Assembly: GCF_052425735.1 (NCBI RefSeq)
Contig: NC_135760.1
Span: forward strand, 28,883,074 to 28,947,073
Direction: 5' to 3'
DNA: 64,000 nt
Source: Oculina patagonica
Lineage: Eukaryota
The notes under the pieces are model-generated. The model was not told the origin of the DNA, did not search any database, and worked only from the letters and a program-made list of their open reading frames with translations. The translations under genes were made by a program, and so were the position numbers. This document shows, one piece after another, positions 1 through 64,000 of the stretch. Numbering within the stretch: position 1 is the stretch's first letter; the number at the start of each line of letters is the position of its first letter.

Positions 1-213
1 AATTTAGTTATTTTATCATCATCGTCATCGTCATTTATATATTTTCAGATAGCAAAGAAAACAATTATAATTTATAAATACATAACAATAGGACTATATC
101 GGCAATCTAAATATTTCAATGAAAAAAAATATTATAGTGATGTCATGCTCAAGAAATTGGAAGAAAAGCTGCAGAGCTGGTCATGTGAGTGGCGTCATTA
201 TCATAAAACTAAC

Positions 214-320
214 CTTGTCATGTTGACTACAGAATCCTTTTCTCTTTCTTGGAATATTCATATCAATTTTAGCTCTAACAATTGTCATACTTGAGGTAAC
301 TAAGAAGATGTGACATAGAC
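214..320 (-). CDS. PELO: Pelota exon 5 (G)LCHIFLVTSSMTIVRAKIDMNIPRKRKGFCSQHDK; the gene continues 3'-ward beyond the window start
   Basis: Acceptor tttttcttcag|GT and donor CAAG|GTTAGT. Matches pelota 'GLAHICLVTPSMTLTRAKVEVNIPRKRKGNCSQHDR'. The remaining ~200 aa of the protein are not encoded in 1-213. Confidence 0.8.
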
Positions 321-471
321 CTGAAGAAAAAGTATTAAAAATGCAAAAAAATGCACAGCGATTATAACATCTTGTAAGAGTTTCGTATTCAACAAACAAA
401 ATAGTAATGAAGAACACAATATAAATAAATACATAATTAAGTATAAATAAATACATAAATTAAGTGCCTAC

Positions 472-528
472 CTTCATGAAGTAAGATAGCTCCTAGATCG
501 GCATGCTGTGTTGGATCGCAAGCCATTT
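472..528 (-). CDS. PELO: Pelota exon 4 (E)MACDPTQHADLGAILLHE(G)
   Basis: Acceptor gtgtttctcag|AA and donor GAAG|GTAGGC. Conserved IEMACDP motif. Phase 1/1 links exon 3 to exon 5. Confidence 0.75.
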
Positions 529-1745
529 CTGAGAAACACAAAACAATATAATCATTATTATAATATAATCATAATAAACTTCTGTTATCTGTCAACATTT
601 AACAACAATTGAAAATAAAATAATTATTGTAAAATAACTGAGATCCTTGTGGCTATCTTTTCTATAAAAGAAACAAAGAATATAGAACTGGTCACGCTAA
701 AAACATCCTGTTTTAGCAGAAATGTTACCTAAGAACTTTGAATTTATCTATAAATCTTTTTTTAAAGTGTAATTGCTAACTTAAGGACCGTTCAGTTGCA
801 CTAATCATTTATTCATTCTTCTGTGCACATAGTTCACATCCTTTCCCACATGTATGCTGGCCGGGAATAAGATATCTAAACACATAAAGGGCTGGCAGCC
901 ATTGCATTAATTTCCTTTGCAGTTTTCTCTCTGACATGGTTGGTGACCCTTACATTTGTTTTCATAGACAAGTTTCTCTGCTAATTCTCGACAGATTGTA
1001 AAAAAAAAAACATGAACAAAAAATCAATGTGGAAACTTTAAATCAAATCCTGCCAACCTGGGGCTGTCAGGCCAGTGAAAATGTGATCCCTACTTGATTA
1101 GATTTTAATACTTTAAGTAACAATAACTATTAGGCAAAGAATGTTGCATTTCAGGGATGATTTCCACGAGTTAACAACAATATCACTTTAATTTCATTTT
1201 TAATATTAGGGGGGGGGGGGGCTTTGGACATCTTATCTCTGCAATGAATACCGTATTTACTTGAATACGCGCCGCAACGCTTATCAAATTTTTCGCACCT
1301 CAAGTGCAGCACTTCTTTGAGGGCAGCGCTTATTTTAGGGCGGCGCTTATTAAAATTGGATGCCACAAACAATCTTATCTAGACGAAAGGTCTACAGTAA
1401 CTAAAAGAAGGGTCTTTATGATTTGTCTCTTACAGGAAAGAGTTGTTGCGTTTGCTGTTCCAAAAACGTTTAATGTTAACAGAACTAGGTATTGTTGGCA
1501 TTTTGGATACTAGATAAAATAATGGCTGTTTTAGAGTTGCTTTGTACTGCTATTTAAGTTATACAGAATTCCTCGAATAAGCACCGCATCAGGATTGCGG
1601 CACCTATATTAAAGTAGGTCAGTTAAACTGCAGGTCTTTTAACTAATGTCAAACGTAATATAAATTATGACATGATTACATGAAAAGCTAGACATAGTAG
1701 ATACCATGCTATCTAACTATATCTATTCAATACAAGTAAGCTTAC

Positions 1746-1836
1746 CTACTCTTTCCAGGGCAATAATGTCCCAATATTCCTTTATCAGAGTGAATTTTCT
1801 ATTTAATTCCAGATCTATTGTATGGTATGCACCCAT
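1746..1836 (-). CDS. PELO: Pelota exon 3 [30 protein letters not shown](E)
   Basis: Found by searching the + strand for the reverse complement of MGAYHT (gtatggtatgcacccat). Acceptor tcaccag|ATGGGT, donor GTAG|GTAAGC. 91 nt, phase 0 to 1, consistent with neighbouring exons. Confidence 0.8.
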
Positions 1837-3098
1837 CTGGTGATTATAAAAATGAACAGCAGGTTACCTACCGGTACATGTACGCATAAAAAATTCATGA
1901 TTTAACTCTTTCATTGTCATTCATTGTCATTCAGAAGGCAGTTCATTTTGGGTTACCTCCTTTTGTTTCCATTTTGCAATGCTAAGATCCTAGCTGATTA
2001 AACATTACCATCAAATAAATGAAGACATAAAATCATGCCAAGTTTGAAAGGATGAGGATAGAAACTGGCTTAAAGAATACACCTGAGTGTACATTATTAC
2101 AATACCAAACATTAAACTGCAAAATTTATGTCATGATCTATAAATTTATCATATTTGCCAGGCTGTGCAATTAAAAGACTTTCATGAAAGAAGAGAGTAA
2201 AGATTTAGCTCTGGAATAGAGGTAACCATATCTAACTTAAGCCCTTGATGCCTGTGCCAACAGAAACTGCCAGTCTTGTGTTGGCCTTTGTTCCACTTTT
2301 GACTTCACCACATCTGACTCTGAAGTTGTATATCAATACAAATAGTGGTAGATCTACATGTACACACATTTAACGTTCATATAAAACCACCTTTCAACTT
2401 ATTTAGCTGAAAGTTTGCTTAAATATTCCCAAATAGCTGCTAGAGCTACTTAAACATTTCTTTTAAAGGTTTGAATTTTGACACGGTTAAAAAATTTATG
2501 GCTTTGTTTGTAAATGGATATCACAGCTCTCAAAACATCAATGGTACACATGGTATAAAAAGAATTCAACAATTCCTTTAAATATTTTTTTCCTGAAAAC
2601 TCCAGGCATCAATGAAATTTTAAAAGTAAGTCTACTATTTAATTTGTTAGATGGCTTGCTCTTGATTTCTTTTGACTTTTGATGGTTGACTTAGGGCTTC
2701 ACCCCTCACTAATTTTTTTTATCAGCTGTTAGAAACTTCGATTGCACCGTCTGCTTGTTGATTAGATTTTAAATCCAAATATTTTCTTACTAGCTTATAC
2801 GTACATGTACATGTATATTTAGGGTGCACGGAGCAAACAAATGGCTGTTCATTAGCCATTTAGAAAGGTGAACTGAATGGACTTTGCCAGATGTTACCTA
2901 CAAAGTAAGTATAAACGTAGACTGTGTACAAGATTGACCAATCAACACTCCTGACTGGACAGATTTATGTCATCAGTATGAAATTTTTGGCATAAATTAC
3001 AGGTGCCCTCTGTTGTGAAACACCAAATCAGCCAAGAGCAGCTGGGCTAGCAGTGCAGGTGAATATAAATAAAAACAGGTATAACTGCAGTACGCTAC

Positions 3099-3249
3099 CT
3101 TGACATACTGGTTTTCTTCCACATTGCGTCCTTTGATTCTTAACATACAGGCTTGAGTGTCAAACTCAATCCCCTCCACAGCTATCGCTAGAGTTGTTCG
3201 TACTTTATTGCTACTTACTGATCCAGTAGCAGACTCTGTTTGGACACGC
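3099..3249 (-). CDS. PELO: Pelota exon 2 (R)RVQTESATGSVSSNKVRTTLAIAVEGIEFDTQACMLRIKGRNVEENQYVK
   Basis: Acceptor ttattgtcag|G and donor AAG|GTAGCG. Phase matches exon 1 (ag+g=R). Near-identical to pelota 'RKVQTESSTGSVGSNRVRTTLTLCVEAIDFDSQACQLRVKGTNIQENEYVK'. Confidence 0.8.
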
Positions 3250-4031
3250 CTGACAATAAAGGATTAAACAAAAACATCACCATCTACACAGAATTTTAAA
3301 GGGACATTAAGCCTGAGTCCCAAAAATAACAACCTTGATTTGGCTTAGCTTGTCTTTAATTAACAGTCAGTGGAAGAGACACTTTATAGCAGCTTGTTCA
3401 GAGCCTCCTACAATGATGTCTGAACTGTGACATCGTCCCTATATATAGCTAGCAGCCCAGAGTAAATGACACTAGGATTCATACCCTTTTGAAAACTGAA
3501 AGCTGCTTTGCCCACATAAAAGAAAAATGCTGGAATTTGTATTCTCTCTAACTTGACTGTTTCATGATTAACCAGTACACATTTTGGTCATCCTGTAAAT
3601 TAATGTTGAAAATGATCACAAGCTGCTGGAGACAGATAGAAGCCACTGGTTTCAGTGCCAAGTATAACTTTAATTTGATCACCATACATTTTGAACATGG
3701 CAAAAACATGAGCATGACCTTAGAAATAGAACTGGCCATCACCAGGAAATAAATTCAGATAGATTTAAGAATGTATTTGTAAATAGGCTATATTTTTATC
3801 GTACTGTATTTTTTACCTTGAGAAGAATAAAGATTAATATTATTATTATTAATATTATTATTATTATTGTTGTTGTTGTTGAACAATTCATCTTCATTAT
3901 TTATCACCAAGCTTAAAATTTACCATCTTCATTATTTAATACACACTTGATGATTTCAACATTGCTGATCCTAGCAGTATGCAGGATGTGTGTCACATAT
4001 CAACCTAGTAAATGGCCCGGCTCACCACAGG

Positions 4032-4106
4032 TTTCTTGTAGCTCAGATGGTAAGAGCGCCCAACTGATATCTGGGAGGCCATGGGTTTGATTCTTGTCAG
4101 GGACTC
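4032..4106 (+). tRNA. tRNA-like sequence (Ile-GAT-like anticodon loop, degenerate T-arm and acceptor); probably a tRNA-derived SINE head or pseudogene, within PELO intron 1
   Basis: TAGCTCAGATGGTAAGAGCG D-arm and anticodon-like loop CTGATAT, but acceptor and T stems do not pair. Followed by a T-run. Flanked by 65-bp direct repeats (3880-3945 / 4139-4205). Confidence 0.4.
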
Positions 4107-4474
4107 AGATTTTTTCTTTGTCGCATGCTTGTATCATTGTTAAACAATTCATCTTTATTTTTATCACTGAGCTTAAAATTTACCATCTTCATTATTTACT
4201 ACACATCAGGCCAACATGTTTTCATGACCTGTCTGAAGGCATTTTAAAGCTTTGTTGTGTATAAAAAAACTTGGTTACTAAAAAACATGATTAAATGGTT
4301 GAAATTCTTTTTTTTGTTTCTGTTAAGAGTTGCTAGCACAATTTTTGTGTGTGTGAGCAATATTGACGTTACGCAAAAAATAATAGCGTGTACTAAGTTT
4401 TGAGCCACGTAAACTGTAGTAATTAAGCCACCTTAAATGGCAATGCATGCACATGAGTGCTGTTTACTACATAC

Positions 4475-4593
4475 CTGATAGTCGTTGATTTAAGACGGTC
4501 ACCAACAGCTATAAGGTTGTAAGCATGCCACATGTCTTCAGCTTCCTCTGGTACGAGGACAACAGACCTAGCATCATGTATCAAGAAATACAT
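4475..4593 (-). CDS. PELO: Pelota/Dom34 ribosome-rescue factor, first coding exon (ATG at 4593; MYFLIHDARSVVLVPEEAEDMWHAYNLIAVGDRLKSTTIR, donor atcag|GTATGT)
   Basis: Minus-strand translation matches the conserved pelota N-terminus (VTLVPEE-EDMWH-YNL--GD-----TIRK). In-frame TGA/TAA lie just upstream of the ATG. Start could alternatively be spliced from an undetected upstream exon. Confidence 0.65.
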
Positions 4594-5969
4594 TTATCAA
4601 CCTATCTAAGTATCTGAAGTGAGTAAAACTCAGATCTTTTACAAAAGTAAGGGCATTTTACATCTTCTCTTGCTTTTTATGTCTGTCAGTTTGTTTGTCT
4701 TGCTTCCTTGTTTGTTTCTAAAAGCTTGGAATATTATACATATCATTATGTAGTGTTACTCCAAATGCAATTGCTACACATTTATTCTAAACACTCAGAA
4801 CAGTATGTGAGGTCTAACACCTTACTGCATGGCTGTGTGCAGACGGACACCTCACATTGTACTAACCCTATTGAAAGTACATATTTTCTAAAACAGCAAC
4901 ACGAACAAAACATTTGGTTGAGGTATTTTCCTCCGATATGTAAGCTTCTTGAAAGCATGGACTTGACTACATGTTGAAGATTGATGGTGCAAAAAATTAG
5001 CAGCGTATGTTTCCAAAAGTGATTTCTTGCAAAAAGTAATTTTGACCGCAGAAGGTAATTTTGGCAGCTTTACAATTTGGCACCCCAAAGTTGCGCCAAA
5101 AAAAGTTATTTGATGTGTTTTTCTGCAGGGGAAACATGTTGAGTTCTCGTGCTTCCTGCTCACTTTCACTGAAGATCTTTGGTGTGGACTTTAAGGGCCT
5201 TGGAGTAGACTTAAAAAGAAAATCTTGGCTTATCTTTGGCAAGGGATGTACATGGAAATGCCCCCTGGCTCAAAACTATAGCAAGCCACCTAAAATTAGA
5301 GTCATTTGATTTTATATCCGCACCCCCTAGGAGACAAGGTAAGTCAAAATCCCCCTTCTAGGAAATGGAGATCAAAGTGCCGAAAAGATCACCCTCCCCC
5401 CTCCCCCCCATAAAAAAGAGCCCAATTTTTTAACCCTTCTGGAAAAGACCAATTTTTTTGTTTAACCCTAAGAATTCGAAATGTTCGGATCAAAGGATGT
5501 ACCGGCGGAGCAACTGCCCCAGAAATGGCTTTCAAAGTCCCTTAAGAAGATCTCGGATATAGGACGGTGTGGATATTTAATTTAATGGTCCTTATGAGAA
5601 TGAATTGCATTTTTTAAGGTTTTAAGTAACACTTATAGAGATTAGGGTAGTACAGGCAAAAAGACGTTTTCTTCATATAAAAAGAAAGTTAGCTTACCCC
5701 GAACTGTCTTTCTCAAAATTCTTCGCGACCAGCTTCATATTCAGGAAATGGATCCTACCGATTTCCACAAAACGTCCTCAAATTCAAGGGTGAAGATACG
5801 ACAAAAATAAAGCATCAAATCTTTGTTCGCCATCTTGTTTTTGCCCCGCTAGAACCAGACCTTCGCGGTCTTGCTGGATCAGAGTCCCCCGAGTCCCCCA
5901 GAGTTCCAACCTTGGTCCGCTGCAGGCAGAGGACAGAGGGAGCTTTTGTGACGAGATTTTTACGAAAAC
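4594..5969. promoter_or_regulatory. Putative bidirectional promoter / shared 5' region between divergent PELO (-) and NUDT6-like (+) genes; GC-rich CpG-containing block at ~5820-5960
   Basis: Start codons of the two genes face away from each other 1.4 kb apart. A local GC-rich segment (ccccgctagaaccagaccttcgcggtc...ccgctgcagg) sits immediately upstream of the NUDT6-like ATG. No TATA box identified. Confidence 0.4.
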
Positions 5970-6064
5970 ATGAGCAACACTGTGGAATTGAATGCTGAAG
6001 GATATTTAGAACCTTCTTCAAATGAGCCCGTGGAGAAATTTAATTTCAAGGGAATCAAAGACAT
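5970..6064 (+). CDS. NUDT6: NUDT6-like Nudix hydrolase exon 1 (MSNTVELNAEGYLEPSSNEPVEKFNFKGIKD-)
   Basis: ATG at 5970. Donor AT|GTAAGA (phase 2) joins exon 2 to give ...KGIKDIFGGITIN, aligning to human NUDT6 'GELDRFGGISVRL'. Confidence 0.6.
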
Positions 6065-6229
6065 GTAAGATTAGATATAGCAGTTAACTTTATATATATA
6101 ACTTATGTAATATTCTGTAAAGGGTGACCGGACAAAAGACAAGGTTATTTGCCTGTCTATCGATCTCCTTTATTTCCTTGATAACAGAAAAAAAGACGAA
6201 GATGTATAAATATTTAATGATTATCTATC

Positions 6230-6540
6230 GGGGTCTCTCGTGGTCAATAGCAAATGCCTGGGGGTGGGGGTGAGGCTTTCCACAGGGTTTTGGCGACAGA
6301 GTTCCAAAATAGCTCAAAATGTAGCGAGAATCTTGTTTCAGAGCACCGACAGCTGACAGAAACTAGCACTGAAAGGGTTTATATTTGCAAGAGCAACAAC
6401 GTTTCTTTTAACAAATAGACGGCAGGTGGGTTGGAAACGAGTGACAGAACGACATCTGAAGCCCCCTTGGAAAGCCTCGGGGGTGGGGGGTAGGGATACT
6501 CTACATATAGGTGGGTCATGCCTCTCTGACTCTGAGACCC
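6230..6540. mobile_element. MITE-like repeat with GGGGTCTC…GAGACCC termini and GGGGTGGGGG / CCATGGGG motifs; related copies at 7560-7740 and 10620-10750
   Basis: ggggtctctcgtgg (6233) versus ctctgactctgagaccc (6523). The same motif family is seen in other introns. Confidence 0.35.
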
Positions 6541-7060
6541 TTTAACCTATACTAGATCGTGTTCAGCTGCATTTTACAACCCTGTTCTAGACTGAACACC
6601 TAGAGCTATTTATCAATGCTTTCTTAGTTATTAATGTTACCAGAGGCAGTAAAGTTGCCACACTGTACCAACACTAATGGACACCTCCAGGTGGTGGAAA
6701 TAGATCTCCATATAATTCAAAGCATGAACTAAATAGTTATGGACCCAGCCACATACAAACTGATTTACTTTAATTTTCCATAAATAGACACCTCTCCTCA
6801 GAGGACACTTACTGGTTCCAAGGGTGTCTGCTAATTTAGGAGAATAAGTATAATTATCTTAAGTAATTTTTAGATTTCAATTCACACATACATGTATAAT
6901 AAAGTCAATTTATTTAATTTAGTTTACTTCACATATAATAAGTCAGTTTAACTTAATTTCTATTAACTTATAAATCGCCCGGTTGTTTCATTCAATTACA
7001 CATATTTATTATTACATAACTTATTTTTGGTGTATTCATTATTGTTTCCTTTTTGTGTAG

Positions 7061-7134
7061 CTTTGGTGGTATAACAATCAACACAGATAAAGAAAAATGC
7101 AAAAATGAAGAAGAATTTGAAGGAAAACTTGTTT
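7061..7134 (+). CDS. NUDT6: NUDT6-like exon 2 (I)FGGITINTDKEKCKNEEEFEGKLV
   Basis: Acceptor ttttgtgtag|C and donor GTTT|GTAAGT. Phases 2 to 1 are consistent with the flanking exons. Confidence 0.65.
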
Positions 7135-7953
7135 GTAAGTCATTGCTGGGTTTGTAATTGCAGAAAGCCATTTAATTCATGTTGAATTCAATTAATCCTG
7201 ACTTGACTTATGGCCATAAGCCCTAAGTGGGCAAAGGGCCGGTCAATTAATCCTGAGATATCTTTAAAAATGTCAAATGTTTACTAACGTGACATAAAAG
7301 AGCTCTCAGAAGCTTATAATCAAGGTATATGTGCATTGAAGACAGAGGCGGTGGAGAGTTTTGAAACATGGTGGGCCATCATACTCCAAGCCAAGTGCAT
7401 ACGGATTACCTCCCCAACCCCATGGGGGTAGATCCCACTACTCATATTTCCCAAAATGTCTCTAACAGTGTCTGGTGTGTCCGTAATACAATGTATTATT
7501 CCAAAAAATACCCATACCCCACCCTCAGAAGGTTTTTTGGTTTGCATCCCTCCATCTCGCTAGGAATTCCAGTGAAGCTCGATACTTTTCTTCTCTCTTT
7601 TGGCTTTTGAGACCCCCAGCCCTCTCAGAATTTCCAATGACCTTCCATGGGGTCTCTCTTAGTTCCTTGCCCCCCCCCGGGTGGGGGATAGGGCTGGCCT
7701 TCCATGGGGTGGGTAGAGATATTTTCTGAAACTGCACAATGCAATATTAAACATGGAAATTCAGGCGATCCTGCATCATGGTGCTTTTTGGGTTTTTCTT
7801 TAGATGTTGGAGGGCAGAAAATGTACGCTTTGAAGTCGCCGATGCCATAGGTAGTGTCAAATACAATTTTAACAGATTGCAGACCTCTCCTAGTAGCATT
7901 TTGGGGGAATGAGATTCATTGAAAATCCTCACAAGAAAGACCCTGGGAATGAG

Positions 7954-8651
7954 CAGTGCTCGACACTAACGCTAGTACACTAGCCCAGGACTAGTAAAAC
8001 TTCATGCTGGGCTAGCCCCTAGACTAGTTAGTTTCATGGAAAAATAAATTAACTTCAACTCTTTTACTTGGGAAGTTTTTTCTTAGAAACCTTCATCAAG
8101 AACTAGTTTCCATAGCTTGAGTCAATTAAACCAGAGGGCTTGCGATCCATATCCTATCGTACGGGTTATCGTATGATCAACTTGCAAACCTTAAGCCATC
8201 TTTGAAAAGGCGCACGCCCTCCGTCCTTGCTTCCATGTCACTGAAAAGGGATCTGAGAGAGAGCCACCACCGGCCCGTCATCTTGGATTTTTTCATGCAA
8301 GCAGTCACTGAGTCACCACAAGCATGAAGGAGATTTCAAGCTTTTGTAACACCTTACCTAGAAGGAAACAACCTTCGAGGCCAGAGCCAGATTTACATTG
8401 CTCACAGAGGACCAAACACAGCATGAAAAGAAAAAGAAGTGCGATCAGCAGTCAAGAAATTTCAACCCAGTTGGGAGAAAGCATATCCGTTGCTGTGATT
8501 CAGTGAATGAAAGATGTACTTGTGTGGACTCACACAAATATAGTGCTGAGAGATTAGCTGATTCAAACTCGGCTCTTTTAATTTTTTTTTTTTTTGGGGG
8601 GGGAGGCTAGTGACTTGTCCTAGTATCCAAAAAAGTTAGTGTCGAGCACTG
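7954..8651. mobile_element. Non-autonomous DNA transposon (~700 bp) with 17-bp TIRs CAGTGCTCGACACTAAC and 5-bp TSD ATGAG, inserted into a SINE copy
   Basis: TIR at 7954-7970 and its reverse complement at 8635-8651. ATGAG at 7949-7953 and 8652-8656. An uninterrupted paralogous site (gaccctgggaatgag|gttg…) occurs at 8999-9020. No transposase ORF. Confidence 0.65.
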
Positions 8652-8819
8652 ATGAGGTTGGCCAACTTAACGTGGCCCGCCCCCAATTTGAATCCTGTTC
8701 CCGACATCATGTGTGGGATGAGTTTGTTGTCATCCTTGCTCCAAAGGTTTTTCTCTAGGTTATCCAGTTTTCCTCCCACTCTGAAAACCAACATTCCAAA
8801 TTTTATATGATCTTATATA

Positions 8820-9060
8820 GGTGGCGAAGCAGGGGGGGCTGGGGGGCCTGTCGCCCAACCAAACAAAAATTTGGAGGGGCTGAGCCCCCACATTTCAGTG
8901 CTGAAAGTATTACTAGCACAGCATAAGATTGGTTTGTCAAGACACAAGTCGTTTTTTTCAGGATTGTACTTGGCCAGATGATTTGGTGGGGTCGGGGAGA
9001 AAGAGACCCTGGGAATGAGGTTGTAAGTTGGCAGGAGGCAAGCGCTCTCACCACTGCTGC
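8820..9060 (-). mobile_element. tRNA-derived SINE, family 2 (head GGAGCAGGGGTATATGCAGCAGTGGTGAGAGCGCTTGCC on minus strand); same family in + orientation at 54470-54600
   Basis: Shared head …GCAGTGGTGAGAGCGCTYGCCTCC… followed by GGGTTCAATTCC at 54530. Confidence 0.5.
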
Positions 9061-9164
9061 ATATACCCCTGCTCCACTTGATAGTTCTATTATTTGCTAC
9101 AACGCATTTAGTAAAAGTTCAGTTCAATTAATTAAATATTGTTTTCTCTTCTGATGTATTTCAG

Positions 9165-9256
9165 CATCATTGGCTACATTCAAAAAATGTGCTGTTAGAG
9201 GAGTTTGGCTGAGAATATCAATTAATGATTCCTCATTTATTCCCATTGCTATAAAG
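9165..9256 (+). CDS. NUDT6: NUDT6-like exon 3 (S)SLATFKKCAVRGVWLRISINDSSFIPIAIK
   Basis: Acceptor tgtatttcag|CA and donor AAAG|GTATTG. Aligns to NUDT6 '[24 protein letters not shown]'. Confidence 0.75.
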
Positions 9257-10330
9257 GTATTGTGCAGTACTGAAATGTAGTCATAGCTGCCATTTAAAAG
9301 TAAAGCCTTTACACCCAAATGACTTTTAGCTCTTGGCTCTTTACTCCAGTCTATAAAGCATAGCTGCATGAAGCTGCAACGTGCATCACCACTGTACTCC
9401 TATTTCATTCTAACAGGTTGCCCCAACAATTTACTGGTAATACTCCTAGGTGGAGATATAAAGACACTATAACTAATTAAGAGTCACCTTCCTTGCCCAA
9501 GAACACAACACAATGACCGCAGTCAGGGCTTGAACTCAAACTTTTCAGTCCAGAGTCTGGTGCACTTGAGCCATTAGGCCACTGCTTCTCCCCACACAGC
9601 TACCACTCATTTTATTATAGCCTAATAGCATCAGATTTGCCTATACTTGTTGTGTCAAGGATCGCACAGCCTTGGGTCTGCTTTCAGTGTTTGTCTGAAT
9701 TGTTTGGCTTGGTTTCCTTGCTCTTGACAGTTTGTGTTTTTTCATACAGTATGAGTAACTTCTAATAACATTTTGACCCAATAAGTACATCATGACCTTG
9801 ACTCTTCTCTCTGTCACTGTATAGTAGTAACAGACAGTGCATGACTATGGACCACACAGTTTGGCCATTACGATATTGACTTTTCTATGTGGTTCAAGTC
9901 TCTTTAATTAAATCCTTTTTTAAAGGACCACCTGCAGTCTGCCATAATTTTAATTTCAATTACATCACTCAATCAATCCTTTCATGTCTTTGGATAAGTG
10001 ACCAGCCAGTTATCCGTACTTGACACATTTTTTGGCCACGCAACTATGAACACTCCCAAAATTCATTTCCAGCTGCCATTAAATTAAATAGTTTACAACT
10101 TCTACATTGATAATTAAGTAAAATTGATTTTCATTGCTGTCACATTGTCAACAATTAGCACTTGCAAGTTGTACAAATTTAAATTTCAAGTTCATATAAA
10201 CTTTGTGTAACATTATGCTCAAGTCAACATAAACAACATTTGTTATGCAGTTAGTTTGATTCAAGAATTTTTAGTATTTAAATTTGTTTTCCTTTGACAG
10301 TATATTTCTTTGTGTTCTATATTTTTTCAG

Positions 10331-10436
10331 CATGGCTTTCTATTCCATCATACATATCCAACTTATATTGTTTTGACTCGTTGGCTTCCAGAGGATGAAC
10401 CAAACACCCTTCCAAGCTTTGCCACAAGCTACCTTG
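10331..10436 (+). CDS. NUDT6: NUDT6-like exon 4 HGFLFHHTYPTYIVLTRWLPEDEPNTLPSFATSYL(G)
   Basis: Acceptor attttttcag|CAT and donor CTTG|GTATGT. Aligns to '[34 protein letters not shown]'. Confidence 0.8.
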
Positions 10437-11504
10437 GTATGTGTTTAGTTTTGGAAAATTATATCATGAAGAACTTATTTATTAAAAAAATATATTTCTC
10501 ATGAATATTTCGCATACATGCTGTTTGGATCATGCAGTTAATGCCACAGTTCATGTAATGCTTTAATAAATAAAAATTTATACATAACTTTACATAATGA
10601 GAGCAAAGACCCTGTGTGACTTTTTGGGGCTATTTGCATGGATAAAAGTGTCTCTAGTAGGAGGTTTACCTACCCTGCCCCCTGAAGAATTAGTACAGAT
10701 TGTTTTAAAGAAAACATGCCCCCCTCCCCTGGTTGCTTTCTGAGCCTAAAATTGGTAAAATAATGCAATTATTGAGGCTCTATTTATGTCTCAATTTGTC
10801 CCTGATGGAACACATCAGTGAACATTGCCTAGAAAGCGATAATTATATTATTGTGCATGTACTGAGTTTGCTGAACACTCCAGCTCAAATCAAGTGAATG
10901 TGCAGTGGTGCTTGTGTGCAATACACTGTAAAATATAACAAAAACTCTTTCAAAAATGCAAATTAGTATCAGTTTCAATATTAGTATATCGAACACACCT
11001 GTCTAATCTGTCCTTATTAACTGGGTGGGGCCTGGGCCCAGTTCATAATCTGGCTGGCATGTTTTTTTGTTGGTAAATCATTCCAGGCGCACATGGCCCA
11101 GCTGATACCTTAGTCCAGTCACACAAATTTTGATGTTTGCTAGCGATCACTAGTTTATATTAATTATTACAAACACTCTGCTCTTTGTTTAGTGTGAAAT
11201 CTATTTTTGTGTCATCCAAGCTCTTCTCGCTTAGTGAAGGCCGAATGTTCACTTTGCGACTCCTTCGTCACGCAAATTTTGATGTTTACTAGCAAACGCT
11301 TGCCTGTAGCTATAACTAACCGTTCATAAATATTTATGTATACTCTGTGCTCTGTTTTGTGTGAAATATTCATTTTTGTCATTCTTGAAAGCATTTGACT
11401 TGGAGCAAGTATGATTTGTACAATTTACCCAGAACATGCTGAATATTTCAAAACAACAACTAGTTTTCTGGGGACCCACTTTTTGTTTTTATTTATGTTT
11501 GGAG

Positions 11505-11990
11505 GGGGACTTTGGGGTTTTCGGTTTCTCGGTTTTGGCCATTTTTTAGATCGGTTTTTCGGTTTTTGCAACAAAAAACCGCGGTTTTTCGGTTTTGGTG
11601 TCTTCTTTGGTTCTCGGGTTTTCCTTCTATTAGCATATGGTTTTCGGTTTCCGGTAAAAATACTAGCGGTTTTTCGGATTTGGTATTATGCTCTGGTTTC
11701 TGGTTTTTCCAATTTGGTTAACAGTTTCTCTGAGATCATGCGGGTAGAAAGAAAACCTGCTTTTATGTTTAAATTGCAAGTTAGAGCGGTGTAATCTAGC
11801 ATGTTAATGAACAAAAATGTCAAGACTCTTTAAAAACCCTTTTCTCCCTTTTTTCAAAATCTCGAGGTACCAATTAAGGTTACAGCTTCAGAATTTGGAA
11901 TGTTATGTTCGGTTTTCGGTTTTGATCGAAATTCACTTCGGTTTTTCGGTTTTGTATGATTTTTTGTGCGGTATTTCGGTTTCTTACAGG
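11505..11990 (+). repeat. Degenerate minisatellite of CGGTTTT(T)C / GGTTTTCGGTTT units in NUDT6-like intron 4
   Basis: More than 15 copies of ttcggttt / cggtttttcggtttt. Gives rise to the F/G/W-rich ORF 11411-11794. Confidence 0.7.
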
Positions 11991-12240
11991 CCCCAATGCC
12001 CCCCTCATGTTTGGAATCAAACTGAAAATTGCAAGCCCAGCAAGAATATGAATGAATGAAGTTTTCAAGTATAAGTGAAACTTCTTAAAATAACTGAAGG
12101 CTGATCAAGAATGTAGCAAGATAAAAATGGCCTGTTTTAATTAAAAGCAAGCATGGCAGCCAATCTAATAGCCTTATAGTGCAGCTAGCACACTTCCCTT
12201 TTTTGTTTAGTTTGTTATTTTTATTTTTTTTATTTTTTAG

Positions 12241-12345
12241 GTGCTGGTGGGCTAGTTGTCAATGAAAAAAACCAGGTGTTAGCAGTTTGTGAAAGATTTA
12301 GCAAGAAAAAGCATTGGAAACTTCCTGGAGGCATGGTGGATAGAG
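12241..12345 (+). CDS. NUDT6: NUDT6-like exon 5 (G)AGGLVVNEKNQVLAVCERFSKKKHWKLPGGMVDR(D); first half of the Nudix box
   Basis: Acceptor tattttttag|GT and donor AGAG|GTGAAC. Aligns to '[38 protein letters not shown]'. Confidence 0.8.
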
Positions 12346-12643
12346 GTGAACATGAAATCCACCTTAGAATCTATACCTTAGTCAACTTTGTGATTTATTT
12401 AGTTTATTTAGATGTATTTTTATTTAGTCTAACTGATACAGTTATGATGTAATGTATATGAAATAATTTTTTTTTTCAGGCTTCTTTATTCCAATTGCTT
12501 AAATTGGAAATTCACTGCGATGATCATTTATCACTTTCATATCCATCCGCAGTTCATATATGAATTATTTCATATACATTACATCATTTCACTCTTCTCA
12601 CGGGTAAAATATGAACTCACAATTGACCTCGCTCCCAATGTGT

Positions 12644-12716
12644 GGCTTCAATAGCTCAGTTGGTAGAGCATCGCACCGGTATCGCGGAGGTCACGGGTTT
12701 GAATCCCGTTGAAGCC
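12644..12716 (+). tRNA. tRNA-like sequence with intact acceptor (GGCTTCA/TGAAGCC), D- and T-arms but defective anticodon stem/loop (CCGGTAT, no U33); followed by a T16 Pol III terminator; likely tRNA pseudogene or SINE head, within NUDT6-like intron 5
   Basis: Body is near-identical to tRNA-Lys(TTT) outside the anticodon arm (ATAGCTCAGTTGGTAGAGCATC…GGGTTCAAATCCC). Flanked by 62-bp direct repeats (12478-12540 / 12737-12799). Confidence 0.45.
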
Positions 12717-13064
12717 CTGAATTTTTTTTTTTTTTTCAGGCTTCTTTATTCCAATTGCTTAAATTGGAAATTCACTGCGATGATCATTTATCACTTTCTT
12801 GATACAGTTATCTTGTTTGGCTTGTTGAATAATTAGTTTTCATTACATGACTGAGGCAGTTGAGGGCCATGCCAATAACAGAAGTCAGCCAACCAGAATG
12901 CTTTATTGCAAGTTCAGAAATTTATTTTCTCAATATTGGACCAGCCTAAGTGTTTTCAGCTGATTTTGAACAAAACTGTAAATTCTTTTATAATAAAGTG
13001 ACAAATCTAACGAGCATTCTGATTGGTTGAAGCAGTGTGCTTTATTTATGGTTTAGAGACTGTT

Positions 13065-13210
13065 GTGAGTGTTTTGTTGACAAATACACGCACGCGCTGG
13101 TCGCACAATGAACGAGAAATTTTCTGCAGTATTGAAAATTTCGAGTTCATTGTGAGGCCAGCAAGTGCGTGTATTTGTCAACAAAACACGAACGAACAGA
13201 CTCTAACCCT
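13065..13210. repeat. Perfect-stem palindromic hairpin element (GTGTTTTGTTGACAAATACACGCAC… arms) with a palindromic loop; similar hairpin elements at 14120-14320, 35570-35690 and 39690-39935
   Basis: 13070-13120 is the reverse complement of 13150-13200. The others were verified by reverse-complement reading. Confidence 0.6.
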
Positions 13211-14734
13211 TTTAATATACAATCTGAGTACACTGCATCGAACTGCAAGCGATCATCGACTTAACAAACTTCAAACAACAAACTTAATGTTTAAAAATAA
13301 GAAGTGTAGTAATACATAATTACACGGGATAAACATCAATAATGTAAAAATCACAAATTAGCCATACAGAAATAAAGCTTTAAATGGTTCATAAACTGTG
13401 GTCGTCAATAAATACAGTCAGTGAGAAGTTGACTGTATGGCTTCCACAATCAAGCAACTACAAACAAGTCAATCGCACACAAAAATGTATTTATTGAGCT
13501 GCAGTTTACCTTTAAACATGAAAGCGCTTCAAGTTGTTATCCTCTTCGATTTTGTTTGGTATTGGATCGTTGATTATTTGAGGAATATATTTTTCTTTCA
13601 CTTCTACAAGCCTTGAAGCTGAATACACTTTCAATAATGCACGATTTTTGTGCATTATTGTCAATACTGCACTGTCGGAGTTTGCTGACGACAGGTAAAG
13701 CAAAATCACGTGATCGATTTTAACCAATTGCGCGCGTGGATTTTTGACAGTGAACGAAGATTGTATATTAAGAGAGTATAAAGCACGCTGCTTACGAGTG
13801 CTCTCACCATCTTTTACCGTTTCCATGCGCATGCAGCTTGTGGATCATTTCAAATCTCGCTGTTTTAGCAAGCCGAGGAGAATTTTCAAGGTTAGAGTGG
13901 TTCAGCTCTATCAAAAATTAATGATAAGACCTCAAGTAGTGCTTAATTAACGTGCTTTAATTTAAAAAAATTCAGACACGTTTTTAAAAAAAAGAATTGG
14001 TAGATCAAAAGACTTTCGACACCGTCGCGTACAATCCCTCATGCCATTCCGCGCGTGCATCCTGAGATTCAATCTTGTTTTAATCCAATTTCTCTAAAGT
14101 TTTAAGTAAAACTTTATTATAAAAAAATAAAAAAGCCTTGGCCGTGCTTTGTTCTGTTATAAAGCACTCAAGGAGGTGACAATAGCACTCAAGAAGTTGG
14201 GAGAAACACTTGCCTGCGGCTCGTGTTTCACCCTACACTTCTTTCGTGCTCTCGTCACTTCCTTGCGTGCTTTATAACTTACAGAACAAAGCACAGCCAA
14301 GACTTTTTTATTTGTTAAGTAAATTAAAAAAACCTTGACTGTATTGGAAAAGTATAATTGGCTCTTTGTTCTTTTTGTACAGACCTCATTCAATCTGTAC
14401 AAGCTGTCAAGTTCAAGGGCTGTTTATTACTTCTCTCAATAATAGGCCCTGGCGCTTGGTTGATAAGATATTATCATACCTAAATTCCGAATCATAGACT
14501 CTATTGTACTTACAATTTATATAGAGGTGTTTGTGTTTCCTGAACAGAAGGGTAGAAAAACAAAACACATTTGGGGTATGCCATCTGTGTTTCTATATTT
14601 ATCAGCATGTAATAAGTGTCCCAGTTTTAGGACTAAGAATTTTTCCTCTTTTTTTCTGATGGATTGAATAATTTGGAGAGTCTGTGTTGACCAGGTAAAA
14701 GGTTCAGTCTGTGTCAAGCCAAGTGGCCCATACA

Positions 14735-14995
14735 GCTGGAGCTTATCCTGGTTTCCATAGCATTAAATGACTAGGAGTATTGCTACTCCCCCTGGATGGG
14801 ATGCTAGTCCATCGCAGGGTTACCCCCAGCAGTAAATTCGCTGGTACCCATTTATACACCTGGGTGGAGAGAGGCAATGAGAGTAAAGTGTCTTGCCTAA
14901 GAACACAATGCAGTGCCCCGGCCAGGGCTGGAACCCGGGCCTTTCGACTCAAAGTCAAGCGTGCTTACCATTAGGCCACTGTGGCTCCCACAAGT
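14735..14995 (-). mobile_element. tRNA-derived SINE (head GGGAGCCACAGTGGCCTAATGGTAAGCACGC… on minus strand), in NUDT6-like intron 5; partial second copy at 9478-9612 (-)
   Basis: The reverse complement of 14940-14995 has a tRNA-like head sharing GTGGCCTAATGGTAAG with the tRNA-Ser-like units. The body 'cttgcccaagaacacaa…gccattaggccactg' is shared with 9478-9612. Confidence 0.55.
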
Positions 14996-15128
14996 GTTTA
15001 CCAAACGCCTCTAAAAATCACAAAAATGGTACCAACATTGGAAGAGAAGATATAATTATAACTTATATATTCTTGAGAATGTTACCAACATATTGATACT
15101 TGGCATGTTTGTTGTTTTCTTTTCACAG

Positions 15129-15331
15129 ATGAAGATATTGTTGAAGCTGTTAAGAGAGAGGTCTTGGAGGAAACTGGCATTCAAACAAAATTTGTTTCTC
15201 TTATTTGTTTTCGTCAAATAATAAACTTTCGGTTTGGCTGTTCAGATATCTACTTCATTTGTCATCTCAAGCCTTTAACCCAAGACATCAATATAGACAC
15301 AAGGGAAATAGCTGATGCCCAGTGGATGGAT
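15129..15331 (+). CDS. NUDT6: NUDT6-like exon 6 (D)EDIVEAVKREVLEETGIQTKFVSLICFRQIINFRFGCSDIYFICHLKPLTQDINIDTREIADAQWMD; second half of the Nudix box (REVLEETG)
   Basis: Acceptor ttttcacag|AT and donor GGAT|GTAAGT. Matches NUDT6 'EDIGDTAVREVFEETGIKSEF...SDMYIICRLKP...CEWMD'. Confidence 0.85.
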
Positions 15332-16333
15332 GTAAGTTCTTCTACCTACTCTGTCTATAAGCTGCATATATTAAGGTTTTGTATTTTCTGAATGTGTATA
15401 AAGTTGTATAATTCCTGACTCGGCCTGGGGTAATAAATAGATTATTGTGTAAGGCAAGTGGATTTTACTGATCCATCACTTCACGATCACAATGCCTCTT
15501 TCCACCTAAGTGGATAAATGGGTAACAGGCGAATTAAATGCTAGTGATCTGTCATCCTCTACAGGAGCTACAGATCAGAGAGGAGAAGGTCGAAAAGAAA
15601 TACTCCTAGTCGCTTCATGCTACAAAAATGGGAGTATGAGTCACTGGGCCTGAACCCGGACTTCATCTTTTTACGTCAGGATTTATGAAGCCGACTGGCT
15701 ATCGATTTCCTATGTTATTTACTTGAAAATGTGGCAGAATGACTACCAAGCCACAGATAGCATCGATGGTCAAAAGAGATTGAAAATGATTGCAAAAAAA
15801 CATAGGATAATTGCTTTGGTCACAGACCCAACGTGTTATGTCATTTGCTTAGACTTTCATCGAATAATTAATTCTGATTTCAAAGTCTAGGACACATGAT
15901 TAATGCATGCATACAAGGATCACTAACTAAGCATAACTTTAATCACCTTTACTAGACTTTTATGTAAAGGTTAAAAAAGATGATCATCTTACGTATCAGA
16001 TTCGTGCTTTGTGGGCGTGTACATGTTAGATACCAAGACAGTTGCATAAATTACCTTCCACTCATACAGCAACTGTGAAATCAAAAGCAAGCTGACAGGC
16101 TGATAGGCAGGGATTTATGTAAAATCAGCATTACATGGAAATAAAAGTGAAATATTTACTCAGTTTGCCACAAACCAAACCTTACATAGATGCTTCGATT
16201 CAAAGCTGGTTGGTTATACTCAAAGGGATGTGATGACTATAGACGTGAACAAACCATGCAATGTTTAACTTATGACCAAAGGTATTTCTGCCGATGTGGG
16301 CCATTAATATTTGTATCTTGCTCTTTTTTGTAG

Positions 16334-16546
16334 TTGGATGAGTATATAGCAAGTCCGCTGGTTAATGACTCGAATCGGTTTATTGCAGTGGCTTACAAGA
16401 ACAATTTTCACAACAATGATAATTTGAAAGTCGAAACAAAGAAAGTACAAGTCGGTAGGACGTTTGGAACTTTCTTTAGCTTGAATCAATACAAAGATCA
16501 AAACAGAGATGACGATAACATCCATATTCCATTAACTGAACACTGA
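16334..16546 (+). CDS. NUDT6: NUDT6-like terminal exon LDEYIASPLVNDSNRFIAVAYKNNFHNN...IHIPLTEH*
   Basis: Acceptor ctcttttttgtag|TTG and stop TGA at 16544-16546. Aligns to the NUDT6 C-terminus '[29 protein letters not shown]'. Candidate AATAAA at 16787-16792. Confidence 0.75.
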   Translation: MDEYIASPLVNDSNRFIAVAYKNNFHNNDNLKVETKKVQVGRTFGTFFSLNQYKDQNRDDDNIHIPLTEH

Positions 16547-16934
16547 GAGAAAATGTTAAATAGTGGGCCACAGTCACCGTTCAATTTATATTTTGTTGAC
16601 GTACTGCACAACTGAATATCAAAATTCTGATAGACTGAAAGGTTTTGTCCTTTTGTATCATTGTGGCTTGCAGACATTTCAAGCTCAGTATCAGGCATTT
16701 CGGGGGAGAGGTGTGGGGAGAGAAGTGTCTTTCCTTAGGAAGGCCTAATGCTGTACTCTGAACGTTTGCTTGAGGTGTTGTGTTACAATAAATGTTGCCA
16801 TGTTGCTGTGTTGTATTCTTTGTGTTTGTCCGCTTCTCGGGCCGGTGTCACAGAGGATTTGGATTTCCTCCTCCCCCCACCCCCGCGAGTTTGGATTCCC
16901 CGGTCTAAATCTGCTACAGTAAAAACCCGCGTAT

Positions 16935-17160
16935 AAGAACCTAACATTTAAGAATTGGTAAAATTTTTTTTTTAACCTTCATAAAAATTTGGTAAAATTT
17001 AAAAAAGGTTTTTTTTAAAAAAAAAAAAAAATTATTTTTAAAAAATATATATATAAAAATTTTAAAAATTTTTTTTTTTTTTTTTAATAAAAAAAATATA
17101 AAAAAAAATTTTTTTTTTTAAAAAAAAAAAAAAATTTAATTATAAAAAAAAAAAATTGGG
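16935..17160. repeat. A/T homopolymer-rich low-complexity block ((A)n/(T)n with TATA and AATT interruptions) downstream of the NUDT6-like gene; a second T-rich block at 17800-17900
   Basis: Direct reading shows runs of 10-25 A or T. Confidence 0.8.
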
Positions 17161-17870
17161 GGTTACTAGATATTGACGCATCCTGTAAGTAAATTTGCCC
17201 CTCCCCTCCCCCCTTACAAGCTTTGTTCCCATCGTATTCTGTACGTTATTCCTTTTGCAAGATTTTTGTCAATGTTCCGTTGATTCACAACACAAACAAT
17301 TCCTTATTAAAGACAAAGATAATACTACGAGTAAACAACGAACCTGGATAAACTGTCTAACAAAAACGAAGCTGTAATTTTTTTTTCGCTTTCGTATCAG
17401 GTACTGAACAAAGATGACGCTTGATTAATAATACAAACTATGGAGAAGGATTCTCAGTTTCGTTTATAAAGCATTGCGACGGGGTACTATTATAAAGGAT
17501 AACAACTCCGAGGAGCATTCTGTGAATCTGATTTTAAACATACTTTTGTATACACTATAAAACCTGCTAGAACGCACCTTTTATATTTCATTATTCACTT
17601 TACAAAACCGCAAGTGCGCAAAAGTTAGGTGTGATCACTTATTCATTTTTTTCATGAGTTTTGCTGGGAGGTCCAAATTCTCTAGGACACTGTTTGAGGC
17701 GATTTCGGCACGTAATCTTCATTTAGGGTTAATATTAATAACTCGACGACAATGCTTTAAAACCAGCATCAAATGCGGGTCGTTTCTTTTCTCTGGTCTT
17801 ATTTTTTTTTTTTTTTTTTTTTTTTATTTTTTTTTTTTCTATTTTTTTCTTTTTTTTTGGTATATTTATT

Positions 17871-17903
<33 letters not shown>

Positions 17904-20900
17904 CCCCTAAAATTCCGGTTATAAGCCCTGGGCTAGTACAACTTCGTAAGGGGTTTTGTGTGCGCTTATAAACGGAAAGGCGTATTTCCAGGTGGGCTTA
18001 TAAGCGGAATAAAAAACGTTTCGAAACGAGCCACGGGAGTGTTGATCGAAATACTTTTTTTAGTTAAAAAGTCATAATAAAGCAACATTTAGCCCTGTTC
18101 AGTACTGTCATCCAGCAGAGGGGGGCTTATAATCGGATGTATTTTTTTGTTTCCATAGATGGGCTTATAACCGGAATTTTACGGTATTCTACCATGGTGT
18201 TCTATACTTTACCATCGTCATTGATATCGTTGCCGTCATTATAGAGATGACATCAAAATGTGTTAAGAACAAACGCTGCAGTCCATTCCATCCATGTCTG
18301 TTGGTTAAACGAAAAAATACTCTAAAACTTACTTTACTTCACTGCCTGATGACGTTTGTGATTGTTTTTATTTAGCCGCACGAATTTCAAGCGAGAGAAA
18401 ATCTCGATTCAGGAGCGTTCTTGCAAATGCAGAAGCTTATCGTGTCACGTGACTAAACACGAAGCAATAGCGTGTTTGCGAACTAGTCAGATTTTGTAAT
18501 ATGTGGAAGGAAAATGGTTACAAAATATAAAAAAAAAATGGAAATAAATGAACACTTTTCTTTTCCGCCTCACAATCTAAATCCTTAACTTAACTAAAAA
18601 AAAAAATTCAGGTGAACGATTTGTCACCTGAAATGTCATTAAAGATTTCCAGTTATGTAAAGTCTTCAAGTTCAAATTAGCTAGAAAATGACTGCTTAAT
18701 TAAACATCAGTATTGCTAGCAATTTTATAAGCAAATCTTATTTGTGGTTATGATCATGCTTGTTAGCCTTGAAAACGGAAGCAGTCAAGAAGCTGCGTCA
18801 CAACTTTTTGAGTCATTCCTCCAGGGCTGTGACTTGAAAATAAAGGAAACCTGTACAAGGTTGGAAAACACCAAAGGAGTAATACTAAAACCAAAATAAA
18901 CAAGGCCATAGTTTATACGACTGGCATAGATTAAGCCGTGGATAGGTACAAACAACAAACTCGACGCAAAATCGGCTAACTTAGTTTTTTCAAGTAGTGC
19001 TGTCTGTTGCGTGACCTGTTTCTGATCATTTGTTTACAATTCCTTGCCTTGGTATTTTGCAGAGGTGAATGACCCTGACTAAAGAAACGCCCCAGCAGAA
19101 CTTGAACACCAAAATGGTGAGAGTAAGAAGAAATTGAATATTTTTGAAAAAAGAAACTTGCCGTTGATCGATAATCTAGCAGCTGCTGTGACATCACTGA
19201 AGATTTGGACATTACTTGAAGTAAGACCTGTTGATGTCGATGTTAATATATATTACCTACACGATACTGTTTACTGCTCCGCTAGCGAGATAAAGGAATA
19301 TAACATTAGGGTGGTGGACTGGTACAACTACATTTCCTTTTCGATTTCACAGTTGCCAAGAAAAACATCAGACAAAATTCTGATGAAAGATTTCGATTTT
19401 TAATACTATAATGACGATAAAGGAATTACTGTCATATCCACTGGTAACGAAATGGCGAGAGGAGAGAAGCGTGCTTTAGTTTAGCTTGTTGGCCCGGGGG
19501 GACTCCATCATGTAAGCTATTTAGGTATGTCCGGCCCAAAAGGCTACTGGATTTTGAGCCGTCTTGGTCCGAAATAGACCAATTTGAAAATAGGGTATTG
19601 TTTGTACACGCTGATCAGCATTAGGTATATTTTTAGGTAACTGTTTATTTTTTTTTTTTTTTGGAAGTTTTGTGGGGGTGTGGGGGAGGTTAGATATAAA
19701 ATATAAAAAGGGTAGAAAATATTTTTTTTGGGGGGGGTTGGCTTTTTTTTTTTTTAGTCCAAAGCTGATCTGTTCTTGCCATCTGTTATGAGGTCGGCCA
19801 ATAGAGCTGTGTTTTTTTTTCTTTCTTGTTAAGCGTTGCCAGTTTCCTTCGCCCACTTACAACTCACTGGATGCTGTTTATCAAGCCAGACATTGAAGCA
19901 TTCTCGGAGAAAATGTGCTACCTGAAGGCTCCGTAACGGATTTTAAAACTTGTAGTGTTCACTTGCGTGATTTCTGTCTTATGTACATTGTCTTTTCTTG
20001 CTCTCTTCTTCGAATCCCTTATTTGGGGGAAACCCAATGTACAGAATGTACCTGTGACATAAAACAAAGAGCTTACTGATAGGGCGCGAGTTCGCGCGTG
20101 GTAATACAACGCGTGCGTTGCTCTCTTTACTTTAGCATGTCTTGCGTCTGCATAGGACAAGAAAATGTCAATGTAAAAGCGCAAAGTTTATTTCACATTC
20201 GACTTCTCCCCCCCGGGGGGGGGGGACCACATAATTTCGGGTGGGGAGGGCGGCCCGGCCCCCCCTGACCCTTTAAGACACGAACCCTGACTTCCTACCC
20301 CCGGGGCCCTGTTTAGAGAATGCCATTTTATACCCCGAAGACAAACAAGCCCACGTGTGTGACGTGAAAAGCTAAGATCAAGCCGAAATCAACGTAGCAG
20401 CAAAGGAGTCGCGTTCCCCGCATGCCCCATATAGCACCTGACATGTCCAGCAAAGAACCGGAGAAAGGAAACCCCGTAAGAAAAAAAAGCCGCCAACCCT
20501 ACGGGCCGCACGTCCCCGGCCCTAAAAGGGAGGCCCCCCCCCCCCCCGAGGCGGGGACTTCTCCTCACAGTGTGATCTTAACCTGGTAAATTAAAAGCGG
20601 ATAATTTTATGAAACCAATCATGACTGCAGTTCAGGGTGCTCGCATGCTTGTAAAAAAGTGTCATAAGTTTGGATTCCAGTAAGTTTTGGAACTGACAAA
20701 CTCATAAATGGTAATAAATTACTCAAATGTAAAATGAATTCAGTCTTGTTTCTCAAGCTCTTGAAGCTTCTTGACCTTTGGTAAACTGCGAACGTGCTTT
20801 AAGGCATGGTTACAAGAGACGCTATCCCATCACCCGAGATGCAAAAAAAGTGTTTGCTAATTGTTTTTCACGATCGACCTGTTTACTGAGTAAATAGGCC

Positions 20901-23900
20901 AACTCTTACTCTCCATGAGCTGTCAGATTCACGATTTAACTCCATCTTCTATGGACGACCTTTTTTCTTTCACGGGGAAGATTGAACACATGAATTTGTT
21001 TTCTCAGTTCGCGGTGGTGATATTTATGTCTGCGAGTTTCGGGGCGAGAATTAATATTGTGTATTATATTGAAATTTCATATGCCGTGTACTCGTGTTTC
21101 GAGGGTAGTAAATTTGAGTTTTATTTTACACATGTCATGTTTACAGTGTCAACTGAATATGCAACTCAGTTTCGTTTTGATGTTAGCATGGTGTTTAGCA
21201 CGTTACTGTTTCATTCATTCGTTTGTAGGCACCACCTTGTTCAAAAATTGTTTTTAAATTCATGTTTTGAAGCATAATTTACTCTCTATCTTTCGAGTGT
21301 ACAATATGATTGAGGGATTGTATATTATTGCATTCCTTTCATTCCATATCACAAGGAGTACCCGCTGAGTACACAATTGCACCATAACCTTTGACAATGA
21401 GCTAGATGGCTTGCAGCCTTGCTGTTTTTTTCCACCTCAGTTTTTAAACAAGCATGAGTTCTTTGTGTGAATTTGACAGCCAGGAGCTTAGCACACTCCC
21501 TCGGGTCATTTAAATGCACGAAAGCAGTGCTTACAAGCGCATCCAAGCGTGTTGATACTGGCGCATGTCTTCATACACAGCAATGTCAATGATCGTCGCT
21601 GGAAGATTTGTTCGGACGGATACCAGTTCACTGTGGATTGTAAGCTTGACAAGGATTTGAACATCTGGGGTATGTACTGACTGCTCACTTTTAAAAGTTA
21701 TTCTATCAAGGTAGTTTGGTTTGTTCCAGTTTTCTTGCGCAGGTTAGAGAGGTTAGAGTTTGTTTGCTGTAGCCATCTTGCAACAGTTTCTCACAGTATG
21801 AGATTATCTGTGATTACATTGGAAAATACTGTAGACCAATTTGAGTCCATAATCTAACATACATTTTATATTTTGTTTTGTCGATACTAGTTACAGGTTT
21901 TCGATTAAGCGGCACAGAAAGTTCTGAATAAGCGTTCAGATGCCAACTTGATTTTCACAGCTCTTTGAGTATACTGATGCCGGTCTCACGCTGATCTGAC
22001 TTCATACTGTGCATTGCAAGAAATTGTCGAAAGCAAGTGACCTGTTTTGTTTTCGAAAGAAGTATGTCGCATTTGTAGTGTACACTGTGCCGTACATGTG
22101 TACAGATTGAACTGTTCAGTGTTTGAGCGATTAACTGTTTAAGAATCAATTACTAGCTTGTTTTGACTGACAGTGTTTCGTCGTTTATGTTTCGTGTAAA
22201 TATATATTACTTACCATTTTAAAGGTCGGCAGTTCTCGTTAAACCTCAACATTTTTTACTCAACGGTCAATATGTTTAGGCTCTGTTTAGGCCATTGTTG
22301 TAAAGTGAATTTTCTACGATTACGACCAATCCTTGATTTAATGAATCAAGCAAACAAGGCGAGTAAACAATGAAATTGACAGTTACTGAAAGATAAATCA
22401 CTGTAGCTCGGGCTGAAACTGACTACCTTTGGCTTCTTTCGTATAAACGTACTGAGTGAAAGCTATCGGCAGTAGACAGCTACGAGTGCCAGGCTGTTAT
22501 GTAGCCCATGTTTGTAAAGAAAGTTCATTGGAACGCACAATGTTTGTCCTCGTCCTACGTGCTAATTTGTTTACACACTGTTTTAAGTTTGAAGTTTTAT
22601 TTGCTCTCCGCTTGTAGTGCAGTAATGAAGTAAATGACTGATCGGAACACTGCGATTGTTTCTTTTTAGACGCTTTTTTACTTTGCTTTGAGATTATTTA
22701 CATCTTCAGTCTGTTGATCTTTCAAAATTTCATGCGAGTCCGTCCGTTTTTCGATTAGGCGAAAATTACTCCGGCTTTCTTACACACATGTATTCAATAG
22801 TGTGTAAAGCGCATCTAAGGCCCTGACTTATAGTTTTTAGGTTTTTTTTTTTCCATATTTTGTTCGCTTATGTAGTCTCCCTTAGTATATTTTATGTGTA
22901 CTTCACTTGAATAAAAGAATAATTCGTATAGTACGGTAGATAAACTTGTTTTTATTTATTTGGTATCAGGATGCAGGACGAATTGTCAGAAATAGAGCCT
23001 GGTGAATTATCTGCTCAGCTAGAGATTGTACCGCTAATCCGTGTTTTGGTGGCTATTAAGTTTTTGTCGCGTAAAATAAAAATTAAAATTAATTAAATCG
23101 TCATTAAATAGTTTAGCAGTTCCCTATTCTTGTTGTGGGTGTTAAATTCCCGTTCAAAAATCCTGTTACCTAAAATAGCTGAATCTTCGTATGTAAATTA
23201 TTGCTCGACGTTTCCAACTATTTTCCAGTTATTAGAATACTAATCTACTTTGTTATTTAAAGTGAAATAATTTTTATAAAGAAAAGCGCTGAATTAATTT
23301 CTATTTTAAGTTCAAGTGTTTTCGCTTTTGGTGTTAACTTGTTATATTGGGTGTTGAGTATATGTCTAATTCAGCTTGATTACGTAGTTGATCCCTTAGT
23401 ACACAATACCGACCGCGGACTGCATGGTTTCGATTTCAGAAATACTTCTCCGTTTACACAAACACGAAACTCACATCATGACATGTGTACGAGAATATCA
23501 AATTATATAACAGATACTATATACCAGTATCACAAACAACAGCAATGTCGTCATCATTATAAATTTGTCAGTTTTTGTTGTTGTTTTGTTCGTTGAAGAG
23601 TTTCCAAGATATCGCGAAAGTAAAGTGTCTTTTGTGAAAAAGCGTTTGGTTGATGGTCAGAGTTAAGATATCCACCTGTAGCTATAAGACATCTTACGTG
23701 ACCTTACGTAACTGACAAGTAAGAATTTTTTTGTTGGCAGTAAAGTCGGGGGCGGTTTCAGGATTTCCTGAGAGGGGAGGCTGTACACCTTTAATAGGTT
23801 TCGACGTCATGTGCGCGGATGGCGAGCGTCACGGCGTCATCTTCTATAGGGGTCGGGGAATGTTTTTCCGATTTTGCCATCTAACGGGTGACATCATTGT

Positions 23901-24859
23901 TCAACCAGAAAACCAATAATTATAATGCATGTTTAAAAGGGACTGCAGTAACAACGACAGTTATTTGTCGTTTTTCTATATGCTTCGTTGATCGAAAAAT
24001 GTAGCCTGAGGAATTCTTGGATGAGCTATTCCAAAGCCCTTGCATATCTCTCTTCTATTTCGAATCTCTTATAGCTTAGAATAATGCACAGCAATAACAG
24101 CGAGATCTGTGAAGCGCTCTTCAGACAGTTTCACGAGCGAAAAGGACCGCTCAGGTTCCGCACTACTGATTAGTGGGGTGTATGTGACGAGGAGAAGATG
24201 ATGAATTTAGAGAAGCATTCTTGTCACAGGCACCAAGTGCTAAAAGACTGTTCCTTGGAAGTTTCTTCTCTGCTGACTGCCACATAGTTGCCTTCTCCCC
24301 AACTTAAAAAAACGATTTTCCCACTACTCAGTTTTCAAGATAGTGCCGAGATGAGATGGACACGCTTTCAGTTAAAGAGTTGCTCGGGAACCGAGGCTAT
24401 TCCAGTTAATGCCATTATTGAGCAGTGGCAAAATGTACATTATCTTTGCTTAACTTGATAATCAGTCAATTGGTGGAAGTGAAACAACTACGGATAAAAT
24501 AATTTTATTCTATTATTTTTATGAAAAGTCAAAGAAATAAAAAAGAATGCCACTCTAAGGAGGGAGATCCGCCTCTGAAAGTGAATGAAATCTGAATATC
24601 AATATGACCGTAACACAGATTGAATAGCTTTACGCAGTTTTTCCTCGCTAGAAATTGTTTGATAAGCGCCGTGTTGCAAACCACATGACCCGGTGTATTG
24701 AAACTAACAGACGATTGTTTTATTCGTCTTTCAAGGAAACGTCTTCCCAAAAAACAAGTTTTGGTGCAACAGTTTGCTTTGTTAAAGAAAACAAGTCAAT
24801 AGAAAACCAAGAAGCTGCTGCCACAAAATCATCTGACGACGAGTTGAAGACATCCCGCC

Positions 24860-24899
24860 ATGTTTTCCAAGTCACAGGGCAGCTCCAAACCTGATAAAG
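24860..24899 (+). CDS. Possible 5' coding exon of the serine-rich/coiled-coil gene (MFSKSQGSSKPDK-, Kozak cccgccATGt, donor AAAG|GTAATC)
   Basis: Strong Kozak context and a strong donor. Phase 1 would match an acceptor ttcag|AG at 25331-25332 (exon start 25333). No homology support. Confidence 0.25.
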
Positions 24900-25337
24900 G
24901 TAATCCAGTTATATATATCAGGCCAGAATGGACAAAGGAACTAAGTTTGACTGTTTATTGCTGAAAACTTTGAACTTAGGGAATAACAGTTACAGGTCTA
25001 TTTAAACAGTAATCTCCGTTTGGACTGTGTACTGACACTGACAGTTCTTGTTAAGACTTTACTCGGCATTTGTTTATCCCCTTGACATTCACACCAGCTC
25101 ATAAATCGAGCTAAATTCTTCGTAACGCTTTGTGTCTTTGGCCTTGCAGCTCCTTCAAAACAGTCAGTTTTTCCCAGCAGTGGTAACATCCTTAAGAAGA
25201 AAGCCCGATCTACCATTTTATCAGTATTAACTAAACGCCAAACACAGGAAAAGCTATTTCTCGGTGAAAAGACTGATGGACGCGAGCAACAAAACAGCAC
25301 TGTTAGTTCGTTGGAACCAAAATGGTCTTCAGAGGCA

Positions 25338-26328
25338 ATGATAGTCGATCTAGCGTCAACAAAGTCCAAGTCGCAAAGGCCAGGTTCTCAGGTTGAGGAT
25401 AAAAGCCTGAGTTATCATTTCGAAACATCGAATCAAAATTGGACCTCTCCAAATTCAAACGACCAAGTTTCGATAGTGAAATCGAACGAGCAAAATGACG
25501 AATTGTCGTCACGTGTTGTCGATGGTGGGCAAGAGCTTGAAAACTCTCTCGTCGAACAAGCTGGAATGGACATTTTCAAAGAACATACAAAAGGGATTGA
25601 ACATAGCTCTAGACTGCCTCCTCCAACACTGTATCCAGACAGGGATCGGACGGATCAAAGCACCCAGTCACTTGGCAAGCGAAGGGATTTCGCGCCAAGA
25701 CACTTGCCTTGTCCAGCACATGCCACGGAAGTTAGCGATGTTTCACATGCCATGGTGGTGTCCATGTCTCCATCTTACACTTGTGTCAAGGATATCACAC
25801 CAAGCTCGCCCTTGAGTCCAAAGTCCGTGTCTGACTCAGTTAAGGTGTCTATACCTTTCCAAGTTCATGGTCAACAGCAGTCGCCCAGACCAGAGCACCA
25901 ATCACATGTTTGGTCGTCATCTGTTTCCGTATGTGTGCCATTTCAAGTGACTGAAGACGGTGCGTGTGTCTCAGTTTTACCTTCTTTTGACAACCAGCTT
26001 CCGTCGACTTCTTTACTCGCCAAGCAAACAACAGAACAAGTGGCGCGCGCAGATTCAGTTCCCTTTCTTCAAGAACCGCTAAACACACTAAATTCCAATT
26101 CCGTGAGCGAGACTGAATCACCCACAGTGGATCGGATCACGGAAAACGCTCATTCTTCCGCTACGAATAAAATGTCATCTTTGGAGCCTTTACTTCCGAT
26201 GAAAAGTTCTTCGTTCTTGTCTCCGGATGATGGCAAAGGTGTCTCTCAAGATACGACTGATGGAGGACCCACTACCAAGCTTCGTTCCAATTCTACTCCT
26301 ACAACTGATAAACGAAAGCATTTCAAAG
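25338..26328 (+). CDS. Serine-rich N-terminal exon of a large coiled-coil protein (cytospin/SPECC1-like architecture); first in-frame ATG at 25338; donor AAAG|GTAGGT
   Basis: Long open frame 25197-26384 in the six-frame track. Low-complexity S/T/P-rich composition. Donor at 26329. Start is either ATG 25338 or splicing from 24860-24899. Confidence 0.55.
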
Positions 26329-27242
26329 GTAGGTATTGTGTCTTCTTGTATATCTGTTGTTGTGTATATTTATCTTTGTTTTAAAATTATACAAACCAGT
26401 TTGATTTTTATTAATAATATGGAGAACAAAAATAAAACCGGTTTAACTAAAATTTTAACCAAAGATAAATTTAAACAACATACCGAGCGAAAGAATAAAT
26501 AACAGCAAACAAGAACTACTTGCGCATCGTTTATGTGCAGTCAGTGGATAAAAGGACCCGACAGTTGAACGCAGACTGAACACGTCAGCTGCGCCGCTGT
26601 ACTCAATTGTGTTTAATATGCAGGTATTAATTTTGCAATTTTAGTCAGTTCACGCAAGTTCTCCTTCTTGTTTTTACTTTGTCACACGGATATTTTAGAA
26701 TCTGTCCAGACTAATCTATGTTATGAAGGACGGCTAAATTCATCAAAAAAATATTTAAAGCCATAATTGCGATTGTTTTTGGCTTTGCCCTTCCAAGTTC
26801 ACAAGTTTTTTTTAAAATAATTATGTAATTTATACATGATACGCGCTGAAACCTCTTTTAGATAATTGCGTGTTATATTTTAATGACGTTATGACTCTAA
26901 AATCAGTCGACCGCGATGTCAAAGAAAAATATATTTGAATAGCGATTATCTTTAATCGTGCTCACGCATTGTGCATTTATGAGATGTCGCGAATAATCGA
27001 GAGACTCGACGAATGCTTGTAAGTGTTCAACAGACATAAAGAAGGAAAGGATTAGAGGCTGCGCCGGCAATATCGCGTGACAGATCGGCCCATGATAAAA
27101 ATGTCAAAGGAAATATGTTCACCGCTTAACATACACGTACAGAAGAATTTGTTGCGACCCACTGCAGAAAACACTCTCAGACGGTGTATTGCTGGTCAAT
27201 GGATCTAAAATGTGCCTATACAATTTTGCTATCACTCCACAG

Positions 27243-27368
27243 AAAACCATACCAGGGATAATCAAGTGTCAAAGGAACAGGCGTCAAAAACAATGGGCAA
27301 AGAAGCTAGTAAACACAAAACCACAGAAAAACCAGCCAATTCCACTGCTCTGAAAGTCCCAACAGGAG
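27243..27368 (+). CDS. Coiled-coil gene exon (ENHTRDNQVSKEQASKTMGKEASKHKTTEKPANSTALKVPTG-)
   Basis: Acceptor ctccacag|AA and donor GGAG|GTAATG. Phase 1 in and out, with no stop in frame. Confidence 0.5.
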
Positions 27369-28759
27369 GTAATGTTTCTTATTAACTGCTAAAAGACTAA
27401 TGTGTTCGCACAACTGATCGAACTACAACGCGATTTACTTCAAGACATTTAGCAAGTTCGTGTTCGTGGCGTTCAACTGCACTGACTTAGACTACTGGCC
27501 GGTATTAATCGATTACTTTTAAAATATTTATTTGAAGCTTCAGTTCGATTTCACATTAAGAATATTTTGTAAAAACATGATCAAATGGACGCTTTCAGTG
27601 CTGAAAGATTTCCTTTATCAGTGGCAGAACATTAATGGGTAACAGAAAACCCGCAAGTCAATTTGTTTATTCAAGACGTAGACAAAGCTACACGGCCGAT
27701 TATTGATAACGTGACTTCGTGAAAGCGAAAGAATCTTGAGTGTTAAAACGTCTAGCAGAACACTTTTAGCGGTAATAACGGTGAAAATCTTTGTCGTTTT
27801 TTGCTTAATTGTTTGATAGTTTTTTCATTTATTTGATTATCGGTCAGTCAGCGGTCAGAAATTTCGCTATTACAGATGTCTTCTCATCAAATTCTTTTCA
27901 TGCTTTTCATTCTTATGTCAATAGTGCGTGGACTAAAGCCAAAGTAGTTCTGTTTTTTTAGTCATCTTATTTCGATATTCTGCCGTTTCACTGTAAATCG
28001 ATGTAGTTTCGCAAATACTTGGCAGAAAAAATCCACTTTGCTGTCCTTGCTTGGTAAGTAATGAAATAACAATTCACTGCAATTATTGTCTTGATCGGTG
28101 GACCAATATAGGGCTAGTATGTGTCATAGTTATGGCATCCTTACCAACAATGTGTGTATTTTTTGTTCAATTAGTATACCCCTTAAAGTACAAGAGAATG
28201 TCTAAAAGGAAATCTAGTGAACTGTGTCGCTTCGTCTTTAACTTTAGGCTGTGCATGTACAAAACAATGAAACAAATTTGCGTGATACAGTGCAGATGTC
28301 AGACGAGAAGGAAGGAAGTCATTTCTTTATATTCCCGTGACATGTCAGATCACGTAAATCTGGTTATTTCTCTAAATGAAAAAATATCGTGTTCAAAAAT
28401 GGTAGTGGAAGCTGTGAAAGCGAATAAACTTGCTTGTGACTTGATCAGCGTATCAGTTCAGGCGTTTTCCTTTCCATTTCGCTTGCTTTTTCACTCGCCC
28501 CAACTCCCTACATTCTGTAGTAACTCGCGGCTGCGCGGACTAAAGGAAAGTTTCTCAGCGATTTTTCACAAGAAGAGGCATTGTTAAGTTAAATCGGCGT
28601 GTATCAAAAGTTGTAATTATGTGAACAATTTTAGCAAACATGAGACATATCTAAATCTATTATTTATTTGTTGTATTGATCTTTGAGTAGTTTTATTTCC
28701 ATTTTTTTTTATTTAATTATTAAATAGGTTAAAAATTTCTCTATATTTTATTTTTTTAG

Positions 28760-29006
28760 GCAAGCCAAGAGCAAAGTCCTTTAATGCAGGGGATAAAGCT
28801 AGACTGACTCCAGGTCCTTCTAAAACTCCGCCAAGTCCTGCTGGGACACCAAAATCAATAACTCCCACGTCTTCACCGAAACTCATGAGACGAAACGCAA
28901 CACCCAAAGATCTGATCAAGGGTCGCCATTCAACTCGCAAGACAGCCGAGCCGAAAAAACAAGAAAATCACAACAGACCTCATTCAGACCCACTCATCGC
29001 TGAAAA
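28760..29006 (+). CDS. Coiled-coil gene exon (GKPRAKSFNAGDKARLTPGPSKTPPSPAGTPKSITPTSSPKLMRRNATPKDLIKGRHSTRKTAEPKKQENHNRPHSDPLIAE-)
   Basis: Acceptor tattttttttag|G and donor AAAA|GTAGGT. An in-frame TAG follows immediately if the exon is not spliced here. Confidence 0.55.
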
Positions 29007-29902
29007 GTAGGTCAAGTACAAGTACAAGTCAACTAATTCGTCAAAGCTTCTGCTGAATAATAACAGCATATTACCCGGGTCCCATAGAATGATGTTATTT
29101 GGTCGTCGGTTTAAATTTGTGTTGTCACGCAGTGCTCGTGGACACAAATAAGGATTTCAGGACTAGTCTCTATTATCCCACCTTATACTTAGGAGTTGAG
29201 CCTGGGCGATACGAGAAAGAGTCCAGGATAGCTTGCATGCGCATGCTCAGAACGCTGTTCCGAGCTGTTTCTTAAGCTGTCACGGTGTTCTTGGTTGAGT
29301 TCATGTTGTTGAATTCGTCATTTGAGTGATCAATTTTAATTCCAGCGCGCACGTCAAGACTAAGTAACGCTACACTCCTATGTAGATTCGTTTTCAGCAT
29401 GTGCATGCAAGTTATCCTGTACTTTCTCTTAGTCTCTATTCTCGCACAGGGGTAATAAAAGTTCAGGGATTGGAGTACATTAATGTTTGTACAGTAAGCA
29501 AAAAGGCAAATAGTAAACACTTAATGACTTTTCTCAAGGGAAACAGGAATAACAAAATTAACTGGTTTACCGAGGGATCAGTCATTAAGTGTGTTGCTAT
29601 ATTGCACAGCGAAAACTTAAAACAAAATGGCGGTCGTCGGTCAACATTCGCGGGCAACATTGCACTGTTACCCTGTAACGTCATAGATTTTAAAATGTTG
29701 CCCGCTCAGAGAATTTTGGCTGGAAACAGTTTTTATTGTTTGATGTCAGGTGATCTCGAATCAGCCAATAAGAGCGCGCGCTGTCGGGAAAAAATTTCTA
29801 GAAATAACAACAATAATAATAATAGCGGTAATAACAATAGTCTATATACCTCGTCTGCCCAATGTACAATTATTAATTTCAAGTTTGTCTTGGGTCTTTT
29901 AG

Positions 29903-29958
29903 GATACATGGAAATAAGAAGCTCTCGGGAGTTGCCGCAAATGATGCGTCTACAACAG
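29903..29958 (+). CDS. Predicted 56-nt micro-exon (K)IHGNKKLSGVAANDASTT(G) that restores the reading frame between the 28760-29006 and 30267-32408 exons
   Basis: Acceptor tgggtcttttag|G and donor ACAG|GTACGC. Without it the two flanking exons are out of phase. No homology support. Confidence 0.35.
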
Positions 29959-30266
29959 GTACGCATGAATAAATAAATAAAAAAAACAAGCAATAGGCCA
30001 TTCCGAGTTACCCTTTGCCTCTGTTTCAAAACGAGTCTACGTGCGAAACCATTCAAATGAAAATGAGTTTGATTTGCATGAAAATGGACCTGTAGGCGAA
30101 ACTCATTTTCATATGACTTGTTTCGCACGTAGACTCGTTTTGAAACAGAGGCAGAGGGTAACTCGGTAATGACCTATTGCAGACAAACAATTGCAGACAT
30201 CTCACATTTTCTTAAGGGAAAGCAAACCTTGGTCAAGCTCAGTACGCGTTTTGTTATTGTTAACAG

Positions 30267-32408
30267 GGAAAGCAAAGCCTGACTTAGAAGCAATAAAAAG
30301 TAAAGTTAAAGACCTTGAGGGCGAAAATCGTGAACTGAAGGAGAAAATACAAGGCATGGAACATCGACTGGCCGTTGTACCACTCTTGGAAAAGGAAAAA
30401 CTTCATTTACAAAAGCAGTTCAATGAACTTGTCCAGGAAAACGAGAGAAAGTCAGCTGAATTGCAATCTTTAAATTTGGAATCGGAAAAGCAAAGGGAAG
30501 AAAAAAATGAACTCCAGATTAAACACGAGGGATTGATGATAGCCATGGGAAACAGCAGAAAAGAACTTGAAGAGCTCAAAAACCAAAACCACTCACTCGA
30601 GGAATCGAAATCTACTCTGGTGCGAGAAAACGAAGAAAAAATTCAATCAATTTCAAAATACCTCGAGGACATTGAAAACTTGACAACTTCGAATACGGTG
30701 TTGGTAGTGCAAGAGAGTCGATCAAGGAGTACTATTTCAACACTATTACAAGGCTTGCAATCGTTAAAAGATTCTGTTGTAAAGTTAAAAGACGAAAACA
30801 AATGTTTACAATCGCAGATTATTGAAAACGGAAGTAAACTCGTTGGGAGAATGAGAAACTGTGTCAATGGTTTGGAAAGAGTTATTGATGGTTTGGAAAA
30901 AGAAAAAACTTGCAAAGTTGAGAAAGAAACACAAGTATCCAACAACATGGAGACGCTTGACAAAGAAACGCAGTGCGATGAGTTATGGTCAGTACACTTA
31001 GAGGAGCTTGAAGAAAGCAAACACTCATTGGAGCTTTTAAAAAGAAGAATAGATGAACTTGAAAACCCGAAAGAAACAAATGAATTGTCCGCCACGCCAG
31101 ACTTAGCGAATGAACTAGATAAGCCTGAACAATGTTTGGGATGCGCCAGCCTTGAAGAGCAATTAATATCTTTAAAATCCAATTTGGAAACGTTTAAGTC
31201 TTCTTTGCAGAAATCAGAAAGCGATCGAGATGAAGCTGTCGAGGAAAGGAACGAGTTGAGACGCGAAGCAAAGTATCTCAAGTATGTCCTTTCTTACCGG
31301 GAAGATGTGCAGTGTTTACAAATGTCAAAACAACAGACCAAAGAGCTGGAGAAAATGGAGACTAACCTTGTAGAAGCAGAGAAAAAAGTAATCGATTTGG
31401 AAGGAGAAGTTGGAAGACTTCATGAAGAAAAGCAAACTCTATTGCTGAGCATTTTAAATCTTCATTCTGGCCACGAAGTGGAAGATGTCAAAGAGGAAGA
31501 CGAAGAAGAAGAAAATATGGCGAGCGAAGAGTCTGAAAATAACGATGAAAATCAAGATAAAGGAGACATGAGTGAAGATTCTCGCACTCCCGACTCCATT
31601 TCTCGCAGAGAACAACTCAAATTTCGATTTCAGTTATCTTTGTCCGAGTCGGAGTACAGTTATAGCTCAGAACAACGAACGGAAGGCGAAGAAGAAAGCG
31701 AGAGTGAAGAAGAAGAGATGGAGAAAGAGATCACCGCCCAAGCTGGAGTGCATATAAAGAAAATTAAAACTGAGAACAAACAGCTTAAAACACGATTGAA
31801 TGAAGCAACTGAAGAGAAAGAGGAGTTGTTATCAAGTCTTGATACGTTGTGCGAAGATTTCGATTCGCTCAAGGCAAACTTTGATAAACTTGAAGAAGAG
31901 CACGCTGTGTTGTCAAAGAGATCCAAGCACGATAAAGAAACCTTGCTTGCCCGGCTTACGGAGGTTGAAATCGATAGAGAAAATATGAGGGATTCCCTTA
32001 GGCAAGTTCAAGACGAGAAGCTAGCGCTTTTGAATTGTCTTGAGATGAGAAACCCTGAACCGATGGCACCACTATCTCCACTGACACAGCTAGATCTTGA
32101 CAAAATCATTGCGCGTGCCCAGTCGTTCACACGAGAGGAAAACAAATCGAATGAACCAACATCGAACGAGGAAGAATCTGAAGCTTCGTCGTCATCAGAT
32201 GCCGAAGATGAGCAGAAAAACAAACTCCAGTCTAATGAGAAGGCCGTGCTACAAACAACTCCAAACAATCGCGTCGGGCTGGAGAGTCAAACAGAAGTGA
32301 CGCCATCTGCTGCTGAGGATAGAGACCTCGCAATTATAGTGGCATCTATTGAAAACGACCTTGGAAAACTCAAAGAACGCCTAAATAAAAGAGGCGGTGA
32401 TGCGTCTG
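30267..32408 (+). CDS. Giant coiled-coil exon (~714 aa; heptad-rich, E/K/L-rich, acidic Ser/Glu clusters)
   Basis: 750-aa ORF in the track. Acceptor ttgttattgttaacag|GG and donor CTG|GTAAGT at 32409. Phase 1 exit matches the 37452 acceptor exactly (G+AC=D). Confidence 0.8.
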
Positions 32409-33107
32409 GTAAGTCATCTACAACGCACGAACTTTTAAGGTAGACTGTGAAAACTTCCTCTGTTGACTGAAGCTTTTTTGGGATATCTGAGAATCTAAAT
32501 CTGAAAGAAGACAAAACTAATTAACAATTAGACTACGAGCCCAAGTTTCTATGAGCAAATAGTCGAGGCGCAGCCGAGTTGACTATCGCTCATAGAAAAC
32601 GAGGGCAGTATCTTTGTTTTAGTAGAAACTCTAAAGGATTGCAGTCCAAACCTACAATATTGTGACTGAAGACAAAAATCAAGAAAATTACCGCTTAAAG
32701 AGCACGCGAGCGCGGACTGTTTTCATCGGCGAGAAATCAGTGGGAGAACCAATCAGATTCGCGGATTTCCATTAGAACACAGCTGAGTTTCTACTAATTG
32801 GCGATAGAGTCGCTTTTCACAGTCTGCTGTTAAGTTGTTGTTATTGTTATTAATTAGTAATTAACAAATCGACCACATTTTTTCATGGTCTACTTAACAA
32901 TTAGACTACGAGTCCAAGTTTTCTATGAGCGAATAGTCAACGAGGCGCAGAAACTCTTAAAGGATTGCAGTCCAAAAATGAAGAAATTTTAATATTCAAA
33001 TGAGCAACGAGCGCGCGATCGTTTTCTATTTTAACAATAGAGTGTTACTGTCGAGGAACTATCGGCTGATAGTTGCCCCGCGGAAATTTGATGTTCTTAG
33101 TATACGT

Positions 33108-33265
33108 AATTGGACTACATGCTGTCCAATTTGGAAATAATTTGATGATAAAAATTCCGAGGGCAGCCAAAATTGGACGAGGCCGTAGGCCGAGTCCAAT
33201 TTGGCTGTCAGAGGAATTTTTTGAATCTAATTATTTCCAAAATTGGACAAGCATGTAGTCCGGTT
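33108..33265. mobile_element. Palindromic MITE-like hairpin element (CCAATTTGG / AATTGGACA cores); related fragments at 34000-34120
   Basis: actacatgctgtccaatttggaaataatt (33112-) is the reverse complement of aattatttccaaaattggacaagcatgtagt (33232-). Confidence 0.5.
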
Positions 33266-34180
33266 ACATATTAATTATATAGCTTGTAGTGCAGTCTGGA
33301 AAACATGTATGTTACGCCGAAGATCTTCGGCGTGGAGCGTATTTCATAGGGATTAGTCAATCCAGCATAAACAATAAACTTATGTCCAGAACGGGAAAAG
33401 CAATCAACAATAGTAGGCATAACACAGCACATGCAACTCGCCCAAAGCATTGTCTTCGCAAATAAAACTTAAACAAAACAGTGCAATTTTATTCACCTGA
33501 GTTTGCGAAGCTTGCTACAAAGTAAGTGAAAGCACTGCATCAATCAATTAAAGTCGTAAACAAAGTGTCCGAAGAGCTTTACAACTTCTTGAATCTGACA
33601 TACTCCTTTCCACTATATCGTTCGTACTTCATCGCCGTCTTTTCTTTTCGAATTTCAGCAAAAAACGACAAAGAATTGCATCTAGCTCATGGCGATGAAT
33701 ATCTGACAAATTTCTTGCTTCGCTTCGCTGCACTTACGTTCACCCAAGTTTTGTACTATTGGAGGTGTTTTGCTCTTGGTTTTTGCTTCTTAGTGTAGCT
33801 AGCTCCTCTTCTGACAACGTAGAAAATTTCTCTTTGTTGTTACTATTGCTGAAAAGCTCAAAAGGAATAGAAAAACGTAGCAAACTTGCCTTATAAAATT
33901 CCGCCATTGTCGACTAAAACAGGAAAAGTTTACAGGGCTGACGCTATGCTTTGTGCTAATTGGCTAATATCCGTCACATTTGTTTTTTCTTCGATTTGAT
34001 TGGCTGAGACGAAACTGTCCAATTTTTCTTAAATTGGACAGATTGTGAATTGTACCTGAAAGTCCTAATTGAAACTATCCAAATTTAATCCCAAATTGGA
34101 CAGTTCCCAGAAATTAAGGAAAAATAGCTCCGCTGACAATATAGGATTTACTGACGGCTATATAATTAAAACAAATAATT

Positions 34181-34682
34181 ATTAGCCCGAGAAGCGAAGC
34201 TTCGAGGGCTAATATGCTAGTTTGTTATACTTATAGTTCACCACTAAATTTTCTCCGATTCTGATTGGTTTAAATTGAACACGTGACGCGATAGTGCCCG
34301 TCCGCCGGAGGGCACTATCAGCCCTTATAGTTCACCACTAAATTTTATTCCCTTCTGATTGGTTTAAATTGAGTACATCAACATGTATATTGCCCTCCCG
34401 TGAAAAATGCCCGGATCGATAGTGCCCGCCCGTGACTGTTTTTTGTAAACAAGCTGCCTGCAACAAAAAACCCAACCAAATTCACTGCATTCAGTGGGTT
34501 TCTCGTCTGGTTTTGTTTCGTTTGTTAAATTTCGGCTTTCAATTGAGTTTTTCATCCTCAAAAGTAAAAAATTCAAGATGCTTGTTGTGTATGTGCGCGC
34601 GGAAGAAAATTTAGTGGTGAACAATAAAGACAATAGAGTGTCTAGCATATTTGCCCTCGAAGCTTCGCTTCTCGGGCTAATA
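34181..34682. mobile_element. MITE-like element with ~40-bp TIRs (ATTAGCCCGAGAAGCGAAGCTTCGAGGGCTAATATG…) and internal direct and inverted subrepeats, in the large intron of the coiled-coil gene
   Basis: 34186-34225 is the reverse complement of 34640-34680. The internal unit 'ttatagttcaccactaaatttt…ctgattggtttaaattga' is repeated twice plus one inverted copy. Confidence 0.6.
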
Positions 34683-37451
34683 TTTGTTTTAAGAACATCA
34701 AATTTCCGCGGGGCAACTATCAGACCGATAGTTCCTCGACAAAAACACTCTATTAGGGCTGATAGTATTTAAGTATTTAACAAAAGTATTTAACAAAAGC
34801 GACGACTTTGCCGAAACTTTGCCGGTGGGACGTAAAGATTCCGGTCCGACAAATAAAAACGACCATAATACAAAAGAAGATGAACAAATATTCAAAGAAT
34901 AACAATTTTAATTGCCTTTTCCTCTCTCGTTGAGTGTGTCTATCGCTTGAAGCGAGCAAGACCTTTTTCTTTCTGAACTGAAGATCTTGTTAGCGCTCGT
35001 TCACTGAACATCAACAGTCCGCTGCCGATTCGCTATCACTGTTTTCTAAGTTAGAACAAAAATTCAAAAGCCTTTTCAATTTTCTTTCGACAGATTACCT
35101 AAGTAGAAGTCCAATCCTGAATTGCGAAAACAAATGCGTACTCTGATTCAAACAAAACGGGATGAAATTCGCTTTCATTCAAACGTACACATCTTTTAGC
35201 CCGCGCGTGTGCGTGGCGTGATCTGACGTCACTTTCATGTTCTATTTAACAAATAGATTTCATTTTGCCGTGCGTCTGTTCAGTAATAGATCACAGATGA
35301 CGTCAAAATGTGGTATGAACAGTTAAATGCTTCGAAAGGTGAACGATGCTTGGCGTATTGTTTTTCACTGAAGATTTGTAATTAAGCTGAACTTTTTTGC
35401 TTTGTTGTGGCCCCGAAAGTTTGAAAAACTTTGCCGACAACTCTGATCTGGACTATGAACTCTGATCACGCGCGCGAGTCACACCACCGCGTGACGTCAT
35501 CCATGTGTCTGTACTCTGATAGATCATAAAAAGTAAGAACCAATCAAAATGCGCGTAGAATTCAGGTTATTATATAAAAGAAAATAATGCACGCTTGAGG
35601 TCTATAAAAGCTGCTAGTGGATGCCCGAGCCGTCAGCCGAGGGCATTCAGCTGCTTTTCTAGACCTCAAAAGTGCATTATTTTCTTATAGGACATAGGAA
35701 AACCATCTTCTAGTGGGTTTAGAATATAGCATTAAAAAGAGCACAGAACTTACAAGACTCGCGGCCGCTCACGGCATTTTACAAACGCACGCAACATTGG
35801 TGAAAGTGAAAGTTTAGTTTATTGTTTTCTTTGGCGGCTTCTTTATAAATAAACCAAGATACCATTTCATTCATATTTCCTATTTATATAGTCCTTTCTC
35901 CAACTACCAAAAGATTCTCACAAAGCCGACAAATCTAGTAGACATTTTTACGCATTCAAGTGTGGTTAAGCCTACTTCAATTTCATTCAAATGAAAAATT
36001 TTCATGCGTTCGTTTCGCAGCAAGTTTTTCAAATTCGCCTCTTACTCGATTTAAAAAGAACAAAAGTGGAGTGTTCTGTCTTCAGATTGTGGCTAAAAAA
36101 GGTTTCTTACCTCAAAGCGTTTCTAGAGTCCGGCTTGTTTTGCTAAATAATTTCCAATCAATTTCGGGCAGTTCACGGCAAAATAGTGGCGTATACAACT
36201 CCAAAGAAAAACAACAAATTTCAACGATTCTTTCTTCATCTGTCGCTTCCTGTGGCAGTCTTACTTCCATTCAAGCAGGTAAAACGTTTCTGATAAAAAC
36301 TCGCTGCTTTAAAGCATCATTTAAACAACAAAAGAAGAGAATAGATGCGAAGTCGACGAAGTCGTTCAGCGAAATTCGACAAACAATTCGCACATCCGGG
36401 GTACCGGGCTTCTATAGTTTTCAGCTATGTTCTATTAAAAATAATGCCCGCTAGAATTCCATCGCGCGTATACAGCGGCTATATTCTAAACTCTCATCGA
36501 CCATAACTTTGGACCAATCAGCGCACGAGAATTCTCTCGGTTATGGTATAAAACATTTTGTTTTTACAGTGTCTCGATTATCATTAACTTTCTTCACATA
36601 CTCGCGTTAAAAATATCAATACCTCTTTGTTTTTAACAACAAACTTTCGTCTGTCAAGGCCCTAAAATGCACCCATTTAGGAGCCAAACGTATGCATTTG
36701 ATAACGGAGGTCCCTTCTGCACGCACAAGCGGAGCCCCAGACATTTAGTAAACCCTTCGAGCTGCAAAATTTCGGTTGTCACTTGATTGTTTATTTTAGT
36801 TATCAGTTCTTTAACAACAGGGGTATCAGAGAAAGCGGGTAAAGTAGAGTAAAGTAGGGAAATATCCTAGTGAAACAAAAGAGGAAATAACCCAAAAGTA
36901 TGGAAAATGAGCCTTTAATTAATACTCTAAGCCGTTTTCTGTGCAACTTGCCTCGCAGTTTTATTCATTGATTTGGTCGTTCGTTCGTTCGTTTATTCTG
37001 GCACCACTGCAAGCCGGACAGGTTGCACAAAGAATTGCTTAGTGTAATCCCCCAAAATAGTTGCGAACCTTCTTCTTGTAATGTCTGCTGCAACGAAAAA
37101 GTTGTGAGACGTTCATTTCAGAGTAAAACTATAAAACTATGCAACTTGCGTCTCAACGAATTGCGATACAAGTTAATAATAATAATAATAAAACTTTATT
37201 TAAACTCGAATTAAGAGTAGCTTAACAAGCTAATATTTCCGAGAACGAAAAAGATAACAACAAATTAAAATAAATATTACTATTGAAATTTGAAAGTTGC
37301 ATGACAGAAAGTCAGCGCTTTTATAAAATCAAATCTGGTTAGTTTTGCACCATTCTTACATACCCTGCGAATGCAGACGAATCGAAAGAAAGTGAAAAAT
37401 AGGTAGAAATCCTTATTGTACCAGAGCTCATCCATATATTTTTAATCGTAG

Positions 37452-38311
37452 ACGATGTGCAAGATGACAACACTGGAACAGGCGTTGAATCCAGGCTCCG
37501 GAAACCTCCTCCCGGCGAGCGTATTCTCAAGCGACAAGCGTCGACTGTTAAATCGAATCTGGATCGAATATGTAGAGAGAAACAACATCTGGAAGATGAA
37601 GTAGAATCGCTGCGCCGATACCTACTCAAAAGAAGAGACTCTGCAATGGAAGTCAGGAAGAGACGGTCCCATGGGAGTCTCAACAGGGCGGCGTCGGAAG
37701 TGGAGAATCACTTGGAAGGAATCAAGACCTTACAAGCCTTGCTCGGAAAATCCGACGAACAACTCCGAAAGTCGAATGAAATAATTTCTCGACTCGAAGC
37801 AGTCAACGATGACACTGAAGAGAAACTTCGAGATTCTGAACTTCTTAAAGTTGACATGCGCCGCGCTGTTCAGATAGCAAACAACTTCGCCATGGAGGAG
37901 CAAGAGAAAGCAGAAAAGTTAATGTTACAGAATGAAGAGTTGATGAAAACGATTGAGATGCTTAAAGGTACGCATGGCAAGGAAAAGCCAACAGCGAAAG
38001 GAAAATCTAAATTTCAGTTGACAGAAGCGAAAGGTTTCAATCGCAGTGTAAGCGAAGACGACGGATTATACGCCGATGACGAGAGTACTTTCACAACGGA
38101 AGGTGAATCGGATTTCTATTCTTCCCGCCACTCGAGTATCGCAAGTGAATCCGATTTTGTCACAAGCCCCACATCTTATGAAGACAAACTCGACAGCTTG
38201 ATTGTACCATCAGAAAGTACAACTAAGAATGGAGATACCGAGACTGAAGGTACGAGCCAACACAGTTCTACAGCCGACACATCAGATGTGACTGACGATG
38301 AACTGGAATAA
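37452..38311 (+). CDS. Terminal coding exon of the coiled-coil gene (…LLKVDMRRAVQIANNFAMEEQEKAEKLMLQNEELMKTIEMLKG… acidic S/T/D tail, stop TAA 38309-38311)
   Basis: Acceptor ttttaatcgtag|AC. The 'AVQIAN…E.QE' motif resembles the cytospin/SPECC1 region 'DLQTAVVIANDIKSEAQEE'. No calponin-homology domain is encoded before the stop. Confidence 0.7.
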
Positions 38312-40304
38312 CGCGAAACGAAAAACAGTTTCTATATTTAGTAGCTGAAATGATAAGTTAAATTATGTATGACACGTAAGCTACTCTTGTAACAGCTGGG
38401 ATTGAGGAAGTCCCTCGTGTCTTGCTAATATTTAGCTTAAAAGATTATTCAAGTTTCATGTCTTTAAAAAGGAAGACACTTATCAAATCATTTTACCCGT
38501 CCCCCTGTTCTCACGGGGGAAGTGGTCGCACCAAACATGGTGCTTATTAAAAATCAAAGGAAGGTACAGCAGCAATATTTTTCAAAATTTTCGCAGTAAA
38601 ACGCGAAGATCAAGTCAATCGTGCGCTGAGTCTTTCGATTGACCGTGAAAACTGTTTTTTGTTACAAAATTGGAGCCTATTTACCGTAGCAGTCAGCTTC
38701 GCTGCTTCTTGCAAAAAATTGATAGGTTGAAAAAGACTCAATGTCTTTAGTGAACCTAATGACAAAAAAATCAATAACAGGAAATAGAATCCTGGATTTA
38801 ACTTGGTTTTAAATTTAACTCGAACTTCTGGTTTTGTTTTGAATGTTCAAGTCGCACATCCTAAGTGAACAACGTTAATGTAAATAACTTCACAGCTTTT
38901 TAACAGGTCGAAGCTTAGTTTTGTAACTTACGAAAATGACATTCGTAACATAGTTAGTAGAGGGGACTGGTTATGAAACCCGCCGAACTTCAAAGAAATA
39001 ACTCTTTGTTATGGTTTTTGCGCGGTCACGTGACATTGACATCGACTGCCTCGTCCCCAGGCGCCGATTGGCCAGACGTTGAAGCAGTAAGGCGGGAAAA
39101 CAGGAAGCCCACAACGCCAAGCGAACCGTGCACGACCAAGGACGAGGACGCCTCGGGACGAGGCAGTCCGTTCGAAGCGTGGTTGAATCAAGTTTGATAG
39201 TTGGCTTGTTCTGGTTGAAAATGGGTCAAAAACCGCATTTTTTTACAAGATAAAAGATCGTAGATTGCAATACCCAACTCCTCTACTAACTAAGTTCGTA
39301 ACGAACAGATACCAAACTTTCAGGATTTTTGTTTGTCTTCTCAGATACCAGCTCAGTTTAGTCAATTCTACGGGAGTGTAATCTTAAGACATAAAGTGAC
39401 TTTGTTGCAGTTGGCCCTCGAAGCTTATTCTAACCATTAACTTATTCATGAATAAGGACAATGCTATTGGTATTATTTGAACATTCAGTCATATATCAGC
39501 AGCCAGACGTGCTTTCAACGATGTATATATCGTTATTAAAAAGTCTCAAAAAAGATTTAAAATTTAAATGATGGAATGTTGATTTTAAGGGCAATTGAAA
39601 CAATTTTTTTTGTGTAGTCAATATTGTTTCACGAGTGGTTTGGAAGATTATTCTTCGTAGCCGTCTTCTTTGACCGTTTACTCGCAGTCCAGGGAAGACG
39701 GCTGGGAAGGGGCCCGGTCCCTCTCTCCTCCGCAGAGGTTCCCGATGGGGCGTTCGTTGTAAAAATCCCCTGGGCAAGGTGAGTGCAGGCGCAAAAGATC
39801 GAGATCCACTTCGCGGCCGCTCTCGCCGTTTTTTTTCGCCTGCACTCTTTTCGTACAGCGGACTCTCCCCACCGAAAACCACTTTGAGGAGCCTCTGCGG
39901 AGGAGAGAGGCCCGGTCCCCCTCCTTATTTTCAGGCCAAACCAAGGCCTGTAGGGCTGAGAAAAATTATTTTTGAGAGCGGGCCCCCCTCTTATCCAGTC
40001 AGGATAATCGGGGCTCCCACTTACCTGAAGGTCTGGATTCGCCACTGTTTTGTACCATATCACCTCTCGCGCTCTGAAACTTTTCCTTTCCTATTTCTGT
40101 AAAAGTGAGTTCCTGGAGCTGCACACTTAATTTATTAAATACAGCTACAGATGTAGATCAAGAGAGGATCATTTTCTCTTGTGTAGATGTATGAGATTTT
40201 TAAAGAAATGTTTCTTTCCAGGAATTTAAAGCTGATTTCCAGTCCGTACTGCGCAGACTCAGGGTTTCTTTTCATTTTTGTTTTGAATTCGTTGAAACGT
40301 TACA

Positions 40305-41330
40305 CTTCGGTGATAGTGTACAGTATGTGGTCCTTGGTCCGTGAGGTCCTTGGTCCGCGACTTTTTCGAATATGATTTAATATTTCCTCGATATCTAAAC
40401 TTCGGCAAAAAATGAATGTTTCCAATGATTCTTTGACTATTCTTCTTTGGTATGTTAAATTTTCAGCTTTTTTACTGTCAGTTACGATGCGAAATTCACG
40501 CTTGTCAACAGACAGGTAAATTTGCCTTTCTTGAAATTTCAACTTTTCGCGAGTCCGTTAATTACATGGTCGCGTTTACTAAGCTAGTGCATAGATAAAA
40601 CGCAACGGGATAACGTGTTTTTTTTGGAGAACAGGTTAATATATCAATAGATTTCAGAATCTGCGAAGAAATTTGCTGCAGAGTTGCAAATTTTCGGTTT
40701 AGCGACTAATAAAAGTTATAAACAATTTTCGCATATGGGTCCTTGGTCCGTGACTTTTGACTGTGAATTAAAAAAGTGTTCTAAAACAACGATCATTCAG
40801 AAAAATATTAAGTACTGGGTGCACGCATTGGTGCTACGGCATTTATCCTCGCTTCAAATGTTTCAAAATTAAATTGGAGAGTTATAAAGAGAAGAAATTA
40901 AGACGCGGGTTTCGTTGGAGACTTCGGTCTGAAAGAAATCTGAAGAATTATACTGGTTGTTTTATACTCGCACCTAACAACGACTTCCAGCAAGACTGAA
41001 GCTTAAAAATGTCAAAAATAGAAAAGAATAACTTAAATATTGCTAAAACATTGCAACTTTTTTAAAAATTATTGCGATTTACAGTAATTTTCACTTTGTT
41101 TACGTGACTCGCGGATAAAGGACCACAACCGCGGACCAAGGGCCAGCGAACACGATCACCTTTTTTCGAATTACAAGAAAAATACTTCATAAGGAAAGTT
41201 GCCACTCTGGAATTAACTCGAGAATCATAAAAGCTATCTTCAGGGAAAATTTCAGCCGATAATGTTTTGATTCAGGTAAGATATTCAAGTTTATCACTTT
41301 TATTCGCGGACCAAGGACCACATACTGTAC
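40305..41330. mobile_element. ~1 kb element bounded by inverted repeats (…CAGTATGTGGTCCTTGGTCCGCGA…), with nested copies of the same motif at 40738 and 41120
   Basis: 40308-40345 is the reverse complement of 41295-41330. This explains the mirrored peptide 'YSMWSLVRE' in ORFs 40187-40375(+) and 41300-41542(-). Confidence 0.5.
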
Positions 41331-42699
41331 ATGAAGTTTTTTAGTTCGCCATTACGGATCGTTTCGTTCAAGAATTCCCGATGAGCTAAAACGTCCGTTT
41401 GAAATACCGTCGAGCTTCTTTTACTCGTTATTATTGTTTTGCAAGGATATCTGGCGTTAATAATGAAGAAAAAGGTAAGTTTTGTACCGGAATTTTTATT
41501 TTTGCTAGTAAACATTCTTCTGTTTGTGAGACTCACAAACATTGCAGGCGGAGATTGCGCAGTACGGACTGGAAATCATCTTTAAGTACTCCTAGATTTT
41601 GTATCTCACTAAAGCCCTTGTCCATTCCATAATTTTAATTGGCGACTGTAGTACATTTTTACCTGAGTTTGTACTTTCTTATTTCCAGTAACTTTCTATT
41701 TCCTAAACTGTAAACTGAACACCGTACTCTTCATTGTTTTTTGGCTTCATGGTTCCTGCATCGTTCTAGGATTGAGGTGGCTCCTTTTTTACGATCGCTT
41801 GTCGCACGCAAAGGAAAAAATGTCATTCTCGACCCCAACCTGCACTTTACTGACTGCACAGGATACTGAGCTCTGGGACCCCAGCACCAGCTAGCCAAAT
41901 TAAGGTTAGTTATTATATTGCCTTCGCAGCAATTTAATCTCCAGCCTAAAGTTCGTTAATTGGTCAGCGGTGAGTCGCCGGGATGAACTCTGGGGTAATG
42001 GAATTATCTACCCACAGAATCCTGGGAATTCGTTTTTACTGCGCTTCGGAAGTCAAATCTACCAAAACAAGAGGGAATCGACAATTTAAAGTTATCCGCA
42101 AAGCATTATTGAGACCAAAAATCCGAAATTTACACCCTTAAGCGAGACGGCAAGCATCCCCGTTCCTTTTATATGCGACTCCCCCCCCGGGGAAATGCCT
42201 ACCGTCTAGGGGGAGGGGGGAGTCCCAGAATGGCTAACAATGCATCCCAATATACCAGACGCAGTGAATTATTTTATTATTTATCAGGCTAACAAATACC
42301 ACCAAATTTGAACTACCATAACAAAACATCAGAAACAAGGGAAATTTCAATAATCACCTTTAAAACAAATATAATAAAAAACTGCACCACAGCGACCAAC
42401 CGATGAGTGGTTACGGATCTATTAAGATCTGGATCAGTAACTTAGTTAAAACGGAAAATATAGACGGCAAACTGATCCTGACGGCTAAAGCGTTCAAAAA
42501 TAAACAAAGTGGATAAAAAACTATAATATATTGAAAAGAAACTTTGTTCTGTATTTCAGTTTGCAAAACAAACCTTCCTCGTGGGCTGGGCAAACCGAAA
42601 CTAAATCAGTAATTTTACCAAAGTTGTCAAAGTTACCAAAACGGTTTTCATTTCGTTAGACAAATTCATTCGCTTCATCTACAAGCCGAATTCTATCTG

Positions 42700-43230
42700 T
42701 TCTTGCCTTGTGGACATACATTATTAAGAGGAAATCCGCCAGGACTTCGAGTAGTTATTGGACAAAATTATGTACCAAAACTATTTACACCTGATTGGAA
42801 GCTTTTGTGTTACTGCTTCAAATATCTTATCGAAAGAAATCTTTTCTAACAACACCACACATCGAAAACACATTTTGAAGTTTCGCTGAATTCCACTGAA
42901 TCGCTTAAAAGATGTAAGCTTTTGCCCATAGCTTGTGAACTTTAAATATCATTTTCTCAGACTCGGATAAAAAATTGTTGTACCAGAATTATTTCCACCT
43001 TATTGCAAACTTTTTTGTTACTGCTTCAAATATCTTATCAAAAGAAATCTTTTCTAACAACACCACACATCGAAAACACATTTTGAAGTTGCGCTGAATT
43101 CCACTGAATCGCTTAAGACGAATTTACAAAATGGCTACACGTGAGATTTTTCCTATACCTTGTGAACTTTGAAATTCATTTTCTCAGACTCTGATAAGAA
43201 ATTGTTGTTGGTGTTATCACGGATAATTAC
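42700..43230 (+). repeat. Tandem duplication (2 × ~240 bp) of a repeat family; one inverted copy with TIR-like ends GGAATCCACCGGGAC at 47525-47890
   Basis: 42760-42995 versus 42996-43230 are ~90% identical. 47635 aacaccaacaacaatttcttatca is the reverse complement of 43195 tgataagaaattgttgttggtgtt. Confidence 0.7.
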
Positions 43231-43639
43231 TTAAGAACTTTGTGTGGGATAACTTGTAGTTGATTTGAATACGTTGGGTTCAGTAACAAGTTATTCCGAA
43301 CAAAAGTCAATGAATGCTTGTCTCCTTTCAGAGTGAAACGAGAACTAATACAAGCGGTAGTGTGTTCATTCGTTGAAATTTAATGGGTTTCTTTTTCACG
43401 GTAGATTTACTGTGTCTTCCACAACGCGTGTAATTACAACAACTCTTATAAACATAGGCACGCTGCGTGAGAGATTCAATTTATGGGGTGGGGGTGAAAC
43501 TGGTATGTCTGTTGGGATGGTTTATAGGGAAGACGGCCCCGTCATTGCAATGCTACAATCGTGATTTTACTCAGACTGTTTATCATTTCCATTAATTGAA
43601 AAACAAAAACTAATCAATTATCAATGTCAGGCTCTGTTT

Positions 43640-43960
43640 AGCGTTTGCAGCTTTGTGCACCGCGCGCCTTTGCTGCCCTTCCACTACATGAGACCTCTGA
43701 ACGAACCAACACGAACCCGCCAGCCAAACCCCCCCCTCGGCGCCTGGCGCCACGCACCCAAAGATACAAGTCAGAGCGCCCCCGAGACCGCAACAGCGTG
43801 CCGCCCGAACCGCGAGAGAGGGAGAGGGCGCGCGTGTGGAACCGGCGGAGCGGCCGGTGCGCCGAAGCGAGCGGCCGCGCGTTGGGCGCCGGCCCCCTTA
43901 GCCCACTAGACACGAGGGTGACAAACACACACCACGACCCACTGACGAACAAGGACACGA
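43640..43960. other. Isolated ~320-bp island of >70% GC (CpG-dense) in an otherwise AT-rich region
   Basis: cgcgcgcctttgctgccc…ggcgcctggcgccacgcaccc…ggccggtgcgccgaagcgagcggccgcgcgttgggcgccggccccc. Gives P/R-rich ORFs on both strands. No recognisable gene adjacent. Confidence 0.5.
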
Positions 43961-45595
43961 CGACAAAGAGTTTTTGAAAAAATAACTCAAAAATGGTTCA
44001 AAACTGTAACAAGCGGACTGTGTGGACTTTATCCACTAAAAGTTAGCTAAAGTTGAACTTATCAAACGTGAACAGATGAATATTTAAAGCTTGAAAAAAT
44101 CGTTTCTGTTATAAGCACAATTTTAGAATGAGTTTAAAAAACGTTGTTAAATTAAATTTCAACTCAGTAAGTTCAAATGACTAATTTGCAGAAAAAAACG
44201 AGAACACTACACGAACAGAGTTTAACTGTCTCGATTCCGTCAACAAATCCTTCATTAAATCTTTAAATCCGGATAAAAGGGATGTTGTTTGTTCCATTTG
44301 CATCCTCTGATTCTCTTGCAACTTTTTCATTGACTTTTCAAACCTTTCATTTTCCTGTTGAAGGCTTTTCTCCCACATTTCTTTGAACGCACTCCAGTCA
44401 TCTGTGCCAACATTCTCGTCACTTTTTCCTCGTTTCTTCTTCCCGTGATTCCTTACCACGCGCCTCGTTGCATCCACGTTTCATGCCAGCACTTGTTGAA
44501 GGTCTGTCTTCGTTTTCCGAGCTGGCGGTACTTGCGGAACATTCTTTCCTTTCCCTTGCCCCTGAAGAAGTGGGTTGTGGAGTACTTTCGGCATCGGATG
44601 CACTTGGTACAATTGAAGAACTTTCAATTTTCATCTTGGCGGGATCCACGCTGTCACGGTAGCCCATTGTTTGGTCAAAAATGCTGTAATAGGGAAAGTT
44701 CTCTTTGATTTATTCAGGCCTTCTTCGCCAGTTTTACTTGGCTGTTTAAATTCGTATTCCATTTTGCTGTCTCTTCTTAACTTGCGGCAAAGTACGCTCA
44801 CTTCCATCACAGCTGCTCTTGAAGTTCTCGTAAATCTCGTTCCAAATTACTGCGCGCACTCTGGCTGAGGATGACTTCAGTTTTTCGAAACGAGCAGCTC
44901 ACGCATGCAGAAGGTTTTTGTTTCCTGTACGCACCAGTCTGCAGATTTTGGTTTTGGCTTTGTTTTTCATTTGCTTTTCCTTTGGACGATTCTTTGCCTG
45001 GATTGTTTGAAGGAGTCGGCGGGATAAAGTGTATTTGTTGCGGCGCGAAGAAGTGGCCAGGTTGAAATAGTGGCTGCACGTGTGGCTGGTTTTGAAGAAC
45101 CGCATTTCGTGGTAGAAATGAAAACCGATGGTTAAAGCCGTCTCTGAAAAAAAGAAAGTTAAAATAGGATTATAAGTTTATTATAAGTCTAACCATATGC
45201 ATCGACTTTTCTTTTCTTTCTTTGTTAACTTACATAAAAGACTCTTGCTCCTCCGAACACCAGCCGTCCATTTTGAATTTCTTCTGATTTCAGCTGGCAA
45301 GTTGTTTTTCAGAATCGTGACAACGCTACACGCGCGCGCTTTCAGTTGGCTTCCATTTCCTATTGGTCAAGTGCGTTCTCAAGTGTGGTGTAGACCATAC
45401 TTGGCGGTGTACTTCGGCTTCTTTGAACTACGAAAGTTTCCATGGTCACCAAGAAAAGTTCAAGTAAGTACGTTTTACCCCTTCACACTCAAAGTAGGTT
45501 CCAAGTGCACTTAGACTATACTTATAAGCTCTAGTGTGAAGCCAAGTATTAAAAGCTATTTACATTAAAATATATGAAAAACTATTAAAAGCGAT

Positions 45596-45928
45596 CTATA
45601 CAATGTAATTTAAACTATTACATATAATAAAAGAATTTTTAAAACGGTCCGTCTTACATACAGGCGTGTCGAACACTCTCCTGTTTCGAAGTTGTTGGTT
45701 GTTGGTTGGCCTTTGAGGTAGCAGATTATCTAGTTTGTGTTTTTTTGTAGTTACAATGTCATTAAATTGGCTCTTAAAAAGCAAATCACGCCTGCCAGCT
45801 AGGGTAGGGATTCCGGCCTGTTCTAATGCCTTTCTGTATCCTGAATTTGGGAAAATTATACGCATTGCACGCCTCTGGATGCGCGCTAATTCCTCTGACA
45901 GATAGCCAGGAAGGCTGCTGTAAAACAA
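45596..45928 (-). mobile_element. Non-LTR (LINE) retrotransposon ORF2 C-terminal fragment (…LSEELARIQRRAMRIIFPNSGYRKALEQAGIPTLAGRRDLLFKSQF…)
   Basis: Carries the characteristic post-RT tail motif (L..IQRRA.R.I....Y..AL...G...L..RR......F) seen in jockey/CR1-like elements. No intact RT domain around it. Confidence 0.5.
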
Positions 45929-47323
45929 CTGGCATGACAGTGACTGTCAACATAAGTTTGAATGACAGGTGCCATTCACATTTGTGCCTGTGTGTGAATC
46001 ATTTATTATTACACTTGTGCTTTCAATGTTAGGTTCAAGCAGAGAGGGAGGGGGAGGGTACTGTAACTTGTGACCAGTCTCCTGGGCACGCTATTGGCAC
46101 GCGAACAACATATTAAAAAAATATATTTGTCCCGGACAGGCTTTCTCGAGCTTTTTATTGTCATGCCACATGAGCTACATATTGATAAAATATAAATCAA
46201 ATGTTGCAATGTTGAAAAAAATAAAACTAGGGTCAATTCAATAAAACATTTACACGTGTAATTTACAAGTGTAGCTTTTGTTTTCGACCTCTAAAACAAT
46301 AGCTCAACTTGCAAATTACACTTGTAAGTGTTTTATTGAATTGACCCCCGGATACAACAGCTATAGGAATAATCAACTTCTTACAGTAATAAAGTTCATC
46401 TCAATTACAAACTATTGCTAAATTACATTTGAAGGCTAACGCCCACATTTGTAAATATTTTAAATGCACGACCCCACCAGGCTTGCTGAAAATACATTGT
46501 GTTGAAATAAAGATGTTCATTCATATTTATTTTTGGCAACGTGATCTACCTAATTTGTTGTACAGGGCCGGGTTGTTCAAAAGACGATTAACCTAATCAA
46601 GGATTACCGTGAATTTTGATCAATTCGAGTTGTTTTTAATTTTCAGTAAGGTTTTCTGTTTATATTTTCTGTCCTCCCTTTACATTGACTAATCTCAAAC
46701 GCCACAAAACACAAGCTTCAAACAACTAGGCCAAGAGAGGTTATCATAACCACTGATTTTTTTTTTTTTGAAAAGTTGGTGGTCAGCTTTCTCTGGCTTT
46801 CTCGTGTTTACTAATTAACTAAGAAATATAAAAAACGCTTGTAGTGCGTATTGATCTTCGAGGCAGTTACATTTTGACACTCAGTGGAATGTGCTGCCAG
46901 ACTCTATCCGGACGAGGAGTTTAAGAGGAACATTCAGGGCATTTCCTTTGTTAAGATGCTTTTTGCTTTTATATGCATTTTTCGCTATGTATTTGTAAAT
47001 ACTAGTTTCTTCTGAGTGTAACGTATTTTTGTAACCTATTCTATTGTATTCTTGAAGATATTAGCTACTGATATTAACAATATTAGCTTTAAGCTACTCT
47101 AAAATTCGAGAGAAAATACAGTTTCTGTTATGTTATAACAGTGTGCTGCATTTATTTATAATTGCCTCATACACTAGCTAAGTATTTCGAAATACTGTCT
47201 AGTTCAGCTATTGAATGTTTTAAAGTCTAATATAAAATACTTGACAACATCACCATTTGTAAAACTTCTCTATGATTTGTAAGCAAGTAAAACAGGACAT
47301 GTTAAAATTTTTATTTGCAATAT

Positions 47324-47460
47324 TTATAGTGAAGATTTCATTCGACTGGAACTTTGAAACCTGGACAGCCTGAAAGGCAGCACATCATAGAGCACCTTCT
47401 CACCAAGAGCCATCTGTGACAGGATCTTGCCGACAACAGGCGCCATTTTAAATCCATGAC
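47324..47460 (-). CDS. PIPOX: PIPOX-like terminal exon (G)[44 protein letters not shown]
   Basis: Acceptor tatttgtcag|GT. Matches '[35 protein letters not shown]'. Ends -SSL, a PTS1-like variant of the -AHL/-SKL C-terminus. Confidence 0.85.
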
Positions 47461-47524
47461 CTGACAAATAAATAGTTCTAAGAGTATCACATTCAAATGA
47501 CAAATAACCCATTCCTATTATGGA

Positions 47525-47890
47525 ATTTGATTAATCCACCGGGACCTGGTTGTTCAAATTTAAATTGGTCACCTAATTTATATTCCAGCCTTTTTGAAAG
47601 CTAAAGATGTAAGTAATTATCCAGGACAACAACACCAACAACAATTTCTTATCAGAGCCTGAGAAAATGAATTTCAAAGTTCAAAAGAACCATGTAAACT
47701 AAAGGTAAAATCACACCTGTAGCCATTTTGTTAAATTGCTTTTAAAGGACTCAGCGGAATTCAGTGGAATTTCAAAATTTGTTTTTGATGTCTGGTGTTA
47801 TTAGAATTTTTTTTGATAAGAAAGTTTGTAATAAAATGTTACTTATTTTGGTACTTAATTTTGTCCAATAAATACTTGAAGTCCCGGTGG
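47525..47890 (-). mobile_element. MITE/SINE-like copy of the 42700-43230 repeat family, bounded by inverted GGAATCCACCGGGAC termini; immediately downstream of the PIPOX-like stop
   Basis: 47528 ttaatccaccgggacctgg versus 47868 gtcccggtggattcc. Confidence 0.5.
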
Positions 47891-47990
47891 ATTCCATCTT
47901 AAACTTCCAACTACCCTGTTATATGTTTACATACTGACTTATGTTGTGGTCACCTGTCATTTTTTGAAAATGTAATATTTATTCTCGTAC

Positions 47991-48066
47991 CTGAAAACCC
48001 AGCACCAATTATAATATTCTGGAATTCAGGGTGTCTATCCAGCACAAACAAGTGATCAGGAGTAAC
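47991..48066 (-). CDS. PIPOX: PIPOX-like exon 8 [25 protein letters not shown](G)
   Basis: Acceptor ttgtaatag|GTT and donor TCAG|GTACGA. Matches '[26 protein letters not shown]'. Confidence 0.8.
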
Positions 48067-48878
48067 CTATTACAACAAAGGCACAGGAATTAGATTGCAT
48101 CAGAGTCTGATGGGAGGCTGAATCTCCGTACCAAATTAAACTTGGTTGGGGAAAAGGGTCTGGGATCATTGATTCTTTGAAAATATGTTGGAACAGGATC
48201 TTCCAACGAATTTGTTATTTTAAGTGGGAAAACTGTGACATATAAGTGTGCCTGTGTACGACACTAAAAAATTCAAAATTTCATTTCAAGAGGGTGACGT
48301 CTAAATACATACTCAGCCACCTAGTCAACCTGCAAACGCTTGCTACATTTGAAATAAATAGAATTTTCAACATATAGAATATATTTAATTACGAAACAAT
48401 ATTAAAGTTCTGCTTATTTTCTTTTAGTAGTTTCTTTATCACAAAAACTACATGATTAACAATGGTGTCACCGCTGAGTGAAATACAATTTTGGAGAGAT
48501 GGTGATACTTTTCAGTGACTGAACTGGCAATAAAAACAAAAGCTTCATAGCTAAGTCAGCTAATATAAACAGAAATCATGTGCACAATAATAATTATTGT
48601 GTTGCATTGTTTTAAATGCTCGGTGCTGCTCGTGGTATTTTGTTAATGCATTCAGTTATTAAACTATAACTATGAAATATACCTAGCACAGATAAAGTGA
48701 AACTAAATCCCAATGCATTCCCAACTAAAGTGTTCAAAGCCATATACTCCTTTAAAGGGTTTACAAGAGGTTACAACAATGTTATTGCTGACAGTAAAGA
48801 CATGAACTCTCAGAATGCCAAGTTACACATAATAAATTTATTACCAAAAGTAATGTCACGGAGGAGGTCCACACTTAC

Positions 48879-49037
48879 CGAATAGATACAGGTCTCTACA
48901 ATACTTGGTTCTGGTTTTACGCCAGGAAAGTGAGTTTTAATGACTTTAGCCGTTATTTCGATGTTAACATCACTCTGTTCTGTTGGAGCATCCCTGCAGT
49001 CAGGATCAGGTATCTCTACACCCCTATGAGGACAAAC
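48879..49037 (-). CDS. PIPOX: PIPOX-like exon 7 VCPHRGVEIPDPDCRDAPTEQSDVNIEITAKVIKTHFPGVKPEPSIVETCIYS
   Basis: Acceptor ttctgtag|GTT and donor TTCG|GTAAGT. Collinear with '[53 protein letters not shown]'. Confidence 0.8.
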
Positions 49038-49374
49038 CTACAGAACAAAAAAATTGCCAGCAGGGTCGACAAGATCGAGAGACCTATTAAACTGCTGCTC
49101 ATTCTGTTAAAAACAAATGAATGTATGATACAACAACAACAAAAAGACATTTTATTTGTTCTAAGCATAAAAAACATACATTTCCACTCTCTGCAATTAT
49201 CAGGGCTATTCAAGGTGGTAGGCGAAGAAGAAAAGTATGTATGATAAAAGTCAACTGGATAACTGCTGTAAGTTTTACATAGCACAAAAAAGTTAATAAC
49301 AGTAACTTTAGTTATCTATAACTTATTTTATTTTTAACTTACGATTACTTATTTTATCTTTAGTGGAGGTTTAC

Positions 49375-49527
49375 CTTTATAAGGCCAGGATATTCAAACA
49401 CAGGAAATCCATAAACATGCATGTCTCTTATTCCAAAGGGAGTACAGAATATGAAGCCAGGAAATTTCTCAGAAGAGTACAAGTGAGGCTCAGTTACTGG
49501 CCAGTAACAAACACTCATTCGCTGTAA
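49375..49527 (-). CDS. PIPOX: PIPOX-like exon 6 LQRMSVCYWPVTEPHLYSSEKFPGFIFCTPFGIRDMHVYGFPVFEYPGLIK
   Basis: Acceptor ttgatttccag|TTA and donor AAAG|GTAAAC. Matches '[49 protein letters not shown]'. Confidence 0.8.
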
Positions 49528-49627
49528 CTGGAAATCAAACCACAACATGTCCATTACAATCTGAACAAGTGAAACCCAAAGGGTAATTCACAATGCCTAG
49601 TATAACCTATGAACCTCTACTCTTTAG

Positions 49628-49864
49628 GGGGGGACAGGGGGGCGGGAGCCCGAGAGAAAAGGGGCGGGAAGCGGGAGGAGAGAGGGCGGGAAGCGGGATT
49701 CTGAAGGTGGCGAGAACCGGGAGAAAACGAGTAAAATTTCGTAACATTTCACTATATTTCGCGATGGACATGGAACAAACCGGAGAAAACAGCTACGGAA
49801 AGGGCGGGAGGCGGGAGTAAAAGGTACGGGAGGCGGGAGGTTCTGACCCCCCTGTCCCCCCCCC
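49628..49864. mobile_element. MITE with G-rich TIRs (GGGGGGGACAGGGGGG… / …CCCCCCTGTCCCCCCCCCC) and 8-bp TSD CTCTTTAG (hAT-like TSD length), in PIPOX-like intron 5
   Basis: CTCTTTAG at 49620-49627 and 49865-49872. Internal GGCGGGAAGCGGGA repeats. Confidence 0.55.
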
Positions 49865-50579
49865 CTCTTTAGATATCTGGCTCTTTTTCCATCACCTACG
49901 TAGGATTAACTAATTTCAAAAACACAAAACAACATTTTAAAGACATGTTTCGGCATGACCCATGCCATCTTCAGTTTATTGAGAATTTAAAATCTAGGGC
50001 TATATATATACCCAAGCTACAAATACAAAAATATAAATGTATACAAAGTAAAACTACAATAACAAAAGATAACGGTAAAGCCGTTTCAAAGTGGCAGGTA
50101 CTGTCTAGAACAGTAATTGCTCACAGTGTGAGCTTTAGACCGTTACTAATAGAACAAAATATTTAAATAAATAGGTGTTGACATGCTGCACTTGAGTGGT
50201 TAAATTGGAAATAACTTCTCATCAAGTTGTTAATGCCCATGCAGTTGGAAGGAAAAGACTGAGGAGATAGTATATTGAACAGTCGCAACAGTGTTTCATC
50301 ACTTTCCACACTCCACAAAGTTCAGTACTTTGCTTAAATATTTTTGTAGACAGAATGTCCTTTTGCCTTCTTTTCAGTTATATCGATAAGGGGCATGTGG
50401 TATTCCTCTACAATTTTGGTGGGGTAGCCATAGATTGTGACATTCTTCTTTAAGAAGAATACCTACTTTATTTCAGGCTAAAAAGTCTAAGGACCTGCTT
50501 ATATCTATAACAAAGAATATCATGTTAGAAAAACAATTTTTCTGAGCTTGGTGTTAAATGTAAAAGATAATAAACCTAC

Positions 50580-50632
50580 ACTAAGTGGTATTGTAACCCC
50601 AAGAGGCTTCAGAACTCTGTTTGCCCAAGCAC
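50580..50632 (-). CDS. PIPOX: PIPOX-like exon 5 (G)AWANRVLKPLGVTIPLS
   Basis: Acceptor tctgcag|GT and donor TTAGT|GTAGGT (chosen for phase; an alternative GTAG|GTTTAT donor 4 nt downstream would break the frame). Matches 'PWTNQLLRPLGIEMPLQ'. Confidence 0.7.
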
Positions 50633-51007
50633 CTGCAGATAATATAAAATATGAGATTTACTAGCCTGACCACTAGCCTGACTGCAAAATCCACTTGCCC
50701 CAGGCTAGTGAACACTAACTTCTTTGCACACTGGGTTTAATTCCAAATAAGAAAAAAAAAATTAACAACAATTCACTGATTAAGTGCAGGTGGCGATCGA
50801 TGTAAATATCCACCACTAGCTACCGACACTGAGGTGAATAGTTGTTTTAGTATAGACTAAAACAGTGAGATAAAATTGCCCGAAAGAATCACTTTTGACT
50901 AGTTCTTTTCCTTCAAAGATTACAATTTTCACGTGCGCATTGCTCGGAGGTGAATAGCAAAGGATATCTACAGTAGCATGTGTACAGCCATACTGCTCCG
51001 CTCAAAA

Positions 51008-51850
51008 AAATTGCGGAGGCCTAAAAAAGCGTCTGTGTTATGGCGTCATTAATTGTGTTCCAGTATCCTGCTGTTATCGGATTAAATTTCACACAAATTA
51101 TTATATCGGATATCCGGATGACCGAATTTGAATCATGCAGTTCCAAATATAACACAACAAACAAGGGAGATAGAAAATCATTGAGCTCAAGAGACAAAGC
51201 GCTAGATCGATAAAATGCAAGAAGCATAACATTTACAGCACAACATCTCTTTAACCAACCTTCTTCGTTCTCCAAGTACAGCTACAACAGTTTTCGGCGA
51301 AGCCAGACACAAATATTAATTAAAAATGTGTCATTCGTACAACACATTGTGCAACAGTATTAGTTAACGGCCAGGCCCAGAATCACAATTACCGTAATAA
51401 ATCCAAGAAGTCATTCGCCTTCACGAATAAATTTCAGAGCTTGTCCTTCCAAACCAAACATTTTAAATCGAAATGAGATAAGACAAACCGTACTAACGAA
51501 AGATGTGGCAAATTACAGAGGTTTCAAACTACAGCGCAGAAATTTTCAAGACCACGGTCTTCATTACGGCTCTTTCCAACTTGTCTTGGCTTTAAATAAT
51601 ACTGCATATTGTCGCCTTCAGAAACAAGTGAGATGCAAAAGGCTGTAAAGGTCGAATGTTCGCCGCACTCTAAAATAATTTGGAATGCCATAAGCTATCG
51701 CCCACATAAATTAAAGGCAATTATGAATGGTTTTTGTGTAAGGGCCAATCAGATCATTTCCCACACATTCTGGGGAAACTGCCCGCAGCGGAACACAATT
51801 AAGAACGCCATAACACAGACGTCCCCTCTGCAATTTTTTTGAGAGGAGCG
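51008..51850. mobile_element. ~840-bp element with ~60-bp TIRs (…GCGTCTGTGTTATGGCGTCATTAATTGTGTTCC…), in PIPOX-like intron 4
   Basis: 51020-51075 is the reverse complement of 51785-51842. ORFs 51021-51275(-) and 51609-51842(+) both end …NAITQT because of the TIR. A 45-bp motif 'tttttttgagRggagcgggacggctgtacacaggctag' recurs at 51838 and 55058. Confidence 0.5.
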
Positions 51851-52246
51851 GGACGGCTGTACACAGGCTAGTAACAATTTGTTGCTTGAATTTTCACAAG
51901 GTTAAAAAACATCCCAAAATAAAGGTGTTCCTCTTGAAACAAAGTGAAAGGAGTTGAAAAGGGTGAGTTTGTAAGAACGTTGACTAACAATAACAACTTT
52001 TTTTTTACTCCAGTTAAAAACAGCATAAAACACAGCAGGAGTTGCCATGGTAACAACAATGAATGCAAGCCAGAGACATTTGGCCTGGAATTTGAAGTGT
52101 AATGAACAGATTGAAGTGGTCCTGAGAGGCAGACTTAAATGGCATTGCTGCAAATCTGGTGATTCTCAACAATTACTTATGACTAGATTAGACATGCCAA
52201 TACTGATAATTAAACTAACATTAGGTTTGCATATTAAAGAGCTTAC

Positions 52247-52376
52247 CCACAGTTATGACTACACTTTTTGCTTTGTAAGAGCTCTTGGTTGTTTGTATTT
52301 TGACAACAGAACCAGGTTGAATATCTAGTACTTTCTCACCGTCATGCAAAATTCCACCAAATTCCACAAATTGTTG
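52247..52376 (-). CDS. PIPOX: PIPOX-like exon 4 QQFVEFGGILHDGEKVLDIQPGSVVKIQTTKSSYKAKSVVITV(G)
   Basis: Acceptor ttacaatttag|CAA and donor GTGG|GTAAGC. Matches '[44 protein letters not shown]'. Confidence 0.8.
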
Positions 52377-52890
52377 CTAAATTGTAAGAGAAAGAAATAC
52401 GGAATATCAACAGAAACCAATAAAAACCAATACCAGCACAAAGCATGTGTCTAAATTATTGCATAAGACCTAGATGAGATGAGTTATACAAGTATTCGGG
52501 GGGGGGGGGGGTGGCATGGTTTTGCTTCGCATTGACAGATACATTATTCGGTTCGTGAAATAATTGTTTTTAAAACAACTACCATTGATGTGCCATGAAA
52601 AAAACAAAGGTATCATGTTACAGCATATGCAAGAAAAGCAAAAGTATCTTATTACAAATGAACAAAAGTATTGTGTTACGGTTTTTAAAGGTGTTAGGAA
52701 CCCCCAGGACCGAATGCTGTCGGTGTCTCAACATCTAACTAAAAGTGAAGTAAAGCTGAAAAAGCATCATTCCTTTAATTGATCGGATAATCTTCCTCAG
52801 ATAGAAGGCCACCCAAAACCCAGAGTTCAATATGGAGTGTACACATGACTAGATTTCATACTGTATAACACAACAACATGCATGACTCAC

Positions 52891-53104
52891 CTGCAGTGTT
52901 TTAACGGCAAGACCTGCTTGGATAAGTCCACTAGAAGGCTCAAGTGCCCCATATTGATCTGATGATACAGTTAATCCTGGAAATCGCTTGTTAATCTCAT
53001 CTGCTGTAAGCTGTACACACTCTTGTCCTACATGTCGCACATTGGTTATTACCTTTGATACATCAGCAAAGGGCGGATCATCTATTGTCAATAAACCACA
53101 TTTC
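52891..53104 (-). CDS. PIPOX: PIPOX-like exon 3 (R)KCGLLTIDDPPFADVSKVITNVRHVGQECVQLTADEINKRFPGLTVSSDQYGALEPSSGLIQAGLAVKTLQ
   Basis: Acceptor ttttgaacag|G and donor CTGCAG|GTGAGT. Collinear with PIPOX '[45 protein letters not shown]…YAYKALRALQ'. Confidence 0.8.
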
Positions 53105-53482
53105 CTGTTCAAAACAAAAAAGGTTCAACTTTCATGTAATAGTTTTTACAGTATGCTACATAAAATCATAAGGAAACTATAGAAGATGGTTATTATAATT
53201 GTTAAGTTCTCTATTCAAGAGTCTTTATTCAACTTATGTACAATGGGTTATTCCAGAAAAAATACACACACCCCCAATGGATGGCAAGAGTTTTTGACCT
53301 CCCCCCCTTCTGACTGGATTTCCCAGACTGCTAGTACCCCCCTCCTTCCCAGATTTCCAAGCTCAAGGACCCCCCCCCCCCCAACCCGGAACTGGAACAG
53401 GCAATAGAAAGGACGTAACAATTCATCCAAAAGTGTTTTTTTGGAAAGAACAAAACAAACTCCAAACGAAAATCAAACAAAC

Positions 53483-53632
53483 CTGATAAGGGCTCTCCCA
53501 GATTTTTTTTTCAATTTCATCCCACATCTGAAATGCCTCTGGCATCAATGCAGCATGAAATGCTTCTGGATAACCATAGCGCACTAGCCTGCTATGACCA
53601 TGTGAACTGCCACGTGAATGGGGAAGTGGAAA
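53483..53632 (-). CDS. PIPOX: PIPOX-like exon 2 FPLPHSRGSSHGHSRLVRYGYPEAFHAALMPEAFQMWDEIEKK…; contains an A9 run (T9 on + at 53503-53511) with an apparent +1 frameshift
   Basis: Acceptor ttttatcag|TTT and donor TATCAG|GTTTGT. With nine A residues the exon exits in phase 0 (…IWESPYQ) and is out of phase with exon 3. With eight it reads …EIEKKSGRALIR|KCGLL, matching PIPOX 'EAGTQLHRQTGLL'. Confidence 0.75.
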
Positions 53633-54469
53633 CTGATAAAATGAATGCAATAATCAGGGCTTGTGAGTAACAGTAGCCAACTTGTCACGGGAGGAGAAAT
53701 AAGTTTTCGCTGGTATGTTTTGGGCTTTTACTAGCCAAAATGGCTGGTGAAAACTACAGGCAAACCACAAAAAAAAAAATAACTCTGATAGAACAGAACT
53801 CACAAGTACACTGTTGACATAAATCACAGAATATGGATAAGGTAAAGCAACTTTTCTCAGTCTTTTCCATGGCGAAAGTGACAACAATTATTACTGTAGT
53901 TGCATAAGAAATCAAGCATAATTATTATTATATCACTGTAATGTTGATCAGCCATCAGGTTGCAATTTTTATGAACAATGAGATCTAGAAGTCATGTATG
54001 TGAACTTTTTCAGAAAAAGTATTTGTTGTTGTGCCACCCTCCAAGTTAAGACCATTTTCATTTTAAGTCGCCATGACGACTAAAATTTTGGAACTGGCAA
54101 CTAAATTGGAACCGAAGATGCCAGCCTGGCGACTAAAATTGAGAAAAAGGATTGAAAGCATGAGCTTAATTTAGCGACTAAATTTTTCACCGGCGACCAA
54201 ACTTGAGCAGTCAGGGGTTAAGGGCCGTAACCCGTAACACCTGTTACGGCTGAGTTGACTCAATGTTACGGGTGAAAATGTTGATTGGTATTATGTTACA
54301 CTTGCACACAGAACAAAATGCTACGGGTGATAACTTTAATGTGACGGCTGCTTGAAAACTTAATGACAGCCCTACAATGGCCACTAAGGGAAAAAAAAAC
54401 TTGGAGGGTTGTTGTGAAAGTTAAGGAGTTATTTCTATGTTTGCAGGGGAGGGGAATAGTTGTTTCAGG

Positions 54470-54600
54470 GAAGCAGGAAAGCAGGGGTTGGTGCAGTGGT
54501 GAGAGCGCTCGCCTCCAACCAATGTGGCTCGGGTTCAATTCCAGCCCGGAATCAAAGGATTTTCAGAGTTTGAGTAGACAATCAGTGTGCTAACAACCCT
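54470..54600 (+). mobile_element. tRNA-derived SINE, family 2, + orientation (GGGGTTGGTGCAGTGGTGAGAGCGCTCGCCTCCAACCAATGTGGCTCGGGTTCAATTCCAGCCCGG)
   Basis: tRNA-like D-arm and T-arm (GGGTTCAATTCC) and acceptor-like ends. In PIPOX-like intron 1. Confidence 0.5.
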
Positions 54601-55141
54601 ACCCACTGCTTTGGTATATACTAATAATGTTTATACTAATAGTATACATGTAGTACCATAGCACCATATATCATTATGTAGTGCTTTAGCCACTTATCAA
54701 CAAGGCTATGCCCTGTGCAAATTCAATTTTATAGTTCTGTCATGTCATGAATGATGGTAATTATCTACAGAAAATGTCGGCAATATAATAGAAAATACTG
54801 TTTATCCAGAGAGCAAGTGTAACTAGCTGATGACAGGTATCTACTGTGTGCAAGTTTGGACCACCTTATACCCTCCCTTCCCTCCCTCCCACCCCACTCC
54901 CCGACTATGTTTCTGGAGAGCATGGTGATCTTGCACAGTGCTTTATTTATAAGCTTACTGATTTAGGCTTAAAATTCTGATCTGCCAAACGTCTCCTGCT
55001 AACCTCAGAAAAGACTTTATAATAAGCTTATAAAAAAAATCCGTCACTCCCCGATTTTTTTGAGGGGAGCGGGACGGCTGTACACAGGCTAGATCTGCTG
55101 CCTAGCCGTTTAAGATACAGAAACAACGTATACGGTAATAC

Positions 55142-55255
55142 CTGCTCCAAAAGAAGAGTCTTTTTCCCTCTTGAAGCGAGGTATCGAGCTGTCGAGCTTC
55201 CCTCCACACCAGCACCTACAACACATACGTCGAATAACTCTCCAGAAGCCGCCAT
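55142..55255 (-). CDS. PIPOX: PIPOX/sarcosine-oxidase-like FAD oxidoreductase exon 1 MAASGELFDVCVVGAGVEGSSTARYLASRGKKTLLLEQ
   Basis: GxGxxG FAD-binding fold. 38 aa exactly as in human PIPOX exon 1 ([38 protein letters not shown]). Donor CAG|GTATTA. Confidence 0.85.
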
Positions 55256-57084
55256 GTTGGCTCTAAAGAAACTGACCCTCGAGACCTCAACCGGCTGCTC
55301 GGTCAGCGGTGTGTCGCCCGAATTCTGGTAGGTACGTGGTGTATGGTCCTGAGTCCTGTCCTCTCGGTTCTCTGTCGGTTACAGTAGGGATACGGTAGTC
55401 GATACTGTAGGGATACGAGGCCGTGGATGGCTAAAAAAACTTTTTCCATTGCCCGTTTGCAAAATAATACAAGTTCGGCTGGTATTACTTTCTTTTTTAC
55501 TGTTTCTCTACAAAAGCGGTTAGGTCCGGACCAATTTTTTGACGGGTCCTTTTTTCTCTATCGTGTAAACGCACCTGTTTAATAAACGAGCAAGAGTGAT
55601 TAAAACATGAAGCGCAGTCAAGTGTTTTAGACTTGATAAATCACGATTAGTACAGCAGCTTGGTCCAAAAAAATTAGGCAAATTGTGCATTTTTACCTAA
55701 AATTATGAAACTGTGAAGCCACTGAGACCTAGCACCTCAGATTTGACCCATGACGTCACTAAAATGTCAATAACGTCACACCGTGAGAAATGTCTAGTAA
55801 AGCTTAAAATTTCTTACTGAAACGCTTAAGAGGAAAACTCGGCGTCTATTTGGTCGTATTAAAAAGCTTTCAATCATTTCATAAACTGCAAAGGAACATG
55901 GCTTAGTGCATTACCTAATAGATAGACTGGGACCTTTGACCTTGGTGACCATTTAATGTCAAATGGTTTGTTAACCTTACTAAAATGTTCGGAAAAATCT
56001 ATATTGTCGTAAAAGTTTGCAAGCACCTCATAAACTACTAAAACACACAACTAAATTGATTTTTGACTGCAGAAGAACAAAGCAGTACGCTTTGAGCTTA
56101 TTTGATGAGCCTCTACATTTGACCTTGGTCAGTGACCTTAAAATGTTAAAGAGAATAATAAGCCTTTCCGCTGGCTGTTTAAAATGATTTCGTGGCATAA
56201 CAAAAGCAGATCGTAGGCTGTTCCGAAAACGCGGAGTGCGGAGTGCGGAGTCCGAAAATGCGGAGTCTGTAAAAAAAAAAAAAAAAATGAGAATGCCTGC
56301 ATTGCCAGCTTTATGTACAATTTACCATTTCTGTGCACTAAGTGGAAGGGATAATGTATGAAGTGGATATTTCCTGTTTCTTTCTTATCAGTAGCATGTT
56401 TAACTTGCGACAATTGATTGTTGTTGACAAGAAACAGTTAGCCGCGTTAAACGGTTGCGTTTTTTACTTAAGACATTTCTATCTCCAGACAATAAGTTGC
56501 CGTTATTGTTTTGTCTTTTTGTTCATAGTTAGGGAATTTTCCATGCACTATGTATGGAAACACACGAGAATGAAAGCGTTTTTTGTGTAAACAACGAACC
56601 GAGACAGTGTACATCTAACCCGTATCAAAATATACAATGTTACTTTTCAGCAACAGATGTGTCATTTGTAGTGAAAAGCAAAAGCTATTGCAAGCTTGAC
56701 ATAACCATTACCAGTTATCACGATTGTCCTTGACACAGACGTGTTTCCATGACACCTGAAATAAACGGTTCCCAGGTTCCGAGTTCCCAGCGAAAAGAAC
56801 TTACAATCAAAAGAATTAGTATTCTTGCACTGAAAACATGATTTCAACCAAAAATGACATGTCCACAGATGGATGTAGATATCCACGGCACAAAGGCGGT
56901 TAAATGATTTTTGGGGAAATTTTTATTCCTCGCGAAGCGAGGCCGAAGGCCGAGCGTAGCGGGGTGTATAATTTTGTCCCTCAAAGGGCTCAGGCGGGAT
57001 GAAATCTCGTGTGGAGTTTACGGTCATGTATATATATATATATATTTGTGAGCTTGGTGTCTGGCGGAAATGACGTCACACGGC

Positions 57085-57172
57085 CGCCGCGCGCTGGTGG
57101 CCTAATGGTAAGGCGTCGAACTTGAAATCAGATCTTCGGGACTGAGGGCGCGGGTACGAATCCGGCTAGGGT
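57085..57172 (+). pseudogene. tRNA-Ser(TGA)-like pseudogene inside the left arm of the large inverted repeat
   Basis: GTGGCCTAATGGTAAGGCGTCGAACTTGAAATC closely resembles the tRNA-Ser D-arm and anticodon loop (CTTGAAA), but the anticodon stem and T-stem are broken. Followed by T13. Two further GGTTCGAATCC T-arm-like modules with T-runs follow at ~57205 and ~57330. Confidence 0.45.
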
Positions 57173-58922
57173 TTTTTTTTTTTTTCCTTATTTTTTTTGT
57201 GGGTTCGAATCCTGAGCCTTTCATTTTTATCGTTTTTCTTTTCGGATTAAAATAACACTGATTTCCACATAATACTCCCTCAACGCCTATTCAGGCTATA
57301 AACCTTTCATCGCCATCAGGGGCGCGCGGGCGGAGGGTTCGAATCCTCCTGCCGTTCGTTCTTCTTTTTTTTTTTAATGCCCTCAAATAAATGTCCAAAC
57401 TGCGACTATCCAATAATTTGTCGATGATTTTGAAAATAGCCTGCGCTTCCCAACGCTTTTTCCTCTTTACGAACCTGAAAGAGCCGCCATCTTCAAAGCG
57501 GAGTAGACCCTGGGAACGAGGGTGTCGCGGCCATGCCCGTTACTAATTTTTAACAAATATATCTTCCTGCCTACTGTGGAAAATTGAATATGTACAATGT
57601 TCAACTTCAAATAATCCACTCCTTATTTATAACACCACCCCCCCCCCCCCCGCCTCCCCAACCCAGAGCTTCGCGAGGCCCTGCGAGTCACGTATTACTA
57701 GTTTATTTATTTTTTGCTTTTTTATTAAGTGCTGCGGAGTAGCGTATCGTTGTTGTACATTTTTCTTTAATTTGAACTTCGTCTAGCATAAAAGGCGGAG
57801 TTGAAAAGTGCCACGTTGCTGATGGTTCTTTTAGAGAGTTTACTGTGTATTCGTGGAAAGCCAGGCGAAGCAACATGGCTTTAGGCTCTTTGGTAAAAAA
57901 GAAACTAAAGTTATTTGAAGTTTACGAGTAGTGATTCCAAAAAATTGGAAATACTGTTTGTTAATATTTCGTGAAACGTGAACTGCAGTCATTTTTGAAG
58001 AAAGAAATGGCCGCGGTCTGAACGATCCGCTTCACTGCTTCGGGCGAAGCTGTACAAAAATGGGATCAATTTAGGTTTCTGGGAAACTGCTCACCTACCC
58101 CTCCCCAAACCTAACATTTTGCCCAAAGCGATAAGTAAGGGTTAATGTTAGGTTTGGGGAGGGGTAGGTGAGCAGTTTCCCAGAAACCTAAATTGATCCC
58201 AAAAATGTGTATTATTTTTTTTAATATTTAGTTTAATATTTATATATTTTTCATTTTATTTTAATTTTTTTATCACACTTTTTTTATTTTATTTTATTTT
58301 ATTTTATTTATTTTTTTTTTTTACAGACTCCGCATTTTCGGACTCCGCACTCCGCACTCCGCGTTTTCGGAACAGCCCAGATCGTACAGTATACTAGTAA
58401 TACGTGACTCGCAGGGCCTCGCGAAGCTCTGGGTTGGGGAGGGGGGGGGGGGGGTGTTATAAATAAGGAGTGGATTATTTGAAGTTGAACATTAATTGAA
58501 TTGTACATATTCAATTTTCCACAGTAGGCAGGAAGATATATTTGTTAGAAATTTTATTTCAACGGGCCCGCGACACCCTCGTTCCCAGGGTCTACTCCGC
58601 TTTAAAGATGGTGGCTTTTTCTGGTTCGTAAAGAGGTAGAAAGCGTTGGGAAGCGCAGGCTATTTTCAAAATCATCGACAAATTATTGGATAGTCGCATT
58701 TTGGACATTTATTTGATGGCATAAAAAAAAAGAAGAACGAACGGCAGGAGGATTCGAACCCTCCGCCCGCGCGCCGCTGATGGCGATGAAAGGTTTATAG
58801 CCTGAATAGGCGTTTAGGGAGTATTATGTGGAAATCAATGTTATTTTAATCCGAAAAGAAAAACGATAAAAATGAAAGGCTCAGAATTCGAACCCACAAA
58901 AAAAAAGAAAAAAAAAAAAAAC

Positions 58923-59010
58923 CCTAGCCGGATTCGAACCCCCGACCTCAGGTCCGAAGATCTGATTTCAAGTTCGACGCCTTACCATTAGGCCACCAGC
59001 GCGCGGCGGC
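58923..59010 (-). pseudogene. tRNA-Ser(TGA)-like pseudogene, mirror copy in the right arm of the inverted repeat
   Basis: Reverse complement of the 57085-57172 unit with a few substitutions (GGGGGTTCGAATCC versus GCGGGTACGAATCC). Confidence 0.45.
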
Positions 59011-62000
59011 CGTGTGACGTCATTTCCGCCACACACCAAGCTCACAAATATATATAGAAATATATATGACCGTAAACTCCACACGAGATTTCATCCCGCC
59101 TGATCCCTTTAAGGGACAAAATTATACACCCCGCTACGCTCGGCCTTCGGCCTCGCTTCGCGAGGAAAAATATACACTACACACTGAACTGTGTTTTACG
59201 CTATTCCAAACAGTCGTGGACTTCTTGAGTAACAACAAGACTGTATCATTGATATTACTTGGCATCACTGCGATGGCTTCAAATGAATTGCTAGCTTATA
59301 GGAAACACAGTCATGAATTCCACAAGTCTTCTTACCACTTACCAATGAATGAAAAGAGGGTGTCGGGTGGGCATAAACGACAGGTACATCTACAGATCAA
59401 TGGAGTCACAGAGTTAATTTAGAAGAATTTACTAGCAAAGTAAAGGGTGTGGACAGGCGACTTCTTACGAGACCCTAGCAGTATTTCCTCTGTGTTGACG
59501 AAAGTAAAACGGAATTCTTCAGTTTTCTGTTCCAGCGAATTACAAGAATTCTATTTCATACTCGTCAATAGAAAGGAACCACTTCCAGTCTTCAGGAATC
59601 TCTGTTGTGAGCGTGTCATGGGTGACTTGTTTCATATAGTAAATTAATAAAGATGGTAAATTTTAAGCTCGGTAATAAATAATGAAGATGAAGTATTCAA
59701 CACTTTGCTAGGGGCTAAAAATTTCTACGCTCGTGGGTGAACAAAACGACCCATATCTGCTCTTTCGTGTAAGTTCGTAAGTTCAACTTCAATTTTCAAT
59801 CACTGTTCGTAAGAAATAGAGTTTCTGTCCCAAATATATATTAAACAAGGTATAATTAAACAAGGTATAAAGTTGAGGAAAGAATAGTTTTGTCAAATTA
59901 TCAAGAAAAAAAACGGTTTGATAGTTTAATTGAAAGACAGGGGCTTAAAGCTGCTCAGAATCACGGAATCACGTCTTAGAGGTTTCAACTTAGGAATGAA
60001 CGTTTATTCGTTTGTCTCACGATAGAATCGCTTTGAGATGGTTTCAACTTTTTCAAAATTTTCTGGGGGGCATACCCCCAAACACCCCTAGGGGCATGGA
60101 GCCTGCAGCTCATAAACTACAGCCTCGTGGCCATTTGGACTCCCACTTTGTAAAATTCTGCCTATAAGCCTGATACCCTCGGGCTTAAACAAGATAGTAA
60201 ACAAAAATATTTGTAAACAGCCACCCCCCTTTAAAATATCCTGGATATGCCCCTGAGAGTTTTTTATCAACTACCCGTCGAGTTGTCATTTGTTTCCTCA
60301 AGTTGAGTTCTTACAACTGTTTGGAATGAAGACATGTAAAACAGATGCCCATTTCCTCGCAATGTAGATTCTGGAAAAGGGTTAAGGATAACAGATGTAG
60401 TAATGTAACTAATGTACATGAGCACACTGTTGATACAGACGTCACTGTTGGCCATTGCTATATTTGGGAATATAATCACAATAAATTGTAGGAGGCTTTT
60501 GAGAGAAGAGCAAATTTAAAGTACATTCCTGTACACCAGATTGGTAAATTGAGTGAGCTACAGATGTACTTGTCTTTCATGTACAGTCAGGGAACGATAT
60601 TGTCTCTGCATTTAGTGTTTGGCAGTTCGGGAGTAATAAAAAGGTTCGGTTAATAGAACACATGGCTGAGATTTCCGGAAGTCACCAATGCATTTCACGA
60701 CACTCGATTTTCAATTGAGTGTCCTAAAAGCAAAACCAAAGTTTTTACTCTGGTCAATCACAAAGGACACAAACAATTTAGTCAATCGGAAGACGAAGCA
60801 AAACTGACAAGAAGCGTAGGAAAACCTGAAAACATGATCGTTTGAGTTTTACTTCTGATTGATCAAGAAAGAGACGCGAGTTTTTTTTTAATCAATCATC
60901 ACGCGTAGAAATGCAAAACCAAAGTAAACTTGAATTACTTACGACATTCAAATAAAAACCGCTGTAACGTTACAGTCCTGTTGTCACTGAAGAACTGTGG
61001 TGCTACTCTCTAAGCGCATTAACACGAGTCCATATCCTCAGCTTCCCGACCCCTCCAACAACTGGGGCTCAAAACAAAGCAATGGAGGGTGTAAAGCACC
61101 GTGCTCTGCCTTCGTAGAAGCTTCAGTTTTTCCTCTGACTTATATTTAAAGCTGCAAGAAGGGTTCCCGGAAAGGGTTGCACAGGACGATGCAAGTGTGT
61201 AAAAACATGTCGAGAGGTAATGTAAATAAATCATAAACGAGGCTGCAGCCTATTAGGTGGGAAATAAAGAAATAATAGATTTGGGTTTCGATGCCTGCTG
61301 AAATGCAAAATGGGAATTTAATTTATTTCAGTCTCACTCACAGTTTTGACATTGGCTCCAGACCTCTCGCTCTCGTTCGAAGACCGAGCGCGTTCGCAAA
61401 AGATACGACTGTATCTCTGCAGTCTACCCGTCTCACTTCAACAACCAGTTTCATTCTTCGACCTCATGCGATCAAGAGGGAAAATATTTTAATTTTTCCT
61501 GTCTACAATCCTTAAAAATAATGCGTAATTCTCATCCCACGAAAACAAGAGTTTCATTTTTGATTTACAATTGGGAATTTTTAATTCCCCATTCCCAAAC
61601 AACAACAGCAAAACAAGAACAAGCAAATTAGAAAAATTCAAACATCAGCCCTAAAAGAGGTCGCATTCACCTACGAGAGGTAGTCGCTGAGATGTTCCGA
61701 CTATTGTGTGGTATTTTGGAAAGTGGTCGCAAACAGGAGGAGGGTCGCACAGGGAACGTTTTACGGTGATGTAAGGGCCCCATAAAAGCCAAAATGAAAA
61801 ACAAAAAAAACACGATTTCGTGTCCAAGTTTGCAGATCGAATAGAAGACAGAAGTCTGCGATTTCATAAAAAAAAAAATGATTAGTCAGAGTGTGTTGTG
61901 ACAGAAAAGGTTTTTTTTTTTCAAAATTTGTCGATGTCAGCCGTTATACGTCGGCTTACGCGTTAATTAAATGCATTACGATGAACCCGGCTTTGGTTTC

Positions 62001-62057
62001 CCTTGCAACCTAAATGAAATTCATTGCGAAGTAGTTTTGAGGAAAACGCCCAGAGGG

Positions 62058-62487
62058 GGGGGGGGGGGTTCTACGGCTTGTAAATGACGGGGATGATCGA
62101 ATTGAGGCAAAACTCAGTACCCAAAAAAATCTCTAAGTCTTCCGACATTACTCAAAAAAAAATCCCTGGACCAAAAATAGCCCCCCCCCCCCCCAAAAAA
62201 AAATCCCTTGTCAAATTACCCCTAAATTGCCAGGAGGGGCAATAATATAACACAAAGACAATCATAAAAAAATGAACGCTCGTGTTTTTTTAATTCATCA
62301 TACCATAAATACACTAAGGCCAAGGCACTTTAGTTCGTTTTTAATACCCAAAAAATATCCCCTATTTAAATCAAGTCACCCCAAAAAATATTTGCCAAAT
62401 TTTCCAACCCAAAAAATCCCGAAATCGAACATTTCAAACCCCAAAAAATCCTTTGATCATCCCTGTCATTTACAAGCCGGAGTACAC
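62058..62487. mobile_element. MITE-like element with TIR GGCTTGTAAATGACGGRGATGATC and an internal ~35-50-bp periodic CCCAAAAAATCC minisatellite
   Basis: 62066-62090 is the reverse complement of 62452-62478. At least seven spaced copies of the CCC(A)6-9TCC motif lie between. Confidence 0.5.
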
Positions 62488-62848
62488 CCCTGGGGGAAAA
62501 CGTGCACAGATCAATGACCATCAATAGACATATTAGTATAAAATATTTGTATTTATATTAACATATACATGCTGAAATTGTAATAACTTAAAAATTTACA
62601 AGAAATTACAGCCATCTTCAAAGAACTTAACATAAATCCAATGCACTTAAAATTAAATGAGTGAAAAAATATCTCACAAGAGGCAAAAATGGTCAAAAAT
62701 AGGCTTGCACCCTGAATGCTATTGGTGAAATATCTAGAACATTCTAGAATATTTAGAACAGTCTTTGAAAACGACTGCGATTTGACGTCTCCATTCTGTT
62801 TGCTGTCCTTGCATTGATTAGTAGCCTGACCAGGCATGGGGATCTCTT

Positions 62849-63062
62849 CTAGCTTTTTAACCACTGATGAAATTGAAGGACATCCTTGCTTCTCTCTCCA
62901 TAGTCATATAGAAGCTCTTCTCCAGCTTTCACGTCCCTGACAGTTTCCAGTATCAAGTAAGGTTTGTCCTTTATAGACATTAGCTTCGTTGCACAGTTTG
63001 CATCAGTTCTGCTGTGATTCAAAAGCCGGCCAAGCCTGTCACTCTCTTTTGTAGCATCAACA
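62849..63062 (-). CDS. KMT5A: KMT5A-like terminal exon (C)VDATKESDRLGRLLNHSRTDANCATKLMSIKDKPYLILETVRDVKAGEELLYDYGERSKDVLQFHQWLKS*
   Basis: Acceptor caattcatag|T; the shared Cys codon is completed across the intron (tg+t). Near-identical to the SETD8 C-terminus '…RLINHSKCGNCQTKLHDIDGVPHLILIASRDIAAGEELLYDYGDRSKASIEAHPWLKH'. Confidence 0.9.
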
Positions 63063-63785
63063 CTATGAATTGAAGGGAAAAAGCCGGTCAAGAGCTCCTC
63101 CCAAAACCGAGGTACTAAATTCAATTATCGAGATTCTATTTTTGTATTAATAGACTAAGGATAAAGCATGACGTTTATTTTTCCCGCGAACGGCAAAAAA
63201 ATCAACTTCTACCGTCTGCCGTTCGTACGCGGAATTGAGTAGTTTTGTGTTTGTCACGAATGGGATTTCCCCCCTTTTTTATGAGGTATTAATTTTATAA
63301 TTTGATAAAAAGGTAACAAAATGAAAGGCAAGCTCGCGTTTATCGTTTGCCGTATAACGTAAAGCTTTATCTCTCTATTCTAAAGAAACTTAAAACTCGA
63401 ATACTGGCCTTTTTATGCTTGTCAGTGACAACGTCAAAGTAATAGTTTATCTTTTTACATGTCATTTTGTCGCATATCTATGTCAAAGGCCGGATAATTC
63501 CTGAGTTTTAATGGGTTTACAGGCAATGGTATATGAGCTCATATACCATAGACCACAGATATGGTAGCCGATACGCGTTAACGAGAACAGCCGGGGAGAT
63601 CAATTATTGCAATTCTTTGGGCGTTTTTAATAAAACAATTATTCCACTCGCGCTTGTTGGAAATGAGATAGTTATAGCCAACGACGCACTACGCGCGTCG
63701 TTGGCTATCTGCCGTCTCATTTTCAACGCGCGCTCATGGAATAATTGTTAAATGATCTTTTTGGAATACGAGTAGATGCACTCAC

Positions 63786-63976
63786 CACAGCTTTTTGTTC
63801 TTGAAACCGAAGTAATACATGTAACATCCAAATTCTGTCTTCCCTTCATAAAACTTTTCCCGCTCCTTTGCAGTTTCATAATCAATCAGTTCACCAGCAT
63901 ATTCACACACAAACTGTCCTCTGGTGAAGTCTCGTTTAGCAAATACGCCTCTTCCTTTACCTTCCACTTCTTGAAC
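63786..63976 (-). CDS. KMT5A: KMT5A (PR-Set7/SETD8)-like histone H4K20 methyltransferase, SET-domain exon VQEVEGKGRGVFAKRDFTRGQFVCEYAGELIDYETAKEREKFYEGKTEFGCYMYYFGFKNKKL(C)
   Basis: Acceptor tttcag|GTT and donor CTGTG|GTGAGT. Matches SETD8 'DGKGRGVIATKQFSRGDFVVEYHGDLIEITDAKKREALYAQDPSTGCYMYYFQYLSKTYC'. Upstream exons lie beyond 64000. Confidence 0.85.
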
Positions 63977-64000
63977 CTGAAATCAAAATAAAAAAAATAT

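Follow-up and report, generated by a model that had tools for sequence, protein, structure and literature searches.

The analysed window, a stretch of 64,000 nucleotides from the coral Oculina patagonica (RefSeq assembly GCF_052425735.1, contig NC_135760.1, positions 28,883,074 to 28,947,073 of the forward strand), carries on its minus strand a nine-exon gene extending from 55255 to 47324. From its sequence, this gene is predicted to be the O. patagonica orthologue of the gene encoding peroxisomal sarcosine/L-pipecolate oxidase (PIPOX), an enzyme of the MSOX family. As assembled, its reading frame is interrupted by a single base in excess, located in a run of nine A residues within exon 2 (T9 on the plus strand at 53503-53511). 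The analysis shows how the gene is built, where the extra base lies and that the rest of the gene is intact; the origin of this base is addressed below.

Structure of the PIPOX-like gene

The gene was located by a tblastn search in which human PIPOX served merely as a lead and which gave nine collinear blocks from 55255 to 47351 on the minus strand, and the flanks of these blocks were then read for exon ends. The resulting model was built independently from the window sequence, and all 16 of its splice dinucleotides are canonical AG/GT.

Exon 1 (55142-55255, 114 nt) starts with an ATG at 55255-55253, encodes MAASGELFDVCVVGAGVEGSS..LLLEQ, including a GxGxxG dinucleotide-binding motif, and ends in phase 0 before the donor GTATTA. 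Exon 2 (53483-53632) follows an acceptor reading ..TTTTATCAG and precedes the donor GTTTGT; it measures 150 nt as assembled and 149 nt in orthologues. Besides the A9 run (53503-53511), it harbours an internal ATG (53518-53520) in the frame that prevails after the shift. Exon 3 (52891-53104, 214 nt) begins with a G that completes an AG-G codon (Arg), continues with KCGLLTIDD..., and needs two bases from exon 2. It is followed by exon 4 (52247-52376, 130 nt), exon 5 (50580-50632, 53 nt, with the donor GTAGGT), exon 6 (49375-49527, 153 nt), exon 7 (48879-49037, 159 nt), exon 8 (47991-48066, 76 nt) and exon 9 (47324-47460, 137 nt). Exon 7 encodes ..IVETCIYS, which includes a cysteine considered below, and exon 9 encodes the C-terminus ..MKSSL and ends with a TAA stop codon at 47326-47324. 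On the same strand, an AATAAA hexamer at 47310-47315, 9 nt past the stop codon, is a candidate polyadenylation signal.

Other features of the window

About 1.7 kb upstream of the start codon of the PIPOX-like gene lies an inverted repeat (56923-57705 and 58390-59170), whose arms of about 780 nt are separated by about 680 nt and enclose, mid-repeat, a perfect 58-nt hairpin (58061-58118 and 58144-58201). The arms are about 95% alike, differing by 26 substitutions and 10 mixed indels, and the whole probably represents a transposon or foldback element. The differences between the arms were considered as a gauge of assembly noise and rejected for this use, the repeat being old and the differences mixed.

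On the plus strand, a 750-aa open exon rich in Glu and Lys (30191-32443) has a coiled-coil-like composition and no match in Pfam; it is 68-75% identical to single ORFs found on ENA, Logan and JGI contigs, presumably from other corals. Further long plus-strand ORFs lie at 25311-26384 and 37457-38311, and the exon probably belongs to a single large unnamed gene that extends over about 25-38 kb of the window. At the other end, a minus-strand exon (62849-63124) codes for a SET domain (PF00856, E=1.3e-10), of which it holds the C-terminal half, and presumably resembles methyltransferases of the KMT5A/SETD8 type. Lastly, Rfam detects two tRNA-like sequences on the plus strand, Ile(GAT) at 4032-4106 (38 bits) and Thr(GGT) at 12644-12717 (48 bits). 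G34 anticodons for Ile and Thr are unusual in eukaryotic nuclear genomes, and these sequences may therefore be tRNA-derived repeats or pseudo-tRNAs.

A one-base excess in the A run of exon 2

The first-pass annotation of this stretch, made from the sequence alone, had reported an exon sum of 1186 nt, i.e. one base more than a multiple of three, and this total (stop codon included) was reproduced by the independent nine-exon model. It had also stated that the only phase conflict lies at the junction between exons 2 and 3, which is borne out: all the rest of the gene is in frame, and no other stop or indel was found in it. With exon 2 ending in phase 0, as in the assembled sequence, translation continues into exon 3 as EMWFIDNR and meets a stop eight codons into this exon, which leaves a product of 96 aa (EIEKKIWESPYQEMWFIDNR, then stop). 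After removal of one A from the run (A8), the junction reads EIEKKSGRALIR followed by KCGLL and the frame is open for 394 aa. The earlier claim that eight A residues restore a junction matching PIPOX thus holds, the motif EAGTQLHRQTGLL quoted in its support being indeed found in a human PIPOX sequence (P0062).

The length of exon 2 was compared with that of its orthologues by threading annotated proteins from four species onto their own genomic loci with an exact-match spliced search. The exons measure 114/149/214/130/53/153/159/76/137 nt in Orbicella faveolata, 111/149/214/130/53/150/162/76/137 nt in Montipora foliosa, 111/149/214/130/53/159/159/76/131 nt in Nematostella vectensis and 114/149/214/183/153/159/76/131 nt in Bos taurus. 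Exon 2 is thus 149 nt long in all four species and is followed by an intron at the same position and in the same phase. The eight other exons of the window gene have the same lengths as those of Orbicella, and Montipora and Nematostella display the same pattern with small in-frame differences.

At the nucleotide level, the alignment of exon 2 and its flanks with Orbicella DNA contains only one gap, of 1 nt, which falls in the A run; before the donor GTTTGT, the window has GAAATTGAAAAAAAAATCTGGGAGAGCCCTTATCAG and Orbicella has GAAATTG-AAAAAAAGGCTGGGAGAGCCCTTATCAG. An independent Orbicella contig gives the same picture. The alignment with Montipora DNA also includes a single 1-nt gap within exon 2, which BLAST places about 10 nt upstream of the run, a position that is ambiguous at 83% identity. 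Therefore, the constant length of exon 2 in four other species and the single gap at the run locate the excess to the A run of exon 2, where the first-pass annotation had put it. The run itself varies in length among corals: Orbicella reads GAA AAA AAG GCT GGG (A7) and Montipora has A6, these orthologues being in frame with an exon 2 of 149 nt. With eight A residues, the window would read GAA AAA AAA TCT GGG (E K K S G), and A8 (GAA AAA AAA TCT) is the functional state to be expected in the Oculina lineage from these comparisons.

The A9 run is the longest homopolymer among the coding stretches examined in the window, and these stretches contain no other coding homopolymer of at least 8 nt that could be used to calibrate the error rate of the assembly.

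Identity of the protein and selection on the gene

A search with the protein translated from the A8 reading retrieved 3493 homologues, and almost all of those named by their source are called peroxisomal sarcosine oxidase. This protein matches the whole of the Pfam domain PF01266 (DAO, FAD-dependent amine oxidases; positions 1-353 of 353) with 170.3 bits for a cut-off of 27.9. The uncorrected sequence splits this match, the 96-aa product covering positions 1-77 and a downstream 319-aa product positions 78-353. Neither of them would be expected to be a working enzyme, because the first carries no more than the beginning of the Rossmann fold and the second lacks that beginning.

The family features are all found in the A8 protein. 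The GxGxxG motif of exon 1 reads VVGAGVEGSS, with G14, A15, G16 and G19 invariant in the alignment of homologues, and the HSRGSSHG motif is likewise unchanged across the aligned homologues. The counterpart of Cys315 of MSOX (in AVCMYTKTLD), the site of the covalent 8-alpha-S-cysteinyl FAD, is C321 in ETCIYSVTPD, which is invariant among seven homologues. The C-terminal tripeptide -SSL differs from the canonical PTS1 tripeptide, (S/A/C)(K/R/H)(L/M).

Besides the window gene, O. patagonica carries two paralogous PIPOX-like genes, P0015 (ACROYT_G010474) and P0021, which encode proteins of 399 aa sharing 46-47% identity with the window protein and are probably located on the same chromosome. This species has at least three PIPOX-like genes.

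The dN/dS ratio calculated against Orbicella is 0.29 overall, 0.18 upstream of the run and 0.32 downstream of it. Depending on which of five outgroups is used, 13-26 lineage-specific amino-acid changes are counted in Oculina and 16-20 in Orbicella. These comparisons indicate that the gene has evolved under purifying selection with no acceleration in the Oculina lineage.

Existing annotation

The frameshift is already known, since the RefSeq pipeline has flagged it and independently made the same one-base correction. Indeed, the RefSeq entry XP_078363290.1 from O. patagonica ("LOW QUALITY PROTEIN: peroxisomal sarcosine oxidase-like", 394 aa) corresponds to the window gene minus one base and is identical to the protein of the A8 model. 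NCBI uses the prefix "LOW QUALITY PROTEIN" for Gnomon models whose CDS was made to depart from the genomic sequence in order to bridge an indel or a stop. This correction is driven by homology and is no proof that the genomic base is wrong. The GenBank submitter model, KAL9982142.1 ("hypothetical protein ACROYT_G010951"), which is the best near-identical match to the A8 protein, is the 319-aa product mentioned above; it begins with MKLKKKSGRALIRK at the internal ATG (53520-53518), lacks the FAD-binding N-terminus and shares a 90% cluster with XP_078363290.1.

Origin of the extra base

The first-pass annotation had proposed either a homopolymer-length error of the assembly or a very recent pseudogene; both alternatives stand, whereas an old pseudogene is ruled out and a compensating splice is very improbable. 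Among the readings considered, a consensus or assembly error at the homopolymer is the best explanation, and we infer, with some confidence, that the extra A is an artefact rather than an allele and that the gene works. Exon 2 would then measure 149 nt in the animal and carry an A8 run (GAA AAA AAA TCT), the reference would have gained its extra A through a homopolymer-length miscall during consensus calling or polishing, and the gene would encode a FAD oxidase of 394 aa. Long homopolymers are sites where consensus errors concentrate. Rough mutation-selection reasoning suggests that a consensus slip at a 9-nt run of a long-read assembly is likelier than a null allele on the assembled haplotype.

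Sequences bearing on the length of the run were sought in several collections. An exact look-up of the corrected (P0121) and shortened (P0003) proteins in the assembly/Logan gene index found neither of them recorded. A search with the peptide spanning the junction of exons 2 and 3 gave 12 matches, none from Oculina and all from other corals, with 54-92% identity; the exon 2 ORFs among them are all in the A8-type frame (..IRF..). JGI metagenome contigs, scanned for the DNA pattern with 8-11 bases permitted at the run, yielded no Oculina sequence; the single match is an Orbicella-type genomic contig with A7. An Illumina run from O. patagonica, SRR28110921, is named in a mitogenome paper (PMC12856378).

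The lengths of other homopolymers in the window also bear on the quality of the consensus. The window includes eight G/C runs of at least 13 nt, mostly with unrelated flanks: six of exactly 14 nt (20534-20547, 52498-52511, 57638-57651, 58441-58454, 62055-62068 and 62181-62194), two of 13 nt (1209-1221 and 53370-53382) and none longer, whereas A/T runs reach 29 nt. Under any geometric distribution of lengths, such a pile-up at 14 nt has a binomial bound of p<=0.004, which rises to 0.013 when the two repeat copies are treated as one. It resembles a ceiling of technical origin on poly-G length, which suggests that some homopolymers in this assembly were not sized faithfully. This ceiling is a circumstantial pointer to an artefact; it concerns long G runs and has no direct bearing on the choice between A8 and A9.

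The main rival reading, which is less probable, is that A9 is real and arose by slippage in an A8 run as a one-base insertion, either very recent or segregating to this day and perhaps heterozygous, so that the assembled haplotype carries a null allele. Translation would end after 96 aa and the mRNA would probably be directed to nonsense-mediated decay. The sequence as given does read A9, 8-nt mononucleotide runs are hotspots of mutation, and the paralogues P0015 and P0021 could buffer the loss. A young null allele would also look like this, with one lesion in a gene that is perfect elsewhere, but this picture fits an artefact equally well: as a lesion of zero age and a very young one predict the same picture, the intactness of the gene is consistent with both. 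The purifying selection on the gene, the lack of acceleration in Oculina and an orthologue that is intact in every coral and anemone sampled speak against a null allele, as does the reasoning on error and mutation given above. An old unitary pseudogene was rejected, as the gene has only one lesion, canonical splice sites, a dN/dS of 0.29 and no excess of Oculina-specific changes.

It is very improbable that A9 is real and that the gene is expressed with its frame restored in some molecules, either because RNA polymerase slips and yields A8 transcripts or because ribosomes shift by +1 on GAA AAA AAA ATC. Runs of at least 9 A are sites of RNA polymerase slippage, poly(A) tracks perturb the ribosome frame, and the ORF downstream of the run is fully intact. 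However, programmed sites are conserved and this run is not, the orthologues being in frame with A7 in Orbicella or A6 in Montipora, and little of the product would be recovered through slippage at A9. The bolder version, according to which A9 is genuine and fixed in O. patagonica and a functional oxidase is made through Pol II slippage or a +1 ribosomal shift, is hardly credible; if true, it would mean that recoding at a homopolymer of recent origin sustains a eukaryotic nuclear metabolic gene.

Hardly any probability attaches either to a real A9 compensated by an alternative donor or acceptor that keeps the frame and yields a variant protein, an outcome that the first-pass annotation had named as a refutation of the error call. 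An enumeration of GT/GC donors and AG acceptors around the end of exon 2 and the start of exon 3 did give 39 stop-free in-frame pairs, but all 39 delete or replace conserved residues (for example by dropping WDEIEKKSGRALIR or KCGLLTIDDPPFADVSK, or by keeping the out-of-frame IWESPYQ), none retains the conserved SGRALIRKCGLL segment, each uses at least one weak non-consensus site (the donors GTGGGA, GTTTTG or GC, or internal acceptors without a pyrimidine tract), and the canonical sites are conserved in four other species; all the enumerated pairs were accordingly rejected.

Implications

The case matters little beyond annotation hygiene, as it is a routine single-base homopolymer discrepancy in a well-conserved metabolic gene. 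In the case of an artefact, the reference needs homopolymer polishing, KAL9982142.1 is wrong and the RefSeq protein of 394 aa should be used instead. If the extra A is real, it defines one null allele of one of three PIPOX-like genes in a coral, a finding of slight interest to population genetics and with no obvious connection to the questions for which O. patagonica is studied.

Comparison with PIPOX genes and MSOX

The closest comparison is with Orbicella faveolata, whose protein (XP_020620475.1) is 82% identical to the A8 protein, including across the junction between exons 2 and 3. With the mammalian PIPOX of Bos taurus and human, identity is 45-46% over the full length. The GxGxxG and HSRGSSHG motifs and the flavinylation cysteine are common to the window protein and its PIPOX homologues. 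In contrast, the C-terminus is -SSL (-KSSL) in the window protein and other cnidarian homologues and -AHL (-KAHL) in mammals. What sets the assembled Oculina sequence apart from the PIPOX orthologues is the additional A of exon 2 and the frame disruption that it causes.

The first-pass annotation had described nine exons collinear with vertebrate PIPOX and conserved in phase. Collinearity of all nine exons holds with the cnidarian orthologues. Of the eight introns of the window gene, seven share their position and phase with those of cattle. The cattle gene, however, has eight exons instead of nine: cnidarian exons 4 and 5 (130 and 53 nt) correspond to a single exon of 183 nt, and the cnidarian gene has one intron more.

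MSOX from Bacillus (PDB 1EL5, 1L9E and 3M0O) is a bacterial enzyme encoded without introns and a family relative of the window gene rather than an orthologue. Residues 8-384 of the A8 protein align with residues 4-378 of MSOX (E ~2e-60), and this alignment includes the covalent-FAD cysteine and runs unbroken through the junction between exons 2 and 3, where WDEIEKKSGRALIRKCGLL in the window protein faces WYELEKETHHKIFTKTGVL in MSOX.

Follow-up and report, generated by a model that had tools for sequence, protein, structure and literature searches.

An inverted repeat of about 2.9 kb, located in the 64,000-nucleotide stretch of DNA analysed here (the window), had been interpreted in a sequence-only reading as one compound structure, and this raised the question of whether the locus is a single unit, such as a large foldback transposon or a source of hairpin RNA, or an assembly of independent elements. 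The inverted repeat is real but ordinary: it is probably an accumulation of three non-coding relics of mobile elements, the borders and contents of which are listed in Table 1.

Table 1. Features of the inverted-repeat locus, in order of position in the window (TIR, terminal inverted repeat).
Feature	Position	Strand	Basis or remark
E1 target-site duplication, left, CAGATCGTA	56207-56215	.	Identical 9-mer directly at TIR
E1, non-autonomous TIR transposon, 2,162 bp; contains left arm (copy B), MITE H and T-rich tract	56216-58377	+	TIRs and 9-bp duplication
E1 left TIR, GGCTGTTCCGAAAACGC(GGAGTGC)n...GTCTGT, then A17 run	56216-56286	+	Repeat search; TRF: GCGGAGT x3
E1 internal unique segment X	56287-56923	.	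No repeat or protein match
Left arm, copy B, within E1	56924-57702	+	
Hairpin motif GCGAGGCCGAAGGCCGAGCG, 20 nt, near B 5′ end	56937-56956	+	
Degenerate tRNA-Ser(UGA)-like unit, left arm	57091-57173	+	Rfam 22.5 bits; B box mutated (GGTACGAATCC)
T14 after left unit	57172-57185	+	Sequence reading
Second T-arm-like GGTTCGAATCC remnant, then T-rich stretch	57202-57212	+	
Third T-arm-like GGTTCGAATCC remnant, then T11	57336-57346	+	
E1 internal unique segment Y	57703-58054	.	Two additional GCGGAGT copies (57734, 57795)
MITE H target-site duplication, left, CAAAAATG	58055-58062		
MITE H, palindromic, 137 bp, perfect 56-bp TIRs, 25-nt loop	58063-58199	.	Repeat search, folding, duplication
MITE H target-site duplication, right, CAAAAATG	58200-58207		
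T-rich low-complexity tract, runs into E1 right TIR	58208-58306	.	TRF
E1 right TIR	58307-58377	-	Repeat search, pairing with left TIR
E1 target-site duplication, right, CAGATCGTA	58378-58386	.	Abuts right TIR
Right arm, copy B′, outside E1	58390-59170	-	
T14 after right unit (A14 on forward strand)	58908-58921	-	
Degenerate tRNA-Ser(UGA)-like unit, right arm	58920-59002	-	Rfam 23.4 bits; B box intact
Hairpin motif, 20 nt, near B′ 5′ end	59137-59156	-	

Two nested DNA transposons

The offset inverted pair described earlier was found to be present and, with corrected borders, to consist of two 71-nt sequences that are complementary at 70 of 71 positions (99%, repeat search). These are the TIRs of an element designated E1. 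A perfect direct repeat, CAGATCGTA (9/9), lies at both TIRs with no shift of the boundaries needed, whereas 11 other inverted-repeat pairs of the window, used as a control with shifts of up to 4 nt in either direction allowed, gave duplications of at most 5 nt. The GCGGAGT heptamer was shown to be clustered at E1, with 12 of the 13 matches in the window located there compared to 2.6 expected. The longest ORFs of E1 (40–91 aa) showed no Pfam match, and the element thus contains no transposase gene. E1 is therefore a non-autonomous cut-and-paste DNA transposon, the insertion of which at CAGATCGTA doubled those 9 bp. The length of the duplication is compatible with Mutator-like (MULE) or Merlin-type elements, which E1 also resembles in having long TIRs with short tandem subrepeats, no coding capacity and unrelated cargo between its ends, except that no second member of the family was found in the window. 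Reading the pair instead as the 3′ end of a poly(A)-tailed retroposon with a 5′-truncated left copy was rejected: the junctions give the 9-bp direct duplication in full, and the reverse-complement alignment of that reading requires one indel and one mismatch. The idea that segment Y derives from the TIR region by divergence was likewise rejected (local alignment score 21, compared to 18 ± 2.3 for shuffled sequences).

The flawless hairpin in the spacer was also present, with perfect 58-bp arms (58061–58118 and 58144–58201) and a predicted folding energy of -122.6 kcal/mol (z = -20.7), but it is not central to the large repeat, since its centre at 58131 lies 85 bp from that of the repeat at 58046. 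Small size, complete TIRs (56/56), a complete duplication (8/8, CAAAAATG) and the lack of an ORF characterize it as a separate MITE (MITE H) inserted within E1 with its own 8-bp duplication. This insertion was later than that of E1 and duplicated CAAAAATG. MITE H is similar to hAT-like MITEs in its perfect TIRs, 8-bp duplication and absence of an ORF, but its TIR begins with GGATC and differs from the usual hAT terminus. Coral genomes hold MITEs, among them the piggyBac-related CMITEs of ~100 bp with a TTAA duplication (PMC2872659); MITE H differs from these in both size and duplication and was not assigned to them. Several short palindromes resembling MITE H were observed elsewhere in the window. 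The link between the inverted repeat and mobile elements proposed from sequence is correct.

The arms as two copies of a non-coding repeat

The two inverted arms were confirmed, apart from the start of the right arm, which was found to be at 58390 and not at 58380. The arms measure 779 and 781 bp, are separated by a 687-bp spacer and lose their similarity sharply at both borders. Compared by BLAST they showed 92.7% identity over 797 columns (E=0), and the blocks detected in the repeat search were 92–98% complementary. In a MAFFT alignment 728 columns matched, 37 were mismatched and 22 contained gaps, corresponding to a divergence of 4.8% substitutions and 5 indels. The arms are two copies, in opposite orientations, of a non-coding repeat of ~780 bp (repeat B). 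They have no flanks in common, the flanking sequences being unrelated, and no direct repeat of at least 6 nt was found to flank the right copy.

Each arm contains a tRNA-Ser(UGA)-like unit as had been described, although the T-run that follows it is a T14 and not a T13. Both units scored below the gathering score of the Rfam tRNA family (RF00005; 29 bits), and ARAGORN called them only with relaxed settings (-ps80 for the left unit) and not by default. Two of the five pairs of the anticodon stem (TCGAA/TCAGA) are mismatched, which breaks the cloverleaf. The right-arm unit has consensus-like A and B boxes besides its T14 terminator. The two further T-arm-like modules per arm were recovered as GGTTCGAATCC remnants; with up to one mismatch allowed, this sequence occurs seven times in the window compared to 0.69 expected, and six of the seven matches fall within the arms. 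Reading of the sequence also showed that TATA and TGACGTCA precede the tRNA-like unit and that the opposite strand has AAGATGGCGGC. The decayed tRNA-Ser-like gene and the two tRNA 3′ fragments of B are probably captured host sequence, and the tRNA-like units would at most yield short Pol III transcripts stopping at T14.

The earlier reading had named two independent insertions of a common SINE in opposite orientation, with no shared flanks, as a result that would refute it; this largely applies, as the arms have no flanks in common. Repeat B is similar to tRNA-derived SINEs in its tRNA-Ser-like segment, A and B boxes and Pol III terminator. However, the tRNA-like part begins 168 nt into the repeat and not at its 5′ end, T14 would end the transcript ahead of the remaining unit, and there is neither an A-rich or simple-repeat tail nor a target duplication.

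The termini of B may point to Helitron-like elements (HLEs). The 5′ end, CCTCGCGAAGC, matches in inverted orientation GCTTCGCGAGG, which stops 24 nt before the 3′ end; the match, found in two copies, is 11 nt long, the lower limit of published lengths (HLE2 terminal inverted repeats were taken as about 11–18 nt), and involves a 5′ sequence that is itself palindromic. Matches of at least 11 nt were found in 0.3% of random 780-bp segments of the window and, when termini were shuffled, in 0.06%. In both copies ...CACGTATTACTAG forms the 3′ end and a T comes next; a T also precedes each copy. Both can be read as T/TCC...CTAG/T with no duplication, which is weakly informative in T-rich flanks. Group 2 HLEs (HLE2) are described as having short TIRs and a stem-loop at the 3′ end and as inserting between T and T (PMC11417382). 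Repeat B, as judged from its ends, appears to have the layout of a non-autonomous HLE2. It resembles Helentron/Helitron2 and DINE-1 elements (PMC11417382, PMC4067079) in the putative inverted subterminal match, the T on both flanks, the lack of a target duplication and the captured-looking host fragments, but differs from them in being known from only two copies and in its weak 3′ stem-loop. When the last 54 nt were folded, the best structure reached -3.0 to -3.1 kcal/mol (z = +0.2 to +0.5), which does not correspond to the 3′ stem-loop of HLE2. The 3′ CTAG is, in contrast, a hallmark of the HLE1 group (5′ TC, 3′ hairpin and CTRR, A-T insertion), from which B differs in the T at the 5′ flank of both copies and, again, in the weak 3′ hairpin. 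No Rep/helicase ORF was found in the window.

Near its 5′ end, B carries a 20-nt hairpin with the layout GC-GA-GGCC-GAA-GGCC-GA-GC, which corresponds to no Rfam family and recurs exactly in more than 240 prokaryotic (bacterial and archaeal) and viral loci. The start of the 5′ module (TTTATTC...) is shared with two unrelated eukaryote-like contigs (L039 and L020). Weak matches to the 5′ end of the arm at 55165 and 24380 were judged unrelated on reading of the sequence.

No further copy of B, the E1 TIR or MITE H was found in the rest of the window; in BLAST, none of the parts gave anything significant there or in the contigs of relatives. IMG/VR contained no exact match to the tRNA-like segment, to the heptamer block of the E1 TIR or to the MITE arm, and a search of JGI metagenomes with a tRNA-like 23-mer was likewise negative. 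Six-frame translations of the arm without its tRNA-like parts matched none of 5.8 billion predicted proteins, and an exact look-up showed that a 118-aa ORF across the outer edge of the right arm is not on record. A 750-aa exon in the window showed 72–75% identity with its nearest relatives, including a contig of JGI metagenome 3300010035 (Ga0126343), a sample from the coral Cyphastrea sp. according to published papers. The host genome is that of an animal, of cnidarian type and probably coral-like.

Origin of the inverted arrangement

We consider it probable that non-coding relics of mobile elements are nested at this locus and that the inverted repeat is a by-product of their nesting and not a functional unit. 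The arms most likely represent one Helitron-2-like, mobile repeat in two copies. As a mobile unit, B would have landed twice within 2 kb, by a local hop or by clustered insertions. Since no further copy was found, B as a dispersed family rests on these two copies. With independent insertions, the distance of 3 nt between the right arm and the E1 duplication is a coincidence.

This proximity would be explained if only the right arm were resident and the left arm were a 780-bp inverted copy of the right flank of E1, left as filler DNA in the middle of E1, once E1 had inserted beside the resident arm, by excision and gap repair or by a replication template switch, with copying having run up to the point at which the flank was broken. 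Such a local inverted transduplication, the main rival, is possible, though rather unlikely. It is favoured by the position of the right arm, which has its inner end 3 nt past the E1 duplication, with the other copy inside E1; by the lack of a third copy in the 64 kb and in any collection searched; by the T-rich sequence at both left-arm junctions, which permits microhomology; and by the promoter-like host features in the arms. Besides, the divergence of the arms (3.2–4.8%) is not significantly above that of the E1 TIRs plus duplication (1/80 mismatch; P = 0.10–0.27). However, a chance switch is unlikely to coincide with an inverted match of 11 nt between a terminus and subterminal sequence (p about 0.0006–0.003) and with the start of a 5′ module that also occurs in the two unrelated contigs, 780 bp is long for filler of abortive gap repair, and the left copy lies 685 bp away from the junction and does not adjoin it. 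Compared to Pack-MULE transduplication and Ac/Ds-type gap-repair filler, E1 is similar in being a non-autonomous TIR element with a non-transposon copy inside, but the putative donor would be its own immediate flank, and the piece supposedly captured itself bears transposon-like ends. It is doubtful that the left arm is a repair-captured copy of the flank of E1 and that, together with this, the 20-nt hairpin is an undescribed module common to animal repeats and prokaryotic and viral loci.

Readings of the locus as one unit fared worse than the nest of relics. A single foldback or long-TIR transposon (56924–59170) with the arms as TIRs would account for their length, their inversion and the sharp loss of similarity at the outer edges, and the short repeats inside the arms are reminiscent of FB-type foldback transposons. 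However, no target-site duplication flanks 56924 and 59170, and the ends of E1 interleave with the arms, one lying beyond the left arm and the second in the spacer, which is impossible for a single unit. The left arm is inside E1 and the right arm outside it; therefore the arms are not the ends of one foldback transposon, which is very unlikely here, and the proposed compound structure of ~2.9 kb falls apart into separate units. A functional hairpin-RNA or small-RNA locus, transcribed by Pol III or Pol II into an RNA that folds back over the arms or the palindrome, appears equally improbable. The boxes and terminator retained by the right-arm unit and the strong predicted fold of the palindrome argue for it, as do matches to microRNA families, but these reached only 36.7–39.3 bits against gathering scores of 69–72, far below threshold, as for any long perfect hairpin, and the palindrome bears a transposon-type target duplication. 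No hammerhead, other ribozyme or microRNA gave an Rfam match near threshold. Pol III terminates at T-runs; the T14, T8 and T11 runs of each arm would thus stop it long before the second arm, T14 ending the transcript after about 85–95 nt, and RNAs from the two tRNA-like units would have the same sense and would not be complementary. Cruciform extrusion of the large repeat, which had also been suggested, is disfavoured by the length of the spacer, as judged from what is established on inverted-repeat instability. Long-read assemblers are known to produce spurious inverted duplications, but such an artefact is extremely unlikely at this locus, because the arms differ by ~5% plus indels (37 sites and 5 indels) and the intact duplications of two nested elements straddle the structure.

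Implications

These results show that nested, ordinary non-autonomous elements can mimic a compound inverted repeat that looks designed, and that target-site duplications, once checked, resolve such structures. The 20-nt hairpin, exact across domains of life, could matter if pursued. If the left arm were a copy of the flank of E1, the locus would be one of the rare cases in which the capture of sequence by a DNA transposon can be seen with the donor still beside its copy.

Elements within the inverted repeat

The compound inverted repeat described in the sequence-only reading was found again in its details, with an offset inverted pair, long arms that each contain a tRNA-Ser-like unit, and a perfect hairpin in the spacer (see table below). 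Its interpretation as one unit (foldback transposon, hairpin-RNA locus or fragile site) was not borne out. Instead, the locus consists of nested mobile elements of ordinary, non-autonomous kinds, the families of which may be unannotated.

Features of the inverted-repeat locus (window positions)
Feature	Position	Strand	Size	Evidence or description
E1	56216-58377		2,162 bp	TIRs and 9-bp target-site duplication
E1 TIRs (offset pair)	56216-56286 / 58307-58377		71 nt	99% complementary
Left arm (B)	56924-57702	+		BLAST and alignment
Right arm (B′)	58390-59170	-		BLAST and alignment
20-mer GCGAGGCCGAAGGCCGAGCG	56937-56956 / 59137-59156	+ / -	20 nt	Near 5′ end of each arm
tRNA-Ser(UGA)-like units	57091-57173 / 58920-59002			One per arm; Rfam
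MITE (central hairpin)	Between 58055-58062 and 58200-58207		137 bp	Perfect 56-bp TIRs and flanking duplication

The 9-mer CAGATCGTA was found in direct orientation abutting both inverted repeats of the offset pair on the outside (56207-56215 and 58378-58386, 9/9). A perfect direct repeat adjoining inverted termini is the hallmark of cut-and-paste insertion, and the offset pair is therefore identified, from its sequence, as the TIRs of a transposon with a target-site duplication, E1. For 11 further pairs of inverted repeats from the window, the flanking direct repeat was at most 5 nt, even with boundary shifts of ±4 nt. Reading the pair as the poly(A) end of a retroposon required an indel and a mismatch in the alignment, compared to 9/9 as a direct repeat, and was rejected. 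The terminal sequence of E1 reads GGCTGTTCCG..., and the site without E1 would read ...AAAAGCAGATCGTACAGTATACTAGT... No Pfam match was found in the ORFs of E1; the 9-bp length of the duplication is in line with Mutator-like or Merlin elements, but the superfamily is unassignable without a transposase. The heptamer GCGGAGT, present threefold within the E1 TIRs, showed 13 matches in the window (2.6 expected), 12 of them within 56231-58600: eight in the E1 TIRs, two in the internal segment 57703-58054 (57734 and 57795) and one per arm. Directly upstream of E1, at 55862-56160, a unit of ~149 bp was seen to be tandemly duplicated, with diverged (~77%) copies.

The arms of the palindrome in the spacer are perfect over 58 bp and enclose a loop of 25 nt (folding energy -122.6 kcal/mol, z = -20.7). 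When the palindrome is trimmed by 2 nt at each end, it is flanked by CAAAAATG on both sides, and judged by these borders it is a nested MITE; the site without it would read ...CTGTACAAAAATGTGTATT... Its centre (58131) lies 85 bp from that of the big repeat (58046). Short palindromes of this kind were found at six further positions in the window (13069, 14156, 30003, 33130, 35575, and 46230), showing that the genome is rich in such elements. The palindrome scored 36.7-39.3 bits against microRNA families with gathering scores of 69-72, as expected from any long perfect hairpin, and a microRNA was rejected. A further structure of nested inverted repeats, probably also a nest of transposons, was seen at 33066-34723: perfect 34-nt arms lie 1,590 nt apart, with the palindrome continued by the flanks, and enclose a second inverted pair (34173-34220 and 34642-34689).

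The arm repeat B

The arms showed 92.7% identity over 797 columns in BLAST, and their alignment contained 728 matches, 37 mismatches (4.8% substitutions) and 22 gap columns in 5 indels. An assembly artefact is ruled out by these differences combined with the intact duplications of the nested elements. The left arm lies entirely within E1 and the right arm begins 3 nt past the right duplication of E1, and thus the arms cannot be the termini of a single foldback insertion; computational removal of E1 (...AAAAGCAGATCGTA^CAGTATACTAGTAATACG...) left the right arm alone. Nor was a target duplication present at the outer ends of the two arms, and the sequences outside both ends of the two B copies were unrelated to each other.

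B is non-coding, with the termini TCCTCGCGAAGC...CTAG. Its 5′ sequence CCTCGCGAAGC recurs as GCTTCGCGAGG, the end of which lies 24 nt before the 3′ end of B; of random 780-bp segments from the window, 0.3% showed an inverted terminal match of at least 11 nt, and of shuffled termini, 0.06%. Both copies are preceded by T at the 5′ end and have the 3′ end ...CACGTATTACTAG followed by T. In sequence, the ends of B are transposon-like. Group-2 Helitron-like elements have short TIRs and a 3′ stem-loop and insert between T and T without duplication (PMC11417382). B resembles them in its flanking T's and the lack of a duplication, and may do so in its 11-nt inverted terminal match, but differs in having a weak 3′ stem-loop (-3 kcal/mol, z of about +0.2 to +0.5), and with only two known copies its membership in this group is unproven. 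A usual SINE was rejected, as the tRNA-like part starts 168 nt into B and neither an A-rich tail nor a duplication is present.

Against Rfam tRNA, the tRNA-like units scored 22.5 and 23.4 bits, under the gathering score of 29; default ARAGORN did not call them, and at a relaxed threshold both were called with a broken anticodon stem. Each is directly followed by a T14 run. The repeated modules reported for the arms were also recovered: GGTTCGAATCC, allowing one mismatch, occurred 7 times in the window (0.69 expected), and 6/7 occurrences were in the arms. Promoter-like motifs were seen in the arm at 57026-57085 and 57470-57500 and in the corresponding right-arm parts, a (TA)8 tract and TGACGTCA upstream of the tRNA-like unit, and AAGATGGCGGC followed by a GT donor-like site on the opposite strand. 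The arm sequence suggests inclusion of captured or resident host 5′-end sequence.

As to how the two copies came together, we lean towards a mobile B that would have landed in the area two times, in E1 and next to it. E1 could also have taken up its own right flank as an inverted copy in gap repair or template switching, and a copy running towards the broken end would account for the 3-nt proximity of the right arm to E1. We consider this origin rather unlikely: it leaves unexplained the terminal inverted match of B, and also that the arm homology starts where the 5′ module (TTTATTC...GCGAGGCCGAAGGCCGAGCG) starts in two unrelated eukaryote-like contigs (L039 and L020). Double insertion and flank copying are not told apart by divergence (3.2-4.8% between the arms compared to 1/80 differing positions in the E1 TIRs and duplication, P = 0.10-0.27).

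There is no indication of a function for the compound structure as a whole. T-runs terminate Pol III transcripts; the T14, T8, and T11 runs would, as placed in the sequence, end such transcripts within each arm, and the two tRNA-like units would yield same-sense RNAs and not a hairpin, which speaks against the proposed Pol III hairpin-RNA locus. A long spacer disfavours cruciform extrusion, and with a spacer of 687 bp extrusion of the big repeat is unlikely; a cruciform-prone fragile site is not supported.

The 20-nt hairpin motif

A hairpin with tandem G.A pairs and a GAA loop (GC-GA-GGCC-GAA-GGCC-GA-GC) can be formed by the 20-mer GCGAGGCCGAAGGCCGAGCG. Exact matches were found in at least 120 JGI metagenome contigs and at least 120 bacterial or archaeal genome contigs, and in IMG/VR at 6 loci, compared to 1 locus for a stem variant and none for either the reversed sequence or a shuffled one. 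No Rfam family was found for it, nor was it found in the papers searched. Besides the two window copies, the motif was recorded at loci L005-L251. Among the matches listed, the motif is usually at the tip of a short stem whose sequence varies (haloarchaea, Xanthobacteraceae, Acidobacteria, and Patescibacteria (CPR)), and some instances lie inside ORFs; the preceding base was A in 168/248 listed matches, and a tRNA gene was located within 300 nt in 18/248.

The CPR instances, at times two on one contig, share ~150 nt of conserved context (...AAAATCGCGCGCGCAAAAAATAA-motif-GTAAAGATGGCGCGGCGAGTGGGTGGGGGCACTCGCCGCGCTACCTTTGAAATATAGTTCGAATTTTTTCG...), seen among the matches listed at L049:7850-8100 and about 40 similar low-GC loci (e.g., L046, L031, L069, and L011). 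On the opposite strand this context shows GC hairpins followed by T-runs and looks, in sequence, like terminators; it gave no Rfam match even at E<5. The MITE-like window palindrome 33130-33241 carries a 1-mismatch variant, GAGGCCGTAGGCCGAG, at its apex, and in a related cnidarian-type contig (L001:9160-9270, also MITE-like) the exact 16-nt core GAGGCCGAAGGCCGAG tips a perfect ~40-bp stem.

Genomic surroundings

With a GC content of 38.6%, a CpG observed/expected ratio of 0.83 and long coiled-coil exons, the window is eukaryotic in its sequence character. Two tRNA-like matches above the Rfam threshold (4032-4105 and 12645-12716; 38.2 and 47.9 bits) have anticodons uncommon in eukaryotic nuclear tRNA genes, GAT (Ile) and GGT (Thr), and may be tRNA-derived repeats or pseudogenes. 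The best relatives of a 750-aa ORF (30191-32443) showed 72-75% identity and were located on large ENA, JGI and Logan contigs, one of them in the JGI metagenome 3300010035 (Ga0126343), a Cyphastrea sp. coral sample according to two papers. This points to a cnidarian as the source of the window, probably a stony coral or one of its relatives.

A candidate first coding exon on the + strand was noted at 55240-55335, where GCCGCCATG (ATG at 55254) leads into an open frame with a GTAGGT donor-like site near 55328. Should this be such an exon, the transposon nest would fall in the first intron of that gene.
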